Source: Balanoglossus misakiensis (taxonomy: Eukaryota; Animalia; Hemichordata). From it: a stretch of 64,000 nucleotides of DNA. How positions within the stretch are numbered: the stretch's first letter is position 1; every line of letters starts with the position of its first letter. Where the stretch lies: positions 1,860,001 to 1,924,000 of the forward strand of contig CM082577.2 in assembly GCA_040954595.2 (NCBI GenBank). Reading direction: 5' to 3'. Shown piece by piece: positions 1 through 64,000 of the stretch. A program made the translations under genes and the position numbers. The notes beneath the pieces are model-generated. The model was not told where the DNA came from, did not search any database, and worked only from the letters and a program-made list of their open reading frames with translations.

Positions 1-1003
1 GCAAAGATATACATACAGTATTGGCTGAGGGGACATGGGTTACGTTCTGTTTGTAATAATTTCCACCTACACAGAAGCTTGTGGTAACTTTTTTTTTCAT
101 CTTAGTCTTAGATAAAGGTTCAGTAAGTTTCAGTGGAATTGACATTGTACAGAAAATAGTCATGTTGTGACATGGCCATTTAAGTGTGCAGATTGCAAAT
201 GAAAATAATCAGTATACTTAGATATGATATCAATTAAGATTAAAATACTGGTTGGAAGATTATTAATTGGATTTACTAGTCAGTTAAGTTTGAATTTAGT
301 CAGCAATTTGTCCAGACAGGCTTCACCATGAGCAGATTAAAGCATTATCTTGATAAAGTCATACACATATAGAGTGTGTTGGTCTTGTGACAAGTAGTCG
401 GTCCTTCAGTTGAAAATTTGTTTTGTAATTACTTTACCTTGGCACATCTATGATTTATAGCATGATTTTCTCCACATTCAAAGTTAAAAAAACACTCAAA
501 ATTCAAGAGCAGGTTGAAGAAGTTAGTGGCAGGCTCATAGCTTTGTTGCTAAGGTTCTTTCATGTTTATTTGCTTGGCCTGTTTACACTTAACTTGTTGG
601 ACTTGACCTGTATATACCTGGACTTGGAGGTCACCATCTTGTTTCTGCAGAAGCCAGTGTTTCTATCCTGGCATTCTCATGGAGGTGGTTGTGATACCCT
701 ATTCGCAAGGAAAACAAAAGGTGTGAATTGTAAACAGATGAGGCCATAGATCAAACAGGTGGTGAAGCCATTTCTAGCCTGTATCCCCTGGGTAGATTGC
801 AACTGTTTGTTATTGTGTGACCATTTGGAGACAATCAACAACTGTTTACACCTGGGTTGGACACTACAGGAAGTTGGCCAGTTGGTGGTCTATGAGTAGG
901 CGTGGTTAATCAACCATCTGTGTTCATGAAGATTCGCTTCTGATACTTATTTTGAGAAATATTACAGTAGATACCATGTTTAATTTTCTTTTTCTGATTT
1001 CAG

Positions 1004-4000
1004 TTTCAGAAGATGGCAAGGCGGCCAACAACAGCAGCCAGACGTCCAAGTATTTCTGCAAAGCGGAATCTCTCAGCTCAGCGCCGTTCACGTGGCTGTT
1101 TATCCGTCCCCCGTGGTCGCCCAGTGGAACATGTTGCAAGGCCATGGTCTTCAACAACATGAAGAACCACTGCAAAGCACAGGTGTGTGTGCTGGTGTGA
1201 ATTCAAGATCTTGTCCTATATAACAATGATACAGCTATGCTATTCCTTGAGTTGTTTGTGCCCAAATATATATTTGTGAAATGTTGTCAACATGAAGAAC
1301 AGTAATCAAAGAATACACCAATATGTGTTAATTTATTTACCATTTTGTCCTCATTTCAGGCCTCAAGTTCATCAACAATGTATTGTATAGCAAAAATTCT
1401 AAGTTTGTTTGATGTAAGTAATTCTTTAACTTTCTGCTATTTTAACTTTTGAATTTATTGCAATTAATTTTGGGAACCTATAGTGGAGAAAATCTTGTAT
1501 GCTGCTTAATGCACAGCTGTAGTCTTTTTCATAATCACATGATAAATTTCTCTGCTGGCAGGATGAAACAAAGCAAAAAGAAGCCTTGGAATGGTATCAG
1601 GAAGCAACCAATCAGGGATCGCCACATGCTGCATTAGTCACATGGAGAAATGCACAAAATCAAAATGTAAGTGCAGACGACTGTCACTGAAACTTTTTCC
1701 CGCCAAAAATCCTTTGCTCAAAGATTTGACCTTTTCTGTAATTAAACATATTTTGTGCCAGGCAAACATCAATAGTTACAAATTTCTAACTGATAAATTC
1801 ATTCTTCGGTGTCTTTTTTTCTTCAGATATTGGATCCAGGCTGCAGTCTTAATAGCATCAGACAACTCAGGGAATGTGCAAATAATAGCTGTATTGACGT
1901 CAAGGTAGGCCAATAAACTTAATTATCACGTAAAGGAAAAAATGTGCTTTGGTAAAAGAGCTGATCATTATCTTTCTGCCTCAGACATTCTCATCAAAGA
2001 TATATATTTTTTCCCATTTCATGCGCAGCTGAATTTACTTGAGTGTTACGCCAAGGGTCAGTTTGGTGGACTGACCACGTCGCAGGTTGCCGAGAGCTTC
2101 TGTCGACTCGTGAAAAGTTCAAGGCCGATGGGATCCAACAATATGTTTCACCAGCAACAGAATCTCAATGCAAGTATGAGGTAAGTGAATCAGTAGATTT
2201 CGAACTTACTGAAGAAGTCATGATTAGCAGTTTGTATAATGTGTATACCTGCATTTTATTTGCAAATAGTCTGACTTTTTTTCTGTGGTTTCCACATAGG
2301 TATATATTAATCGACTGGTTGGTTGAGGTCACAGGGATGAAGGACTTTAGCAATCTGACGCTACACACAGCTGTGCAGTGTATCGACAGGTACCTTATGC
2401 TACAGCCTACCACTCGGTCAAACCTCCAACTTCTGGGAATTGCTGCAATGGTTATCTGTTCCAGGTGAGTGTTAGGGGGATAAAGCAGTCATTTTCTTTG
2501 TGAACATCTTTCTACTTGAAATCCTTGGGCCACTGAGGTTTTTAACCTTTTCTTGGATTGAAGTTAAAACAAACATTCTTGTTTCCTGTAGGTTGCTGGA
2601 GAAAGACATAATTACAATACGGGAAGCGGCATGGCTGACTGACGGCACATACTCTTATGAAGAGGTCGTCCGGATGATCGGCGAGATAGTGGCTGTTCTT
2701 CATGGACAGATTAGGGTAAGGAAGAACTGTGGGTAATGAGGCTTGGACCATCAGTGAATATGGTTTGACAAGTTGTCCATGATCTTACATGTATTTGTAG
2801 TTTGGTGTGGTTATAGACTTCGGCACATGCTGACTGTTAGGTTATTTTCTTGCACAGGTTGTCACGGTAGTGGACTACCTGAAGCTGTTCTGCAGCCTGG
2901 CAGCGGTGGACAAACAGACAGAGTACCTAGCGATGTTCCTGGCAGAGATGACATTGCTATACACGGAATTTGGCGTGCATTCATCGGCTACCATTGCTGC
3001 AAGTGCAGTCTTTCTTTCAAGGATGTTACTTCTCCAAGGTGAGTCTTGCCAACGCGGTAAATAACAACTTCATATTCAGTTCATGTTTTTGGAGACATCT
3101 TCATTGGTAAGGGTTTGATTTAATTTTAATTTAATTTTGTTTGATAGATTTTCCATGGCCAGCCCACATGACAGGATTTACCGGTTACAAAGTTGAAGAC
3201 ATAACGCCGTGCACATTGATGTTATTCAAGAAATGGTAAGATTGTTTTTCAGAGCTACTTGCCAAATTGGATTTTTTTCCTGGGGTTTTATTTTGTTCAC
3301 ATGATTTGTCAAACTCAAGCAGTCTGTTACCCTACTCTAATGTTGTGAAAATATGTGCCATTTATCATATTCTTAATATTCAAATGACTGGCAAAAGCAC
3401 CTGTCATCCAGTGCACCAATATACTATTATGTATGCCCGAAGGTCTCACAGATTCCCCAAAGGGCCATTGCTGTCAGTTTAATTTCATATACTAAATTTT
3501 TGCAGTTTTGTCGAGCCGTCGCTGACCGATCACCGAGATGTGACACTGATGGCGGTAAAGCAGAGGTACTCTGAACGGGATTACATGGAGGTTGCCAAGA
3601 TGGACGTCATGAAGTACACAGAGTTGTGTAATCTGTTGGGTGCTCAGCCGAAGGCAGTGTTTGACGACGACGACTTATCAAGTCCCGAGGAGGAGGAGGA
3701 GCCGTGCCAGATGGACTTCCTGTCGCCGAACAAGCACAGGTAAAAGAGAGATCTTCGCCAATTTTGCTCGAATTGCATTTGTATAGTCAAACCTGTTTTT
3801 TTTTTTGATCTGCACCGTTAATTTCACAACCCAGGCTTAATCAGTTTCACTTCCCTCGCTTTCCAGGATGGACCAAGCGGAACTGAGCAAAGATCGCGAC
3901 AGCATGGTCGTCACCCCGATTGTAGAGTTGTCGGAGAGTCGCGACAACAGCGTCTTGGCGGGTGAACTCAGCAATGTGAGTTTCGACTCGGTTGGCACGG

Positions 4001-4565
4001 GATACGAAGGCGATAGAGAGAGTGAAGGAGAAATGGAGGTTGATGAAGAAGGAGGTAGTTATTCACATTATTATTTGTTTGTTCAATGGCCATGAGATTA
4101 ACCGTCCCATGCAATTAAGTTGAACATTAGGGAGCATTAAATCTTTTTTGTTTTTTGTTGGCAGACTGGTGCATGGATACCACCATCCATGTGGATGAAC
4201 CGAAAGACATATCAGCCAAACTGGCATCAAATACCTTCAGTGCAATAGTTGCCGTGGACACGCTCAGGAGTGGCCACAACTCCGAAGACACGAGCAACAG
4301 CGACCTTGCCTCTCCGCCGGCCTGCTTCAAGGTCAGGGCCAAGGGCAACCTGGAAGGAGCCAGTCCAAGCCCCAGCTCAGCAAGGTCGTACCGCATCAAC
4401 GCAGGCGGCAAACTCTCGCCCTGCAAGAATTCAGTACTGCAGCCAGTGCAGAACGTCTACTCGGGACGCCTGCGAAGACACGGCAAAGGGGTGCAGCACA
4501 AAAACGTGACACACAGACAGCCGAGGACTTTCGGTCTCGAAAACAGTCTGAACCTTGAACTATAG
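1004..4565 (+). CDS. CCNF: Cyclin F (FBXO1), 5'-partial, 12 visible exons: 1004-1182, 1360-1413, 1562-1666, 1827-1904, 2029-2180, 2300-2464, 2592-2715, 2858-3038, 3148-3235, 3506-3739, 3867-4054, 4165-4565
   Basis: Cyclin F-specific motif APFTWLFIRPPWSPSGTCCKA; cyclin box MRYILIDWLVEV...LHTAVQCIDRYL...LQLLGIAAMVICSR; C-terminal acidic/PEST region with GYEGDRESEGE. GT-AG junctions keep the frame. The F-box exons lie upstream of the window. Confidence 0.93.
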
Positions 4566-5914
4566 CGTGAAGAAAGCAAGAAGCTATTTTCTGTCAAATG
4601 AAATCATTTTTCATTCAACAATGCAATTTATTGGGGTGCTTTCCCTCCCCGAAAGAAATCTTTATCAATGAATTTTTCGTGTTCCATTCACAAATTCTAA
4701 ATATGAGATTGCATGATTCTATCTTTTAAAAATATGTGCAACTTGTCCATAAACTGTAACCCCATTCCAAAGATTTTATCTCCAGATCTTTTTGCAACTT
4801 GGAAAAATTGTCCCTTTGAAATGCTTTGTGATTTTTCTTGCCAAATCATGACTTTTTTGTGATGTATAAAGTTCTGTACAGAAATTTTTGACAGAAGTCA
4901 GAGTTTCGTTCTTGTCTTTCTTGCAAAAAATGTGCTGTTTGATTTTATTTTTTATTTAATATAATCTCAGTAGTATGGACTGACATGTGATTGTTTTTTT
5001 ATTCAAAACAAATAATTGCATAATTGGATAAGAGACAGCTCGAATGATTTGTGTGCTCCCATGAATGCAGCATTCCAATTTTCTGATCGAATAGAAACTC
5101 GTAGGTCACCGCTGTTACAGAGTCAGCTAGCATTATTTGGTGCAATATTGCTGGGGATTAGTGTGGTTAGATGTAGCCTCACTCATTAGAAAGCTAAAAC
5201 ACTGCCTGAAACTGGTTTGAACAAATAGGCCGTAGCTCTGCCTACAAAAGTGTAGTTTTCATTCAGTCTGTTTAAAAAGCAATCTGTAACATTGTATGTG
5301 TGGTCTAGAATTAAGCCACTCATTTTGGGCTGAGTATCGTGCAACACCAAAATCTGGCTAAAGTCTAGACTATTTTGTCTGTGGTACATATGTGCAAATG
5401 TTGAAAATAGACTTTGCATGAAATATACTCGAAAAGATCTTATGTTAAAGAAACATTACGTGTGGTTGATTGGTTTTGTGTGCAGAACACCGCTTACTGC
5501 TAATGCCTAAATGTTCTTCCAGTTTCTGAAGAAAAAAAATTAGCAAAAGTCATAGCAATATTTGCAATCTCCTGCAACATTATTAATACGGTGATATAGA
5601 GATAAAATTTTGTCTATTTATAATTGATTTACTATATTTTAAAGAAATACAAAAAAATTTTTCTTTTCCAGTTATCCAAGAACTTTATTTCTCAAAATGT
5701 CGCCAGTTCGGGTGACCATCACTGAAATATTTTTAAAGTTAACTGTAGTCTTATTTCGTAGTGTATTTATTATGTTATTGAGTACATAGATTCCTATTGT
5801 TTTCTTCCAGTGTTACTAACTTGATAATGCAATCACTACAAAGAGGAAATATATTTTTTATGAGTGCGGAGAATCGTGTGATTCAAATGCTGAGAGGATG
5901 TGATTGGGGTTTAA

Positions 5915-6007
5915 CAACCCTTTCACCACCATGGAACGGTCCATCCATTCATTGTTTTCTGTGATAAAGGTGGACCTTTATAAAAGGAAATGGGGGTGAA
6001 AGGGTTG
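5915..6007. mobile_element. Short MITE with terminal inverted repeats (piggyBac-like family, copy 1)
   Basis: CAACCCTTTCACC...GGTGAAAGGGTTG inverted ends; internal sequence shared with the copies at 44258 and 62393. Confidence 0.7.
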
Positions 6008-6104
6008 ATGAGCTAGTGAGCAGAAAGGTTAAATTTTGGCTGCAAATTGTTCAGTTTCGTGTTTTTTACATGGTGTTCGTCTTCTAGTTGTAAATTTGTT
6101 ATTT

Positions 6105-6118
6105 GTTACCATGGCAAC
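6105..6118. promoter_or_regulatory. RFX X-box motif (GTTACCATGGCAAC)
   Basis: Exact match to GTNRCC-AT-RGYAAC, located downstream of the CCNF stop codon; function unproven. Confidence 0.35.
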
Positions 6119-8283
6119 AATCTTCTGTCCTCTTGAAAGAAAAATTTAACAGAGTTGCAAGACCTGCAGTGCCACTCTTTCAAAGTCAATACAATTTTCA
6201 CACAGCAGTACAGCTTTGAAGAAATGCTTGGTTGGGATTTGGGGATCTGTTTTGGTCTCAGAGCAGACATCCCGCTGTTTTCCTTCCAAAATTATTGCCA
6301 AATCAGTTGAATATTTGGTAGGTAACAAAATGTGTTTGAGAATTTTGGCGGGAAAGAATTGGCTGTGAAAGGTTGACACTGCAAGTCACACAAACCAATG
6401 AACTCTCTGCTTAGAGCAATCATGACTGTCAATCGAATCTGCCTTCTTACAATCAGTGTAAAAATGAAAATTTACGGTTTGTGTCCAAGTTTTTGTAGAT
6501 GACTATCTCCTTGTACTGAAATACTAACATTATAAATGTAGAATTTACCGTAATTTGGTGCTGATTATATGAAGGAAATGTTGAAAAGCCAGTTGTTTTA
6601 CATCCACATTACAATTTGGGCAAATTTCTGCAAAAGCAGAATGTTTCAAGTGTTGTACGACTTTCAGCATTTTGAAATTCAAACTAATCTAATCTCTGGT
6701 TTCAAATTAGAAGATGTTTGTGTTCAGTAGATACAGTTTATTGAAAAATCAGTATTTTTAACCAAGGTGTATCAGAGGCAGGGCTTCCCATTTTATTATC
6801 TTGGCGGAGACATAACCACTGGTTACTCAGCTCATGTTGAATTCGTTGTTTCCAGTTGCAGACGACATAACTTAAACCTCTGCGGAATGAAACTGCACAA
6901 ATGGTCGTCTCATACGCAATCTAGTTCGACTGCCTCATTCTGTAGATACACACAAGCAGATTGCAAGACAAGTTGATATGTGGAGGTACAACTGGGCCAC
7001 AAAGCTGCTGTAAAAAAAATCTGATGTACATAGAAATTAAAATAATTGTCGGCAATCATCCATCGGGTTGCTGTATAAAAATCCAGTATTTTTTTTATAA
7101 TTCTTGAAGTTTGTTTTTTTGTAGAAGACTTTGGTGTATATTCTTCAAAGTACTATGTATATGTAATTATGAAGAAAAATTAAATTACATTCCTTTTTTT
7201 CTATACAAGAGGGCTGTTTTTTTTCATTTACCACACGATATAAAACAGCCAAGACCTTGTTGTTTCCATAATCATTTTTATGGTATCAAAATCACGAAAA
7301 AACATCCATTCACTGGTTGTAGTACATTCCAGGGGTAAATAGACAATTATTATTTTTACAACTGAAGAAAAAGTTCAGCTGAGAATGAAAATGACAAATA
7401 AAATGTAATACCTATCTGTTAAGATAAAGTAAATAAAGCCACCTTTAAAAATAAATACTGTAAATATGGGAAACCTCAAAAGAAATACAGATCTGTGTCA
7501 AGTTTCTCCTGATACCATAAAATTATCAAATGTTACAGGTATCCCAATCCCTCCCAAAAGATTTTTAGGATGAAAATGTGGCAATGACAAGTGTTTTCTG
7601 ATTGGTTCAAATGAGTCAATGGCAAGGAATGGTCATTTTCAAGCCAATCAACCGGTGGTTAACACTGATTTATACAACTGAAGAAAAATACATTGATTCA
7701 CATTCACCTGCATTTAAGTTTTACTGAACAAATATTTCAACAAGAAAATAATTCTATAAAATGTCTGAGTTTTCATCAATGATTGTTTCCACCAATAAAT
7801 ATGTAATTGTAAATCTCTATTATAGTGACATCACTATGCCACGAGTACAGGTAGAAGTATTGGTGGTTCCCTGTTCGAATGTTGTGGTTTTCAAACTGAT
7901 AGTCTGGTTGCTGCTGATTAAAAACATGACTAGTACTTGTACTATAAGCAACTTGCTCAACTCCTGCACCAGACCAAGTCTGTGAGTTGAACTGGACTGG
8001 TGTCGTAAAACCAACAACAAAAAGATTGTTCAAGAGATGACAGCTGACAGCGCCATGTTGAATACGAGAATGAAAAACATCAAAGAGGCCGGATGTGTTC
8101 TGGAAATTCCTTGATTGCCTTTAGAAATCAAACAGAAATTTCCACAATGTTCAAACTGAGCTACATCCTTGCAGCATGTCAAAAGCACCAGTCTCTTTAC
8201 TTGGCACTCTATGGACAACATTCAACAGTTTTTAAGGAGCGAGAGACACCAGGCACTGTCGTTCCGTGTCTTTCTATTCCTTC

Positions 8284-8907
8284 TTATTCCTTCTCAATTA
8301 TTTCCTCTCCTCCACTGGCGTCTTCCACTTGGGATTTTTCCTTGTTTTTCAGCGTCTCGTTGATCTTCTTCCGGGTGCACTGCATCATGTCCATGGTCAG
8401 ATTGATGGTGAACCAGGCCAAGGCCAGCAGAGCGGTCAACCCCAGAGCCAGCAGGCAGATGAAGACCAGTACTCCAGACATGACCACTCCGGCCAGGGTC
8501 ATCAGCGTGCCTGTCACAATGTCAAGTACAGCATTTTGTCAATCTTTAAATTTCATGAAAATGCGGTTTAACTGAAATTCAACAATTATTTACACAGACA
8601 GTGCAGTGGTTGCAAAAAGACAGGAGGAACAGCACTTACCTTCAACAAACACAAAACCTATGAAGCTGACACAGAGAGTCGTCACGACGAAAAAGATGAA
8701 ACCCACTATCGGCACGCTGGCCATCGCTATGACAACTGCACAAAACACGGTGAGAAGAGGATGTTCCTGAGCAAACTCCATGGCCTGGGCCGAGACTTCT
8801 TTCAAATGCAGTCTCTGTCCGACCATATTGGTCAAGTTGTTCAGTCTCTCTGACAGCATCTCTGGGGTGATTTTATTGGGGATGGGCCGGGTGGATTCCG
8901 ATGACAT
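8284..8907 (-). CDS. LDAF1: Lipid droplet assembly factor 1 / promethin (TMEM159); coding exons 8907-8640 and 8510-8284; probable non-coding first exon with donor at 9341
   Basis: HPLLTVFCAVVIAMASVPIVGFIFFVVTTLCVSFIGFVFVEG-TLMTLAGVVMSGVLVFICLLAL is a long double-hairpin hydrophobic stretch matching the promethin pattern HP..L......S.VP.GFF...V.T........EG. A phase-1 GT-AG intron joins the two ORFs in frame. Confidence 0.8.
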
Positions 8908-9341
8908 GGTGATTTCTTCAGTTATGTGCCTGCAGGCAAATCATAGCAGATAATATCCTTTATTTGAAGTATTAAATCTTGTTCCAGATATATTATAGAC
9001 TAGTGGTATGTTCTCAAAGACAAGAATATTTAAAAATACTATTACATGTATTACAGTAACTATACTGTCTGTGTTTTTACTTGAAGTTGTACATGTAGAA
9101 GAACAAAGTATTAGTTTGATCATTCTTGTATTTGAGAACAAAAATACGATGATGAAATCGTGAAATCGAGATGAGTCTATTAGGAACAAATTCCTTGACG
9201 TACACACATTTATTATAATCATTTGTTGTCTCATTGAGGGGCTCAGCAGCACGCTCTGCCTTCGTATCTCTCATGTCCCGCTATCATAATCTTATCAGTT
9301 CCATTACGTAAACTATAATCGAGTAAAACTTGGAGACCTAC

Positions 9342-9439
9342 CTGTATACCTAAACTGTGTACGAGTGTCGTATAATGTCAGCTTACAGGTGTAACGTCAC
9401 TTCCGCAGTATGAGGTCATCGGGGTCAAACCCATCCAAG

Positions 9440-9440
<1 letters not shown>
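9342..9440. promoter_or_regulatory. Compact bidirectional promoter between LDAF1 and YARS2
   Basis: A minus-strand donor (CAG|GTAGGT at 9342/9341) and the plus-strand ATG at 9440 are about 100 bp apart. Contains CGTCACTTCCG (CRE half-site plus ETS composite) and a YY1-like CAAGATGG over the ATG. Confidence 0.6.
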
Positions 9441-13356
<3,916 letters not shown>

Positions 13357-13456
13357 AAAATACTGCTCTGAAGTGATATAAACAATCTTCATAGCTGAGC
13401 ACACCATCTACAGATAAAGGAAATGCACACTCAAATCCTTGTCTTTTTCTGTCACT

Positions 13457-13471
13457 TTTATTGCAAATAAA
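13457..13471. terminator. Back-to-back polyadenylation signals for CCDC40 (minus strand, 13457-13462) and YARS2 (plus strand, 13466-13471)
   Basis: TTTATT-GCA-AATAAA between the two convergent stop codons (13356 and 13797). Confidence 0.55.
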
Positions 13472-13796
13472 ATACACAATAAAAAGCTACAAAATTTACA
13501 CAGTGGAATTTGGATAAATTATGCACATCATCTGACATGACTTCACATCGTGGTTTTAGTACAACTCCATCAATTACGTAATATGTACAAAACGGGAACT
13601 AAGTCGTCGCTCGCAATCAGACATCTAGTATGTACATGTATACATTGTCAGTTACTTGAATCGGTTACTGGAATCATAGATAAGTGGACGGTGCACAGTA
13701 ACCCATCATGCTATCCCCCTCCCCCACACTTGAAATGGTTTAGTCCATCACTGTAAGAACTGGAATGTTCTATTTCAAATCAGAGGGGTGAGCACT

Positions 13797-16700
13797 TCAG
13801 TAGTCGTCTGCCGGTAGTCCGCGGGAGCCGAGGGACAATGAGACTTTGCGCAGCGCCGGTTGTATGTGCGGATACTCCTGGTTCATTTTGTCGACAATGG
13901 TGGTCAGCGTCTGCATGCGGTCGACCTGTTTCTGCGTCTCTGTCTCCAGCGCCTGTTCCGTCTTGCACAGCATAGTGTACTTGCCGTCCTTCAGGGCGTG
14001 GTGGTGCTTCAGTTTCTGCTGCCTGGCAATCAGGTCGGCCATGTTCTGGAAAGGGGTAGAGAGAAAACACACTCGGTCAGCGACGCGGGTGATAAAGACT
14101 AGCAATGGCAGCATATGTCAAAGTGAAGGTGGGCAATGTGGGTATGTCTTGTACGTTTTCACAGCAACTCACCCTTTGTTTGATTTCCATGAGTTGTTCA
14201 ATGTCCCCATCGAAGGTGTCAGCCTGGCCCTGCAGCTGTTGATACGTGGTTTGCTTCTCTTCCAGCTGTTGGCTCAGCTGTTGCTGATGACCTCTCAACT
14301 CTCCAATGTCCCCATCACATGCACCGGCATCCTGCAACACACACAGGGTCAAAGTTCAAAGCTTTCTACAGTAATTGCTGAAACTTAGCACTGATTTTAC
14401 GCAGCATTTCAGTCCGAAACAGACAAAATGAAATGATACGTTTGGTGAAGTTGCTCAATGCTGAAAAAATTTAACAAAACATCATGAATGCATTTTTTTA
14501 CCCACCTGTTGCACTTGTCTGATTTTCTTTTTCATCTCAGCCAACTTCTTCTTGAAGGTGCCTTTAGTTTCTACTTTCTTGTTCATCTTGGCCTGGGCGT
14601 CGCCTCTGGTTACTATGGTGTCGCGCCGGGAGACGGCCTTCTCCATGTCCTGGATCATTTTCTCCTGTTGCTTCATCAGCTGTGTGTAGCGCACCTGCAT
14701 TCGGTGGATTTCCGCTTTCATGGCACGGATCTCGCCCTGGCCTACCTCCGAGTCGACTGCGGCCTTAGCCTCCCGAGCCAGCTGTGTCTTCTTCTCCCAC
14801 AGCATGATTTGGCGCCTGGAAGAATTGCAGCAAAAAGAAGTGTTAGCCATACAACTACAGTCAAACCTGTGTTTGTGGCCACCTCTATATAGTGGCCACA
14901 TTATTCAGTTACTGTGCAGTTTACATGTGCATTAATTGACCTGTCTATAAAGGCCAGTATGGGAAAGTCCCTTGAGTGGCTGCTATAGGCAGTATCGACT
15001 GTAGTTTGAAATGACAATGAAGGACAATTTTCAGTCAGTGTCCATGGCATGGTAATACCATAAGACTGCATTTGGGAACTTACTCAGCTTCTACAAGACT
15101 GTTGAGAAGTCTTTCTTTCTCCTCTGTAAGTTCTTCCACAGTGGTCTGCATGTGGATAGACTCATGCTCTGCTTCCTGTCAACATAAGAACATTCAAATA
15201 TCAATAGATGGTTTTTCGCTCATTGCGAGATCTCGCAAGACTTGGTTCACTGCTGTAGCAACAAGACAACCTTTCAAATAAATTAGAAACCCAATATGGG
15301 TTCATAGAACTTTGGTACACCTTACCCTCAGACTTTGCATGAAATCACTTTCAACCAGTACATTGCCTTGTTCCAAATCTTGTTTGAGTTTCCCTTCCTT
15401 GGTCAGCAGTGTGTTCAGTTTGATCATGTCATTCTGCATGTTGCGGATATTTCTCTGAATATCGTCCTCCTCCTTGTTATGTGTGCTGATTTCATCTGAA
15501 GAACATATTACAATGAATGTTAGTCTTCAACAGAATGGCAGAAAGAGCAGACTTTGTAAGCAACTGCCAGTGAGTATTCAGGCACGACATTTTCACCAAC
15601 TTACTTTCAATTCTAAGTTTCTTCTGGTGCAGGATAGTCAGCGCTTTCTTCATGGTCTGCACCTCAGTTTCTTGGCCGTCTTTCTCCTTGGTCAGTTTGA
15701 CCAACTCGTTCTGCTGTCTCAGCCAGAACTGTTGCAGGTCAGCGATCTCCTGCGATCTTTGGTCAATGGACTTGGTCAGCGCATTGATCTCTTGCTCCAA
15801 GGGACCGAGTTCTTCGCCCTGGTGATGGGGAAAAAATTGTCATTGATTACTCCACTGTGAAAGTTTGTGATTTGTACATAAGAATGTACGCACTGTAGTT
15901 TTGTAAATATTTTCATGATGTCTGAAGTAACAACTTACTCCCTGAGCACTGGCGATGGCCTCGATCTTCTTATTATACTGGTCAATCTGACCCTGCTTCC
16001 TCTCAATCACAGCATTTCGCTTGACGATTTCGTTTTCGCTCTTAGAGATGATCTCGTTTTTCTCCCGGATTTCGTCGTCCATGTCAACCAGGATCCTCTT
16101 GAGTCTCTCACACCTCGTAACCGTGTGCGACAGTTCTAGTGTATCTCTGGCAATCTCATTTTCCACTTGTGCCATGGATGACTCCTAGCAAAATGAAAAA
16201 AAATCAAGAACAATTTTTAGGATGCGATGTCTGAAGAAAAGGAACGAACCTCACTACTCTTTGCACTGAACGTTTATTACTCAGTTCTCTTTACTGTTCA
16301 GGTGGAGAGTCAGAGAAAGTTGGCCCGCAGGCCTAAAACTCCATGCTGGGTTAAATTTGGTTATGATATCAGAAAACAGAAGACATGACAGATATTTTGC
16401 TTTAAAACATAACAAGGCCCCAATGATGACAGGCAATATAGGGAAAGCATAATAAACATTGCAAAAATACCTGATCACGAGTCCTTCCGCGGAGCTTGTC
16501 TGTCATTTTCTTGGTGTAGAGTGCAGCTTTATCCATCGTCAATTCCTCCCTCAGTTTTTCCATGATGGCATCCTCCAGTCGTACTTTCTCCTGGTATTCC
16601 CTCTCGATCTGCTTCCTGAGAGCATTCAGTTCATTCATGCGGAGACTACGATCCTGTGAGAATGAATGTAAGAGATGGATATCAATTCCTTCAAGATCTT

Positions 16701-19700
16701 GACACACCATGAAAAAGGTTGACATATGACATGCCCCCACATATTGGTCAGGTACATGTACATGGTAATGCCCAATCGTATTCAATGGTAAAGTTTTATC
16801 CAAAATTGGGGAAGAGGGGTTTGGGATAATACATTGTGACATCTTGTACGACAGAGAGTTCTAAATATGCCCTACGTACTGTTGTTGCCCTGTTGAGGGA
16901 CTGTTCCGTCTCGTGCAACATCCTGGTGAATGTGCTATACTCTTGTTTCAGTTTCTCTTGTTTGTCTTGGCACATCTGGATCAGTTTCTTGGTGGTGGCG
17001 ATGTCTGAGTCGTTCTTGTTCAGGATAATGGTCAGCGTTTCGTTGTTCTCCTGCTCCTTCTGAATGGACTTCTTATAGCCCTCGATTTCGGTGTCGTATG
17101 ACATGATGTTCTGTTTCTGCTGGCTGTGGAAGAGCAAGATGTTAAACTCAAATTTGAGTCAAAGACAAGCAGTGTGCCCTCTAACAAACATTATTTTTAA
17201 AAGCTTTGAGTCAATTTGAGGATTTCTAAAATTTTCTCTGAGTCAGCCCTATACCTTTGCATGCATTGTGGATAATTTTCTTGAGTTTGTTGAGTAAGTG
17301 GCACCGCACGTCACATAGTCAGTATTCTGCCTAGAGCAATTCAAACCTTGTGGCCACTACTCTTTAATTATGTTAGAACAATAGAAATAGATTAACATAA
17401 AACTTCATACTTGAGTGCCTCTTGCATTGCAGCATGTGCTTCGTCTCTTCTTCTCATTCCAATCAAACTGCTGTGCCATTGCTGCAACAGGTGCTTCTTC
17501 TCAAGATTGATGGACTGCAACACAATGATAGTTGATACACTCCCGTTATCACCCTGACCTTTTACTTTTGACCTCCGAGGTCATCAAAGTAGTTTCATAT
17601 CTAATGATTGATCAGTATTCATAGCTAATGATCATGATCTTGTCATCATGGATGGATGTGAAACAATAATGTATCGGTGATAATAAGCAGGATGCTTTTC
17701 AATATCCCCCTTATTGACACCCAGACAGAAACTCACGTCGATTTCTGTTCTTGCTTCGCTTAGTGACTCTGTTGCGGCCTTGGTTTCATCCGACTGGGCC
17801 TGCATCTGTGCCTCGTACATCGCAATCTCCTCCCTCAGCTTGTCCACAATCTCTGTCAGTCTGTCCACGTACAGATCTTGTCTCTGCTTCTCGGTTTCTG
17901 CCTTGGTGACCTCTGAGTCAGCTTTCTCCGCGGCCCGCCTCATCACGCTGATGTCTGACCTGACGTCATCCTTGGCGTTCAGCATGTAAAACAACCGAGT
18001 GGCCAGATTCTCAACTTCGGTCTGTAACTCAGATGCTGGAGGTGGTAGGAAGAACATGAAAAACAGTTTTACAGGTTAGCCTCTTTTATGGAACATCATT
18101 ACTGACTGTCATGTACACTATACTTGTAAAAAGTAAGTTTATATACTGTAGAAAAGTGTACATGTAAAAACTGACCTGTCTTGCGTTGTGATCCAACATT
18201 TGACTGGGAGTACTTGTAGAGGTGTCGCACTTCCTCCAGTTCTTCTTCGCACTGGTGCCTGACTTGATTCGTCTGACCGAACTCATCATGGAGTTTCTCC
18301 AGCAACATCTGCTGTCTGGCCAACTCTTGCTGCAGACCGTACAGATTCACTCCAAGATCCTCACGTTCCTTCTTCCTGTTCCTCAAACCTTCCAGCTGTG
18401 ACGTTCACCAAAGGAATGAAAAATTGGAAGTCAATATCTATGCACTCATACATTTAAATACATTTAACATTCTCTCTCAGTTTCTCTCCATCTGGGTCTG
18501 TCTACACCATTAGAAACCATAAGGGATGTACCACAGCTTCCTGGTGTAAAGAACTCAAATGTACAGAAGAATCCCCACTTACCAATTCTTTGAGTTCAAG
18601 AGTCACTTTCTCATTCTGCTTTGTCAGTTGAGATTTCAAAGCAATCTGGAATCTTTTCATCAGGGGCTGTAAGGGAAAAAAGATAAAAAATAAAAAGTTA
18701 TGTTATGTTTATTTCCAAGATTTTGACAGATGAGAAACTTCATCAAATGCTACTGGTACAATCTGTTCACTCAATAAAGTTCATAGTTACTGTAGTCATG
18801 GATACTTACATGGTCAGGGTCAAGAACAACCATCTCACTCTCTTCCTCACTGTCGTCGGACTCCATTTCTTCAGCGTCATCCCCTTCCTCATCAGCAAAA
18901 TCATCTCCATCACTGTCTGCATCCATAACTCCCATGTCATCTGGCAGTGTTAGATCTGTCTGGTCACCATAAGTATCTATAATGGAAAGGATAAAATGAG
19001 AAATTTAAATTCACAGAGGGGGTGTTTCAATTTTACCTGTGTAAAGTATAAATTAAATACATGACATGAATAAATTTGCACTTGCATTTTAGATGTGATG
19101 AGGTAATTTTAAATAGAAAACAATGGAATGAACGGTTGCGCATGTGCACTGTACTGTCAATCAAGCTCACTGTTTTCAATAGCATAAGAGGGTATGTTGC
19201 TTCAGTCCAAATGCTACACTCTACTGACCTTCAATCTGCCTGGCCGATCCTGTTCTGGATCCGGCTGATCTTCTGGAGCCGCCTGATCTGACACTCGCTG
19301 GTCTCTCTCCCTCTTCTAGTGTCGGAGGTGGTGGGGTCATCACTCCCCCTGGCATCTCGTCTTCATGTGGCGCTGACAGAGGTGGTTGTGGTGACTGCTC
19401 CGGTTCTGCTGGGCCGCCCTCGCCTCTGCTGCCTCCAGATCTCTGAGACCTTGCAGATTTGGCAGAACGGGATCTGGCCGATTTTGCTGATGATACTCTG
19501 CTTGGGGGACCTGATGGGGGTTTGGCCTCCACAGGTGGTTCTTCAGGGGCAGCCTCACCCTCCCCTGTAAACAATCGTTGTTGGAATAACGTTTAATGAC
19601 AGGGTGTCAGCATGCTAAGGAACTTTTCAGATTTAGCACATTTGAATGGTGGTGTAAGATCAAATATATCTTTACTTAGTCCATTCATTCTTACAGACAG

Positions 19701-20451
19701 GGTCTTTTTGTGTCCGTGCCTTCATCTGAAGTACATGCATATCGCTTTGTACAATACATATATATGTATTACATTTTGAAGAGATTTGCTCAATTTTTGT
19801 TATATAATTCTACCTCAGTATTTTACATTATGAATCCAACAAGGTACATCATCATTCTCAGTTGAGAATGACTTATGAAGTTTTAGTTTTAGAAATCCAC
19901 TCATTACACGTTTCCCCACCTTCTGGATTTTCTGCAGGTTCCTCCTCGACCGGCTGTTCTGCCTCCCCAGGTTGTTCTCCTTCCTCGGGCTGATCCTCCG
20001 CCTCCTCAGCTGGTGCTTCCCCATCTTCAGCTGGTTGTTCCTCTCCGCCCTCAGCTTCCTCCCCCTCCCCAGCGGGCTGCTCGTCTGCAGCGGGTTGGTC
20101 CTCGACTTCGGGATCTCCCTCAACAGCTGGTTGTTCTGGAGCTGCCTCTTCCGCACTTGCGGGCCTAATTCAAGAAAATGCCAAAGTCAGTCTACAACAA
20201 TTACAATATCAAAACACAGCAAAACAACCAAAAATGTAGGTTTCCTATCCAAAGATTGGTGTATCGACACTGCAGAAGGCGATCAGTATGAATTGCATTC
20301 ACGACAGTTTCCGTTTAAATGGTGCTGTGAAACGGTTGTTTACCAATACAGAGCCGGCTACTTTTTCAAACCGCTGATCCTAACTAAAAACGTTAAAAAC
20401 ACGAAAATAAAGGGACCAGTTTGACACAGACCTGTCTTCGTTGTCCGCCAT
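13797..20451 (-). CDS. CCDC40: Coiled-coil domain-containing protein 40 (axonemal 96-nm ruler). About 16 exons: 20451-20432, 20164-19920, 19564-19229, 18976-18810, 18666-18583, 18395-18176, ~18036-17737, ~17514-17411, ~17123-16876, ~16652-16471, ~16184-15939, ~15818-15605, ~15495-15325, ~15175-15082, ~14816-14506, ~14331-14172, ~14046-13797
   Basis: [20 protein letters not shown]; [24 protein letters not shown]; [15 protein letters not shown]; QDLYVDRLT; [59 protein letters not shown] all match CCDC40. Acidic Pro/Glu-rich N-terminus. Internal boundaries marked ~ are approximate. Confidence 0.92.
14856..15003. mobile_element. Tc1/mariner-pogo (Tigger-like) MITE in a CCDC40 intron
   Basis: TA-CAGTCAAACCTG...GCAGTATCGACTG-TA: TA target duplication and CAGTC inverted termini, with internal GTGGCCAC repeats. 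Confidence 0.65.
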
Positions 20452-20623
20452 CTTGTTGCTATGTGTAGGTAAACTACGCAGGGCATCACGGGAATAAATA
20501 AAAAGTCACGTGGAAAAGGGAGTTTGTCACATGACAGCGTTCTGCTGAATGATCCTCATTGATTATGCAGATTCATTATAGGTGCCAGACGTGGTAAATG
20601 ATAGAGGTGTGAGGCTACACCAG
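20452..20623. promoter_or_regulatory. Bidirectional CCDC40/TBC1D16 promoter and probable TBC1D16 non-coding exon 1 (donor CAG|GTAAGT at 20623/20624)
   Basis: CCDC40 ATG at 20451 in CAAGATGGCG (YY1-like) context; ZNF143-like site 20477-20494 (reverse complement TTCCCGTGATGCCCTGCG); E-boxes GTCACGTG at 20505-20512 and GTCACATGAC at 20526-20535; perfect plus-strand donor. Confidence 0.6.
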
Positions 20624-23486
20624 GTAAGTAGTCCCATGTTTATGTTATTTTTACTCCACACTGTGCTTTGTTTTGTTAATCTATACCTTACTGATCACGA
20701 GAACAGAAAGAGCTCCACTGTCTGCGAAGGGTTTTGTAGAAAAAAATAATGTATATGTGTTTTGCGATCCCCGATTGTACGTGTGTTATGATCACAGCAG
20801 AACACGGTGGGCGCAGGCAAGGTAAAAACAAAGTACTCTACCCGTCCACCACTACATACGTATTTGATAGATGCCTATAAACTCAAGCACTGTATACGTA
20901 AGCAGATGTAGTCTATTTTCTCGCGGGACAGAAATCTTAGTAACTGTACGAAATAGGTAGTATTTGTAGAATATTTTTTCACGAGTTAACGTTTCTGAAA
21001 TTGACATACAAATATGTTTTCGATCGCCATATGCGATCGTATTTTCTGAGTTCGCTCCGGCCCCGTCATGCGTCAGCGCGGTTAGCTTGACCGTACTCTT
21101 CCGTAGTGAAGTCGATCAAACGTGAATAATCTAAAGCTTAGATTCCGACATATTCAGACATATTCGAAAGAGGCATATATTTAATAATTGTTAATATTTT
21201 GTAGACTACACATTTTGAGTAAAAACCATCTACATCACATATCTTTCTAATTAGTGATTGAATAAAACATTAACAAAATATAACTGAATCTTATAATTTC
21301 TAATTAAATTAGGTCTTGTTTTGTGTTGTATGGATAGAACCATTTCATGGTAACGGTACCTAGTAAAAGTTAGGTTATTAAAGATCATTCTCCGAGATTT
21401 CGAACTGTTTTTTTTTTTATCATACTGGCTGTACTTTGCAAGTTGTCTGAAATATTCTGCATTGCAACTATTCATAAGCTGTCTGAATATCTCTCATATG
21501 TCATTCAGCATTACACTGTAATGTTTGTACAGTGCAAAATTTCTTGATGATTGATAATGTGTACTTGGTGGAAAAAATCGCACACAGCTGTAATTTCTCA
21601 TTTTAAAAATAAAATTGAATATCAAATTTATTAGACACACAAACTCAATTTATTTATTCTTAATCAAATTGATACCAGAAGTTATTATAAATTTGTATTC
21701 ACCGTAATCATCCCCAATTATTTTAATTAGTAATAGACTCATAGCCATGGAGAATGAAACCCACATTGCTGACTTCTGTGTTACACATGCTTGAAGTGCA
21801 GACCAACTTTAATTTAATTTTAGATGGTTTTCATTTTCATGTAAGATTTATGATGCTGTACAAGTGGAATTCAACATAAAATTGACTGATAGTTACATCA
21901 TACAAATTCACTTTAGTTTTAAAGGACAGCAGTTATTTTGTTTATATATATGTGTTCCTTTCAAATTCAAAATAAAATGGAAAAATAAGGTGTTTATTTA
22001 AGCACCAAAACAGGATCCCAGCAATTCCATTGTTATGACTGAAAAGGAAACCTTCATCTTTGACCTTGATTGAGTTCCTGCCATTGTGCATATAACTGTG
22101 GGGCTTTACTGATCGCTGGTGAGGTCATGACCTCTTACTCACCTGGATGTTTGGCCATAGAGTCATTGACATTTTGTGTCCTGCACTGCATCAGAGACAA
22201 ACAGACTGAATCAGATATCATGATGGTGTTTACCGACAAAACCTTGTGTTTACTGACGAATCATACAAAGATTACCAGTACATGCACTTATCTGATATAT
22301 TGTGGGGACTGAGTGCAAACCACCGAAGTATCACAAGAAGCCAGATATCAACTATCTTTGATTGCCAGGCTTCAAAATTGAGCATAATTTGCATATACAG
22401 TATGCAAATACAATGACATTGGGGGCCTGTGTCTACAACATGTATTGATTTGATCTCAATAATGCCCAGATGGCCATGGCCATTAGTCGCATGATAGAAC
22501 CTTTAACGTCAAATTAAAATGGTACATAGTTGCTGTGTGCCCGAAAATGAAATCTTCAGTTACCATGATGTGTATTTACAGTATGAAAATGTTTTAAACA
22601 GTTGTTTACACATAGTCCATAAAACATGTTTACTTTCTTTTATTTTTATATCATAAAGCCATGAAGGTAAACAATGTGAAATCTAGAGGCCACTGGTTCA
22701 GTAAAAATTGATTTCATAATATTAAGCCTATTTATTTATTCAACTGTGAATAATGCTGTGAAAACAGTGAATTAATGCAAATCCCTTCCATGGCTGATAC
22801 CATAGTGTCTAGTGAGTAATATTTTATTTATAAATTTGAAGGTTTCTATTGTTGTGCCATCAGGCAGCAGACACTGCTGGAGTGTTGAAGTTTGAAAACA
22901 TTCAATGAGATACTTGGATTAGGATCCAATCAATAAGGAAATGCCGAGGTCAATTACTTGCAGGTTCCATTTAATCATTTACTGTAACCTTTTCAAGGGC
23001 AGAATTAAGCCACAGATATTACTGGGATCAGAAAACAATGAGGTTTAAAGGTACAGTGTCCTTGTAGAATATATTGATCTGCAATTGTCATTTCCCTTTT
23101 GACTGTGTAAATGTTAAAACTTTTCAATTATTCACCGTTATAACAAACCGGAATACTTTGCCTTGTCTGACTGTGACATAATACCAAGAATTGAATAAAG
23201 TTTTTATAGTTCACAGTAATAATGCTTTGTGTTGTTAGAAATTCCTGGGGAGAACATTGCCTCAGTGAATGTATAGCATTATGCTATTGTGTGCCAAATT
23301 TCTATTATGTAAGTAAACTAATGAGACTAAATCATTTTGATATACCTTTATATGATTGGATACCTAAATATATGTTGTAAAAATGTGCCAACTGGAAATC
23401 GTCATCAACTGAAAAATAACAAGGAGAAAACTGTGGATAGAGTGTCTTCTCTAATCACCTTTGTATTGGGGACAGTTTTCGTCAAA

Positions 23487-23514
23487 GTTGCCGTGGATGC
23501 TGTTGCCAGGCAAC
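23487..23514. promoter_or_regulatory. Tandem RFX X-box-like motifs
   Basis: GTTGCCGTGGATGC followed by GTTGCCAGGCAAC, about 3 kb upstream of the ciliary gene CCDC40. Confidence 0.4.
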
Positions 23515-26500
23515 TAAGGAGGTGTAATTTGAGGAAAGGAAATCCCACTGGCAAACTTTAACTTTTACACCCACTCATTCTATTGAACAGGAGTGTAGAT
23601 CCCAGTGAATTCATCAATTTCATTATGATTGCTCAGAGAACAATTTTCAGTGATTACTAGTTTTGTACAAAACCCAGCAATTTGTCTTGTCTCTGAGTTG
23701 TTTTTTATGCTCAGAAACTCTGGAAAGTCATTTTGGTGTGCGCTTGTCATTTCCAAATAATTATCCCATCCACAAATGGCTAAGGTTCTTCATTACTTTC
23801 ACTCAGCTCAGAGAAAGAAATGTACAAATCATTTGGGAAATATGTTATATCCACAATTTGATCAAATATGTGGAAATCAAAATCAGAAAAATGTAAAATT
23901 TGAAATAGGCAACTCCAACCACCTGTTGAATCTGTGGTCAGATCTTTTGCCAGTCCTGTTTGGATACAACTATTTCAAGGAATAAAACTCCATCATTGCA
24001 GATAAACTAACAGAAATGGTACAAGGAAAAGGTATAATGATTAGAAATGATGCTGAGTGGCAATTTACTTGGGCAAAAGTTATTTTTTTAGTTATATCTT
24101 GAGAGGGGCCAGTTGAACCACCCACAGAGCCCAATGTCATCGAAAAGAGAGATAAATTGTACCCAAGTGGATTTTGCAATTTTCCTAGTAACGTGTGGAA
24201 TTACTGAGAACTGAGGTCATCAGCATGCAAATAGTGACGCTGCCATTTTCTCGCCCATTAGCAATTGTCAACTCATTTGTGTGGAACTTTTTTCTCTCGC
24301 TCAACTTCCAAAGTTCAGGTCGGGTGTGCGTTGATATTCTGAAGAACGTGACAGATCCATGGACATTTGTGTAACAGGACGCGAGATGATTTGAAGCTGG
24401 TTGAATGCGTTCTATTGCAACCTGATACATGGTACTCAATGCAAACATGCCCCCTTTCCAATATCGGGATTATTATCCGAAAAATCAAAGTGTAATTATG
24501 TCTGTTATTTTGCAAAACAGAATGTGATCGGAAAGCACGTTTTGGAATTGCCTGCAGCTTGTTTGTTTCATTCCTGTAATGTAATAACATTTCAACGTAG
24601 AATATGACTACATTTACAATCGCAAATGTGACATTTATACAGATTTCATTTTATTTCTCTTCTTGTATCCACAATCCATATGTTTGTTCTATTTTTACTA
24701 TAAACAGTTTTAATATTATATTAAATGAAAATATGAACTTTAATCACCCAGGCTTTGGAGTGAGAAACACTATATTTCATGGCCCCGTAATGTAGGAAAA
24801 TTTTATCTTTGTGTGTTGTGCATTTGGTGGTAAAACTACTTAATATATTTTAGAGGACAGCTGGTCGGCATTGATTTGATAAGTTGCATTCCAGTCCCCG
24901 GAAAAAATGTCTTGTCTACAAATAACCTATCAAACCAGCCTTTATAGCATTATCTTGTGGCTATGGCAACAAGCATGCAGTTTGTGAAAAGTCTGCTCTC
25001 GCTTGTTGGTAAGAACAGAGAGAGATTTTTTAATTGTGTTAGATTCTCTGGTGAGCATGATATTGTCCTCTGCTCATCCCTTCATTTCCTGAGAGAATGC
25101 CACCTGTCTTGGAAGAGTGATGGGTATAGTATATGGCGTGAGAATAATTTGATATTCGAAAATTGTGCCGACTGTAGGAGGAGGCCCTGCCCTGGGCACC
25201 TTTTGAAGTGAAATCAGTTGCTGTTTATCACATCTGTTACCATTGTTTTCTGTTTATCGAATTTCACCAAATGGCTAATGTTAATCCATGGTAAGGTTTT
25301 TGGTGGCATGAGAGACCTTGCAAAAAATTTCATGGTTCAATTGTGTACGTGTACAATGCCATAAATATCAATAAATGTTTTATAAATAGCATTTTTACAG
25401 TTCAGTCTCATGGGAGTTTTTAAACTGCCCTAGTAAATGTCCAAGTTCACATCAGTTGATAGGTGTATTTTGTGGGGTTTTATTACACTACATCATAGAC
25501 ATCTTTTACATTTTACATTATGGCTTCCAGTTCCAGAGAGAAACTGCAGCACAGAACACTGAAAAGTGGTGGTTTATATGTTTTTTATCAACAGATACCG
25601 TAGTTTTTGTGAAAAGTGGATCTCAAGAGGCTAGCGCATGAAAGAGCAGAATCTGCAACCAAACATTGTAAGTTGAATCTATGTATTAGAATACCATATC
25701 TGTAAAATTCTTCTTTGGTAATCCTTCCAAACTAGCGGATTCACAGCGAAACTACAAACTTGTATCAACACTCTCATTGTTTGTAGTCACGTTTTGAATC
25801 TGCTAGTTGATCTAAACCTTTATGGGTTTTTTGATCCGAAGCAGCCCAAGTAGCGCTTCGCCTCCAAGCAGCTAGGGTTTGATTGTCTGACGCATCTAGC
25901 TGATATAATCACACTTCAGAGGCTGCTTTTGCCCGCGAAGATTATTGACAATGGAAATGGAAAAGAACCGTGCATATCGCGCTGTTGTCGCGGCGATTTA
26001 CGTCACTGCATTTCCTACGCACTGAAGTCGCTCCAACGCAATTAACTCTACGCACACAGTCATTGTAGCAACATTAATCCAGCTATGAAATTTTACTGAT
26101 TCTTTCCTCGGGGGAGACTGAGCTCATGCAGAACAAAAATGTAATGGTCAGCTGTCTTGAAAAACACGGTGGTAATTTCTGTTTGTTTCTCCGAATACCG
26201 AACTGGAGAAATAAAAACGTTATAACGCTTCAATCGAGCTTACCAAATAGATTTATCGTATCCTGTGGTCTGAATACATTTGCTATCAATTAAGGGGCAA
26301 TTGATGTCAGCTATTTGGTCATGTGATCATGTGTTCTGAGTTGATGTAGGTCATGACATGTTCATTTCCGAGGAAGAGGCCTAATGTCGTATTTAAAATA
26401 TCTTTCCGTACGTTGCTGTCATAAATTTAATTTTTCGTTTTATTTTTGCCAATAATACCGGTACATGTACGTTGGGAATTTGTCATCCTGGAATTCTGAT

Positions 26501-29249
26501 ATTGCTTGATACTCCTAGGAAATTTCACACATAAATTGTTATAGACCTAGTTTGCGATCAGACCTCGATTTTCCCTCCATTTCCCTCATTCGCATCATTT
26601 CTGTAGTGATCAGAATATCCATACTCAGGAATCTACATCCTGGATTAAGCGGTAATGAAATAAAAAAACATTGCTCTGTGTGGAAATTTAGCTGATTTGG
26701 GTTTCCCGAAAATCTGGGATTATTTAATCGTCTTGAGTCATTTTGGAATGCACACGGCAGAAACTAATCTCAGAACACTTCCTTGCATGTTGCGGTATGT
26801 CTGATATGTTTTGGGGATTTTTATCGGTATTGTCATATCCAGGGTCTCACGGAGAGTTTGTGTGTGACTCAGGGCTGTGTATGTTGTTTGTACACAACTG
26901 ACAGCTGTGTGTGAAAGAGGTGCGTGAGTATACCGAGATTGGAGTGTAGTACTGGCTTGGGTACTTCATGATGTGGGATTGAACATATGTGTTTGTCAGG
27001 GAAGTGTATTGAGTGCCTAGCAAATATATGTGACTCCAGAGCCAAAAAACAACAAGTCAATTTTGTGATAAGAAAAGATATCAGTATGAAATTGGGAGCT
27101 GTTTTGTTTTGATCCAAAATGGTGTGATACTGATAGTCATAAATTTTGCCAATGAACAATGTACGACACAGCAGGTAGTACAAGTTTCAGTCATTTTTAT
27201 AGAATTGTTCTGTGTATGCACAAATATAGTGGAAAAGTTACAAATATTAAAGTCGGAAACTCCTGTAAAATTTTTGAAAAGAATCTAAAGGGAAAGCTGT
27301 TGTCATTTCTTTTTCTACTCCCAATCACAAGAACAATTTCTTTCTGAGAAAAACTCAGTGCATCTCATTGGACAAAACAATCATGCTCCTACAGTGTTTT
27401 TAGACATTATCTTCAAAAGTCTGCAAAAAGGCCAGTGAAGGCACATATCACCCCCTGGCAGTCAGTACTGTATATTACACTTGAAGTGGAAGTGCCCGAT
27501 GTAAGAAGACACCGGTGTTTTGCATCAGTCTGGGTAAATATTGCCCTTTACCTGCCGTGCAGTTTAAACAAGTCTCTCAGCATGCAGCAGCCTGTTCGTT
27601 TCTCGCTTTCAAATCGGTCTCTTTTTATTCCATTTCAAATGACCCTAGCTCAGCTTTCTACCTCTGCGACTCTGAGGCAGTGCAATTCTTCATACATCTA
27701 TATGGTTGTTGAAAAATTCCCCTGGTACATCAGTAATCCTGCTCAGAGCTGATTTAAGATGAGACGAGAATATGCAGACTGTGTTGTGTCAGATCATTTA
27801 CTCGGCAGTGTGACCTATCAGACCTATCAACACCCTGTGGGTGTTTTTAGTGTTTATCGGACACCCAGCCGCACAAATTTGATGCCAAAGAAAACACTTT
27901 CGAGATTAGAAAACTCCTCCCCTGGAATTACGTTGTAAGGCTAGCCTGAAATTTAATCTCAGACTGGAAGACGAAATTGCATGTTGTATTGAACACAAGT
28001 ATTTGTACCAGTAGTTCTGAATGCCAGTTTGGCATTAGTCATTTTGTACTTGTAGGCTTTCAAAATATCCCTCTGCTGTTCATATTTGTAAGGATTGACT
28101 CAATATGATCAGATCCAAATGATTTGAAGGCAGTCTAATTTGTTTAATTTCAGATTCCAAACATCTCACCTTCATAGGAGTACAGTAGCCTGTAAACTAT
28201 GGCTTTGATACTTCAGACTCAGTATCACTTTTGCAGAATATGCCATGCATTCATAGTTTTCTGTGGTGCCCAGATGAGGTGCCCTGTTGTTTGTGATGGC
28301 TAATTTTGTATGATTTATGGGTCCAGATAAAATATGTAAACTATCTTATGAACAGGTGAATATGTACCATAGATAATTCATTACATTTTAATACTGGGTC
28401 ATGACAGAACCAGGTCTGTGCCCTGCGCTATATTTTGGTTCTAATTCTATAGTGTCCTCTTTGAATTATTGAATTATTCAGTTTTTCTGGTTGTATTTTT
28501 GTATTGGATCAAAATGTCATGTCCTTGCCTGGTGTATACCGGTATGTTGAAACCAGAATTTATTAGTGTGTATGTGGATTCTTTTTGTCAAAATTAGGAT
28601 GAAAAATTCTATGAAAATGTCTTTTTTTAGAAGCTGATACATGTATGTACACGATATCGATAATCTCATGCTTGCCATGCATGGAATGGGCAGAGAGGTC
28701 TTTGAAGGCCAGGAGATTAGTTAATATCTCACAGAACAATTTTGTGAGATGCTATGAATATATATTATGACAAACCTAATCAAAGTTCTAACCAGACTAT
28801 TTCTTAGCACTTTGTTGATCAAAATTTGAGCTGTGTTTTCCCCCTTATCATGTGGTGATGCTGGTGTGAAAAATTTCAATTGAAAGGTAGATGTTTCTTT
28901 CTTCCTTTGTTCGCCGAAGCGTGATAGAATCACACAGTTGCCTGCTTTTAGTCGACCGATGAGTGGGTGTACGTTGTATGTCAGCCAGTTTTCAACTCTG
29001 CCATTTGATCAGTTATCACGAAATGCCAATCGCCGTTCTCGGCTATTTGGAAGAAATTTGAGTGTATGAAGCCTGAGTTTTATGCCGAAAATAGATGCCA
29101 TGACTATCGTGATGATTGGATTTTTGTTTTGGTTTCAGTGAACACTCAAAAAAACACCTCAACGAGCCATGATGAAAAAGTAGAGACCTCTCGTCGGATT
29201 TGATTCACGGACCCAGGATTCTCATCCCTCGTTCTGCATCACAGTTACC

Positions 29250-32200
29250 ATGGCAGCCCTTTGGAAGAAAGTGTCGGACATCCTCGGGATCTCGAACAAC
29301 GACATCAAGGCACCACCGCTGGACGGCGAGATCATCTACTGCAAGAACAACGTCTGTGTGCACCCTCCGACAAAACTCAGCAGCCAGATCGAGCACCATC
29401 CGGGCTACCTCACCATCCGGGCTCAGGAGGAGGAAGACGTCGGCTCCACCCTCATCCTGACCTGGATCCCGAACTCGTCGCTGAAGAAGAGCAAGAAGAA
29501 AGCGGCGCGTTACCTGTCGCCGCACGGCTCACCGATGCACATGCGGTTCGCCCGCGCCAAACAGACTTCACTGGACGGGATCAGCCTCAGCTCGCTGGGC
29601 TCTGTCAGCCAGGACAGCATCAGTATTGCCAGCTCCGAGGCGGAGCGGGTCATCTCTCTGGAGTTCTTGAAGGAGAAGCTGGAACGAAAACAGAGGGGCG
29701 CACGGGGGGAGACCTCGGTGGTGGAAAAGAGAGAGCTGGCGGATAATTTTGAGAATCCTGAACAGGGAAGCGGCGAGGTCTTGAACAACGTCAAGCGGCC
29801 ATCCACGGAAAAACAGCCAGATATCGGTAAACACGTCAATGAGTTGAACGAGAAAAATAACATTAACAAGGCGGGGAGCATCAGCTCCGTTAGTTCTGAT
29901 ACGGTTGACGGGAACGATGAGAAGGGTGGGGACAAGGATTTGAATCTCGCCAAACCAGACAGCCTGGCGATAAACGTGGACAGGGAGGCAAGTGCGTCGG
30001 AAAGCGACGTTTCCCCGGGATACGGGGTTGTCAGGGAGGTGGGTAAACTCGCCGTCGAACATCAACCGCTGCTGCTGTCAGAGAGCGAAGATGGAGGAAG
30101 GAGTGATGTTGGTGAAATGAGCCCGACGAAAGAAAGGAGAAATGTCAATCCAGGGGAGAAGGCACCGCAGAGCACGGATGTTGCCTGTCCTGATGAAGGG
30201 GAGGTAACAGGGGGAATGAAGTCTGTGGAAGGTTCGCAAAACAGTCACGAAAAGACAGAATCGCAGGAAACAGGGTCGACAGATAAAGATGCGAGTATGC
30301 AGAATGAGAAAACTACAAAGACAGACAGAAACCTGTTAGCATCACCAGCAAAAAGTGACAGTGCTTCATCCACTGACAGTGAAGTGGTGAAAACTGAGAA
30401 CCAACTCCACGAGTTGTTGCAGCAGGTGGGCCTCGAGGAGAACGGGTCTCAGAGCGTCGACGTGAACGACGAGAAGCCTGAACGACCGTCGGAGTTGGAT
30501 GTCAAGACCAAGAAGGTGATTCACACCGCCATAGGGGACTTCGAAGAGGACAGCCCCAGCTCAGACTCCACCAACGCAAGCCCCTACCCTTCTCCGTACA
30601 AATCACTCATGTACGGACCGAACGTCGAGAAGACAGTACTGCACGTGGATCCTTCCCTTACTGCAGTGGTCCACTCAGACGCTTCGAGCTCCACGACACC
30701 AACCACATCCAACCGAGACCCCATGTCGCTGCCAAGCACCCCAACGGACTCCAGTGGTCCGTCCACACCCAGCGCCAGCGAACCACCGTCTCCGCTCAAC
30801 ACCGCCGAGCGGCAGAAGTCGATGATGGAAGGGAATCCGGAATCCTTTGCCATGACTCACAATCTGACATTCCCAGATAATTCCATATCCTACACCTCAC
30901 CTCAAAGGAGGAACCTGTGTCCCAAAGATCAGCTGCTTGGGGTGTTTTCTGTCGACCTGTCTGAAATGAGGTCGCTGCGGTTATTTTTCTCGGACGACAA
31001 CTGCACATGTGGTCAGTTGGTCATTGCTAGCAGGGAAAGCCAGTACAAGATCATTCATTTTCATCACGGCGGACTTGACAGACTCGCTGAAGTCTTCGAA
31101 GACTGGAAGATCTGCGTTCAACAGAAAGAAAAGGTAGGGATTCATTGACTGTGTTTAACCCTTTTACCTCCAGTGCCCTGTGTATGGATTCAACCAGGCT
31201 GTCATAAATAGCAGGTTTGTGGTGAATTGGGTTAAACTGACAATATATTTTGTAAATGGTGCATACGCAGGTACATGCATAGAGTGGTACTGCTTTTAAC
31301 CCTTCACCCCCATTTCCTGTGATATAGTTTCAACCAGGCTTTCATAAATAGCAGAAACAAAAATAAAGTGGTGAATTGGGTTAAACTGACACAGTATTTT
31401 GGTAAATGGTACATGCATATTGATACTGCCAGGATAAATGAAGATAAAGTATAGTCTTCATAAATTGAAAAATTTTCATTATTTTTTCACCATTTGTATC
31501 CCTACAGTTCCAATTTCTAATACAAAATGACAGACATTGGCTTGGATGTGAATGCTTTTTACCTAGTACATCATGTTGCAGGCGTAAATGGACCGTCAGA
31601 CATCACAGTTCATCGATCTGTGGAATTATTTTCCATGTGCTAGTGGCCCATACATGTCCTTGCAATGACGACCATTCTCAGTCTGATATTCCATGCTCTA
31701 CATACATACACCATCTACAATGTCAATTTCTTTTATACCCATTCGCATATACAGCGTAATGCCGAAGTTGAATTGAACCAGTTGTGCCGGAAATTCTCCA
31801 TCTGCCGGCCCCATCTTCCCTCATCCGACTGTCACCCGGAAGAGGGAATGTACGGCGTGGTGTCTGATGAAGTGTGGTGGTCATACGTCAGTGACTACGG
31901 ACAGATTGAGGACAGTGAAGGTCTGCGAAAGGTCAGTTTTAATCTGAGGGATCTGGGCCTCTTTGGATGTGAATATGAATGTTGACAAGGAAATTTATGA
32001 ACTGCGATCAGGAAAATCATGAATTATATGACATTTTAAATTAAAGTAGTTCTGGATGAAGATTTCCACACACACGTTCGTAGGTAAAATTTCCATTGAA
32101 CACACACTGCCCATGCAATTCAATATGGCTGCCAAATGCACTGGGGCAAGTAAATTAATGATCATCACAGTAGGGCGTGTTAGCCAGGTTGGATACATAC

Positions 32201-35200
32201 CTTAAAAAATCTCACAATTTTTCTCATGTCTTTCTGAAATGGTATTGCCTAGGTTGCAATGGCCAACATTCTTTACCCTTTCACCCCCAGTTCCCTCGTT
32301 AGAGGTCCAACTTTACCATAGAAATGTACTTTTTGCAGGCAATCTTCTTTGGTGGACTGGACGAGTATTTGAGGAGAGATGTATGGCCGTTTCTTCTGGG
32401 TTACTTTGACTATGAGTCCACAGTGGAGGAGAGAAATTCCATGAGAGGGAAAAAAAGAGAAGAATACTACAACATCCAGGACAGAAGGTAAAAAGTTGTG
32501 CTTTCAGAGTTGTGTTTGGAAATAAATGTTAAAAAATTGTGTAGCACATTTTAACTCTCTTTCAAAGTTTTTGTACCGCAATGTAACAGAAACGTTACTT
32601 TCAAATACAAGTAAAAGGGATTGAACTCAGTAAGCAAATCAGGATTTTGTAAGGAAAGGAGAAAAAACAAACTTGGTATGGTATATACATGTATAGAAAT
32701 AAGAAACCACATTTATTTTGTTGCCAAGGTAATGGATTATTCTATCCAATGCAATTTCCACAAGAACATCATTACTTGTAATGATGTCAGTTTTCTCCGA
32801 AACAGGCAAATATAATCCAAGAGATTAATATGAAAGGAAGCCCTATTGCTATGGTAACCACATTAGATAGTCTATCAATTTCGACCACTTTCTGTTGTTT
32901 TCAAAATCAGATCTGTTAGATTTCCAGATTTCATGCCATGCCGTACAGAGTAGCCCCCCATAGCGTCTTATTTAATATCTGAGAGATAGTATCAGAGCCG
33001 TATTTACTTACTTTAAGACTGGGATTTTAATGTTTAATGTAATCTTTATGAACCCAGGAGCCACACTTTAAAAAATTAATGTACTGGCAATACTCGTGTA
33101 TATCCATGACGACAGTTTTTGTTTCTTTACAAAGGATCTGACTTAATAATCGCAGCAAAAAATATGTGATCTTATTACAAAAATTGCATTGGGAAAAATT
33201 AAGTGACATGAAGGCGTGATGCATAATGCAGTATTTTGATCTTGAAAACATTTTTGCAATGCCATATGGCTTTTGAAAAGGAAGGTGAGGTTATCTGCAG
33301 GTCAGAATACAGATCAATTTTGCCATGGAATAATGAATACAGTATGTGCTGGCACGTTCTTCCTGGTTTTATAGCAATCCCGGTAATGCTGTTCATTCAG
33401 GAAGTTTGGAGTCCGTGTGTGGGTCGGGAGATTTGAATCAGGGAGGAAGTAAGGGCTCTATGATTTTTTTTATTAAAATGAAACGGAAAAAGGTGGATTT
33501 TGGTTTGTAGAATCCTAGCTATCTTGATTGGCAATATACACTTGACAGTTAAGACACATTTTCCAATTTTATTTTGGATTTGTTTGAAACTCATAATGAC
33601 AGTGCAGTTGCCTAGCACACCATATGCTGTCAGAAACATCAATCTACAGCGAGTGCCAATGCTCGACTGACTGACTACAGTTGTTTTTTTCATCATTGAC
33701 GTATGTAGATGAATTAATTTTGTGTTCAAGCAAGATCTAATCCCCCTCAGGGTTTTAAAAGTCCAGAACTTTCAATATGATGTTTAGAGAGATTTTAATT
33801 GCAAGAGTAATCTATAAAGAAACGTTAATACTTGAGTAAAATCAATGATTTTAATCAGAGAAAGATTTAACATCTCTGGTAAAGTGAATGACGTAAATGT
33901 CGTATGTAATCACAGTATGTGGTAAAAAATGTTGCTGGCAAACTAATGTTGATAGTACATAGTTTCTCTATTACAAAGCTAAATTTTCCATCAAAATGAT
34001 ATTTTCACTGCCCGCAGCTTTGTGCTTCTATGATGTTCTACACACTGTTTCAGTGTCATAAAGGTTAGACTTGAAATGTGACAGCACATAAATTAATTCT
34101 CTCGGTTTTGGAATAAAAAATTCAAATCTGAGTCAACTGCATCCGCTGATGTGGAGCAAATGAACTGATCTAATTATTGTGCCCTAAAATTAGCTCATTC
34201 TGCGATCCCAAGTGACTGCTCATTGATTCTACCTCAGATTGATATTTTTTCACGTGAATACTGCTTCGATCATCAGGCGTACACCCCCTGTACAGTCTTC
34301 TGTCTGCAAGTATGTTTGTCTCGGGGGCAACATTAACCCCTCTGACACTCATTTCACTGCGATAGGCAGCAGCCCAACTATAAACATTCTAGAGGATTCA
34401 TCCAGTCTTGAAAAAAACCCACAGGTGTACGGGGAAATGGAGGTGAAAGGTTTAAACATAAACAATACATGTCTGTGGTTTAAATAGCATTTTGAAGTCT
34501 CAAATTACTGATATTGTTTTTGTCTCATTTTGTTTTACTGCAGAGAGACAATGATCGGAGAGGAATACGAGACTTTCTGGAGGAATGTTCAGTGCACGGT
34601 GGATAAGGATGTTGTCAGGACAGATCGAAGTCATCCGTACTTCAAGGGCGAAAATAATCCCAACATCGACGTCATGAGGTTTGTGGAATAATCCAAGCAT
34701 TGATGTCATGGTCATTGTTTGTGTGAGGAAATAGCTCTAATATTGATGCTGTGATGTTTGTGACAGCAATTGATATAATAAGATGGAAGTTTTGTATCAT
34801 AATGTTTGCAAACAAAATCAGCAGATCATTTTTTTCAACCCACATAATTTGGAGCAATTTCAGACACTCTTTCTCTGCGCAAATAAATAAACCAAATGAA
34901 AATTTGATGTGTTCTTCTTCCTCCTCCACAGAAATATTTTACTGAATTATGCCATATTCAATCCAGAAATGGGTTATTCCCAAGGAATGTCGGATTTGCT
35001 AGCACCTGTCCTGGCAGAAATCCAGGACGAATCCGACGCTTTCTGGTGCTTCGTAGGGCTCATGCATAACACGATATTCGTCAGTTCGCCGACAGATGAC
35101 GACATGGAGAAACAACTGGTAAGATTGTACTTCACTCAGGGAGCTGTCAAAAAAAAGGAAGAGATTATCTGACCTATCTTGCCATGGAGATCCTAATCTC

Positions 35201-36909
35201 AAACTTTTTTGACAGTACAAAGCATATTATCCTATTTTGGGCTTACCGGCAATGCCTCATTAGTCACATTCTGTAACTGGTCCATAACTGTTTTTGACAG
35301 AGAAATCAACCAATCAGAGACCTTAATAGTTAGACTGCTGTTTTGAGGACAAGCATTAAAGGTATCCCTATGGGAAGGGGAATTCTTGCAGTTCAATGTA
35401 AAAGCACAAATGTTTTGTTCTTCAGTTCCATACAAAACAGGAGGGTACTAGAAAGGAGTCTTTTTTTCTCTAGAATTCTATACTTTTCTATACTAAGAAA
35501 CTACAAGAAAGTCATTTTTCTTCCAGATTTGCTCAATTTATTCATGTGTGTCTGAAAATGTCAAAGCTTTTTGAATAACCTGAATTTTGAATGGCAGTTA
35601 AATCTTTTCCATCTGCCCCTGACGGCCAATATTTTATTTCCCAGAGAAAAAAATAATTCCCTGGGAGTTTACGTGACATTTCAAAGTTAAGTAAACGGTC
35701 TGCCTCTGTGCATAATTCATCGCAGCAGATCTTACCAATGCAGATGCACGAACAAATTTATCCATAAGTGACTAACGTTGAAAATAGCTCTCATAAATTA
35801 TGCATGGTTTGTTCAGAAACAACACTCTGACCAATTTGGTTTTCAACTCCTTGCAGGCCTACCTTCGAGCACTGATCGAGTTGATTTTGCCGGAATTCTG
35901 GGCACATTTAGTGGATCTGGGAGACGCTATGGAATTGTTATTCTGTCATCGGTGAGTATGGGAACCCCGACATTTCTGTAGTTAATAAAAAAATCTTGAA
36001 TTTTTTAGAGTTTGGTTGTACAAAAACTGATTGGAATACATTGACAAAATCAGGCACTTATCATTCGCCTACCACTTCTTTTATAGGTGGATACTACTTT
36101 GCTTCAAACGAGAATTTCCGGAACCGGATGCTCTGAGGATGTGGGAAGCGTGTTGGGCGCACTACCAATCTGACTACTTCCATTTATTTATCTGTGTAGC
36201 AATCATTGCCGTATATGGTGCTGATATCACTGAACAGGTAAAGAACGTTTATCCCAAATAGGGTAACAAGTAAATGGTATTACCATATATGGACGTGAAA
36301 GAAACATTTTCCCTTTCACACATTCAATTCTGACAAGGTTTTCTTTGAAACAAGCATGGAATGCAGACAGGAACAATTTGAAATCTTGTATGTACCTTGG
36401 GATCCATCAGTCATTATATATGACTTTCTTGATTTGCAGAAACTGCCTTCAGATGAGATGCTGTTACACTTCAGTAGTTTAGCCATGCACATGAGTGGTG
36501 ATGTGGTTCTACGAAAGGTGAGGTGGAACATGTGGCTTGTTTGCTTCACAGCCAAATTAGATCAGAACTGTTCTTCTGGTGCTTGAGGATATATACCATC
36601 CCATTTTTGACTCTGGTTTGGCACATGCGCATAAGACGATTGTCGCACGTTAACAGAATAACTAATTTGCAAAGTCAATTCTTTTCACAGGCAAGAGGCC
36701 TTCTTCACCAGTTCCGACTTCTGCCAAGAATCCCCTGCACCCTGGATGGTCTCTGCGAAATGTGTGGCCCAGGCATGTGGGACAGCGGACACATCCCCGA
36801 GACCTTCTGCATCGGTAACCACGACGAGGGATTCAAATGTCCACACAGCTTCAGTGACGAGAACCTGAAGGACACCTCGCTTCACATCAAGATGTCACCC
36901 GTCTCATAA
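29250..36909 (+). CDS. TBC1D16: TBC1 domain family member 16 (Rab GAP); coding exons 29250-31133, 31755-31931, 32339-32487, 34544-34678, 34932-35118, 35857-35951, 36087-36237, 36440-36517, 36691-36909
   Basis: N-terminal DGEIIYCKNNVCVHPP...HHPGYL...TLILTWIPNS; GVFSVDLSEMRSLRLFFSDDNCTCGQLVIASRESQYKIIHFHHGGL; TBC Arg-finger VDKDVVRTDRSHPYF and Gln-finger GYSQGMSDLLAP; RWILLCFKREF; C-terminal RIPCTLDGLCEMCGPGMWDSG. Confidence 0.95.
31155..31420. repeat. About 140-bp tandem duplication, each unit containing a TTAA-flanked MITE (31155-31235 and 31296-31384)
   Basis: TTAACCCTT...TTCAACCAGGCT.TCATAAATAGCAG...GTGGTGAATTGGGTTAAACTGACA...GTAAATGGT...CATGCAT occurs twice. Confidence 0.8.
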
Positions 36910-39194
36910 AACTGCCGGATCACATTTACAAGGAGTCGTGTTTTGTTGTCAAAGAAATGAAACGAATACCCACAGCAGTAGTCCGCAAAAAATGAAACAC
37001 TACTATTGGCAGTATCAAATTCAAGACACATGTACAGTTCTTATATTAGAGCACTGATATATGAGTACAAAAGCAATCACTTTTCCATTATCTGAGTGAT
37101 TTTCAGCAGGAAAAAAATATAATGGAAATTTTCACTTGAAGTTCACTGTTCATTGTCGACATTAAGTGTCATGTGTAGCCTGTTGAAGTCAGATATCAGT
37201 TATGCTGCTGGTTTGACTTTTAAAATTGTATCAGTTAAACAAACTGCTTTATAATTCCAGCTGATTGATCCAGGAGAAAACATCTGGCTGTTAAATTCAG
37301 ATACCTGGACATAGTCATTCTATATTACATGTAATATCTATACTTGAACCTTCTGTAGATAGCAGTGACTAGAAACTGTACATTTTAGAATAAGACAATA
37401 CATTTTTAGAAACAGGAGAGCATTTACATGATTAGCGGGAAAAAGTATTCCATTAGAGTTTAAAATGATGATGTGTTACATTCATGTAGTTGTTGTTTGA
37501 AGTATATAGTTAAAATGAAGGTTGATTTGGTCAGAACTGTGGTAGCAGGATTTGTGTGATAGCGCCCTCTTGAGTCTGGCGAGAGGCATAGCTTGTTGTG
37601 GATCTGATGTACGGTATTTATTGGAATGGATGGATAATGTGTGTATGTGTGCTGTCGTTTTTCATGTTTGATTGACGATGTAAATTCAATTATTCAGTTT
37701 AACAATCAGGATCAGTCTACAGACAAAGATCAAGTTGTTAAATGATTTGATCTGAGATATTGTCAAAAATGGTTCATTTGAAATGAACAGAGGTATTCAG
37801 AAAAAAGATTCAGTGTGTTCAGAATTTCTTTTTTTTTTGTTCCCATTCATGCATCCACCATGTGTACCAGTGTACGGACAACTCTCACAACATCGACATT
37901 GAGTCCGATTAGATATTATGACATGAATTTTTTCATCTACTCACCACTGTATTTACTGAAGATACATTTATAGTTTTTTCACATACATGTAGTGTAATCT
38001 TTTGTGATGCGTTTTATGTATATTTAAGGTTCTGTTTTGTTTATGTATATTTGTGATGAGATTTTCATCATGTTTGGTTTGTTCAAGACACTAATTTTTT
38101 GTTACATGTAATGACATTGTCTGTTTGATTTTTGATTTGATTTGTATATATTGGCTTGACATGAGCAGAAAATTTATCAAAAAACTTATTTAAGTCAATT
38201 GTTGGCATATATCACATTGATAATTTAAGTTTAAATTTTTCATTTGAATTTGGTGAGAATTATTCCAGTAATTGCCAGGTTTGGGGCCTGGAGAGATCAG
38301 TGGGGTTATTGTGAAACATTTCCTGTATGTTCATTTTTTTTTTTTATGGCATTAGTTCAGTGTTTCATTTGCAAAAAAATACAATATATTTGTATAGCAT
38401 TACATGACATTTTTGGTGATTTTTTTTTTGTCGGAAGAAGTATATTTCAACATAATAATATTTATTATCTGTATAGTTTACAGAAAATGATTACTTCACC
38501 TTTTGAAGTAAGAAGATATGTGCATTGATCAAAATTGATCAGATAAAATTGATGATGGCCCAGATAAAGTGAACTCTCGATGCCCATAGGTTGTGTGATG
38601 TTACTTCCCTGGTACTGACAAAAATGGACAATTTTTGTTGATTATTATTAAATATATGAATATTTCATGTACTGCCATTGGGTGCTATATGTTTAGTTTT
38701 AATGAAATTTGATGAAATTTAGTTTAGAAAAAAGGGCATAAATAAAATTTACAATGTAAGTTTCTAGGGTATCAAATTTGTGAAAGACATTGATAACTTG
38801 CCATCTTGAAATGTTAATTTTTGAGAAACATTGTCTTTCGTTGAAACAGCAGAAATGTCATCTCAATAGTGACTGCAGGTTTATAGTTGAGTGGGATGTA
38901 AATTGACAGATCAAAATATTTAATTGTGCTCAGAGTTTAATTGATTTATGTCAGTTGGAATTCTGAGACTTAATTTGATTGGTAGTTTACAGTTCGTTGC
39001 TATATACCCTGAAAGATCTGCTCACTGAGGATTTACATTGAACTCTTTAAGTGTTCATATTGCCTTGTTTTGTTGGTATTTTTCTGTGCTTTTGAGTTTT
39101 CATCAATGGTGCAAGCCGAACTGTGGTTTATCATAGCTAGTACGTCATATTGAATGTTGAGTACATGTACTTAAAAAAGTTTGTCTTTGGAAAC

Positions 39195-39200
39195 AATAAA
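39195..39200 (+). terminator. Probable distal poly(A) signal of TBC1D16
   Basis: AATAAA followed by a GT/T-rich tract at the end of a ~2.3-kb AU-rich 3' region, just before the H4 promoter. Confidence 0.4.
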
Positions 39201-39439
39201 AAGGTAGAAAGCTAAAATATCTTGTGTTTATTTGAAGAACTCAGTTGAATCATGAGTTTTCACTAGGCCAAGAAAAAAAGTGCGTGGTTCCGATAACATG
39301 CTTTTAGAAAAAGTAGATTGGAAAGCTTTGCAAGTCTTGAAGCTGTACATAAGCATAATGCTTACAAGTTGCAGTGAGCTTGATGCAAAAAACGGATCAA
39401 CGGGAGAGCGTTTCGACCTTTGACCTCCCCGAAGCAGTT

Positions 39440-39525
39440 GATTGGACGATTTAATGGACCAATGAGAATCAGTATGCAGATTTATTTGTAGTTTGCTTTT
39501 ACGTTCGTATAACAGCTATATAAAC
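39440..39525 (+). promoter_or_regulatory. Histone H4 promoter (ATTGG/CCAAT boxes and TATA box)
   Basis: ATTGG at ~39441, CCAAT at ~39459, and TATATAAA at ~39517, about 70 bp upstream of the ATG. Confidence 0.6.
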
Positions 39526-39576
39526 CTCAACAGATTGGAAAACCGGCACTTATTTTTCGTACCTTGCGAAGTCTGA

Positions 39577-39900
<324 letters not shown>

Positions 39901-39933
39901 ATATACCAACGAAAACCACGCAATATGCACAAC

Positions 39934-39970
39934 GGCCCTTTTCAGGGCCACCACATACTCCAAAAAGAGA
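39934..39970 (+). terminator. Histone 3' stem-loop plus histone downstream element (U7 site)
   Basis: GGCCCT-TTTC-AGGGCC (39934-39949), then ACCACA, then purine-rich CAAAAAGAGA (39961-39970). Confidence 0.95.
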
Positions 39971-41193
39971 ACTACCGTACCCGTATACATGTAGTAGCGT
40001 GTGTGAAATGTGCGAGTGTAGTAGAGGGATTTGTGTGTTTGTCTTCATTGAGAACCTAAGTATATTCCACATCGAATCCCAACCAAATATGAAAGATGCG
40101 AGAAACAATTTCGGTATACACGCAAAAAACTATTTTCCGAAGTGATGTGTTCAAAAGCAAAGCAAATTGGTAACTGTTTGCTGTACTGTTAGTATTCATA
40201 TTTAGCCGGCAAATGCATGTCCCAAATTTTCCCGCATGGTGTATGCTAAACGCGAGTGTCAGGGCCGTGGCGCGCGCGCGTTTCAGAAGCTTGTTCATTC
40301 GTGCAATCACGTACGTGAAATTCGCAAAGCATGTAGGGAGAGGTCAAAGGTGAAAAATTAAAGGAAAGGCATGATGACGTCTGGTTCCTACACTGCAACT
40401 AGTAGCTTTTAGATATTATCTACCACGGACACCACAAGTGATTCCTGCAAGCAGGACGATCTGCTGGTGGGAGTACAGTCGTTAAAAAAGGTATCTGCTT
40501 TTTAAAAATTGGTATGAGTCAAACGCAAATCTAAATGCGCATTCAGTATTGTAACAACATGGAGGTACTAACTTAGAGATTACAGAGTCAAAGTAATGCA
40601 AAACATTTTCGATGAGGATGATTTCGAACATTTTTTAAATTTAATACTAAATTAGTGATTTTCTGGGTAATTTTATTTAAGGCTTTGTACAATGTGACAG
40701 CCATTTTTACAGTCAACTCTAACTATATCTGGTTATATAAATAATATTAATACGTATAGTGCTAGTGCGAACGTCTCTCATTTTATGAATTCCCAAGTGA
40801 GTCAAATCTAAGAATTTTCTATTTTATCGAAGCGAAAACAAACGCCACACCGACCGGTAAGATGTGATGTGAGCCAAGTAAAAACACGTCGTGAATTCGT
40901 GTCAGAAGGTAATTCATACGTTGTGAGTTCAATCATACGGTTTAATGACGTCCTGTGAATCAATAGTTTATGTATGACCAATGGATCAGCATGAAGTCAG
41001 TCCGTGACCGGTTTATTACACTAACAACCCGGGTCAGATTTAGGTCACAGAGCTGAGGACTTCGGTGTGTGGCGTGAATCTCGGCAGTCGGGTGTAAAAC
41101 GATGGGGAGGAAGTCTTGAGTCGTTTAGATAATTCGGAGGAAACGTTTCATGTATATACGTCTCTTTCACTCCCAGTCATTTTCACTGCAACC

Positions 41194-44100
41194 ATGGACC
41201 TCATCCAGACGGGACTCTACATCGGAGGTAGCGGGGACGCGAGAAACTCGCAGGCTCTTCACGACGCAGGCATAACGCATGTCTTGTCCATAGAGCTGAT
41301 CAAACCCGATGTCTCTCCAGACTTTGTGCACAAGTTTGTCCACCTCATGGACGATGAAGAGTACGATATACTGAAACAGTTCCCGCAGTGTATCAAGTTT
41401 ATCCAAGAAGGCATTGAGAAAGGCGGAGTGCTTGTTCATTGGTAAGTGCCCCTGGTAACTACAACAGCTATAAAAGCACAGCTGTTCTCAGTATATGGTA
41501 TTTGGATGTGTTGCTGATAAACCAGACATGCATTTTGATTTTTCGTGAGGAAATAGTGAACAATAAGCAAGTTTATATAAAAAAGAAGATTTTATTGAGT
41601 GTTTCTGTATGAGAATGTGACATCCACCAGTAGTGGTCGTCGTACACTAGTTAAGATTCTCAACTACAGATAGAAAAGATTCCACACATACCATCATCCA
41701 AAATGTCTGCATTTTCTGTCACAGAGCAGCTTTATTATCACTTTTTGCATGATAATATCTCCCAATTTATTTACCTAAAAAAACTTGGAAAACATTTCAA
41801 AATGTGAAGTTGAGGTAAATCTTTCCCCATGCTCAGTTTAATAGTAAGTGCGGTGGTATGGTGGCAGGAGTTATTTCAGAAATTTCCTCTGATGAGGGCA
41901 AGAGTGAAAGATAAATGCCTGACAGTGTCAGGTTACTCAGGTCAAATTGAAATTGATAAAAGGGGAAGAATTGTATTTAAGATGGGATTTATTATATTGA
42001 TTTTAGGAATGGATAAATTGTGCGAAACATTTTATCATGATATCTGGTATCAAATGTATGCTCCAAAATTTGTCCCTTGACCACTTCAAAGAATAGGACT
42101 TCAAAGAAGTCGTCGAGTATGTGAGCATAATGCTTCAGACATCAATACACATGTAATGGGTCATCACATCACAGAATTAGAACCATCCTCAGGCGTACAA
42201 ACTTCTCTGCACCTCTAGAGTCCAATTGACATTCCAGATTCCTCTGCTCAACAACGATTATAATTTGAACGTTAACTATAACTTCTGATCCGTGTAAAAA
42301 AACTATGAGTCAAGTATCCATCTAAGGACTTTGAATGAATGAAATTTTATCTTACACATGTAATAGGGGATAGGTTCTTCCCTATTCTTGTCTGTGCTAC
42401 TTTTGCTCTGGAATGTCATGGCGGAGAAGGTGACATTCTGAGGCTATTCAGAGGTTTTCATTCTATTTATGAGGTGTGCTCATAGATCCAAGAAGTTTTT
42501 GATATTTTTTGCCATTCCAAAACATTTCAAATTCACCCAATAGAAATATGCTTTCAGATTTCCAGTACAAGAAGGCTATGTTTAGTAAAACAATTTGAGT
42601 CCTCACTCCTCACTATCAAATAAAATGGATAATTACCCTGGTCTTTGAATAGAAACCCCTAAAATAATCCTGCTCATGGGTGGTAGGTAATCATATATTA
42701 CTGGAAAGCTCAGATTATATACAAATTATGTCATATTTTTCCACTTCATTGCCTCTTCAAAATCCCTGAGCGGTGAATTTTTTACTCTTACTCGGTTACT
42801 GTTTATTTTAAGAAGTCTAGACAAACATCAAATATTTTTAAAGGATCTTTATTTACTGTGAAGGCTTGATGGAGTCTAGATCTATCTGTATGACTAATAT
42901 TGAGAAGTGCACTGTGCTAAGTTTGTCTGATGAGAATGACTGCAGTTTGACCCAGAAACCTATAAACAACTGTCAATTAAGTCTGGTCTGTCAGTCTTTA
43001 TCTGTCACACATTCCAGAATACTTTCTGCCGATATAGTTTCAGAGCTGTACGTAGTGTTTGGTTTCCATGAGTAGAAATTCCCATACAGGCCACAGGCAT
43101 TAAATCATCTGAAAATATCTTGTCAGTACGGCTGTTCAGCTTGTGAGCATCAAAATGTGATCCATGCTTGGACTATATTGTCAGAGTTTATGAGGTATAT
43201 TGTGGTCACAAAGTAGACTCCTTGAGAAACAATGCATGCGTTTTCTTGCAATTACATTGAAATAAAAATGTGGATGATACGTCTTTAATTTGAAACCGGT
43301 TCTTCACTCTGTATCGACGCCAACAGATTGATACCTCAAATTTCTGAAAACAACTATTTTATTTGAAACATGACTCTCAACACTGTCACTTCAATTTCTC
43401 CACCAACACTCCAGCATGCTGGCTGTGTTTACATCATCAGGTCGTTTAGTCTGACAGCAATATGGTGTGTAATTTCAATACTTGTGTCATTCTGCCTGAT
43501 GGCTGACATTCTAACCATGGTATCTTTCAACATACATTCATGAAAATTAATTAGACACACATCTTCCCTGTTGTATTGTTTGTTGACACGTAACTGGTAT
43601 TGTCTTTCAGATCATCAGTAACGTCTAAATACTAAATCATCTTAATTTCTCCATTTTTTTCTGTTCACCTTTTTCATTTCCAATCCCTCCACCTTTTTTT
43701 GCCTTTTTTTTCTTGGTTTCTTCACTCACTCTCTGTATTCCCGTTTCCCACCTCCCCTGGAATTGTCCGTTTCTTTCCGAGCAGTGCCATGGGCGCATCG
43801 AGAAGTGCCGCTGTCATCCTTTCGTACATAATGCACTCTGAGAAATTGTCGCTGGATGACGCCATTGCAAAGGTGAAAGAAAAACGAGAACGGATCAGGT
43901 ATGAAATGTAACATATATCGTGAAGATTTTTTTGTTTTCTTTTCTTTTCGCAGTGCATTTGGTGCATCTCGCAGTGCTGCAGTAATCCTAGCCTATCTAA
44001 TTTTTTTGGAGAGAATTTCTCTGGAGGCTGCGATTGCCAAGGTCAAAGCAATAAGACCAAACATAAGGTTTGTACTGCATCATGTACAAACGTGAAAGCA

Positions 44101-46108
44101 AAATAAGGAAAGCAAAATTATAAAAAAAGGTAATTGTACTAAATTTGGGTGAAAGGTGATGGTTTCAATTTGAAAGAAAGTGATGAATTCCAACATATTG
44201 TCAGTTTTCAAATGTTTGCGCTACTTTACGAGTCAAGAGTTCACAATAAAAGTTGTATTAACCCTTTCACCACCATAGTTAATTGGTAAAGTTGAACCTC
44301 TAAAGAGAGAAATGGGGCTGAAAGGGTTAAATTTTGTCACATGCAGAAAAGTGTATATTAAAATTGGACGTCATCAGCATTGGGAACCAATATATTTAAT
44401 AATCCTTTAATAATTGTTCAGTAAGCAAAAGATGTAAAAATGGTGCACAGACAAACTTGCTCGGAATTCAGCATAGCTTAGCAGCATTGAAAATCTTTCT
44501 CTTCTAGTTAGAGACTATTGTGAAATAACACTCTGGGCCTTCATTGTTTTAGTGACATTGATTTTACATCTGGAAATAATCTGAACTTTCATTTTAATCT
44601 CTTACCACAAGGTTGGAGATGAGTTTGTTGAAGGTTACAGGGTGCTTTTAGCTTCATTAGTGTACATGTCACGTGGATAGGGAAGTATGGAAAGAGATTA
44701 AAATTTAAATTCAGACCAATTTCAAACATACATGTATGTCCAACCTTGTGGTAACTCTGATAGCAATGAAGAAAATAACCAGATGTGACAATGAAAATAT
44801 GTTTGTTTGTTTGTTTGTTTGTTTGTTTGTTTTGTGTGTGTGTGTAGACATAAACTTGATTTTCATGTGGTATGGTTGTTTTCATACAGTTTAAAAAATA
44901 CATACAGTTGCCAGTTGCTATCTTGAAAACTTCTGGTTTTCAGGTGACATCAGAGTTTCAATCTTTCAACTTTGTTCCCAATTTCTGATCAAATTCTGCA
45001 GTTAGATAGAGAAATTGGCCAGAATGCTGTCTTTTGCTTATATATTCTTTGCATTGGAGATATTGAAAAATGCAAAAATGTGGCAGCCACTGTCTGTCTT
45101 CTCAACGTTATTATCCAAAGCACATCAAGGGACAGCAACCCTGCCCCTTTTTGTACAAGAACATGACTAAACTCTGCAATCTCCTCTTATTCGTTTCTTG
45201 TGTAGACCAAACGATGGCTTCATGCACCAGCTGAGAATCTTCGATGCCATGGGAGGCATCATCCAACCAGAGAACCCCTTGTACAAGCAGTATCAACTGG
45301 ATTTCAGGCCAGAGGTCAGAGGTGAGAGGTCAAGAATGTTAACGACAGTGCTTCCAGACTGGCTTTTGACTGTAAAGTGGGATGGTAGTCGTAATGGATA
45401 TAATGTCTACCTTGTGTTTATTAAATGGAAAAGAAATTTGGTTGTTTTGTTATGACGCAAGTGTAGTAATTAGGTTTTGTTTAGACTACTGCATAGATGC
45501 GTGTGATTGGGCACACAAGTCATGAGTGCTGGAGCTTGGCTGGCAGAATTTGTAGACAGCATCTCACAGCACTGAATCCAGTGAAGAGTATCAGATGGCA
45601 GGGTATCAGGAATGGGGTGAAAATTCATGTGAATATCCAAAACGTTATGCGATATATCTAAAATGAATTTTGCCAAATGTAAAACTTTTGACTGCACATC
45701 TTGCATAATCATGGTAACAGAATGAAGTACGTTAATATTTTTTTTATAGAGCCTGTGGTTTATGTGACGTTCAAAGTGAGCTACAAACTGGACCCCACTG
45801 ACGGACACAAGGAGGCCTTGGCCATCACCGGCGAGCACCGCCTCTTGGGCAAATGGAGGAAGCACCGACTGATGAGACCCAAGTGGGGACCCGACGGCTG
45901 GGAGATCACGCTGGCCTTCTCGCAGAACACCACGCTGCTCTGGAAGTTCGTGGTGGTGGAGTACCAGAAGGCGTCCAGTCGGCAGTACGGCCCCAAGTCA
46001 ACGTACGGATGTGGGAAGGTGATCAGTTGGGAGGGCGGCGACAACCGGGTCCTGCAGACGGGGACTGACCAGTGGATCTTGATCGAGGGCCAGTGGGGGA
46101 AGTGTTAG
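41194..46108 (+). CDS. DUSP12/YVH1-like dual-specificity phosphatase fused to a C-terminal CBM20. Exons 41194-41441, [43785-43898 or 43954-44067], 45206-45321, 45750-46108; 278 aa
   Basis: GLYIGG...GITHVLSI...HLMDDEEYDIL.QFPQCIKFIQEG...GGVLVH-C (codon split TG|T) then AMGASRS or AFGASRS, AAVIL.Y, and RPNDGFMHQLRIFDAMGGIIQPENPLYKQYQL (DUSP12-like tail). A phase-1 junction leads in frame into VTFKV...EALAITGEHRLLGKW...M...DGWEITL...LWKFVV...SWEGGDNRVL (CBM20 signature). Confidence 0.85.
44258..44330. mobile_element. piggyBac-like MITE
   Basis: TTAA-CCCTTTCA...TGAAAGGG-TTAA: TTAA target duplication and CCCT/AGGG termini. Confidence 0.75.
44800..44846. repeat. (GTTT)n followed by (GT)n microsatellite
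   Basis: Directly visible. Confidence 0.9.
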
Positions 46109-46768
46109 AACTTGCCGATTACAGCTATAACCTGTAGTAATGAAGCATTCAAACTGACTCGCCTAGGAACAGTACTTAGTAAACTCTCGTAATATATTCA
46201 CAAAAACTACACACCACAGTGCCTTTCCAATAGAGGACCAAGATGTATATGCAGATCTGATGACATTGAATATTGTGTTTGTAGACTTCTTTCATGTTAG
46301 TCTTAAAACTTGACCTGGGAAGAAAATGCGTCAGGCTGCAGCTGGAACTTGAACTTGGCGTCATCAACCTCCACATGGAGTCTCCGCTATTGGTAACACA
46401 TGTATGAGTTGAGATGCAACCATTCATTTACGCGGGGGAGGATGGGGTGTTAGCTGCACGACAGCCTGTTATGGTCTCAAGGATTCTGTCAGTTTAATGC
46501 CAGATATAAGATTTGAACCAAACCGAAGAGGAGTACCTGAATCACAGTTTAACTCAGTACTGTTGGATCAATGTGCTTAATAGCATAAGCAAAGCTTGCC
46601 ATTTTGAAACAAAGTAATTTAACTATTGCAATAATAGAGACATGTTAGGATTTATTTTTTCTATCAACTGACCCAAGGCTTTTAGCTTTATAGTGTTTTA
46701 ATATATTATGTACATGTATATCAATTTTTTTGCCACATGTAGTGACACTTTGATATAGGCAATCAATT

Positions 46769-46774
46769 AATAAA
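46769..46774 (+). terminator. Probable poly(A) signal of the DSP-CBM20 gene
   Basis: AATAAA about 660 nt after the stop codon, followed by a TG-rich tract. Confidence 0.45.
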
Positions 46775-49700
46775 GCCATTTTTATGTGATGTGTTTATAT
46801 AAGCTGTGTTTTAAGTCGTAATTTGTTGTGAAGAAATAGTGATTATTCTAAATAAAATGTGGTATAGCAATAATAAGAAAATGGATATTTTGATAATGAC
46901 TTTTGACTTCAATTTTTCCGTAGTTTCTGTCAAAAGAGGCAAAAACCTGCTGGTCTTTGTCACAAACAAAATCTGTAGAAATCAGAAAGGGAAAATGACA
47001 CAGCTTTTCAGATCAGAACATCAGAGTTCAAAGCTCGAATGTTTATTTTTTACGTATTTCAATGTCTAGGGCGTTCTGTCAGTCTGGTGCCCTGCCCGGT
47101 TTCTACCACTGGGGGCGCTGTGCTCCTGAGTGGGCCAACATATTTTTACTCCACGAAGCCCGAATAAATCCCTGGAATTAATCTGTATAGCAGTGATTTC
47201 TGATTGACAAAATAAAATTCATTGTGTGATCTGGTAAAATGTGACTGTTTCATTATTTCTCCCACATAATCAGTTATTTCCCCCAAACCGTTTCACCCCA
47301 ATACAAGGTTTGTTCATAGCTGTGTTCATTTCCCATTGAAGGAAGAAACCAAATGACGTAAATCGCCAGTGGTTTCAACGTTTGTGTTGTTTAAAAAAAA
47401 GTAAGAGACACTCTTGTGAGAGAGAAAAATCTCTTCCCAGTGCTGTGAATTTCGCTGTTGCAGTAAAAAGATCTGAGGTTTGTTTCAATCATAATCATCG
47501 GGGGAAAAGGAAATTTGTTCAAAACTGAAAAGTATTTCTTTTTTTAGTTGTGGTGCATTCCTACATTGGATCTGCCTGAACATGAACAATTTTCATATAA
47601 CCATTTGCTTTGATTCGTAAAGTGTAGCTAGATAAGCTACTGATAAACAATGACATGCAGACCCCCATAGCACATTTCAGCCAACCAATTAAAACAAATT
47701 GGAAATTGCCTTTTCAGAAAATGGGTTTCGAAAATAATCCCATTTTGCTGTGGGAGTTCCAAATTTGAACTTTGATTGACTAAAAATCCATTTTCTGGTC
47801 TAATGGTCGTGGCTTCGCATATTTTGTCCTCTATGTATATGACAATGTATTTGACGCGTGTCGGGCGTACGTCAACGTATAGACCCACACTTTGACATGA
47901 ACCCTCGCTTTTTCTGAGATCGTGCCGAGGTCGCGGACTGAGGTTCTCCGTTAAATTTAGGACTATAGCCTACATCACAGTCTAAAAGTTTAGGATTTAT
48001 GGGCAAGTCAAAGGAGGGTCACTAACCACCAGGTTATCGGAACCACACAATTATTTTTCGTTAAATCGGCATAGCTACGTATATTTGGTGTGAGCTTATG
48101 TCCTATAGCGTAGAAAGAATATTGTCCGCCCTGGCGACGTGTCTCGCTTAATTGTCAAACCTCCGTGATTGTTCTGGCCGCAGGTTGGGACCACCGGGTT
48201 GCGGGTGCGGTGCGTGTTCTAGCCTTCCACGTATGTCTGATTTCAAATACTGTTGGTGCCATATTCATGATATTAAAATTTTGTGAAGATCTTCGAAAAT
48301 GGTACATGTGTCAATCTGATGTAGCGCCCCCTTGCGATAGTCTATTTTTACAGCCTTTTCTAGCTCCTGGTGAAGTAGGCCTACTTTGTGGGAAGTCTGC
48401 AGTTCAAGCACTATATTAAAATTGAAGATCAGCTGGAATAGTTACGTATATCATCATATGTTTCTTGAGGTGTCTTCCTTCTTCCTTGAAAGGAACTGTC
48501 CAGTCCGAAACTGTCAGCTAAAATCTGCTTGCTTGTTTTGATCTTTATTTTCAAGTAATCATTTTATCTCCATTTTGTTTTGATCATGATAACTGTTATG
48601 GAGCTATATTTGCAAACAATACTGTATATCTCAAAGTTGATTTTCTCAATTGTTATTAAACCGTGTTTTCTGCCATGTAAAATGTTTTCATAGATGGGAA
48701 AATTTAGCCCCACACTATACAACTACCGGATGGATATGGCTAACGTACATGTTGGACAATTTGAAGAGACAAATGGACATGATGTCCCCAAAAATGTTTT
48801 GTTTGGGGAAAACCGATGGTTCATCGGTTGCCTTGGAAATTGGGAGGGCGCTTTCTATATAACTGGCCGACTACTAAACCAGTCCCCCACTTTATAAACA
48901 CATCCGGGGACATTGCGCAATGGCGGTGATTTGAATGTAAGTAGGGGAGCATTGTATCGTATTTACAGCGTCTGTCACCCCCACCTCCTATACTTAAAAC
49001 ACTGGAACGTAAAAGTACAACGCCGGTTCGGGAAGGCAGTAGCCCGTATCGCGGGGAATGTTATGTAAATGTGTTGATTGCCGCCTAGTTTACGGGAGCA
49101 AAGTTCGGGAACAGTGGCAACAAGTTGTCGCCAAGGATTTTTTCTTCTCTGCTCTGTGACTTGTGTGTGGATATAGTATATCAGCTACACTGTGCATGTG
49201 TGTATCGCATTTCAAACCTTGAGCATTTACTTCTCTTCTCGCAGTCCCCGATGAAAAATTAATGACTACATCGATATAAAGCCAGTGCGTGTTTACATCG
49301 CGTGAAAAAGGGGAATATTTCAACTACAGTCAAGCTGGTCACAAGTGAGTATTATTTTAAGAGTTTCTGGTTTTAGTTTATAGTGCGGTGGTCGGTACGC
49401 TTTACACGGTACACACACACACACCGTCGCCGGGACTTCGAACAAATCCAGCGCACAAGCAAACAGCGGACAAAAGCGTGTTTGACAACCAAGGAATGAA
49501 AGTCCTGTACCCGTCTTTTGTTGGCGTTCCCGGCGTCACCGTTAAAGAAAACACAGGAGTTTCTAATCCTGTCCCCTCTCTGAACGAAATTTCACAAATA
49601 TTGTCGATGTCTAAAATTAACGGTGGCTGTTTGCGCTGGCTTTGTTTCATAATTTTGGCGGCGCGGTGTAACTGTGTGTGAGGTATAACATTACCGGCCA

Positions 49701-50262
49701 TTTGAAATCTTCCCACCTCTGCTGAGTATACCTGCGACTCAACGTGAAAGGGGGGAATTTCGGCTGACGGATAAATCGATATATGGGGCTCTAGTGTAAA
49801 ACCGTTACGAAAGGACAGCTGTAATATAAAGCCAAAACATTAAAACTCGATTCAGTCATTACTAAACGCGGGCCTAACGTACCCACTGAATGATCAGAAT
49901 CCAGGTCAAGTTTGTGAACCAGGGTGCGTGGCCAAAGATTATAATCAATCAACTCATTGCAACCAAAACAGATACATACGTTCAGGCGAGCCATATACAA
50001 TTGGCGATAAAGCACTTGAAATTACACTTGACACACCCAACATGATGACAGAATCACCAGATTCTATTCAGCACCCGTGGTGACAGGTTTAATATTTCAC
50101 TAAAAATTATTGGGTATCCCTGGACAGTCGTGGACAAACGTTTTCTGGAGACCTTGACTATTGGACTTGACAGCAAATTTTGGACATATTCAGACATATA
50201 AATCTTCATCATGGCTAAATTAAACCTTTTGTAGATTGCATTTATTTTGTAGGGCTTATTTT

Positions 50263-50343
50263 GAGAGAGAGAAGGGGAGGGGGATATGGGCCTTTTGATC
50301 TGCCAGATTCCCTATCATTGTATCAGAAAATCAAACATGGTCT

Positions 50344-50376
<33 letters not shown>

Positions 50377-50650
50377 GAGGGAGGGGAGGTAATATGCAAG
50401 ATTTGATGTCAGATTCCAAATCAGAAAAAAATCAAAGTGGTCTGGAGGGAGGGGAGGAGGCCTGGGAGAGAAATGGGGGAGGGTGGAAGAAAAATATGGC
50501 ATTTCAATGAGTTCATTGAGTTGATGTCAGATTACCCCATCAAAATAAAAAGCAAACTTGATTGGAGAGGGAGGGGGTGAGGGGAGGGAGAGATTTTTGA
50601 ACCATTTGGTCTTCCAGATTTCCACATAAGGAAAAATCAAACATGGTCTG
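50263..50650. repeat. Degenerate tandem repeat, four units of ~80-120 bp, each a GA/G-rich tract plus ...CAGATT.C...AAAATCAAACATGGTCTG
   Basis: Core variants at ~50303-50344, ~50410-50444, ~50528-50564 and ~50615-50650, separated by (GA)n and G-runs. Confidence 0.7.
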
Positions 50651-52153
50651 ACTGGATATTGATTGTCTGATTTTAATGTTTATATCTTTGATCTATGGTA
50701 ACAAGGTTTGTCTAAGTATATTTAATATGTACATTTTATTGCTGGTAGTCATATTACAATAGTTCCAGCCATGATTACTAGTTTCCGACTAAAATACATT
50801 TTTAGGTTGTCCTTGCTCTTTTTAATGAGCCCACAATACATTGTTATACATGCAACAGTAATGACAGTAACTTGTAATTTTTCAGTATAAAGGTAAACAT
50901 TCTTTTGAAATCCCCATGAATCATAGATATTTATATGGATTATGAAATAACACTATAACAATGCCTATATCATTAACATCTGAATTGGGTTGAATACAGT
51001 TTCAACAGGTTTTACATAATATCAATTAAAACTCAATATAAATATGTTACAAAATCCAGCTATTGTCTGCATAAAAAAAGGACTTAACTGGACACATTTT
51101 GTATTATTTAAATATTATGTGAACACTTAATACTATTTCCAAAGATTAATTAAAAATACCATAAAATAACTAAATATCATTAAGTGGTAATAATCCCATG
51201 TGGTCTACAATATGTAAAGATGGCAGATATCTGCAATGATTAATCGATGTTATTAAAACATTTCAGAGGCTATTAGAATTAGTGTTACATCACACTAAAT
51301 TGTGCAAATGAATTTATAACACCAGAAAAGGTACAATAAGTTCTAGTGAATACATGTAGGTTAATATATGTCATCTCTCAAAACTCTTACTACAGTTAAG
51401 TTGGTTGGTGACAGTTTTACCCACAATGCAAATATTATAATGTAATTTGACCCCCTAGCACGAACTAAAAACCCATTGAAAGCCCCATGAGCTAAAAATA
51501 AAATACTTCAAATCTTCTCCCTGTCTTTGGAATCATCACCATTAAGCCATATTACTTGTATTTGCATCAGTTTTTTGGCTTTATTTTCAATATGATTGTA
51601 TAAAAAGGACAAATAAACTCCCAACAATGGCAACATGCAATACTTGTAAGTGGGCAAAAAGCTCTCCTCACAGTACATTGAACTTTTTGAGGTAGACATA
51701 TAAAATCAGAAATTGCCTGCTATAAATTCCAGCAACGTGTGTTATGGAGAAATAAAAAGTGGGTGGGTGATTGCATGAATGAAATTCAGCACAAACGAAA
51801 TATGGGACAATAAAAGATAGCGTACATAAGCTTGATTCACATAATTGATGTCAAAACTGAATATAATTTTTTTTCTGCGAGTCATTAATAACTTAATGAC
51901 GGTTGAGATGAAATTATAGGTGGATTGATCTCTTAGTGCTAACACAAATGTAAGTTAAAAATGTGGGAATGTTTTGAAATCAAAGCGTATTTCTCTGGTT
52001 ACTGTAAGAATCATCACTTTTTGGTACCTCATATTGTCATAAAGTGGTATGTCTTGACACACTCGGTACATGTATCTCCACTTACACCGGTTTCTTTGTG
52101 ATGTAATTTTAACCGCCCCGACAGGTGACTCCCAGAAGATTGTGTGTCAAGTG

Positions 52154-52167
52154 GTTGCCATAGAAAC
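52154..52167. promoter_or_regulatory. RFX X-box motif (GTTGCCATAGAAAC)
   Basis: Close match to the X-box consensus in non-coding sequence. Confidence 0.3.
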
Positions 52168-55100
52168 ACAAATCAATTAACCATCAGAGAGTTGAGCACA
52201 CACACTGGTGTGGATATTTCGTTACATTTTTGTGGGTCCTTCTCCAGAAACCCTTGGTCCTCACTCCGATTCTCATTGTGTGAATGTGCCAGCCTGAATG
52301 TGCTCTGCAAAATGCCCCTTTGAGAAAAGCCATCGGTCTGTCTGAATAGAAATCTCATTGTTTGGGGGGAGCGCAGAGAACTCAACAAAAAGATTTCCCT
52401 ATTCGATTCCGTTTCCCAAAAGATTGCTGTTTTATTCTCTCATAGATTTTCTCCCCCGAAAGTGAATTCTTTCAGGCCGCGATGTTTGCGTGAGTGCCGA
52501 CCTTAATTAGAATCTGATACAGTTAGCCTCGTCTTGTCTCGTCTCGTTAAGGTCCAACGCCGCGGAACATTAAAAAATGATAGTGCTCTGTATTCATGGG
52601 ACCAGTTTATGATGCCATTACGGGACAATTGGCGGGTGATTGGGATGTCTTTATGTTGTTGATTATTTTTCTCCTGTGTACACAGTGAAAACCTGCCTTG
52701 TCGCACGGTGCGGCCGGACAAAACAGGCCAGGGTTTCTGTGTCAACATTAGTTTTTGACAACAAAAGTTTCCTGTCAATGCGACACAATACCGGGACTTT
52801 TCTAGATTGATTCCGCAGAAGAAATTTTATGAGTGGGTGTGCTATATTTGTGTTGCATTTCTGTGCCGGGATTTCCTCTGTGATTATGACCGTCATGTTC
52901 TGTGCAATTGTCGGCCGTGGTTGACAGTCACGGTTATTAATGACGATTCAGCATTTTTAGGCTAACCTGTATGCTCTGTGTACAGCTCTTTTCCACTGGG
53001 AAAGCTGAACTTTTAAAATTAAAATGAGTCGTACTAGACACAATTCCAGTCCATGGTCCGACCTATTGGTGCCATGGCTTGTTTTTTTAATCCCCCATGA
53101 AGTGAGTCACCTCTGTAGCCGTCTGGCCATATATCGTAGAATCACGATTTCCACTGTCAGGAGCCTATCACCATCCATTATCATGCCCTATGCATCAGCA
53201 TCTCTTAATGTTCGTTGAACTTCACATTTCCTGCAACCAGCCTTTATTAAAAGACTCGCATGCCAAGACTCTGTGTCTGACAAGATGTTTGGAGACTTTG
53301 GTGTGTCACTTCCACCATTGACTTCCTGTGGCAGGTCTTCGATCCCGTGCCACCCAAACTGAATCAGAATTTGTTAAACGAGTGGGATGAACCTATGTGT
53401 AATGAGATTGATTGGGCCGCGCGAAGTCGGCCCCCTTGCTTTTATTCGCGTTAAATCGCAATTTGTCATTGCCAGGCAATTGCCAATGATGTACGTCTTG
53501 TGTACACGTGTACATGTACACACACATTGGTTCACAAGTCCCACTCACATGATAAGCTGTGAGGCAGTGTTGTACATATAACAGCAATGATACGCATCAT
53601 TATTTTCGTATGCTGCAGGAAGTGTTGTATTCTCATCCACCCTGGCAGCTGGTGTTGGAATTCGAAGGCACCCTGAAAACTTCTACTAGTTCATTGTACC
53701 GTACTTTCAAAAGTGACCCCCATCCATTCTCAATAGCTTTTCACTTTATCTGTTGAACCATAAGGATGGCGTCAACATCAGTACGTAGCATTAATGAATT
53801 TGGTTTTCAATTAATGTGCATCAGAAAGACAGATGAGTTGAGCAAAGCCATTGGGCAGTTCCGTGGCCAAGATCACAGGATTATAACTGGCTTAATTTAA
53901 TCTCAAGCCTCTGAAAAGAGATTCATTGAACCGTACTGAAGTAGTTTGTCACTAGTGTCACTAATTTAAATATGAATCGTTTTATGGGGACTTTTTTCTA
54001 CGTCGGAGATAATAAAAATACCCCTGCACTTCATAAAGTGATAGTACTGGTAATCATTAAACTGAATTCATGAATGGCTCAGGGCAGCAATAGCGGTAGA
54101 ATTCAAATGAGTATTTGTGTATTTGAGATTTGTGGTAGGGGAGGAGTGAGGTATTTATTGATATGATTTTTGTAAGAGACAAAGCAGAAATGTCCAGGTG
54201 TGCTGTGATGTCCGAGTGTCTATTTCTCTAACATGATCCCTAGAGCATTTGATTCAGTTTATGTACATCATTACGTATTGCGCCCAAACAGGTGTTCTGT
54301 GCGTACTGTCTGCCGGGCGTATTAATGACACCTACAGATTTGACATAAACAGAATGTACACCGTGTAATATGGGAGTTTTTGACCGACTGTGTCAGAGGT
54401 GGCCGTTGTTTTGTGTCAGATAGGTAGTATAGCTATGGGAACCTTGAAGGGGGTGCTTGTAATGTCACCAATACGCATTGTGAGGACGAGCACTGTTTGG
54501 TTATTGACAATGGACCACGTGAAGGAGTGTCTGTATTTGTGTAGATGCGGTCTTTATGAGATGTGCAGTGTGCTGTCCAGTTAGTCATAATGTCCGTCAT
54601 AGCTGAGAGGGATTGTGCCTGTTTTCTGAGCGCACGTTATTGGAAACACATATTTATTTTTTTGCTTGGCCTTATGCTGGATTCATTTACCCCCCTAATT
54701 TCTAGTTTTCATGCTACTGGGGAGTTGTGTGGTTTCACTATTAAATCTTGACACAGTCTACACGCTTCTGCGTTGGAAGTTTTTGGAATCCTGTCAAATG
54801 CCACCATTTCAAATGTTTACGTTTAATTCTCAGGTCACCTGGGTTCATTTGCAGTACATACAAACAGATCGACCTGAGCAAGTGCCATCTTCTACGTCAT
54901 ACTGTTATTTTATGTTTAAACTGAAATTTCTGAAACTCTCATTCTAAAGAATGACTCTGTACTTGTACTGTACCAGTGTACAAAGGGAAGAAAAAGCAGA
55001 CATGATCAAGATAGAACTATTAGCACAGTAAAATATAATTTGCTGTGCATAGTGTGAGCCAGACATGAGATGATTGAGATATGCCCCTAATCAATCATGC

Positions 55101-58100
55101 TATCAGTGATCTTGTCAGTGTTGAACATTAACAATCTCTCGGATTGTAAATAATAAATTCACATTGTGGCGCAGTTAATTTGTGTTTAAAAAAGACAGCC
55201 TTTTATTGCTGTGAATGTAAAGTTTGAAACCCATTCGTGGTAACTCCCCTTTAAATGGCCTGAAAGACAGATTATCAAACCTGATAGAGACCTAGTGGGC
55301 AGCTTAAGGGATTAAAGTTGATCCCATTTTTCAAAATCAAGTACTGCAGTGATGATAAGAATTAGGAATTCAGGCCATCGACACAACAGTCACACAGTCT
55401 ACAACTAATATGTTAATTCTGTATCTTTTCCGGTTAACCTTATTCTCAGTCACAATTTGGATTTTTTAAAATCATTTCATATCTAAGGCTTATACAGGCT
55501 TTGAAATTACCAAAACTTTTTCTACCAAGCCAATCTATGTGCTGTTTTCTATACATGACTGGATGCAATTGTTTGTGGATGAGATACATACCCAATAATC
55601 AATGGGTTTTGCCGATAGGTCATCTAGCAAAGATACTGTTCTGACTTCCACAGAGTGTTTCCATGCTGATACAGATATTTACAACTTGAATCGTCAATTG
55701 TTTTTTTGGTTTCCAAAAATAGGTGAGCGTATACTTGATAATGAAACAAGTGCACATTTTTTGTGGGTTGGGTTAAAGTGCACTGTCTTTTGACAATGCA
55801 TTCCTGTTATTTGAGGAGTTATCTTGCAAGCTGAATCGCCGATCACTCGAACACTGATCTGACTGTTTGTTGGCATACCACATCATTATCAATAAGGTGA
55901 CAGAAATGAATTACCTGTGTCATATCATTTTGATATTTCAAACTGACAAAATTAGCACGGTGCACTCAGGAAATCGATAAAGTAACTTCTCAGAGTCCCT
56001 CGAGATAAAATTAAACAGTTTGAAACTTTGCCACCCAAAGATAATGATGACAACTTTTGTCGTCAATAAAATTCAACATGTGTGGGATTTATTTCTGCGC
56101 CTTTGCATCATTTGGGTTCGATCTCAGTGTTGGCAGCATCACACATAAGCCAGCTGTCATCTCTGTTCACCACTGAAGGAGTTTCATATGCTTACATAAA
56201 GTGGTGATAATGTGTCCTATCCATTCATTGATGTACCTTGATGTAGACACTTAATCCAATCGGTATATCATTTATGGAACTTGGTGACCTCAGGGTAAAG
56301 GTCATGTTTATCATTGTCTCCCCCCCCCCCATCTTTGCAATGACACACTTCAGAGCAGTGATGAAGTTTCAAGCAAGCAGAGAACATGAATACAACTCCC
56401 TCTCCCAATAGAAACCACCCATTTTCTCCTTTCAAAGAGATTCATATGGATGGCATATTAAGAAAAAAAAAGCTTTTGTATTGGTCTGAATAGATCAGTA
56501 ATAGTGTCGTCTTCTATTGGATGTTGCTAGATTGAAAATATGAGTATTCTAGACGTGTTCACAGCTTGGAAAATATCTGAATGGCATTAATGTGCGCTAT
56601 TCTGCATTGACCATACGGTCATATGATTCCATATTATTTACCATTATATTTTACTTCTGCTCAATATTGTGCACGACAAACCTCCAAGCAATCCTGCATA
56701 TCAATTAAAACATGACACAGATCTGTTTTTGATTGCATTCGCTGCTAAAAGAGTGTGACACTGCAGAATTCCAAATTGGTTTTAATGTATAACTGGATTG
56801 AAAGACTAAAACTGGTATAATATGAACCTTTGGGCAAGCACCGGTGGTCTGTAAGTGTGATTATTCAATGAGGGGGAAATACAGCACTTATAATCCCCTA
56901 TTTCTTTTTATGGTACTTTGCTGAAGCTCATTAGAAAAATAATAGCATAATTTCAGATGACTGTTTTTTTGTGTGGAGTTGGTGTTGCACTGGACAGTTG
57001 CATGATTTACAATCTGGCACCAGTCATCAGCTTTTGAGTGTGTTTGTTAATGATAATCTGCTCGCTCTAAATTGCTGTCAACTCTCTGCCAATTATTGGT
57101 TTAGTTTCCGGAAATGAGTTTTCAGCATTTAGTGTTGTATCAGAAAATGACTAGTGTAGGAGTACTTGCAAAATATAGCCATGTGAGATGATACTTGAAA
57201 TATGTCACTGAACTAACTCTAGTGTTATAATCTTGCCTATAGTCAAATTCAATTCTGTGAATTGACAAGTACAAGCATACTTCAGTCGTATTAAAGAGCA
57301 GAGGTTACAGGTTTCAAGTACGGAGAAAACATTTCTCAAAAACATAATGGCAGGTTCGCCGGTAGCTGCTGGCACCATTTGTCATCGTAGGTAGAGGACC
57401 CCCCATCTGTCCATCTGCAGGTACAGTCGCAATTCATCATGGACATCGGGAACGCAACTTCAGTATGGACCAATCAGGGTTCTGTTTTGTAGGAGATACA
57501 GAGTTGTATTTTGTTGCGCAATCATCCAGGGGTTGATTATCTAGCAAAAAAAAATATGTCTTCGGAGTGGAGACATACAGCCAAGGGCATGGAGATAGTA
57601 GTAAACTTTTAGCCTGACCCTGGTCATTGGAATATTTGGACTTGTCCTATCGTGGCCGAGGACGCCTATTGGCTTTTTCTAAGGTTTTGTTTGTTTTCTG
57701 TGTACAAATGATCTTGAAGTCGAAGGTAAGTTTACAGGTTTTGCCAGGATGGTTGTTTTTACAATACAGAAAATGGCATTCCATAAAATTTAACTATTCA
57801 GGATGTAGTGATGTTTTTCGATATTGATTGTGATATGCTTGTGGCTATACCGAGAGAAAAAAAAATCATGTCTTCAGAATTCGAGAATTATCCAAGCTTT
57901 ACTTTGCGAAATCAAAAACAGTAACTACTTCAGATGCAAAAAGGTCCCTGTGTGTTTTAGTCATGGTTACTGCCGATGATGTGATGAACTTCTTGAAAAT
58001 TAACATGAAATTCAATACAGAGATTTGTTGTGCGGTAGTTCTCACTCTCAGCCGGGGTGGTTTATTTGGAAGTTGCTTACAAGATGTAACACAAGTAGCC

Positions 58101-61100
58101 AGGGCAAGCGGCGTGGGTGCAACGTGAAACCTGATCTGTACGTCGGAGCAAACGCCCTTCTGTTGCTACGTGCCAGCTGTATATGTGCCAGCTATCGCCT
58201 GGAGTCTAGACTAATCCCAGACCGAGATATATTTTTCATGCATTTTTTAACGAGTGTTTATGTTTCGCTGCTAGATGGGGTGTTTGCTTAAGGACATGGG
58301 GGAAAAATCCCAGGGATAAGGTTCAGTACTTGTATGGCTTCCTCTGTTTATTTCCTGTTTAACTTCAATGGGTTTGTAGTATTGAGAGACAGACCGACGA
58401 AAACGTAAAATACATTTTGAACTAGCCATGCAGTGGCAGGAACAAACAAGAGTCATGCACCGATCCCCTCAGATAACCCATTTTAATCGGCATCACTTGA
58501 AATAGGCAGGATACTTTGCAGATATCACCAAAAATCAATGCTTCTGTCAAAATGTCATGAGAATGATCGATTGTGGCTGTGTTGTTTGGTACAAAGACTG
58601 CTAAACAGTATCAAGAATGGTGATTTCTAATCATTCATGACGCAATGTGATAAATATTTATGGCGCAGTTTGATAATAAAAAATAAAATGCTTCTGGGAG
58701 GACTGAGTCAAGACTTTCAGGAGCCAGCATAATATCAAACAAAAACAATTGTATACATCTATCCATCAAAATTTTAACATGATTATGTGCCTGAGCTGTA
58801 CATATATCTGTTTCAGTTAAACCGATTTATTCAATTGTCAAGACATAATTGTGTACAGCATAAAACACTGTTTGTTTATACTGTATAGCCAAAACATCTA
58901 TCAGGTGTTTCAAAAAGAGTGAACAGTCCTGTTCCATTTTGCCAACCTCACAACTACACATATTTACATCAGATTTTAATCAGATTGAGTATTGAATAGA
59001 AAAGTCTGTTTGGATGTGGAAGTTGCGTTTGGATCAAGAGCCTGGTGGTCGTGGGAGTCGCTATTGAATTTGACAGAATAGTTGCCAGATTATGACAGTT
59101 TTCACAAGTTTTTACAGATGACAAATTAATCTCCGTGAATGCTCACATACTTCAAATAGCATCTTGCTAAAATCTCCTGTGGATTTCTGGTACCATTCTG
59201 TAAAGTATTACTTGCTAACAACATGTAAAGGCTTTAGTGTAGTTTCAATTGATTGGGGGGGGGGGGGTATTAAAGAGGTAGTGCTGCCCCACAAAGCATT
59301 AGCCACAGTGGCACTCTTGGGAATAATGCCACTTCAATGAAAGTCTTGATTAAATCACCAAGGTGGTTTGGGACCACTTACATGTAATGCTTACATAACA
59401 AGACTAGCTTCCATTATCATGTCATTTGAATTATTGTACCTGCATTGTACTGCAAAATGCCTGTGGTTTCATGTGACCATTTACAGTTTGTTTGTACAAA
59501 TTGTCTTCTCTTGCAGAGAAAGCTCAGCTTTAGCTTTGATGTACTGGATGTTTTATTAAATAATACAACTAAAATAAAAAAGTATGAATCTTAGATAACC
59601 ACATTGAGGATGATACTACGTAGTAATTGACGTGAGAATAGTTGTCCTCTTTTTAATCAACGTGCTATGATGGCAAGTAGACTCAACTGATGATGGCAAA
59701 AATGGAGAAATAGGGAATGGAATTACCAGGGAATTGAAATGAAGTGATGTACTTGGAAGGGGTGGCAGGGAATTACCCTTATTGGGTGTAAGTAGTGCTT
59801 TGGGGGAAAATAGCTGGTATAAACAAAAGGCAAAGTGGCTGATAACGTTGGTCTAATTCTACCAGATCTTATTGGCACACATGCATGTATTGCTTATTAC
59901 CCGACTATGCTCACCAAGGGAATAAAACTGTACTGCCTAATTTTTATAATGTAGGTCTTGGCATGACTGTCTGTCACGATATTTGTACAAGAAAAAGATT
60001 TTATCTTCACCTTGGATAAGGCAGTCTGAAAAGGCATTCTCAGAACTCTCTCGTGCATCAGATTTGATTGATGTACAATTGGCAAAGCGTTTTTCGAAGT
60101 TTCGCCATTACCACAACGTGCTTCACTGCTTCCAGTCAATTACCGTTCGCGCACAAAAGAGGCAGAATAATGGCAATAAAAAACGGTGAAATACTATCAA
60201 CGGGATACAATGATCTTTTAAATGTGAAGCACAAATTTTTACAACCGAGTTTGTAAAGAAAATGCAAATGGCTGAGATTTGTAACATTCCATGGCTATTA
60301 ATCGGTCCAGCGCACGTCGGTGTTTAGAAATCCACCATGATTTCTGGTTCACGTACTCCCCCATTTTCTGCCGTGACCTCTCAATGTGCTCGGATTTTCC
60401 ACTGTACTTGATATGGTTGCCTTTGAGACGGCGTGTTTCTCTCGCTGCTTGTTTTGCCTGACAGGGATCCAGCGTCGGCCATATTGTTTATACATTCCAC
60501 CTGTTGAGCTGCGTCATGCCCCGCAGACCGTTTTACTTTGTTTTGTTTTTTATTTTCTGTAATGTGGTCTCTCTCCTTCACACCAGTCAGTAAGTCTCAT
60601 TTTCCCACGATTGGTTGCTTTCAATAATCGGCGCTTTCCAGAAAGAAATGTTATTTCAGAAAGAAATGGACACGCTTTGTATAAAAATAAACAAATAGTC
60701 AAAAATAGTTGGCTGTATTCTCGAGTTTTGTCTCTTTGTTGAGGTTAAAGCTGCCCATGCTGGAAATTGAAGTGGCCATATTTGAACTCGCGTTTGTACC
60801 AACGTGTTCTCCATGCTGTTCATGCAGTTATTTTTTACACATATTCTTGCTGGCAAGGCTTGCCCCTCTGCGACATGTTACCACAGGAATATAATAAACT
60901 TCCTTGTTATTTACAGTCAGTCTCATCAAATGTCCAAAATTTTTGAGTTGAGGGAACTTGAGTTGATCATTTTCCAAATAGTGCAGAGATGATTTTTGTG
61001 CATTTTTCCAACCACATCCAGTTGATAAAAAAGATAATTTCTTGAAAATGATGCTTGTGTTGATTCCTGTTTCAGAAAACCATACAGTTGGTGTGAACTA

Positions 61101-62297
61101 TTAGCATGTCAAGTGCAATACATACATTGTTAACGAAACAGTTGTTACCAAGCTCAAAAATGTCCAAATAGTTGCCAGCTGATGAGATTTGGTTGTAGGC
61201 CTCTGCAATGTTATAAAGTGACCAGGAAAAAGTCAATGACATCTGTACCTACGGGCGCTTATCACTCAAGGTGCACTTTATACAACACCACACCCGTTTT
61301 TATTGAACCAGAAATCAGTATATCACAGAGTGGAGGGAAGTGTTCTTGATTGATATACCAGATTTGGTTGCCAAGTTCCAGATGACATTGAAGTGAGATT
61401 AGCCCAGTAATTAGCGTGGCAGGGGTATAAAAACAGGCCAAGGTTTTTTGCTGCATTTTTTGTGCACTCCAAAAATCTTGAATCGAAATTGTGGTTGTGG
61501 TTTTGAAAATTTCCATTTCCATCTAAGAAATGTAGTTTCTGATGACAAGTGTGTATTTCTATTACTATCAGTTGCTGATGAAACACTTGGGAGCAGTGCA
61601 TGTTGACTGCTGACAGTAGAAACTTGGAGGTCAAATAGAAATTAGGTCAAATACAGGTACCATACTTCCTGATTCAGTGATTTTTTGTTTCTGACCTGGG
61701 CTATAAAACTAAACACACATCCCACTACAAAATAAAATAAATAAATATATATACACACACACAAAACAAATACCCGTACATGTAAATAAATGATTTTGGG
61801 TAACGTAAATTCTGAAATCTTTGAAATAAATGTTTAATCTGATCATCTAAGATTTAGGTTTTCATGTTTGCAATATCCAAGTTCAGGCGACGATCCCCGT
61901 GGAAGGCTAAAATAACAGGTTACGACAGAAAATGTTGCCCGGCCTTTTAGAAATTAATTGACATGTTTCCTTTTGTCTGATTAACAATGGAACTGTGAAA
62001 GTGAAACCAGAAGATATAGTAGTAGACTGATAATCTGATATTGTTATATTGTTAATTAATTATTAAGGTACCCTCATTGAAAAGGTCTGATTGTTTTTTT
62101 GAAGTACAATGGCTTTGTTGACCTGAAAGGGACAGTCTGTTTCTCACCCTCTGAAGTCTTAGTACCGGTAGTAGATAATTAGGGAGCTCTCTTCATCAAT
62201 AGCTAGTAAAACAGTCCTTTACTAACTCTCTCTTCTGATCTGTTTGCACAGACGATGGATAGCAGCTGATTGCCTGCCATGACACTCCACTACAAAC

Positions 62298-62377
62298 ATG
62301 GCTAGCAATGGTGCGACAAGACGGTCATTCGCCTTGAAGACCAGAGGGCTGGCAGGCAACACTCTGGACGAAACCAG
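62298..62377 (+). CDS. Probable first coding exon (exon 62252-62377) of a gene continuing beyond the window: MASNGATRRSFALKTRGLAGNTLDETR, possibly DOCK-C/D family
   Basis: Pyrimidine tract and CAG acceptor at 62251, strong-context ATG (AAACATGG), donor AG|GTATTT, and GC content above the flanks. RRxFALK is reminiscent of DOCK6/7/8 N-termini, but this resemblance is weak. Confidence 0.4.
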
Positions 62378-62392
62378 GTATTTTCTTTTTCT

Positions 62393-62498
62393 CTAACCCT
62401 TTCACCCCCAGTTTCCTCTTAAGAGGTCCAGCCTTACATGTATGATGTACCATAGAAAACAATAGGTTTGGACTGAAACATGGTGGTGAAATGGTTAA
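62393..62498. mobile_element. piggyBac-like MITE, most complete copy of the family
   Basis: (C)TAA-CCCTTTCACC...GGTGAAATGG-TTAA; internal sequence matches the reverse complement of the 5915 and 44258 copies and the partial copy at ~32273. Confidence 0.7.
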
Positions 62499-64000
62499 AG
62501 GTCCACTCTCTGTAACTTTGCCTTTTTATAGTATTTTTATGTTCAGTGTATCAACCATGGTTTGTTGTTTGGCTCCCTGATTGAACACTTATATTCTCAA
62601 CATACTCCATGTGCGCATAATCGGTATTGTTATTGTTGAAAATTCAAGTCCGGACGGGAATTTGTCAACAATAGCAATGGGGCGTATATATCTGAAAATA
62701 CATGACAAGTTGCAATTTGGGAGGAGAACAAGAAAATGTAGTTCAACCATTGCACAAAGCAAAAAACTACTGAAAATAGCCAAAAGTTACATATAGTGGC
62801 CCTTTAATTTAGTGAAATGTCAATGTCTGTATCTGTAGACCGACAATCAGTCAGTCCAAACACGCAGCCTTCATCTCTGTATTCTTGGCGACTTCTGTTT
62901 CGTAGCTTACAATGATCTAGCCTCAAGTTCTCTGTACAAAGTGTATACACCGCTGATCAAATAGAAAAAAAGACATGCTGAATGATACTCGACGCTGACA
63001 GAAATCAGAGGGGGAGGGCAGAAGTGTCACTGTGGATTCACAACACAAAATTCTTTCCTCCATAATACAGCCACTTTCACAAACACCATCTTGTTGCTCT
63101 GAATCCAAATTTGCGACCTGTAAAAATACCTTGTATTCAAATGTCACCATGTATATTTCTTGCTGAGCTGTTAACATGATGAAGATATTGAATGTGTTAT
63201 TATTTCCAAGATAATATTGTTGAGAGTTTATTATGTAAGATATAAACACACCAAACCCCTGTTTCCAATAAGCAATTTACCTCCTGAGAAGCAACATGTG
63301 TAAGGAATTCAACTTATCAAACCCAAAGACTAAATATTTCCCATCTGAAAGTTTTCAATAAGAAATTTATCATAGTTAAATACAAACTGCAATGGATTCT
63401 TGATGTCAAACCTCAAGACTAAACATTTTTTATCCAAAGTTAATTAATTTTGATATGAATTACTGTGCTTGTATATTTAGCAAATGAAGTGCTTTCAGCT
63501 TATTACTTATTATATCACAGGTTTTGTTTATTATTAAATGTTAAACAGAATATTGGGTGTGGAAAAATGACTGTTCAGGTACCTACAGCATAAAATTCAA
63601 ATGTTTCCAGACAAAATCTTCATCTGGGTGCACAAGGGTCAATGCCAAACCAATTGTTGCTGATGGAAAGGTCTCCTGTTTTGCACACAGCAGGCAGACA
63701 GAGACAGGCATTTTTTTGCAAATTATACTCCAGTATAATTTAAAACACATGAAGGAACCCGGGGCCAGGAGTCTTCGAGTCGGTCGCGATCAAATTTCAG
63801 CATGCCAATTTCGTAATCAAATGGAATAGAAATGTAAATCGGGCACATTGAATTATTTTTTAGGAATTGGTTTTATTGGGTATGTTTGCTGTCCTCGCAT
63901 GAAATAAAAAGTTACTGTTCGAAATAAAGTGGGATGGTAAAAATTTGCAACTGCCATAATACAACAGACAAAGATTTTTTCTGAGATTTACGATGTAGAT

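Follow-up and report, generated by a model that had tools for sequence, protein, structure and literature searches.

The plus strand of a 64-kb stretch of Balanoglossus misakiensis contig CM082577.2 (hereafter the window, whose positions supply all coordinates) carries a gene joining an N-terminal DSP phosphatase domain to a C-terminal CBM20. Because its catalytic-loop exon is tandemly duplicated, the gene has five coding exons. Exon 1 (41194–41441) holds the ATG and the N-terminal half of the DSP with the general acid D53, and it breaks off at 41441 partway through the codon for the catalytic Cys (phase 2). Exons 2a (43785–43898; loop CAMGASR) and 2b (43954–44067; loop CAFGASR) are two 114-nt versions of the catalytic-loop exon separated by a 55-nt intron (43899–43953). 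Exon 3 (45206–45321) encodes the PNDGF motif and a DUSP12/YVH1-type C-terminal helix, ending in a phase-1 donor, and exon 4 (45750–46108) encodes an STBD1-type CBM20 (aa 161–278) with W195, K225, W253, and N258, a 16-aa insert (aa 231–246), and the stop codon TAG. GT/AG dinucleotides border all exon ends, and the spliced coding sequence with either middle exon measures 837 nt (278 aa plus stop).

Taken singly, exons 1, 2a, and 2b matched Pfam DSPc (E 1.6e-4, 5.2e-10, and 2.9e-7) and exon 4 matched CBM_20 (E 6e-10; 39.2 bits against a curated cut-off of 23.3); exon 3 alone gave no Pfam match. In P0001, Pfam places the DSP at 13–138, followed by CBM_20 at 168–271 (42 bits). The DSP, which comprises the N-terminal 155 aa, has D53, C83, R89, S90, and the RPNDGF motif and is joined almost directly to the CBM20, without a long linker. 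An earlier note on this DNA had read four spliced segments as one 278-aa frame with an intact DSP and a CBM20, expecting DSPc and CBM_20 profile matches at the two ends; splice-site dinucleotides, Pfam, and orthologs uphold that reading, and the exon phases agree with its placement of the CBM20 on a single exon behind a phase-1 intron. An AlphaFold model built from a 25-row alignment (pLDDT 80.4, pTM 0.60) is good over the DSP and moderate over the CBM20, with a domain orientation that is not trustworthy.

Orthologs in Ptychodera, Saccoglossus, and Glandiceps (76–85% identity; 84% for exon 1 against Ptychodera) have the same DSP–CBM20 order, and recurrence of that order in three independently annotated genes argues against chance splicing. 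That two adjacent genes, or a pseudo-exon, were joined through misannotation is a negligible prospect. The peptide at the predicted junction of exons 3 and 4 (45321/45750) is near-identical in four species within a 13-residue invariant run (aa 157–169), the orthologs' models place no separate start codon in exon 4, and read-through of the exon-3 donor yields 44 unrelated residues before a stop. In sequence searches of other animals, the DSP–CBM20 fusion was found in acorn worms only; a Schizocardium CBM20 also matches the acorn-worm fused proteins.

Both versions of the catalytic exon are conserved in Ptychodera, where isoforms X1 and X2, both NCBI gene models, differ solely in this exon. Exon 2a shares 33 of 37 residues with X1 and exon 2b shares 32 of 37 with X2, whereas 2a and 2b share 23 of 37 with each other; the Saccoglossus and Glandiceps records use version a. 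The earlier note had quoted both loops but had not called them alternative exons. The sole branch-point-like TAAC of the 55-nt intron lies at its positions 11–14, adjoining the 2a donor, an arrangement that may exclude joint inclusion of 2a and 2b sterically. Models of canonical DUSP12 include both-in and both-out forms of its catalytic exons, which speaks against taking strict exclusivity for granted. In a tree of the duplicated exons (37 columns), the best topology pairs 2a with 2b (78/91), but topologies grouping them instead with the two exons of DUSP12 withstood the test (p-AU 0.21 and 0.29).

The DSP is a DUSP12 paralog. Its best solved relative is human DUSP12, both by sequence (E 1.5e-24) and by Foldseek (E 7.5e-16); VIA-align to 4ki9 gave Z 25.4 and an rmsd of 1.5 over 155 residues, with DUSP7, CnYvh1, and SSH2 scoring within 1 Z. 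Exon 3 aligns up to the end of the human DUSP12 structures 4jnb and 4ki9. Laforin was not among the best 60 of the 78 PDB sequence matches, and neither laforin nor SEX4 was among the matches listed by Foldseek and VIA-align, all of them DSPs, so that these fold searches speak to the DSP part alone. In DSP trees that contained no laforin sequence, the DSPs of the fused proteins group as a single clade (100/100) amid sequences of DUSP12, which bears out the earlier assignment to this subfamily; the deep branches of the tree are weak (86/79). For the timing of the gene duplication, hemichordate versus ambulacrarian stem, the alternative was not rejected (p-AU 0.32).

A separate DUSP12 with its zinc domain, which the earlier note had proposed to seek in this genome, is kept in the relatives Ptychodera, Saccoglossus, and Glandiceps; in Ptychodera it lies on a different contig from the fused gene, and its DSP is 49% identical. 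The cysteine-rich zinc-binding domain is absent from the present protein and its three orthologs, as the suggested replacement by a CBM20 implied, and a tblastn search of the window with the Ptychodera zinc domain gave E 0.68 at best. With DUSP12/YVH1/MKP-4 the gene thus shares DSP sequence and fold, the extended C-terminal helix, an intact catalytic Asp and Cys-X5-Arg, and a catalytic exon of identical extent, 38 codons, as seen from the exon-skipping isoforms P0083, P0132, and P0137; it differs in its separate locus and in having a CBM20 in place of the zinc domain with its pre-60S function. A retrocopy origin was rejected, since the introns match those of DUSP12. The gene may instead have arisen by DNA-level duplication, with a terminal CBM20 exon captured at an existing DUSP12 intron.

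In sequence searches, the nearest kin of the CBM20 is vertebrate STBD1 (35–40% identity), not laforin, which was not matched at E ≤ 1 in the search where STBD1 was. Of the 17 matches in a representative search, 13 were discarded as spurious, being either WD40/PD40 propellers or a repeat protein; the ESM Atlas returned only generic CBM_20 clusters for this part. The Site-1 residues of STBD1 (W293/K322/W334/N339; PMC11406230) map to W195/K225/W253/N258, invariant in 8/8 rows of alignment A3 (four acorn-worm and four STBD1-type rows). The earlier note's claim of preserved sugar-binding residues therefore stands for these four contacts, but its choice of laforin as the comparison does not, STBD1 being nearer. 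Site 2 of STBD1 (H271, Y272, V273, R333, W355; PMC11406230) is kept at 2/5 positions in the window protein and 3/5 in the three orthologs: Y171 and W275 are retained, S170 and K172 are changed, and the R333 position is S252 here and Arg in the orthologs. STBD1 (genethonin-1), a glycophagy receptor, thus likewise has a C-terminal CBM20 with Site 1, complete in the gene, and Site 2, partial there; it has an N-terminal hydrophobic anchor and LIR region where the gene has a DSP.

The 16-aa insert (aa 231–246), absent from STBD1, is invariant at 16/16 positions, against 64/102 for the remaining CBM20. The size of this insert, the partial Site 2, a basic surface, and a modest Pfam score (39–42 bits against about 60 for STBD1) would suit a CBM20 that no longer binds glycogen and replaces the zinc domain as a protein-interaction or stabilizing module. 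We regard this as very unlikely, given that the four Site-1 residues are invariant in all acorn-worm and STBD1-type rows.

C-x-A-G-x-G-R is the family signature of glucan phosphatases (laforin, SEX4, LSF2). Neither CAMGASR nor CAFGASR matches this pattern, here taken from LSF2/OsttaDSP residues: both are without the Ala and the second of the two Gly residues found there and resemble ordinary DUSP12/Yvh1 loops (CAMGVSR in Diadema, CAMGKSR in fungi), which bears out the earlier caveat that they are unlike glucan-phosphatase loops. A fusion of the laforin CBM to VHR is described as an active phosphatase that releases no phosphate from amylopectin (PMC2064834, as it cites Worby 2006). On the strength of that ordinary loop and that fusion, we somewhat favor, from sequence comparison, an acorn-worm DUSP12 duplicate whose zinc domain was replaced by an STBD1-type CBM20, forming a cysteine phosphatase tethered to glycogen that would act on glycogen-bound proteins rather than on glycogen itself. 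The CBM20 would stack on α-1,4-glucan through W195/W253 with K225/N258, like STBD1 Site 1, and the domain swap would take the DSP away from its part in maturing ribosomes and bring it to glycogen particles. Splicing exons 2a and 2b singly would give two active-site variants on one anchor, and the invariant insert may offer the DSP, or some partner, a surface to dock on. The yeast Yvh1–glycogen link, cited in the earlier note, lends no support: the glycogen effect reportedly does not depend on catalysis, and the part of Yvh1 responsible for its ribosome role is the zinc domain, which is missing from this gene.

The apparent absence of laforin from two surveyed hemichordates favors instead a laforin-replacing role. 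A convergent glucan phosphatase, in which CBM20 and insert deliver phosphorylated chains of glycogen to the DSP and the two exons could differ in C3/C6 preference, is a tentative possibility. The characterized CBM-plus-DSP proteins in the literature consulted, laforin and SEX4, are all glucan phosphatases in either domain order, and with so direct a joint the two domains could share an integrated surface like that of SEX4. The ESM feature neighbors are laforin (0.92) and plant CBM48–DSP clusters, but the match shares only 143/256 features and tracks domain content. A 2026 survey lists no laforin for Ptychodera and enters as laforin (a single "LAF") a Schizocardium CBM20 that appears to be a gene of the present type; neither of these two hemichordates thus seems to have true laforin. 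That survey missed the Ptychodera fused gene, however, so its absence calls are imperfect. Against glucan activity also stand the DUSP12-type loop and the failure of a CBM by itself to confer it on VHR, in the account of PMC2064834 citing Worby 2006. Glucan DSPs described to date carry aromatic residues around the active site that are dedicated to glucan binding. It is doubtful, though conceivable, that acorn worms lost separate laforin and STBD1 and rebuilt a glycogen phosphatase, in reversed order and with two switchable active-site exons, from a DUSP12 duplicate and an STBD1 CBM20 exon.

A role chiefly as glycogen adaptor, with the CBM20 as anchor, the DSP fold recruiting a ubiquitin ligase or autophagy factor, and catalysis secondary, we consider improbable. 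Yvh1 functions are largely catalysis-independent, the STBD1 CBM20 is described as mediating contacts with glycogen-associated proteins (PMC4076837), a paper is titled "Laforin targets malin to glycogen," and the insert is more conserved than its surroundings. All four species and both exon versions nevertheless retain Asp, Cys, Arg, and Ser as catalytic residues, and the persistence of two different catalytic exons points to an active site of functional importance.

Membership in laforin, the Lafora-disease enzyme (EPM2A), was rejected. Both proteins combine one CBM20 and one DSP in about 280–330 aa and share Site-1 residues, but laforin is CBM20–DSP; the reversed order here, the DUSP12-derived DSP, the CBM20 nearest STBD1, and the protein-DSP-type loop accord with the earlier proposal of an origin independent of laforin. 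SEX4, the plant DSP–CBM48 glucan phosphatase, shares the DSP-then-CBM order and short connection and differs in its CBM48, unrelated DSP subfamily, and kingdom.

Among animal CBM20 proteins, the gene is a fourth type and a second phosphatase, and it likely corrects the published Schizocardium "laforin" entry. It also extends the C-terminal CBM20 of STBD1 type beyond the chordates, the group to which a published paper had confined it. The literature consulted does not firmly establish any direct substrate of DUSP12. The gene is a natural counterpart of the engineered CBM–DSP fusion that failed on glucan; one small recombinant protein would therefore show whether a DUSP12 domain can evolve into a phosphatase of glucan. 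Should the answer be no, the glycogen particle becomes a defined place to seek DUSP12-type substrates. If a glycogen phosphatase was indeed rebuilt, the gene would represent a third independent origin of CBM-bearing glucan phosphatases and a natural test of what converts a protein DSP into one.

The gene lies on the forward strand, with GT/AG splice ends throughout: coding exon 1 (41194-41441), two tandem 114-nt versions of the catalytic-loop exon, 2a (43785-43898; loop CAMGASR) and 2b (43954-44067; CAFGASR), exon 3 (45206-45321), and exon 4 (45750-46108). Pfam assigns DSPc to exons 1, 2a, and 2b and CBM_20 to exon 4 (E 6e-10, above the cut-off), with exon 3 unmatched, which bears out the earlier note's proposal of a DSP followed by a C-terminal CBM20 in one spliced frame. 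In the splice reconstruction, either 2a or 2b gives an open frame of 278 aa, both together an in-frame product of 316 aa with the loop repeated, and skipping of both a stop codon at the exon junction. The catalytic Asp lies 30 residues N-terminal of the catalytic Cys, the spacing expected for the DSP family. GC3 is 0.85 in the CBM20 exon versus 0.57-0.68 in exons 1, 2a, and 3 and 0.32 in exon 2b.

An intronless, lone gene with a 3′ stem-loop (39589-39960, +; Pfam histone fold), which we take to be histone H4, lies on the same strand, 1.3 kb upstream of where the phosphatase gene starts. The window also holds a cyclin gene (2043-4565, +; Cyclin_N), a Promethin-family gene (8590-8940, −), a long ATC/ACC-type trinucleotide repeat (9630-10030) that reads as homopolymers in several frames, a long coiled-coil gene (14482-19592, −), and a PH_RBD gene (29184-31148, +). 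The last two may be CCDC40 and TBC1D16, a pair that is adjacent in vertebrates too.

When longer proteins were searched with the CBM20 exon, 3 of 42 candidates matched. Each combines DSPc with CBM_20 in 277-283 aa and bears only the name DUSP12-like or MPK-4-like; they come from Ptychodera flava (85% identity to the spliced protein), Saccoglossus kowalevskii (77%), and Glandiceps talaboti (76%). A profile of the fused proteins gave 56 matches among 2101 candidates, and the same three alone carried both domains. Exhaustive phmmer of the CBM20 exon against 1.84 billion representatives yielded 17 matches: the family's own cluster, three CBM20 proteins, and 13 spurious ones. Within the reach of these searches, the fusion therefore occurs in enteropneusts alone; the sensitivity of the word-based ones is limited, and a DSP joined to an unrelated CBM20 could escape detection.

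The DSP is a DUSP12 paralog, in agreement with the earlier assignment. Human DUSP12 is its top PDB sequence match, scoring 90 bits against 83 for DUSP19 in an alignment that includes the additional C-terminal helix, and also the best Foldseek match of a model predicted for the Ptychodera ortholog. In a tree of 38 DSP domains of DUSP12/Yvh1 type, built without laforin or other named DUSP subfamilies, the four fused DSPs form one clade (100/100); hemichordate DUSP12s are closest to it by path, and the DSP from the window groups as acorn-worm, nearest the Ptychodera ortholog. A 22-row animal subset, likewise without those subfamilies, places the fused DSPs next to DUSP12 of echinoderms, though weakly (86/79), and does not reject their grouping with hemichordate DUSP12 (p-AU 0.32). 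Separate zinc-domain DUSP12 genes were found in Ptychodera (on a different contig from the fused gene), Glandiceps, and Saccoglossus. Exon-skip isoforms of DUSP12 are known from Ptychodera, a fish, and a frog, and what they are missing is exactly 38 residues at the catalytic loop; hence the fused gene owes its exon structure to DUSP12, from which it was duplicated as DNA. In Acropora, a pair of DUSP12 isoforms differs by 6 residues ~10 residues past the YKxY motif, close to the CBM20-exon junction of the fused gene, which suggests, from protein isoforms alone, that the CBM20 exon was captured at an old DUSP12 intron.

Exons 2a and 2b share 23/37 residues and merely 8/37 codons; each resembles its Ptychodera counterpart more fully (33/37 and 32/37 residues), and the catalytic exon is the sole difference between NCBI isoform models X1 and X2 of the Ptychodera fused gene. 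No fused-gene record with both catalytic exons occurred among the 56 profile matches. The intervening intron is 55 nt long, with a single branch-point-like sequence at positions 11-14, so that steric clash would block joint inclusion, a mechanism known from alpha-tropomyosin. Canonical DUSP12 of Ptychodera and Glandiceps likewise has two tandem catalytic-loop exons of 38 codons; in a pattern screen of 104 proteins, only these two carried tandem loops 39 residues apart. The Ptychodera canonical gene is modelled as four isoforms (both catalytic exons, either, or neither), and the echinoderm DUSP12 records examined have a single loop. Our literature search found no paper on mutually exclusive exons in DUSP12.

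The CBM20 is STBD1-type. Human STBD1 (8x8k, E 1.2e-6) is its sole real PDB match at E≤1, although laforin is in the PDB too, as 4RKK (cited in PMC11406230). The three CBM20 proteins among the phmmer matches are STBD1 of coelacanth, STBD1 of platypus, and an unnamed protein that shares a cluster with a skink protein laid out like STBD1. STBD1 Site 1, given as W293, K322, W334, and N339 in PMC11406230, corresponds to W195, K225, W253, and N258, invariant in all eight rows of an alignment of acorn-worm and STBD1-type domains. The earlier note had aligned the sugar-binding residues to those of laforin; the nearest kin of the domain is STBD1. Site 2, which that paper ascribes to STBD1 alone, is retained in part: all four acorn worms have its Tyr and its C-terminal Trp, and three have its Arg. 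The domain also contains 16 residues (aa 231-246) that STBD1 lacks; this insert is invariant across the four species (64/102 residues in the rest of the domain), lies within the protein's longest invariant run (22 aa), and is poorly predicted in the structure model.

Because the sugar-contact residues are conserved and the active site is intact, the CBM20 likely binds glycogen and the DSP is likely catalytic. We somewhat favor a glycogen-bound protein, rather than glycogen, as substrate. The catalytic loop cannot be told apart from that of an ordinary DUSP12/Yvh1 and differs from the LSF2-type loop (PMC5779698), upholding the caveat that it is not of the glucan-phosphatase kind, and a laforin-CBM/VHR fusion is reported not to dephosphorylate amylopectin (PMC2064834, citing Worby 2006). 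Both points weigh against a convergent glucan phosphatase acting on glycogen in place of laforin, which we consider less likely. In favor of that reading, the two domains abut, all characterized CBM-DSP proteins in PMC9254107, PMC2714694, and PMC2064834 are glucan phosphatases, and true laforin is seemingly missing from both hemichordates in the 74-species survey of PMC12913940. The yeast Yvh1 glycogen phenotype, earlier offered as support, was dropped: a paper cited in PMC9404827 states in its title that the phenotype does not depend on catalytic activity, and the zinc domain is the part of Yvh1 to which its role in ribosomes has been mapped (PMC9404827).

That CBM20 survey (PMC12913940) recognizes three metazoan clades, lists one LAF and one GPCPD1 for Schizocardium, and overlooks the Ptychodera copy of the fused gene. 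Of its two aligned Schizocardium rows, one resembles GPCPD1 rows and the other, SCA02278.1, matches the fused family's CBM20 by eye; the 'LAF' is therefore very likely an ortholog of the fused gene. Further sources are PMC12892837, PMC11593807, and, uninformative here, 10.1101/2021.03.26.437206. An ESM Atlas cluster from Streptophyta (448 aa, 89 members; AMPK1_CBM + DSPc, auto-named 'DUSP12 family protein') may possibly be a parallel CBM-DSP fusion. A literature search weak on subscription papers turned up no account of any DSP-CBM20 or DUSP12-CBM20 protein. In design the fused protein comes close to laforin and SEX4, yet it is a member of neither family. Its domain architecture, which joins a DUSP12-derived DSP to an STBD1-type CBM20, is real and conserved, has so far been seen in acorn worms alone, and is apparently new to the literature.

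Follow-up and report, generated by a model that had tools for sequence, protein, structure and literature searches.

A phosphatase gene of the acorn worm Balanoglossus misakiensis carries the exon for its catalytic P-loop as an old tandem duplicate, and we consider it likely that exactly one of the two copies is spliced into each transcript, which would give rise to two enzymes of 278 residues. The gene is found in the window, i.e. the whole 64-kb stretch of DNA analysed here, and its product combines a DUSP12-type phosphatase (DSP) domain with a C-terminal CBM20 starch/glycogen-binding domain. Mutually exclusive use of the two exons is well, if indirectly, supported because the two models of the orthologous gene in Ptychodera flava hold one exon type each, because both copies are conserved, and because nonsynonymous differences between them (pN) are far rarer than synonymous ones (pS). 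That proteins can be diversified through mutually exclusive tandem exons is well known; a swap of the catalytic P-loop in a Cys-based phosphatase by exon choice, however, is unusual. We appear to be dealing with a known splicing device in a gene where this device had no earlier description: literature searches, judged in part by titles and the beginnings of abstracts, returned no P-loop exon swap in DUSP12-like genes or in hemichordates, and those on CBM20 with dual specificity phosphatases and on laforin in Saccoglossus (titles and abstract beginnings) returned nothing on this gene.

The gene lies on the forward strand at 41194–46108 and has four coding exons, the second of which exists in two alternative copies, 2a and 2b. 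Its product of 278 aa is encoded as follows:

41194..41441, forward strand: coding exon 1, from the start codon to ...VLVH plus the TG of the catalytic Cys codon
43640..43784, forward strand: long pyrimidine-rich tract before exon 2a (79% C/T over 150 nt)
43785..43898, forward strand: alternative exon 2a (114 nt), supplying the final base of the Cys codon, the P-loop A-M-G-A-S-R and a pair of helices, and ending in ...KEKRERI plus AG
43899..43953, forward strand: spacer intron of 55 nt between 2a and 2b
43954..44067, forward strand: alternative exon 2b (114 nt), supplying the final base of the Cys codon, the P-loop A-F-G-A-S-R and a pair of helices, and ending in ...KAIRPNI plus AG
45206..45321, forward strand: coding exon 3, with the last part of the DSP domain (PNDGFMHQL...) and the linker
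45750..46108, forward strand: coding exon 4, CBM20 domain and TAG stop codon at 46106–46108

The protein shows the traits of the Pfam family PF00782, namely the HC-X5-R P-loop, an upstream general-acid Asp and the DSP fold, and H87, C88, G91, S93, R94 and D58 are invariant in the protein alignment. Exon 1 contributes the first half of the DSP domain together with its invariant Asp and matches positions 1–79 of Pfam DSPc (E 1.6e-4); exons 2a and 2b each match positions 82–117 (E 7.4e-10 and 4.2e-7, respectively). The CBM20 domain in exon 4 matches Pfam CBM_20 with 38.4 bits against a cut-off of 23.3 (E 1.1e-9), and its nearest solved chain is the CBM20 of STBD1 (8x8k, E 1.2e-6). The same two domains, DSPc and CBM_20, are given for the orthologues in precomputed Pfam assignments. 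When exon 1 was used as a query, 3 of 31 candidates passed an E-value of 0.001, all of them hemichordate DSP+CBM20 proteins. Full-length relatives with this architecture were not found outside hemichordates in an exhaustive search, in which only one representative cluster was matched from end to end; the hits that came next, with two matching stretches, were rejected as such relatives, having tandem DSP domains and no CBM20 (eight checked in Pfam).

Exons 2a and 2b are homologous tandem duplicates. On re-reading the sequence, the coordinates, the lengths of 114 nt, the phase (2-2 for both) and the splice sites given in the first-pass annotation proved exact: each copy is preceded by AG, with a pyrimidine tract upstream, and followed by GT. 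The catalytic Cys codon is indeed split as TG|T, its TG at 41440–41441 being completed by the first T of either exon; likewise, the final AG of either exon forms an Arg codon with the A at 45206. The two peptides share 23/37 identical residues, as had been counted by hand, and 29/37 similar ones (BLASTP, E 1e-14), and both keep the Cys-X5-Arg motif. The swapped segment comprises, as described earlier, the P-loop, with Met in 2a and Phe in 2b, and the two helices that follow it. Of the 114 nucleotides, 74 are identical, the differences numbering 9, 8 and 23 at the three codon positions, and 15 of the 23 identical residues use different codons, in agreement with the earlier remark on divergent codon use. 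Accordingly, pS amounts to 0.70 and pN to 0.25 (p = 8e-5 by an approximate Fisher test, with counts rounded). The comparison of dN and dS between the copies, named as a check in the first-pass annotation, yielded a dN of 0.30 and a dS of about 2 (Nei-Gojobori), with synonymous sites saturated. Together with the one-to-one pairing in Ptychodera flava described below, these values bear out the view that both copies are old and under purifying selection. The 50 nt that flank each exon on its two sides, in contrast, are dissimilar between the copies (16/50 and 17/50 identities, ungapped), so that the coding parts alone have been preserved. A third copy was not found by tblastn with each peptide against the whole window, where the matches of 2a and 2b had E-values of 1e-9 to 1e-21 and all others of at least 0.3.

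The orthologous gene of Ptychodera flava, a different species from that of the window, is represented by two RefSeq models, XP_070579745.1 (X1) and XP_070579746.1 (X2), which are the only two members of its cluster. They share the DSP+CBM20 architecture of the window gene and are similar to it in length. Being equal in length themselves and 95% identical, they differ only in the 37-residue segment after HC, which is of the 2a type in X1 and of the 2b type in X2. Both are automatic XP_ models; alternative models at NCBI as a rule need transcript support. No published description of them was found in literature searches. That they hold one exon each strengthens the earlier proposal of probable mutually exclusive splicing into two isoforms.

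Exon 2a of the window is identical to X1 at 33/37 positions and exon 2b to X2 at 32/37, as compared to 23/37 in the crosswise comparisons. With this, 2a and 2b are as conserved between the two species as the constitutive exons are (69/82 or 84% for exon 1, 34/38 for exon 3 and 98/119 for exon 4). Since they pair one-to-one with X1 and X2, both copies predate the divergence of these species and have stayed under constraint. Eight residues distinguish the two exon types and are fixed in either species: the P-loop has Met/Phe, the end of the first helix IM/LI and that of the second EK-ER/AI-PN, and one further difference is K/R. In Saccoglossus and Glandiceps, the models of this gene contain the 2a-type exon only.

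Both P-loops lie within the natural range: across 273 motifs in 273 related proteins, the second variable position is occupied by Ala in 163, by Met in 38 and by Phe in 12 cases. Exon 2b also keeps the canonical RP..I.PN.GF context, as found in 87 related proteins. AlphaFold models of X1 and X2 agree in their secondary structure, both showing helices at 94–107 and 111–121 and a pLDDT of 95–98 over residues 81–130, although both runs were built on one shared alignment and cannot separate the isoforms by function. The X2 model superimposes on the catalytic domain of human DUSP12 (4ki9) with a TM score of 0.92 and an rmsd of 1.9 over 155 columns; the CBM20 part is of low confidence in both models (pLDDT 33–58). 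By sequence and predicted fold, 2a and 2b thus both look like parts of a working enzyme. The isoforms would differ in the shape of the active site and, as a consequence, in the substrates that they prefer or in the way they are regulated; either one would be anchored to glycogen via the C-terminal CBM20.

Either exon alone keeps the frame and gives an open protein of 278 aa. If both are skipped, TG is joined to A, giving a TGA stop at codon 83. If both are included, the frame stays open over 316 aa; the junction codon then becomes Ser, so that the second copy lacks the catalytic Cys. Because double inclusion is in frame, nonsense-mediated decay would not clear such a transcript. The intron that separates the exons is, with its 55 nt, shorter than the other introns modelled for this gene (2343, 1138 and 428 nt), as had been pointed out before. 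Introns of about 50–60 nt are spliced in some animals. This spacer holds the GT donor of 2a, all candidate branch-point adenines and the AG acceptor of 2b within its 55 nt; the last candidate branch-point A is at spacer position 28, there is no A between positions 28 and 54, and a pyrimidine tract of 25 nt is free of A altogether. As the donor and the candidate branch-point adenines lie within 28 nt, U1 bound at the 2a donor would leave no room for U2 at the 2b branch site, and vice versa, and double inclusion would be blocked sterically. The distance of at most 28 nt falls below the threshold of about 50 nt, which comes from human exons, where a donor-to-branch-point distance of less than 50 nt is given as a criterion for mutually exclusive pairs (PMC5740500). 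For the C. elegans clusters treated in PMC4165533, intervening introns that are too short are described as never excised.

The choice of one exon at a time might also be governed, in place of sterics, by RNA structures that compete with each other or by regulators that bind to the long pyrimidine tract, a reading that we regard as unlikely. It could draw on a predicted hairpin (-25 kcal/mol, z -2.03) between the purine-rich 3' end of 2a and the pyrimidine tract and acceptor of 2b, and on the 150 nt before 2a, which are 79% pyrimidine and may possibly serve as a binding platform for a splicing regulator. Yet the hairpin is weak, being equalled by 4 of 200 shuffled sequences, and a purine-rich coding stretch pairs easily with a pyrimidine tract by chance; the wider fold of 481 nt is no better than shuffled sequences (z -1.42, 11 of 100 as good), and inverted repeats found elsewhere in the introns are short and rich in A and T. 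Docking and selector structures were rejected on these grounds, and steric exclusion between 2a and 2b remains the mechanism that we favor.

We consider it improbable that both exons are normally joined or behave as independent cassettes, with a 316-residue protein containing the repeated segment beside the single-exon forms. Such joint inclusion would be in frame, and it has a precedent in the separate true DUSP12 of hemichordates, in which the homologous exon is likewise duplicated in tandem. Both copies are present in two RefSeq models of this paralogue, Ptychodera flava X1 (357 aa) and the sole Glandiceps model (354 aa), and neither copy in Ptychodera flava X4, so that either-or use is not guaranteed for such pairs. 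Among 273 related proteins, 26 have at least two P-loop-like motifs, which are 38 residues apart only in these two hemichordate DUSP12 models, although isoforms are collapsed in the protein libraries, which makes the absence of this spacing elsewhere weak evidence. For the gene studied here, however, no Ptychodera flava model with both exons was present among the matches of three protein searches, including one with X2 as the query and lengths restricted to 155–496 aa (8 matches among 344 candidates). Furthermore, the spacer has no branch-point A past position 28, the second copy would be without its Cys, and 38 residues would be inserted into the core of the DSP fold. Skipping of both exons, for its part, results in a TGA stop codon. 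Least probable of all, and in our view very improbable, is that only one exon, presumably 2a, is really used and that 2b is a decaying or rarely used duplicate picked up by automatic annotation: the 2a-type-only models of Saccoglossus and Glandiceps would fit, but 2b matches its Ptychodera flava counterpart at 32/37 positions and thus as well as constitutive exons do, retains AG/GT, an open frame, Cys-X5-Arg and the RP..I.PN.GF context, and shows both a pN far below pS relative to 2a and type-specific residues fixed in the two species.

To time the duplication, we calculated a tree over 37 columns from 20 exon peptides, consisting of 11 hemichordate exons and 9 DUSP12 sequences that were chosen by hand from 120 listed ones (one chosen sequence was dropped, its P-loop being missed by the motif pattern). 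The two 2b exons group with a support of 99/95, the 2a exons with 66/72, and 2a and 2b together with 69/87. Neither a duplication restricted to ptychoderids (AU p 0.275) nor a shared ancestry for the a-type exons of the two genes (p 0.173) is rejected.

The parallel pair suggests that the swap matters for function and did not arise by mere chance. In addition, 2a and 2b provide two naturally occurring versions of the active site in an enzyme that is otherwise the same, and therefore a clean system for understanding how the second variable position of the P-loop and the helices under the pocket modulate a dual-specificity phosphatase. With its DUSP12-type and CBM20 domains, the gene is also a candidate for a glycogen-associated phosphatase outside the laforin lineage. 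A broader scenario, which we offer as speculation and hold to be rather doubtful, is that acorn worms joined a DUSP12-type domain to an STBD1-type CBM20 in an independent invention akin to laforin and SEX4, and that this gene and its DUSP12 parent are each run as two enzymes by a P-loop exon swap older than the gene duplication and retained from the enteropneust ancestor onward.

Among known proteins, the closest solved relative is the catalytic domain of human DUSP12/YVH1 (4jnb, 4ki9; E 1e-25, fold TM 0.92). DUSP12 has a C-terminal, cysteine-rich zinc-binding domain at the place where the window gene has CBM20, and we do not class the latter as a DUSP12/YVH1 orthologue; its alignment to true DUSP12 proteins diverges past the YKQY motif. 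Laforin (CBM20-DSP) and plant SEX4 (DSP-CBM48) likewise unite a DSP domain with a starch/glycogen-binding module in one polypeptide. The domain order of the window gene is, however, opposite to that of laforin, and its CBM20 is nearest to that of STBD1 and not to that of laforin. Glucan phosphatases have the P-loop signature C-zeta-A-G-psi-G-R; the window gene shares with them the DSP domain and the carbohydrate-binding module, but its P-loop, C-A-[M/F]-G-A-S-R, does not fit this signature. As to splicing, exons 2/3 of alpha-tropomyosin are a sterically enforced mutually exclusive pair, and in these as well as in let-2 and egl-15 of C. elegans, adjacent alternative exons are separated by a spacer in which the donor is too near the branch point. 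The spacers in C. elegans measure 14–30 nt and are shorter than the 55 nt found here, where exclusivity is proposed from the sequence; in the window gene, too, the alternative exons are adjacent and the donor lies within 28 nt of every candidate branch point.

The phosphatase gene examined here, in a window with a G+C content of 35-47%, combines a DSP catalytic domain with a C-terminal CBM20 and carries two alternative exons, 2a and 2b, separated by a 55-nt spacer. A script trying all nearby boundaries returned one open model per alternative exon, each of 278 amino acids. The exons of this DSP+CBM20 gene are:

41194-41441, + strand: exon 1, with the ATG start; 3' end GTT CAT TG, then gtaagt
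43785-43898, + strand: exon 2a, 114 nt, AG before and GT after
43954-44067, + strand: exon 2b, 114 nt, AG before and GT after
45206-45321, + strand: exon 3, whose first A completes an Arg codon, then PNDGFMHQL...
45750-46108, + strand: exon 4, encoding the CBM20, with a TAG stop

Exon 1 breaks off within a Cys codon, two bases past the His codon, and the missing base is the T with which both 2a and 2b begin; both end in AG. The coordinates and sites that the first-pass annotation had given for the paired exons, including the split Cys codon, are borne out by the sequence, and the spacer is indeed the shortest of the modelled introns, the others measuring 2343, 1138 and 428 nt. About 1.3 kb upstream of the start codon lies an intronless histone-fold ORF (39577-39897, + strand), for which Pfam gives histone-fold family matches only and which we take to be histone H4. 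Pfam matches elsewhere in the window are:

2043-2465, + strand: cyclin N-terminal domain (ORF piece)
8593-8940, - strand: promethin (ORF piece)
10353-12033, + strand: class I Trp/Tyr tRNA synthetase, three exon pieces
15495-15839, - strand: BRE1-type coiled coil (ORF piece)
29184-35169, + strand: RabGAP-TBC protein with a Rab-binding PH domain (ORF pieces)

The peptides of 2a and 2b, which both align to positions 82-117 of Pfam DSPc, are identical at 23 of 37 residues (E 1e-14), the same count as previously made by hand. On the DNA level they share 74 of 114 bases, with 9, 8 and 23 differences at codon positions 1, 2 and 3, and 15 of the 23 identical residues use different codons, as the first-pass annotation had noted for many of them. 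The proposed constraint is likewise reflected in a dN/dS-type comparison of the two exons, with a pN of 0.25 against a saturated pS of 0.70; their intronic flanks show no likeness. These features identify the pair as an old duplicate of which the coding sense alone was retained. No third copy was found by tblastn in the 64-kb window.

Searching with exon 1 yielded three proteins among 31 candidates, all of them hemichordate and with DSPc and CBM_20 domains: from Ptychodera flava (84% identical), Saccoglossus kowalevskii and Glandiceps talaboti. Two isoforms, X1 and X2, make up the P. flava cluster; they are equal in length and differ solely in the 37 residues following His-Cys, where X1 contains the 2a-type and X2 the 2b-type segment. 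Exon 2a matches X1 at 33/37 and 2b matches X2 at 32/37 residues, against 23/37 crosswise, which places the duplication, as judged from these identities, before the split of B. misakiensis and P. flava. Compared with 69/82, 34/38 and 98/119 for exons 1, 3 and 4, both alternative exons are conserved at least as well as the constitutive ones, in keeping with the old age and purifying selection suggested for both copies. Eight positions are fixed differently between the two types in both species (2a/2b: IM/LI, K/R, EK.ER/AI.PN), among them the previously described Met/Phe difference at position X2 of the Cys-X5-Arg loop (P-loop). The annotated Saccoglossus and Glandiceps models contain the 2a-type exon only.

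P. flava X2 and X1 were modelled with AlphaFold on one alignment of 38 sequences, i.e. four hemichordate proteins and 34 short DSP-only representatives picked from the 150 matches listed. Both models show a strand (83-87) that terminates in His-Cys, then the P-loop (88-94) and two helices (94-107 and 111-121), followed by a loop leading to a further helix (129-140), with a pLDDT of 95-98 over residues 81-130. The closest solved chains by sequence are 4jnb and 4ki9 (E 1e-25), and the X2 model superimposes on the latter, the human DUSP12 catalytic domain, with a TM score of 0.92 and an rmsd of 1.9 over 155 columns. By this predicted layout, which agrees with the suggested swap of the active-site loop and following helices, the alternative exon provides the entire phosphate-binding loop past Cys and the two helices packing beneath it. 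Among 273 related P-loop motifs, X2 is Ala in 163, Met in 38 and Phe in 12; given that Met and Phe both occur naturally and that either exon preserves the catalytic residues Cys, Arg and Asp, both isoforms should be active. They may differ in substrate preference or regulation.

The gene models and sequence features make it probable that 2a and 2b are used either-or, one per transcript. Each P. flava model holds one of them, the matches of the protein and cluster searches include no P. flava model of this gene with both, and the two are separately conserved. Skipping both would fuse TG to A, creating a TGA stop at codon 83. With both included, the second Cys codon would read as Ser, and the fold core would have to accommodate 38 extra residues. 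In addition, the last A before the acceptor lies at position 28 of the spacer, followed by an A-free pyrimidine tract of 25 nt. For human clusters, PMC5740500 sets a donor-to-branch-point distance below 50 nt as the criterion for steric interference, and for C. elegans clusters PMC4165533 states that too-short spacers are never excised; we give a specifically steric exclusivity about an even chance. Against either-or use, double inclusion stays in frame, so that decay would not police it, and the paralogous true DUSP12 gene has models with both copies. As weak regulatory hints, the 150 nt upstream of 2a are 79% pyrimidine, and a hairpin is predicted at 43861-43956 (-25 kcal/mol, z -2.03; 4/200 shuffles as good), whose arms are the purine-rich 3' end of 2a and the pyrimidine tract plus acceptor of 2b, with the 2a donor in the loop. 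It could be a chance pairing; the wider, 481-nt fold is not significant. The pyrimidine-rich stretch directly abutting 2a (43640-43784) is unusually long; such tracts serve pyrimidine-tract-binding splicing repressors in other alternative exon pairs.

True DUSP12, which has a zinc-binding tail, was reached by searching with the next-best P. flava match. It is represented by four P. flava models: the homologous 38-codon catalytic segment is present as a tandem pair in X1, as the second copy only in X2, as the first only in X3, and not at all in X4. Both copies also occur in the one Glandiceps model; Saccoglossus has the second type, and the aligned sequences from other phyla have one copy, similar to the second type. 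At least two P-loop-like motifs occur in 26 of the 273 related proteins compared, and their 38-residue spacing only in the DUSP12 models P. flava X1 and Glandiceps. Judging from these models and this restricted spacing, a tandem catalytic-exon pair of the same kind is present in two paralogous hemichordate genes. In a 37-column exon tree, 2a and 2b group at 69/87; neither a ptychoderid-only duplication (AU p 0.275) nor a common origin of the a-type exons in both genes (AU p 0.173) is rejected, and the tree cannot decide whether the pairs share an origin.

Mutually exclusive tandem exons are a textbook device, and the P. flava isoforms are already in RefSeq as automatic models. Judged by titles and abstract openings, we found no description of such exons in DUSP12-like genes, nor anything on the DSP+CBM20 gene or such exons in hemichordate phosphatases. 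The tandem pair is real: a known device in a gene for which we found no description.

The CBM20 scores 38.4 bits in Pfam (cut-off 23.3), and its nearest solved relative is the glycogen-binding C-terminal CBM20 of STBD1 (8x8k, E 1.2e-6), not laforin, which hints that the gene may have arisen by fusing a DUSP12-type domain with an STBD1-type module. When 1.84 billion representatives were searched exhaustively, 13 proteins reached 1e-30 or better, and only one cluster, hemichordate, matched at full length; of the matches ranking next, eight were checked in Pfam, and all of these lack a CBM20. The likeliest role would be that of a phosphatase held on glycogen particles. We rejected assignment as a DUSP12 orthologue, since this protein lacks the zinc domain and hemichordates have a DUSP12 of their own besides it: the catalytic domains are alike, but the C-terminus is a CBM20 instead of the zinc domain. 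The likeness to glucan phosphatases is in architecture only, and the P-loop presumably does not fit their signature. The domain order, DSP then CBM, is the same as in SEX4 and opposite to that of laforin.
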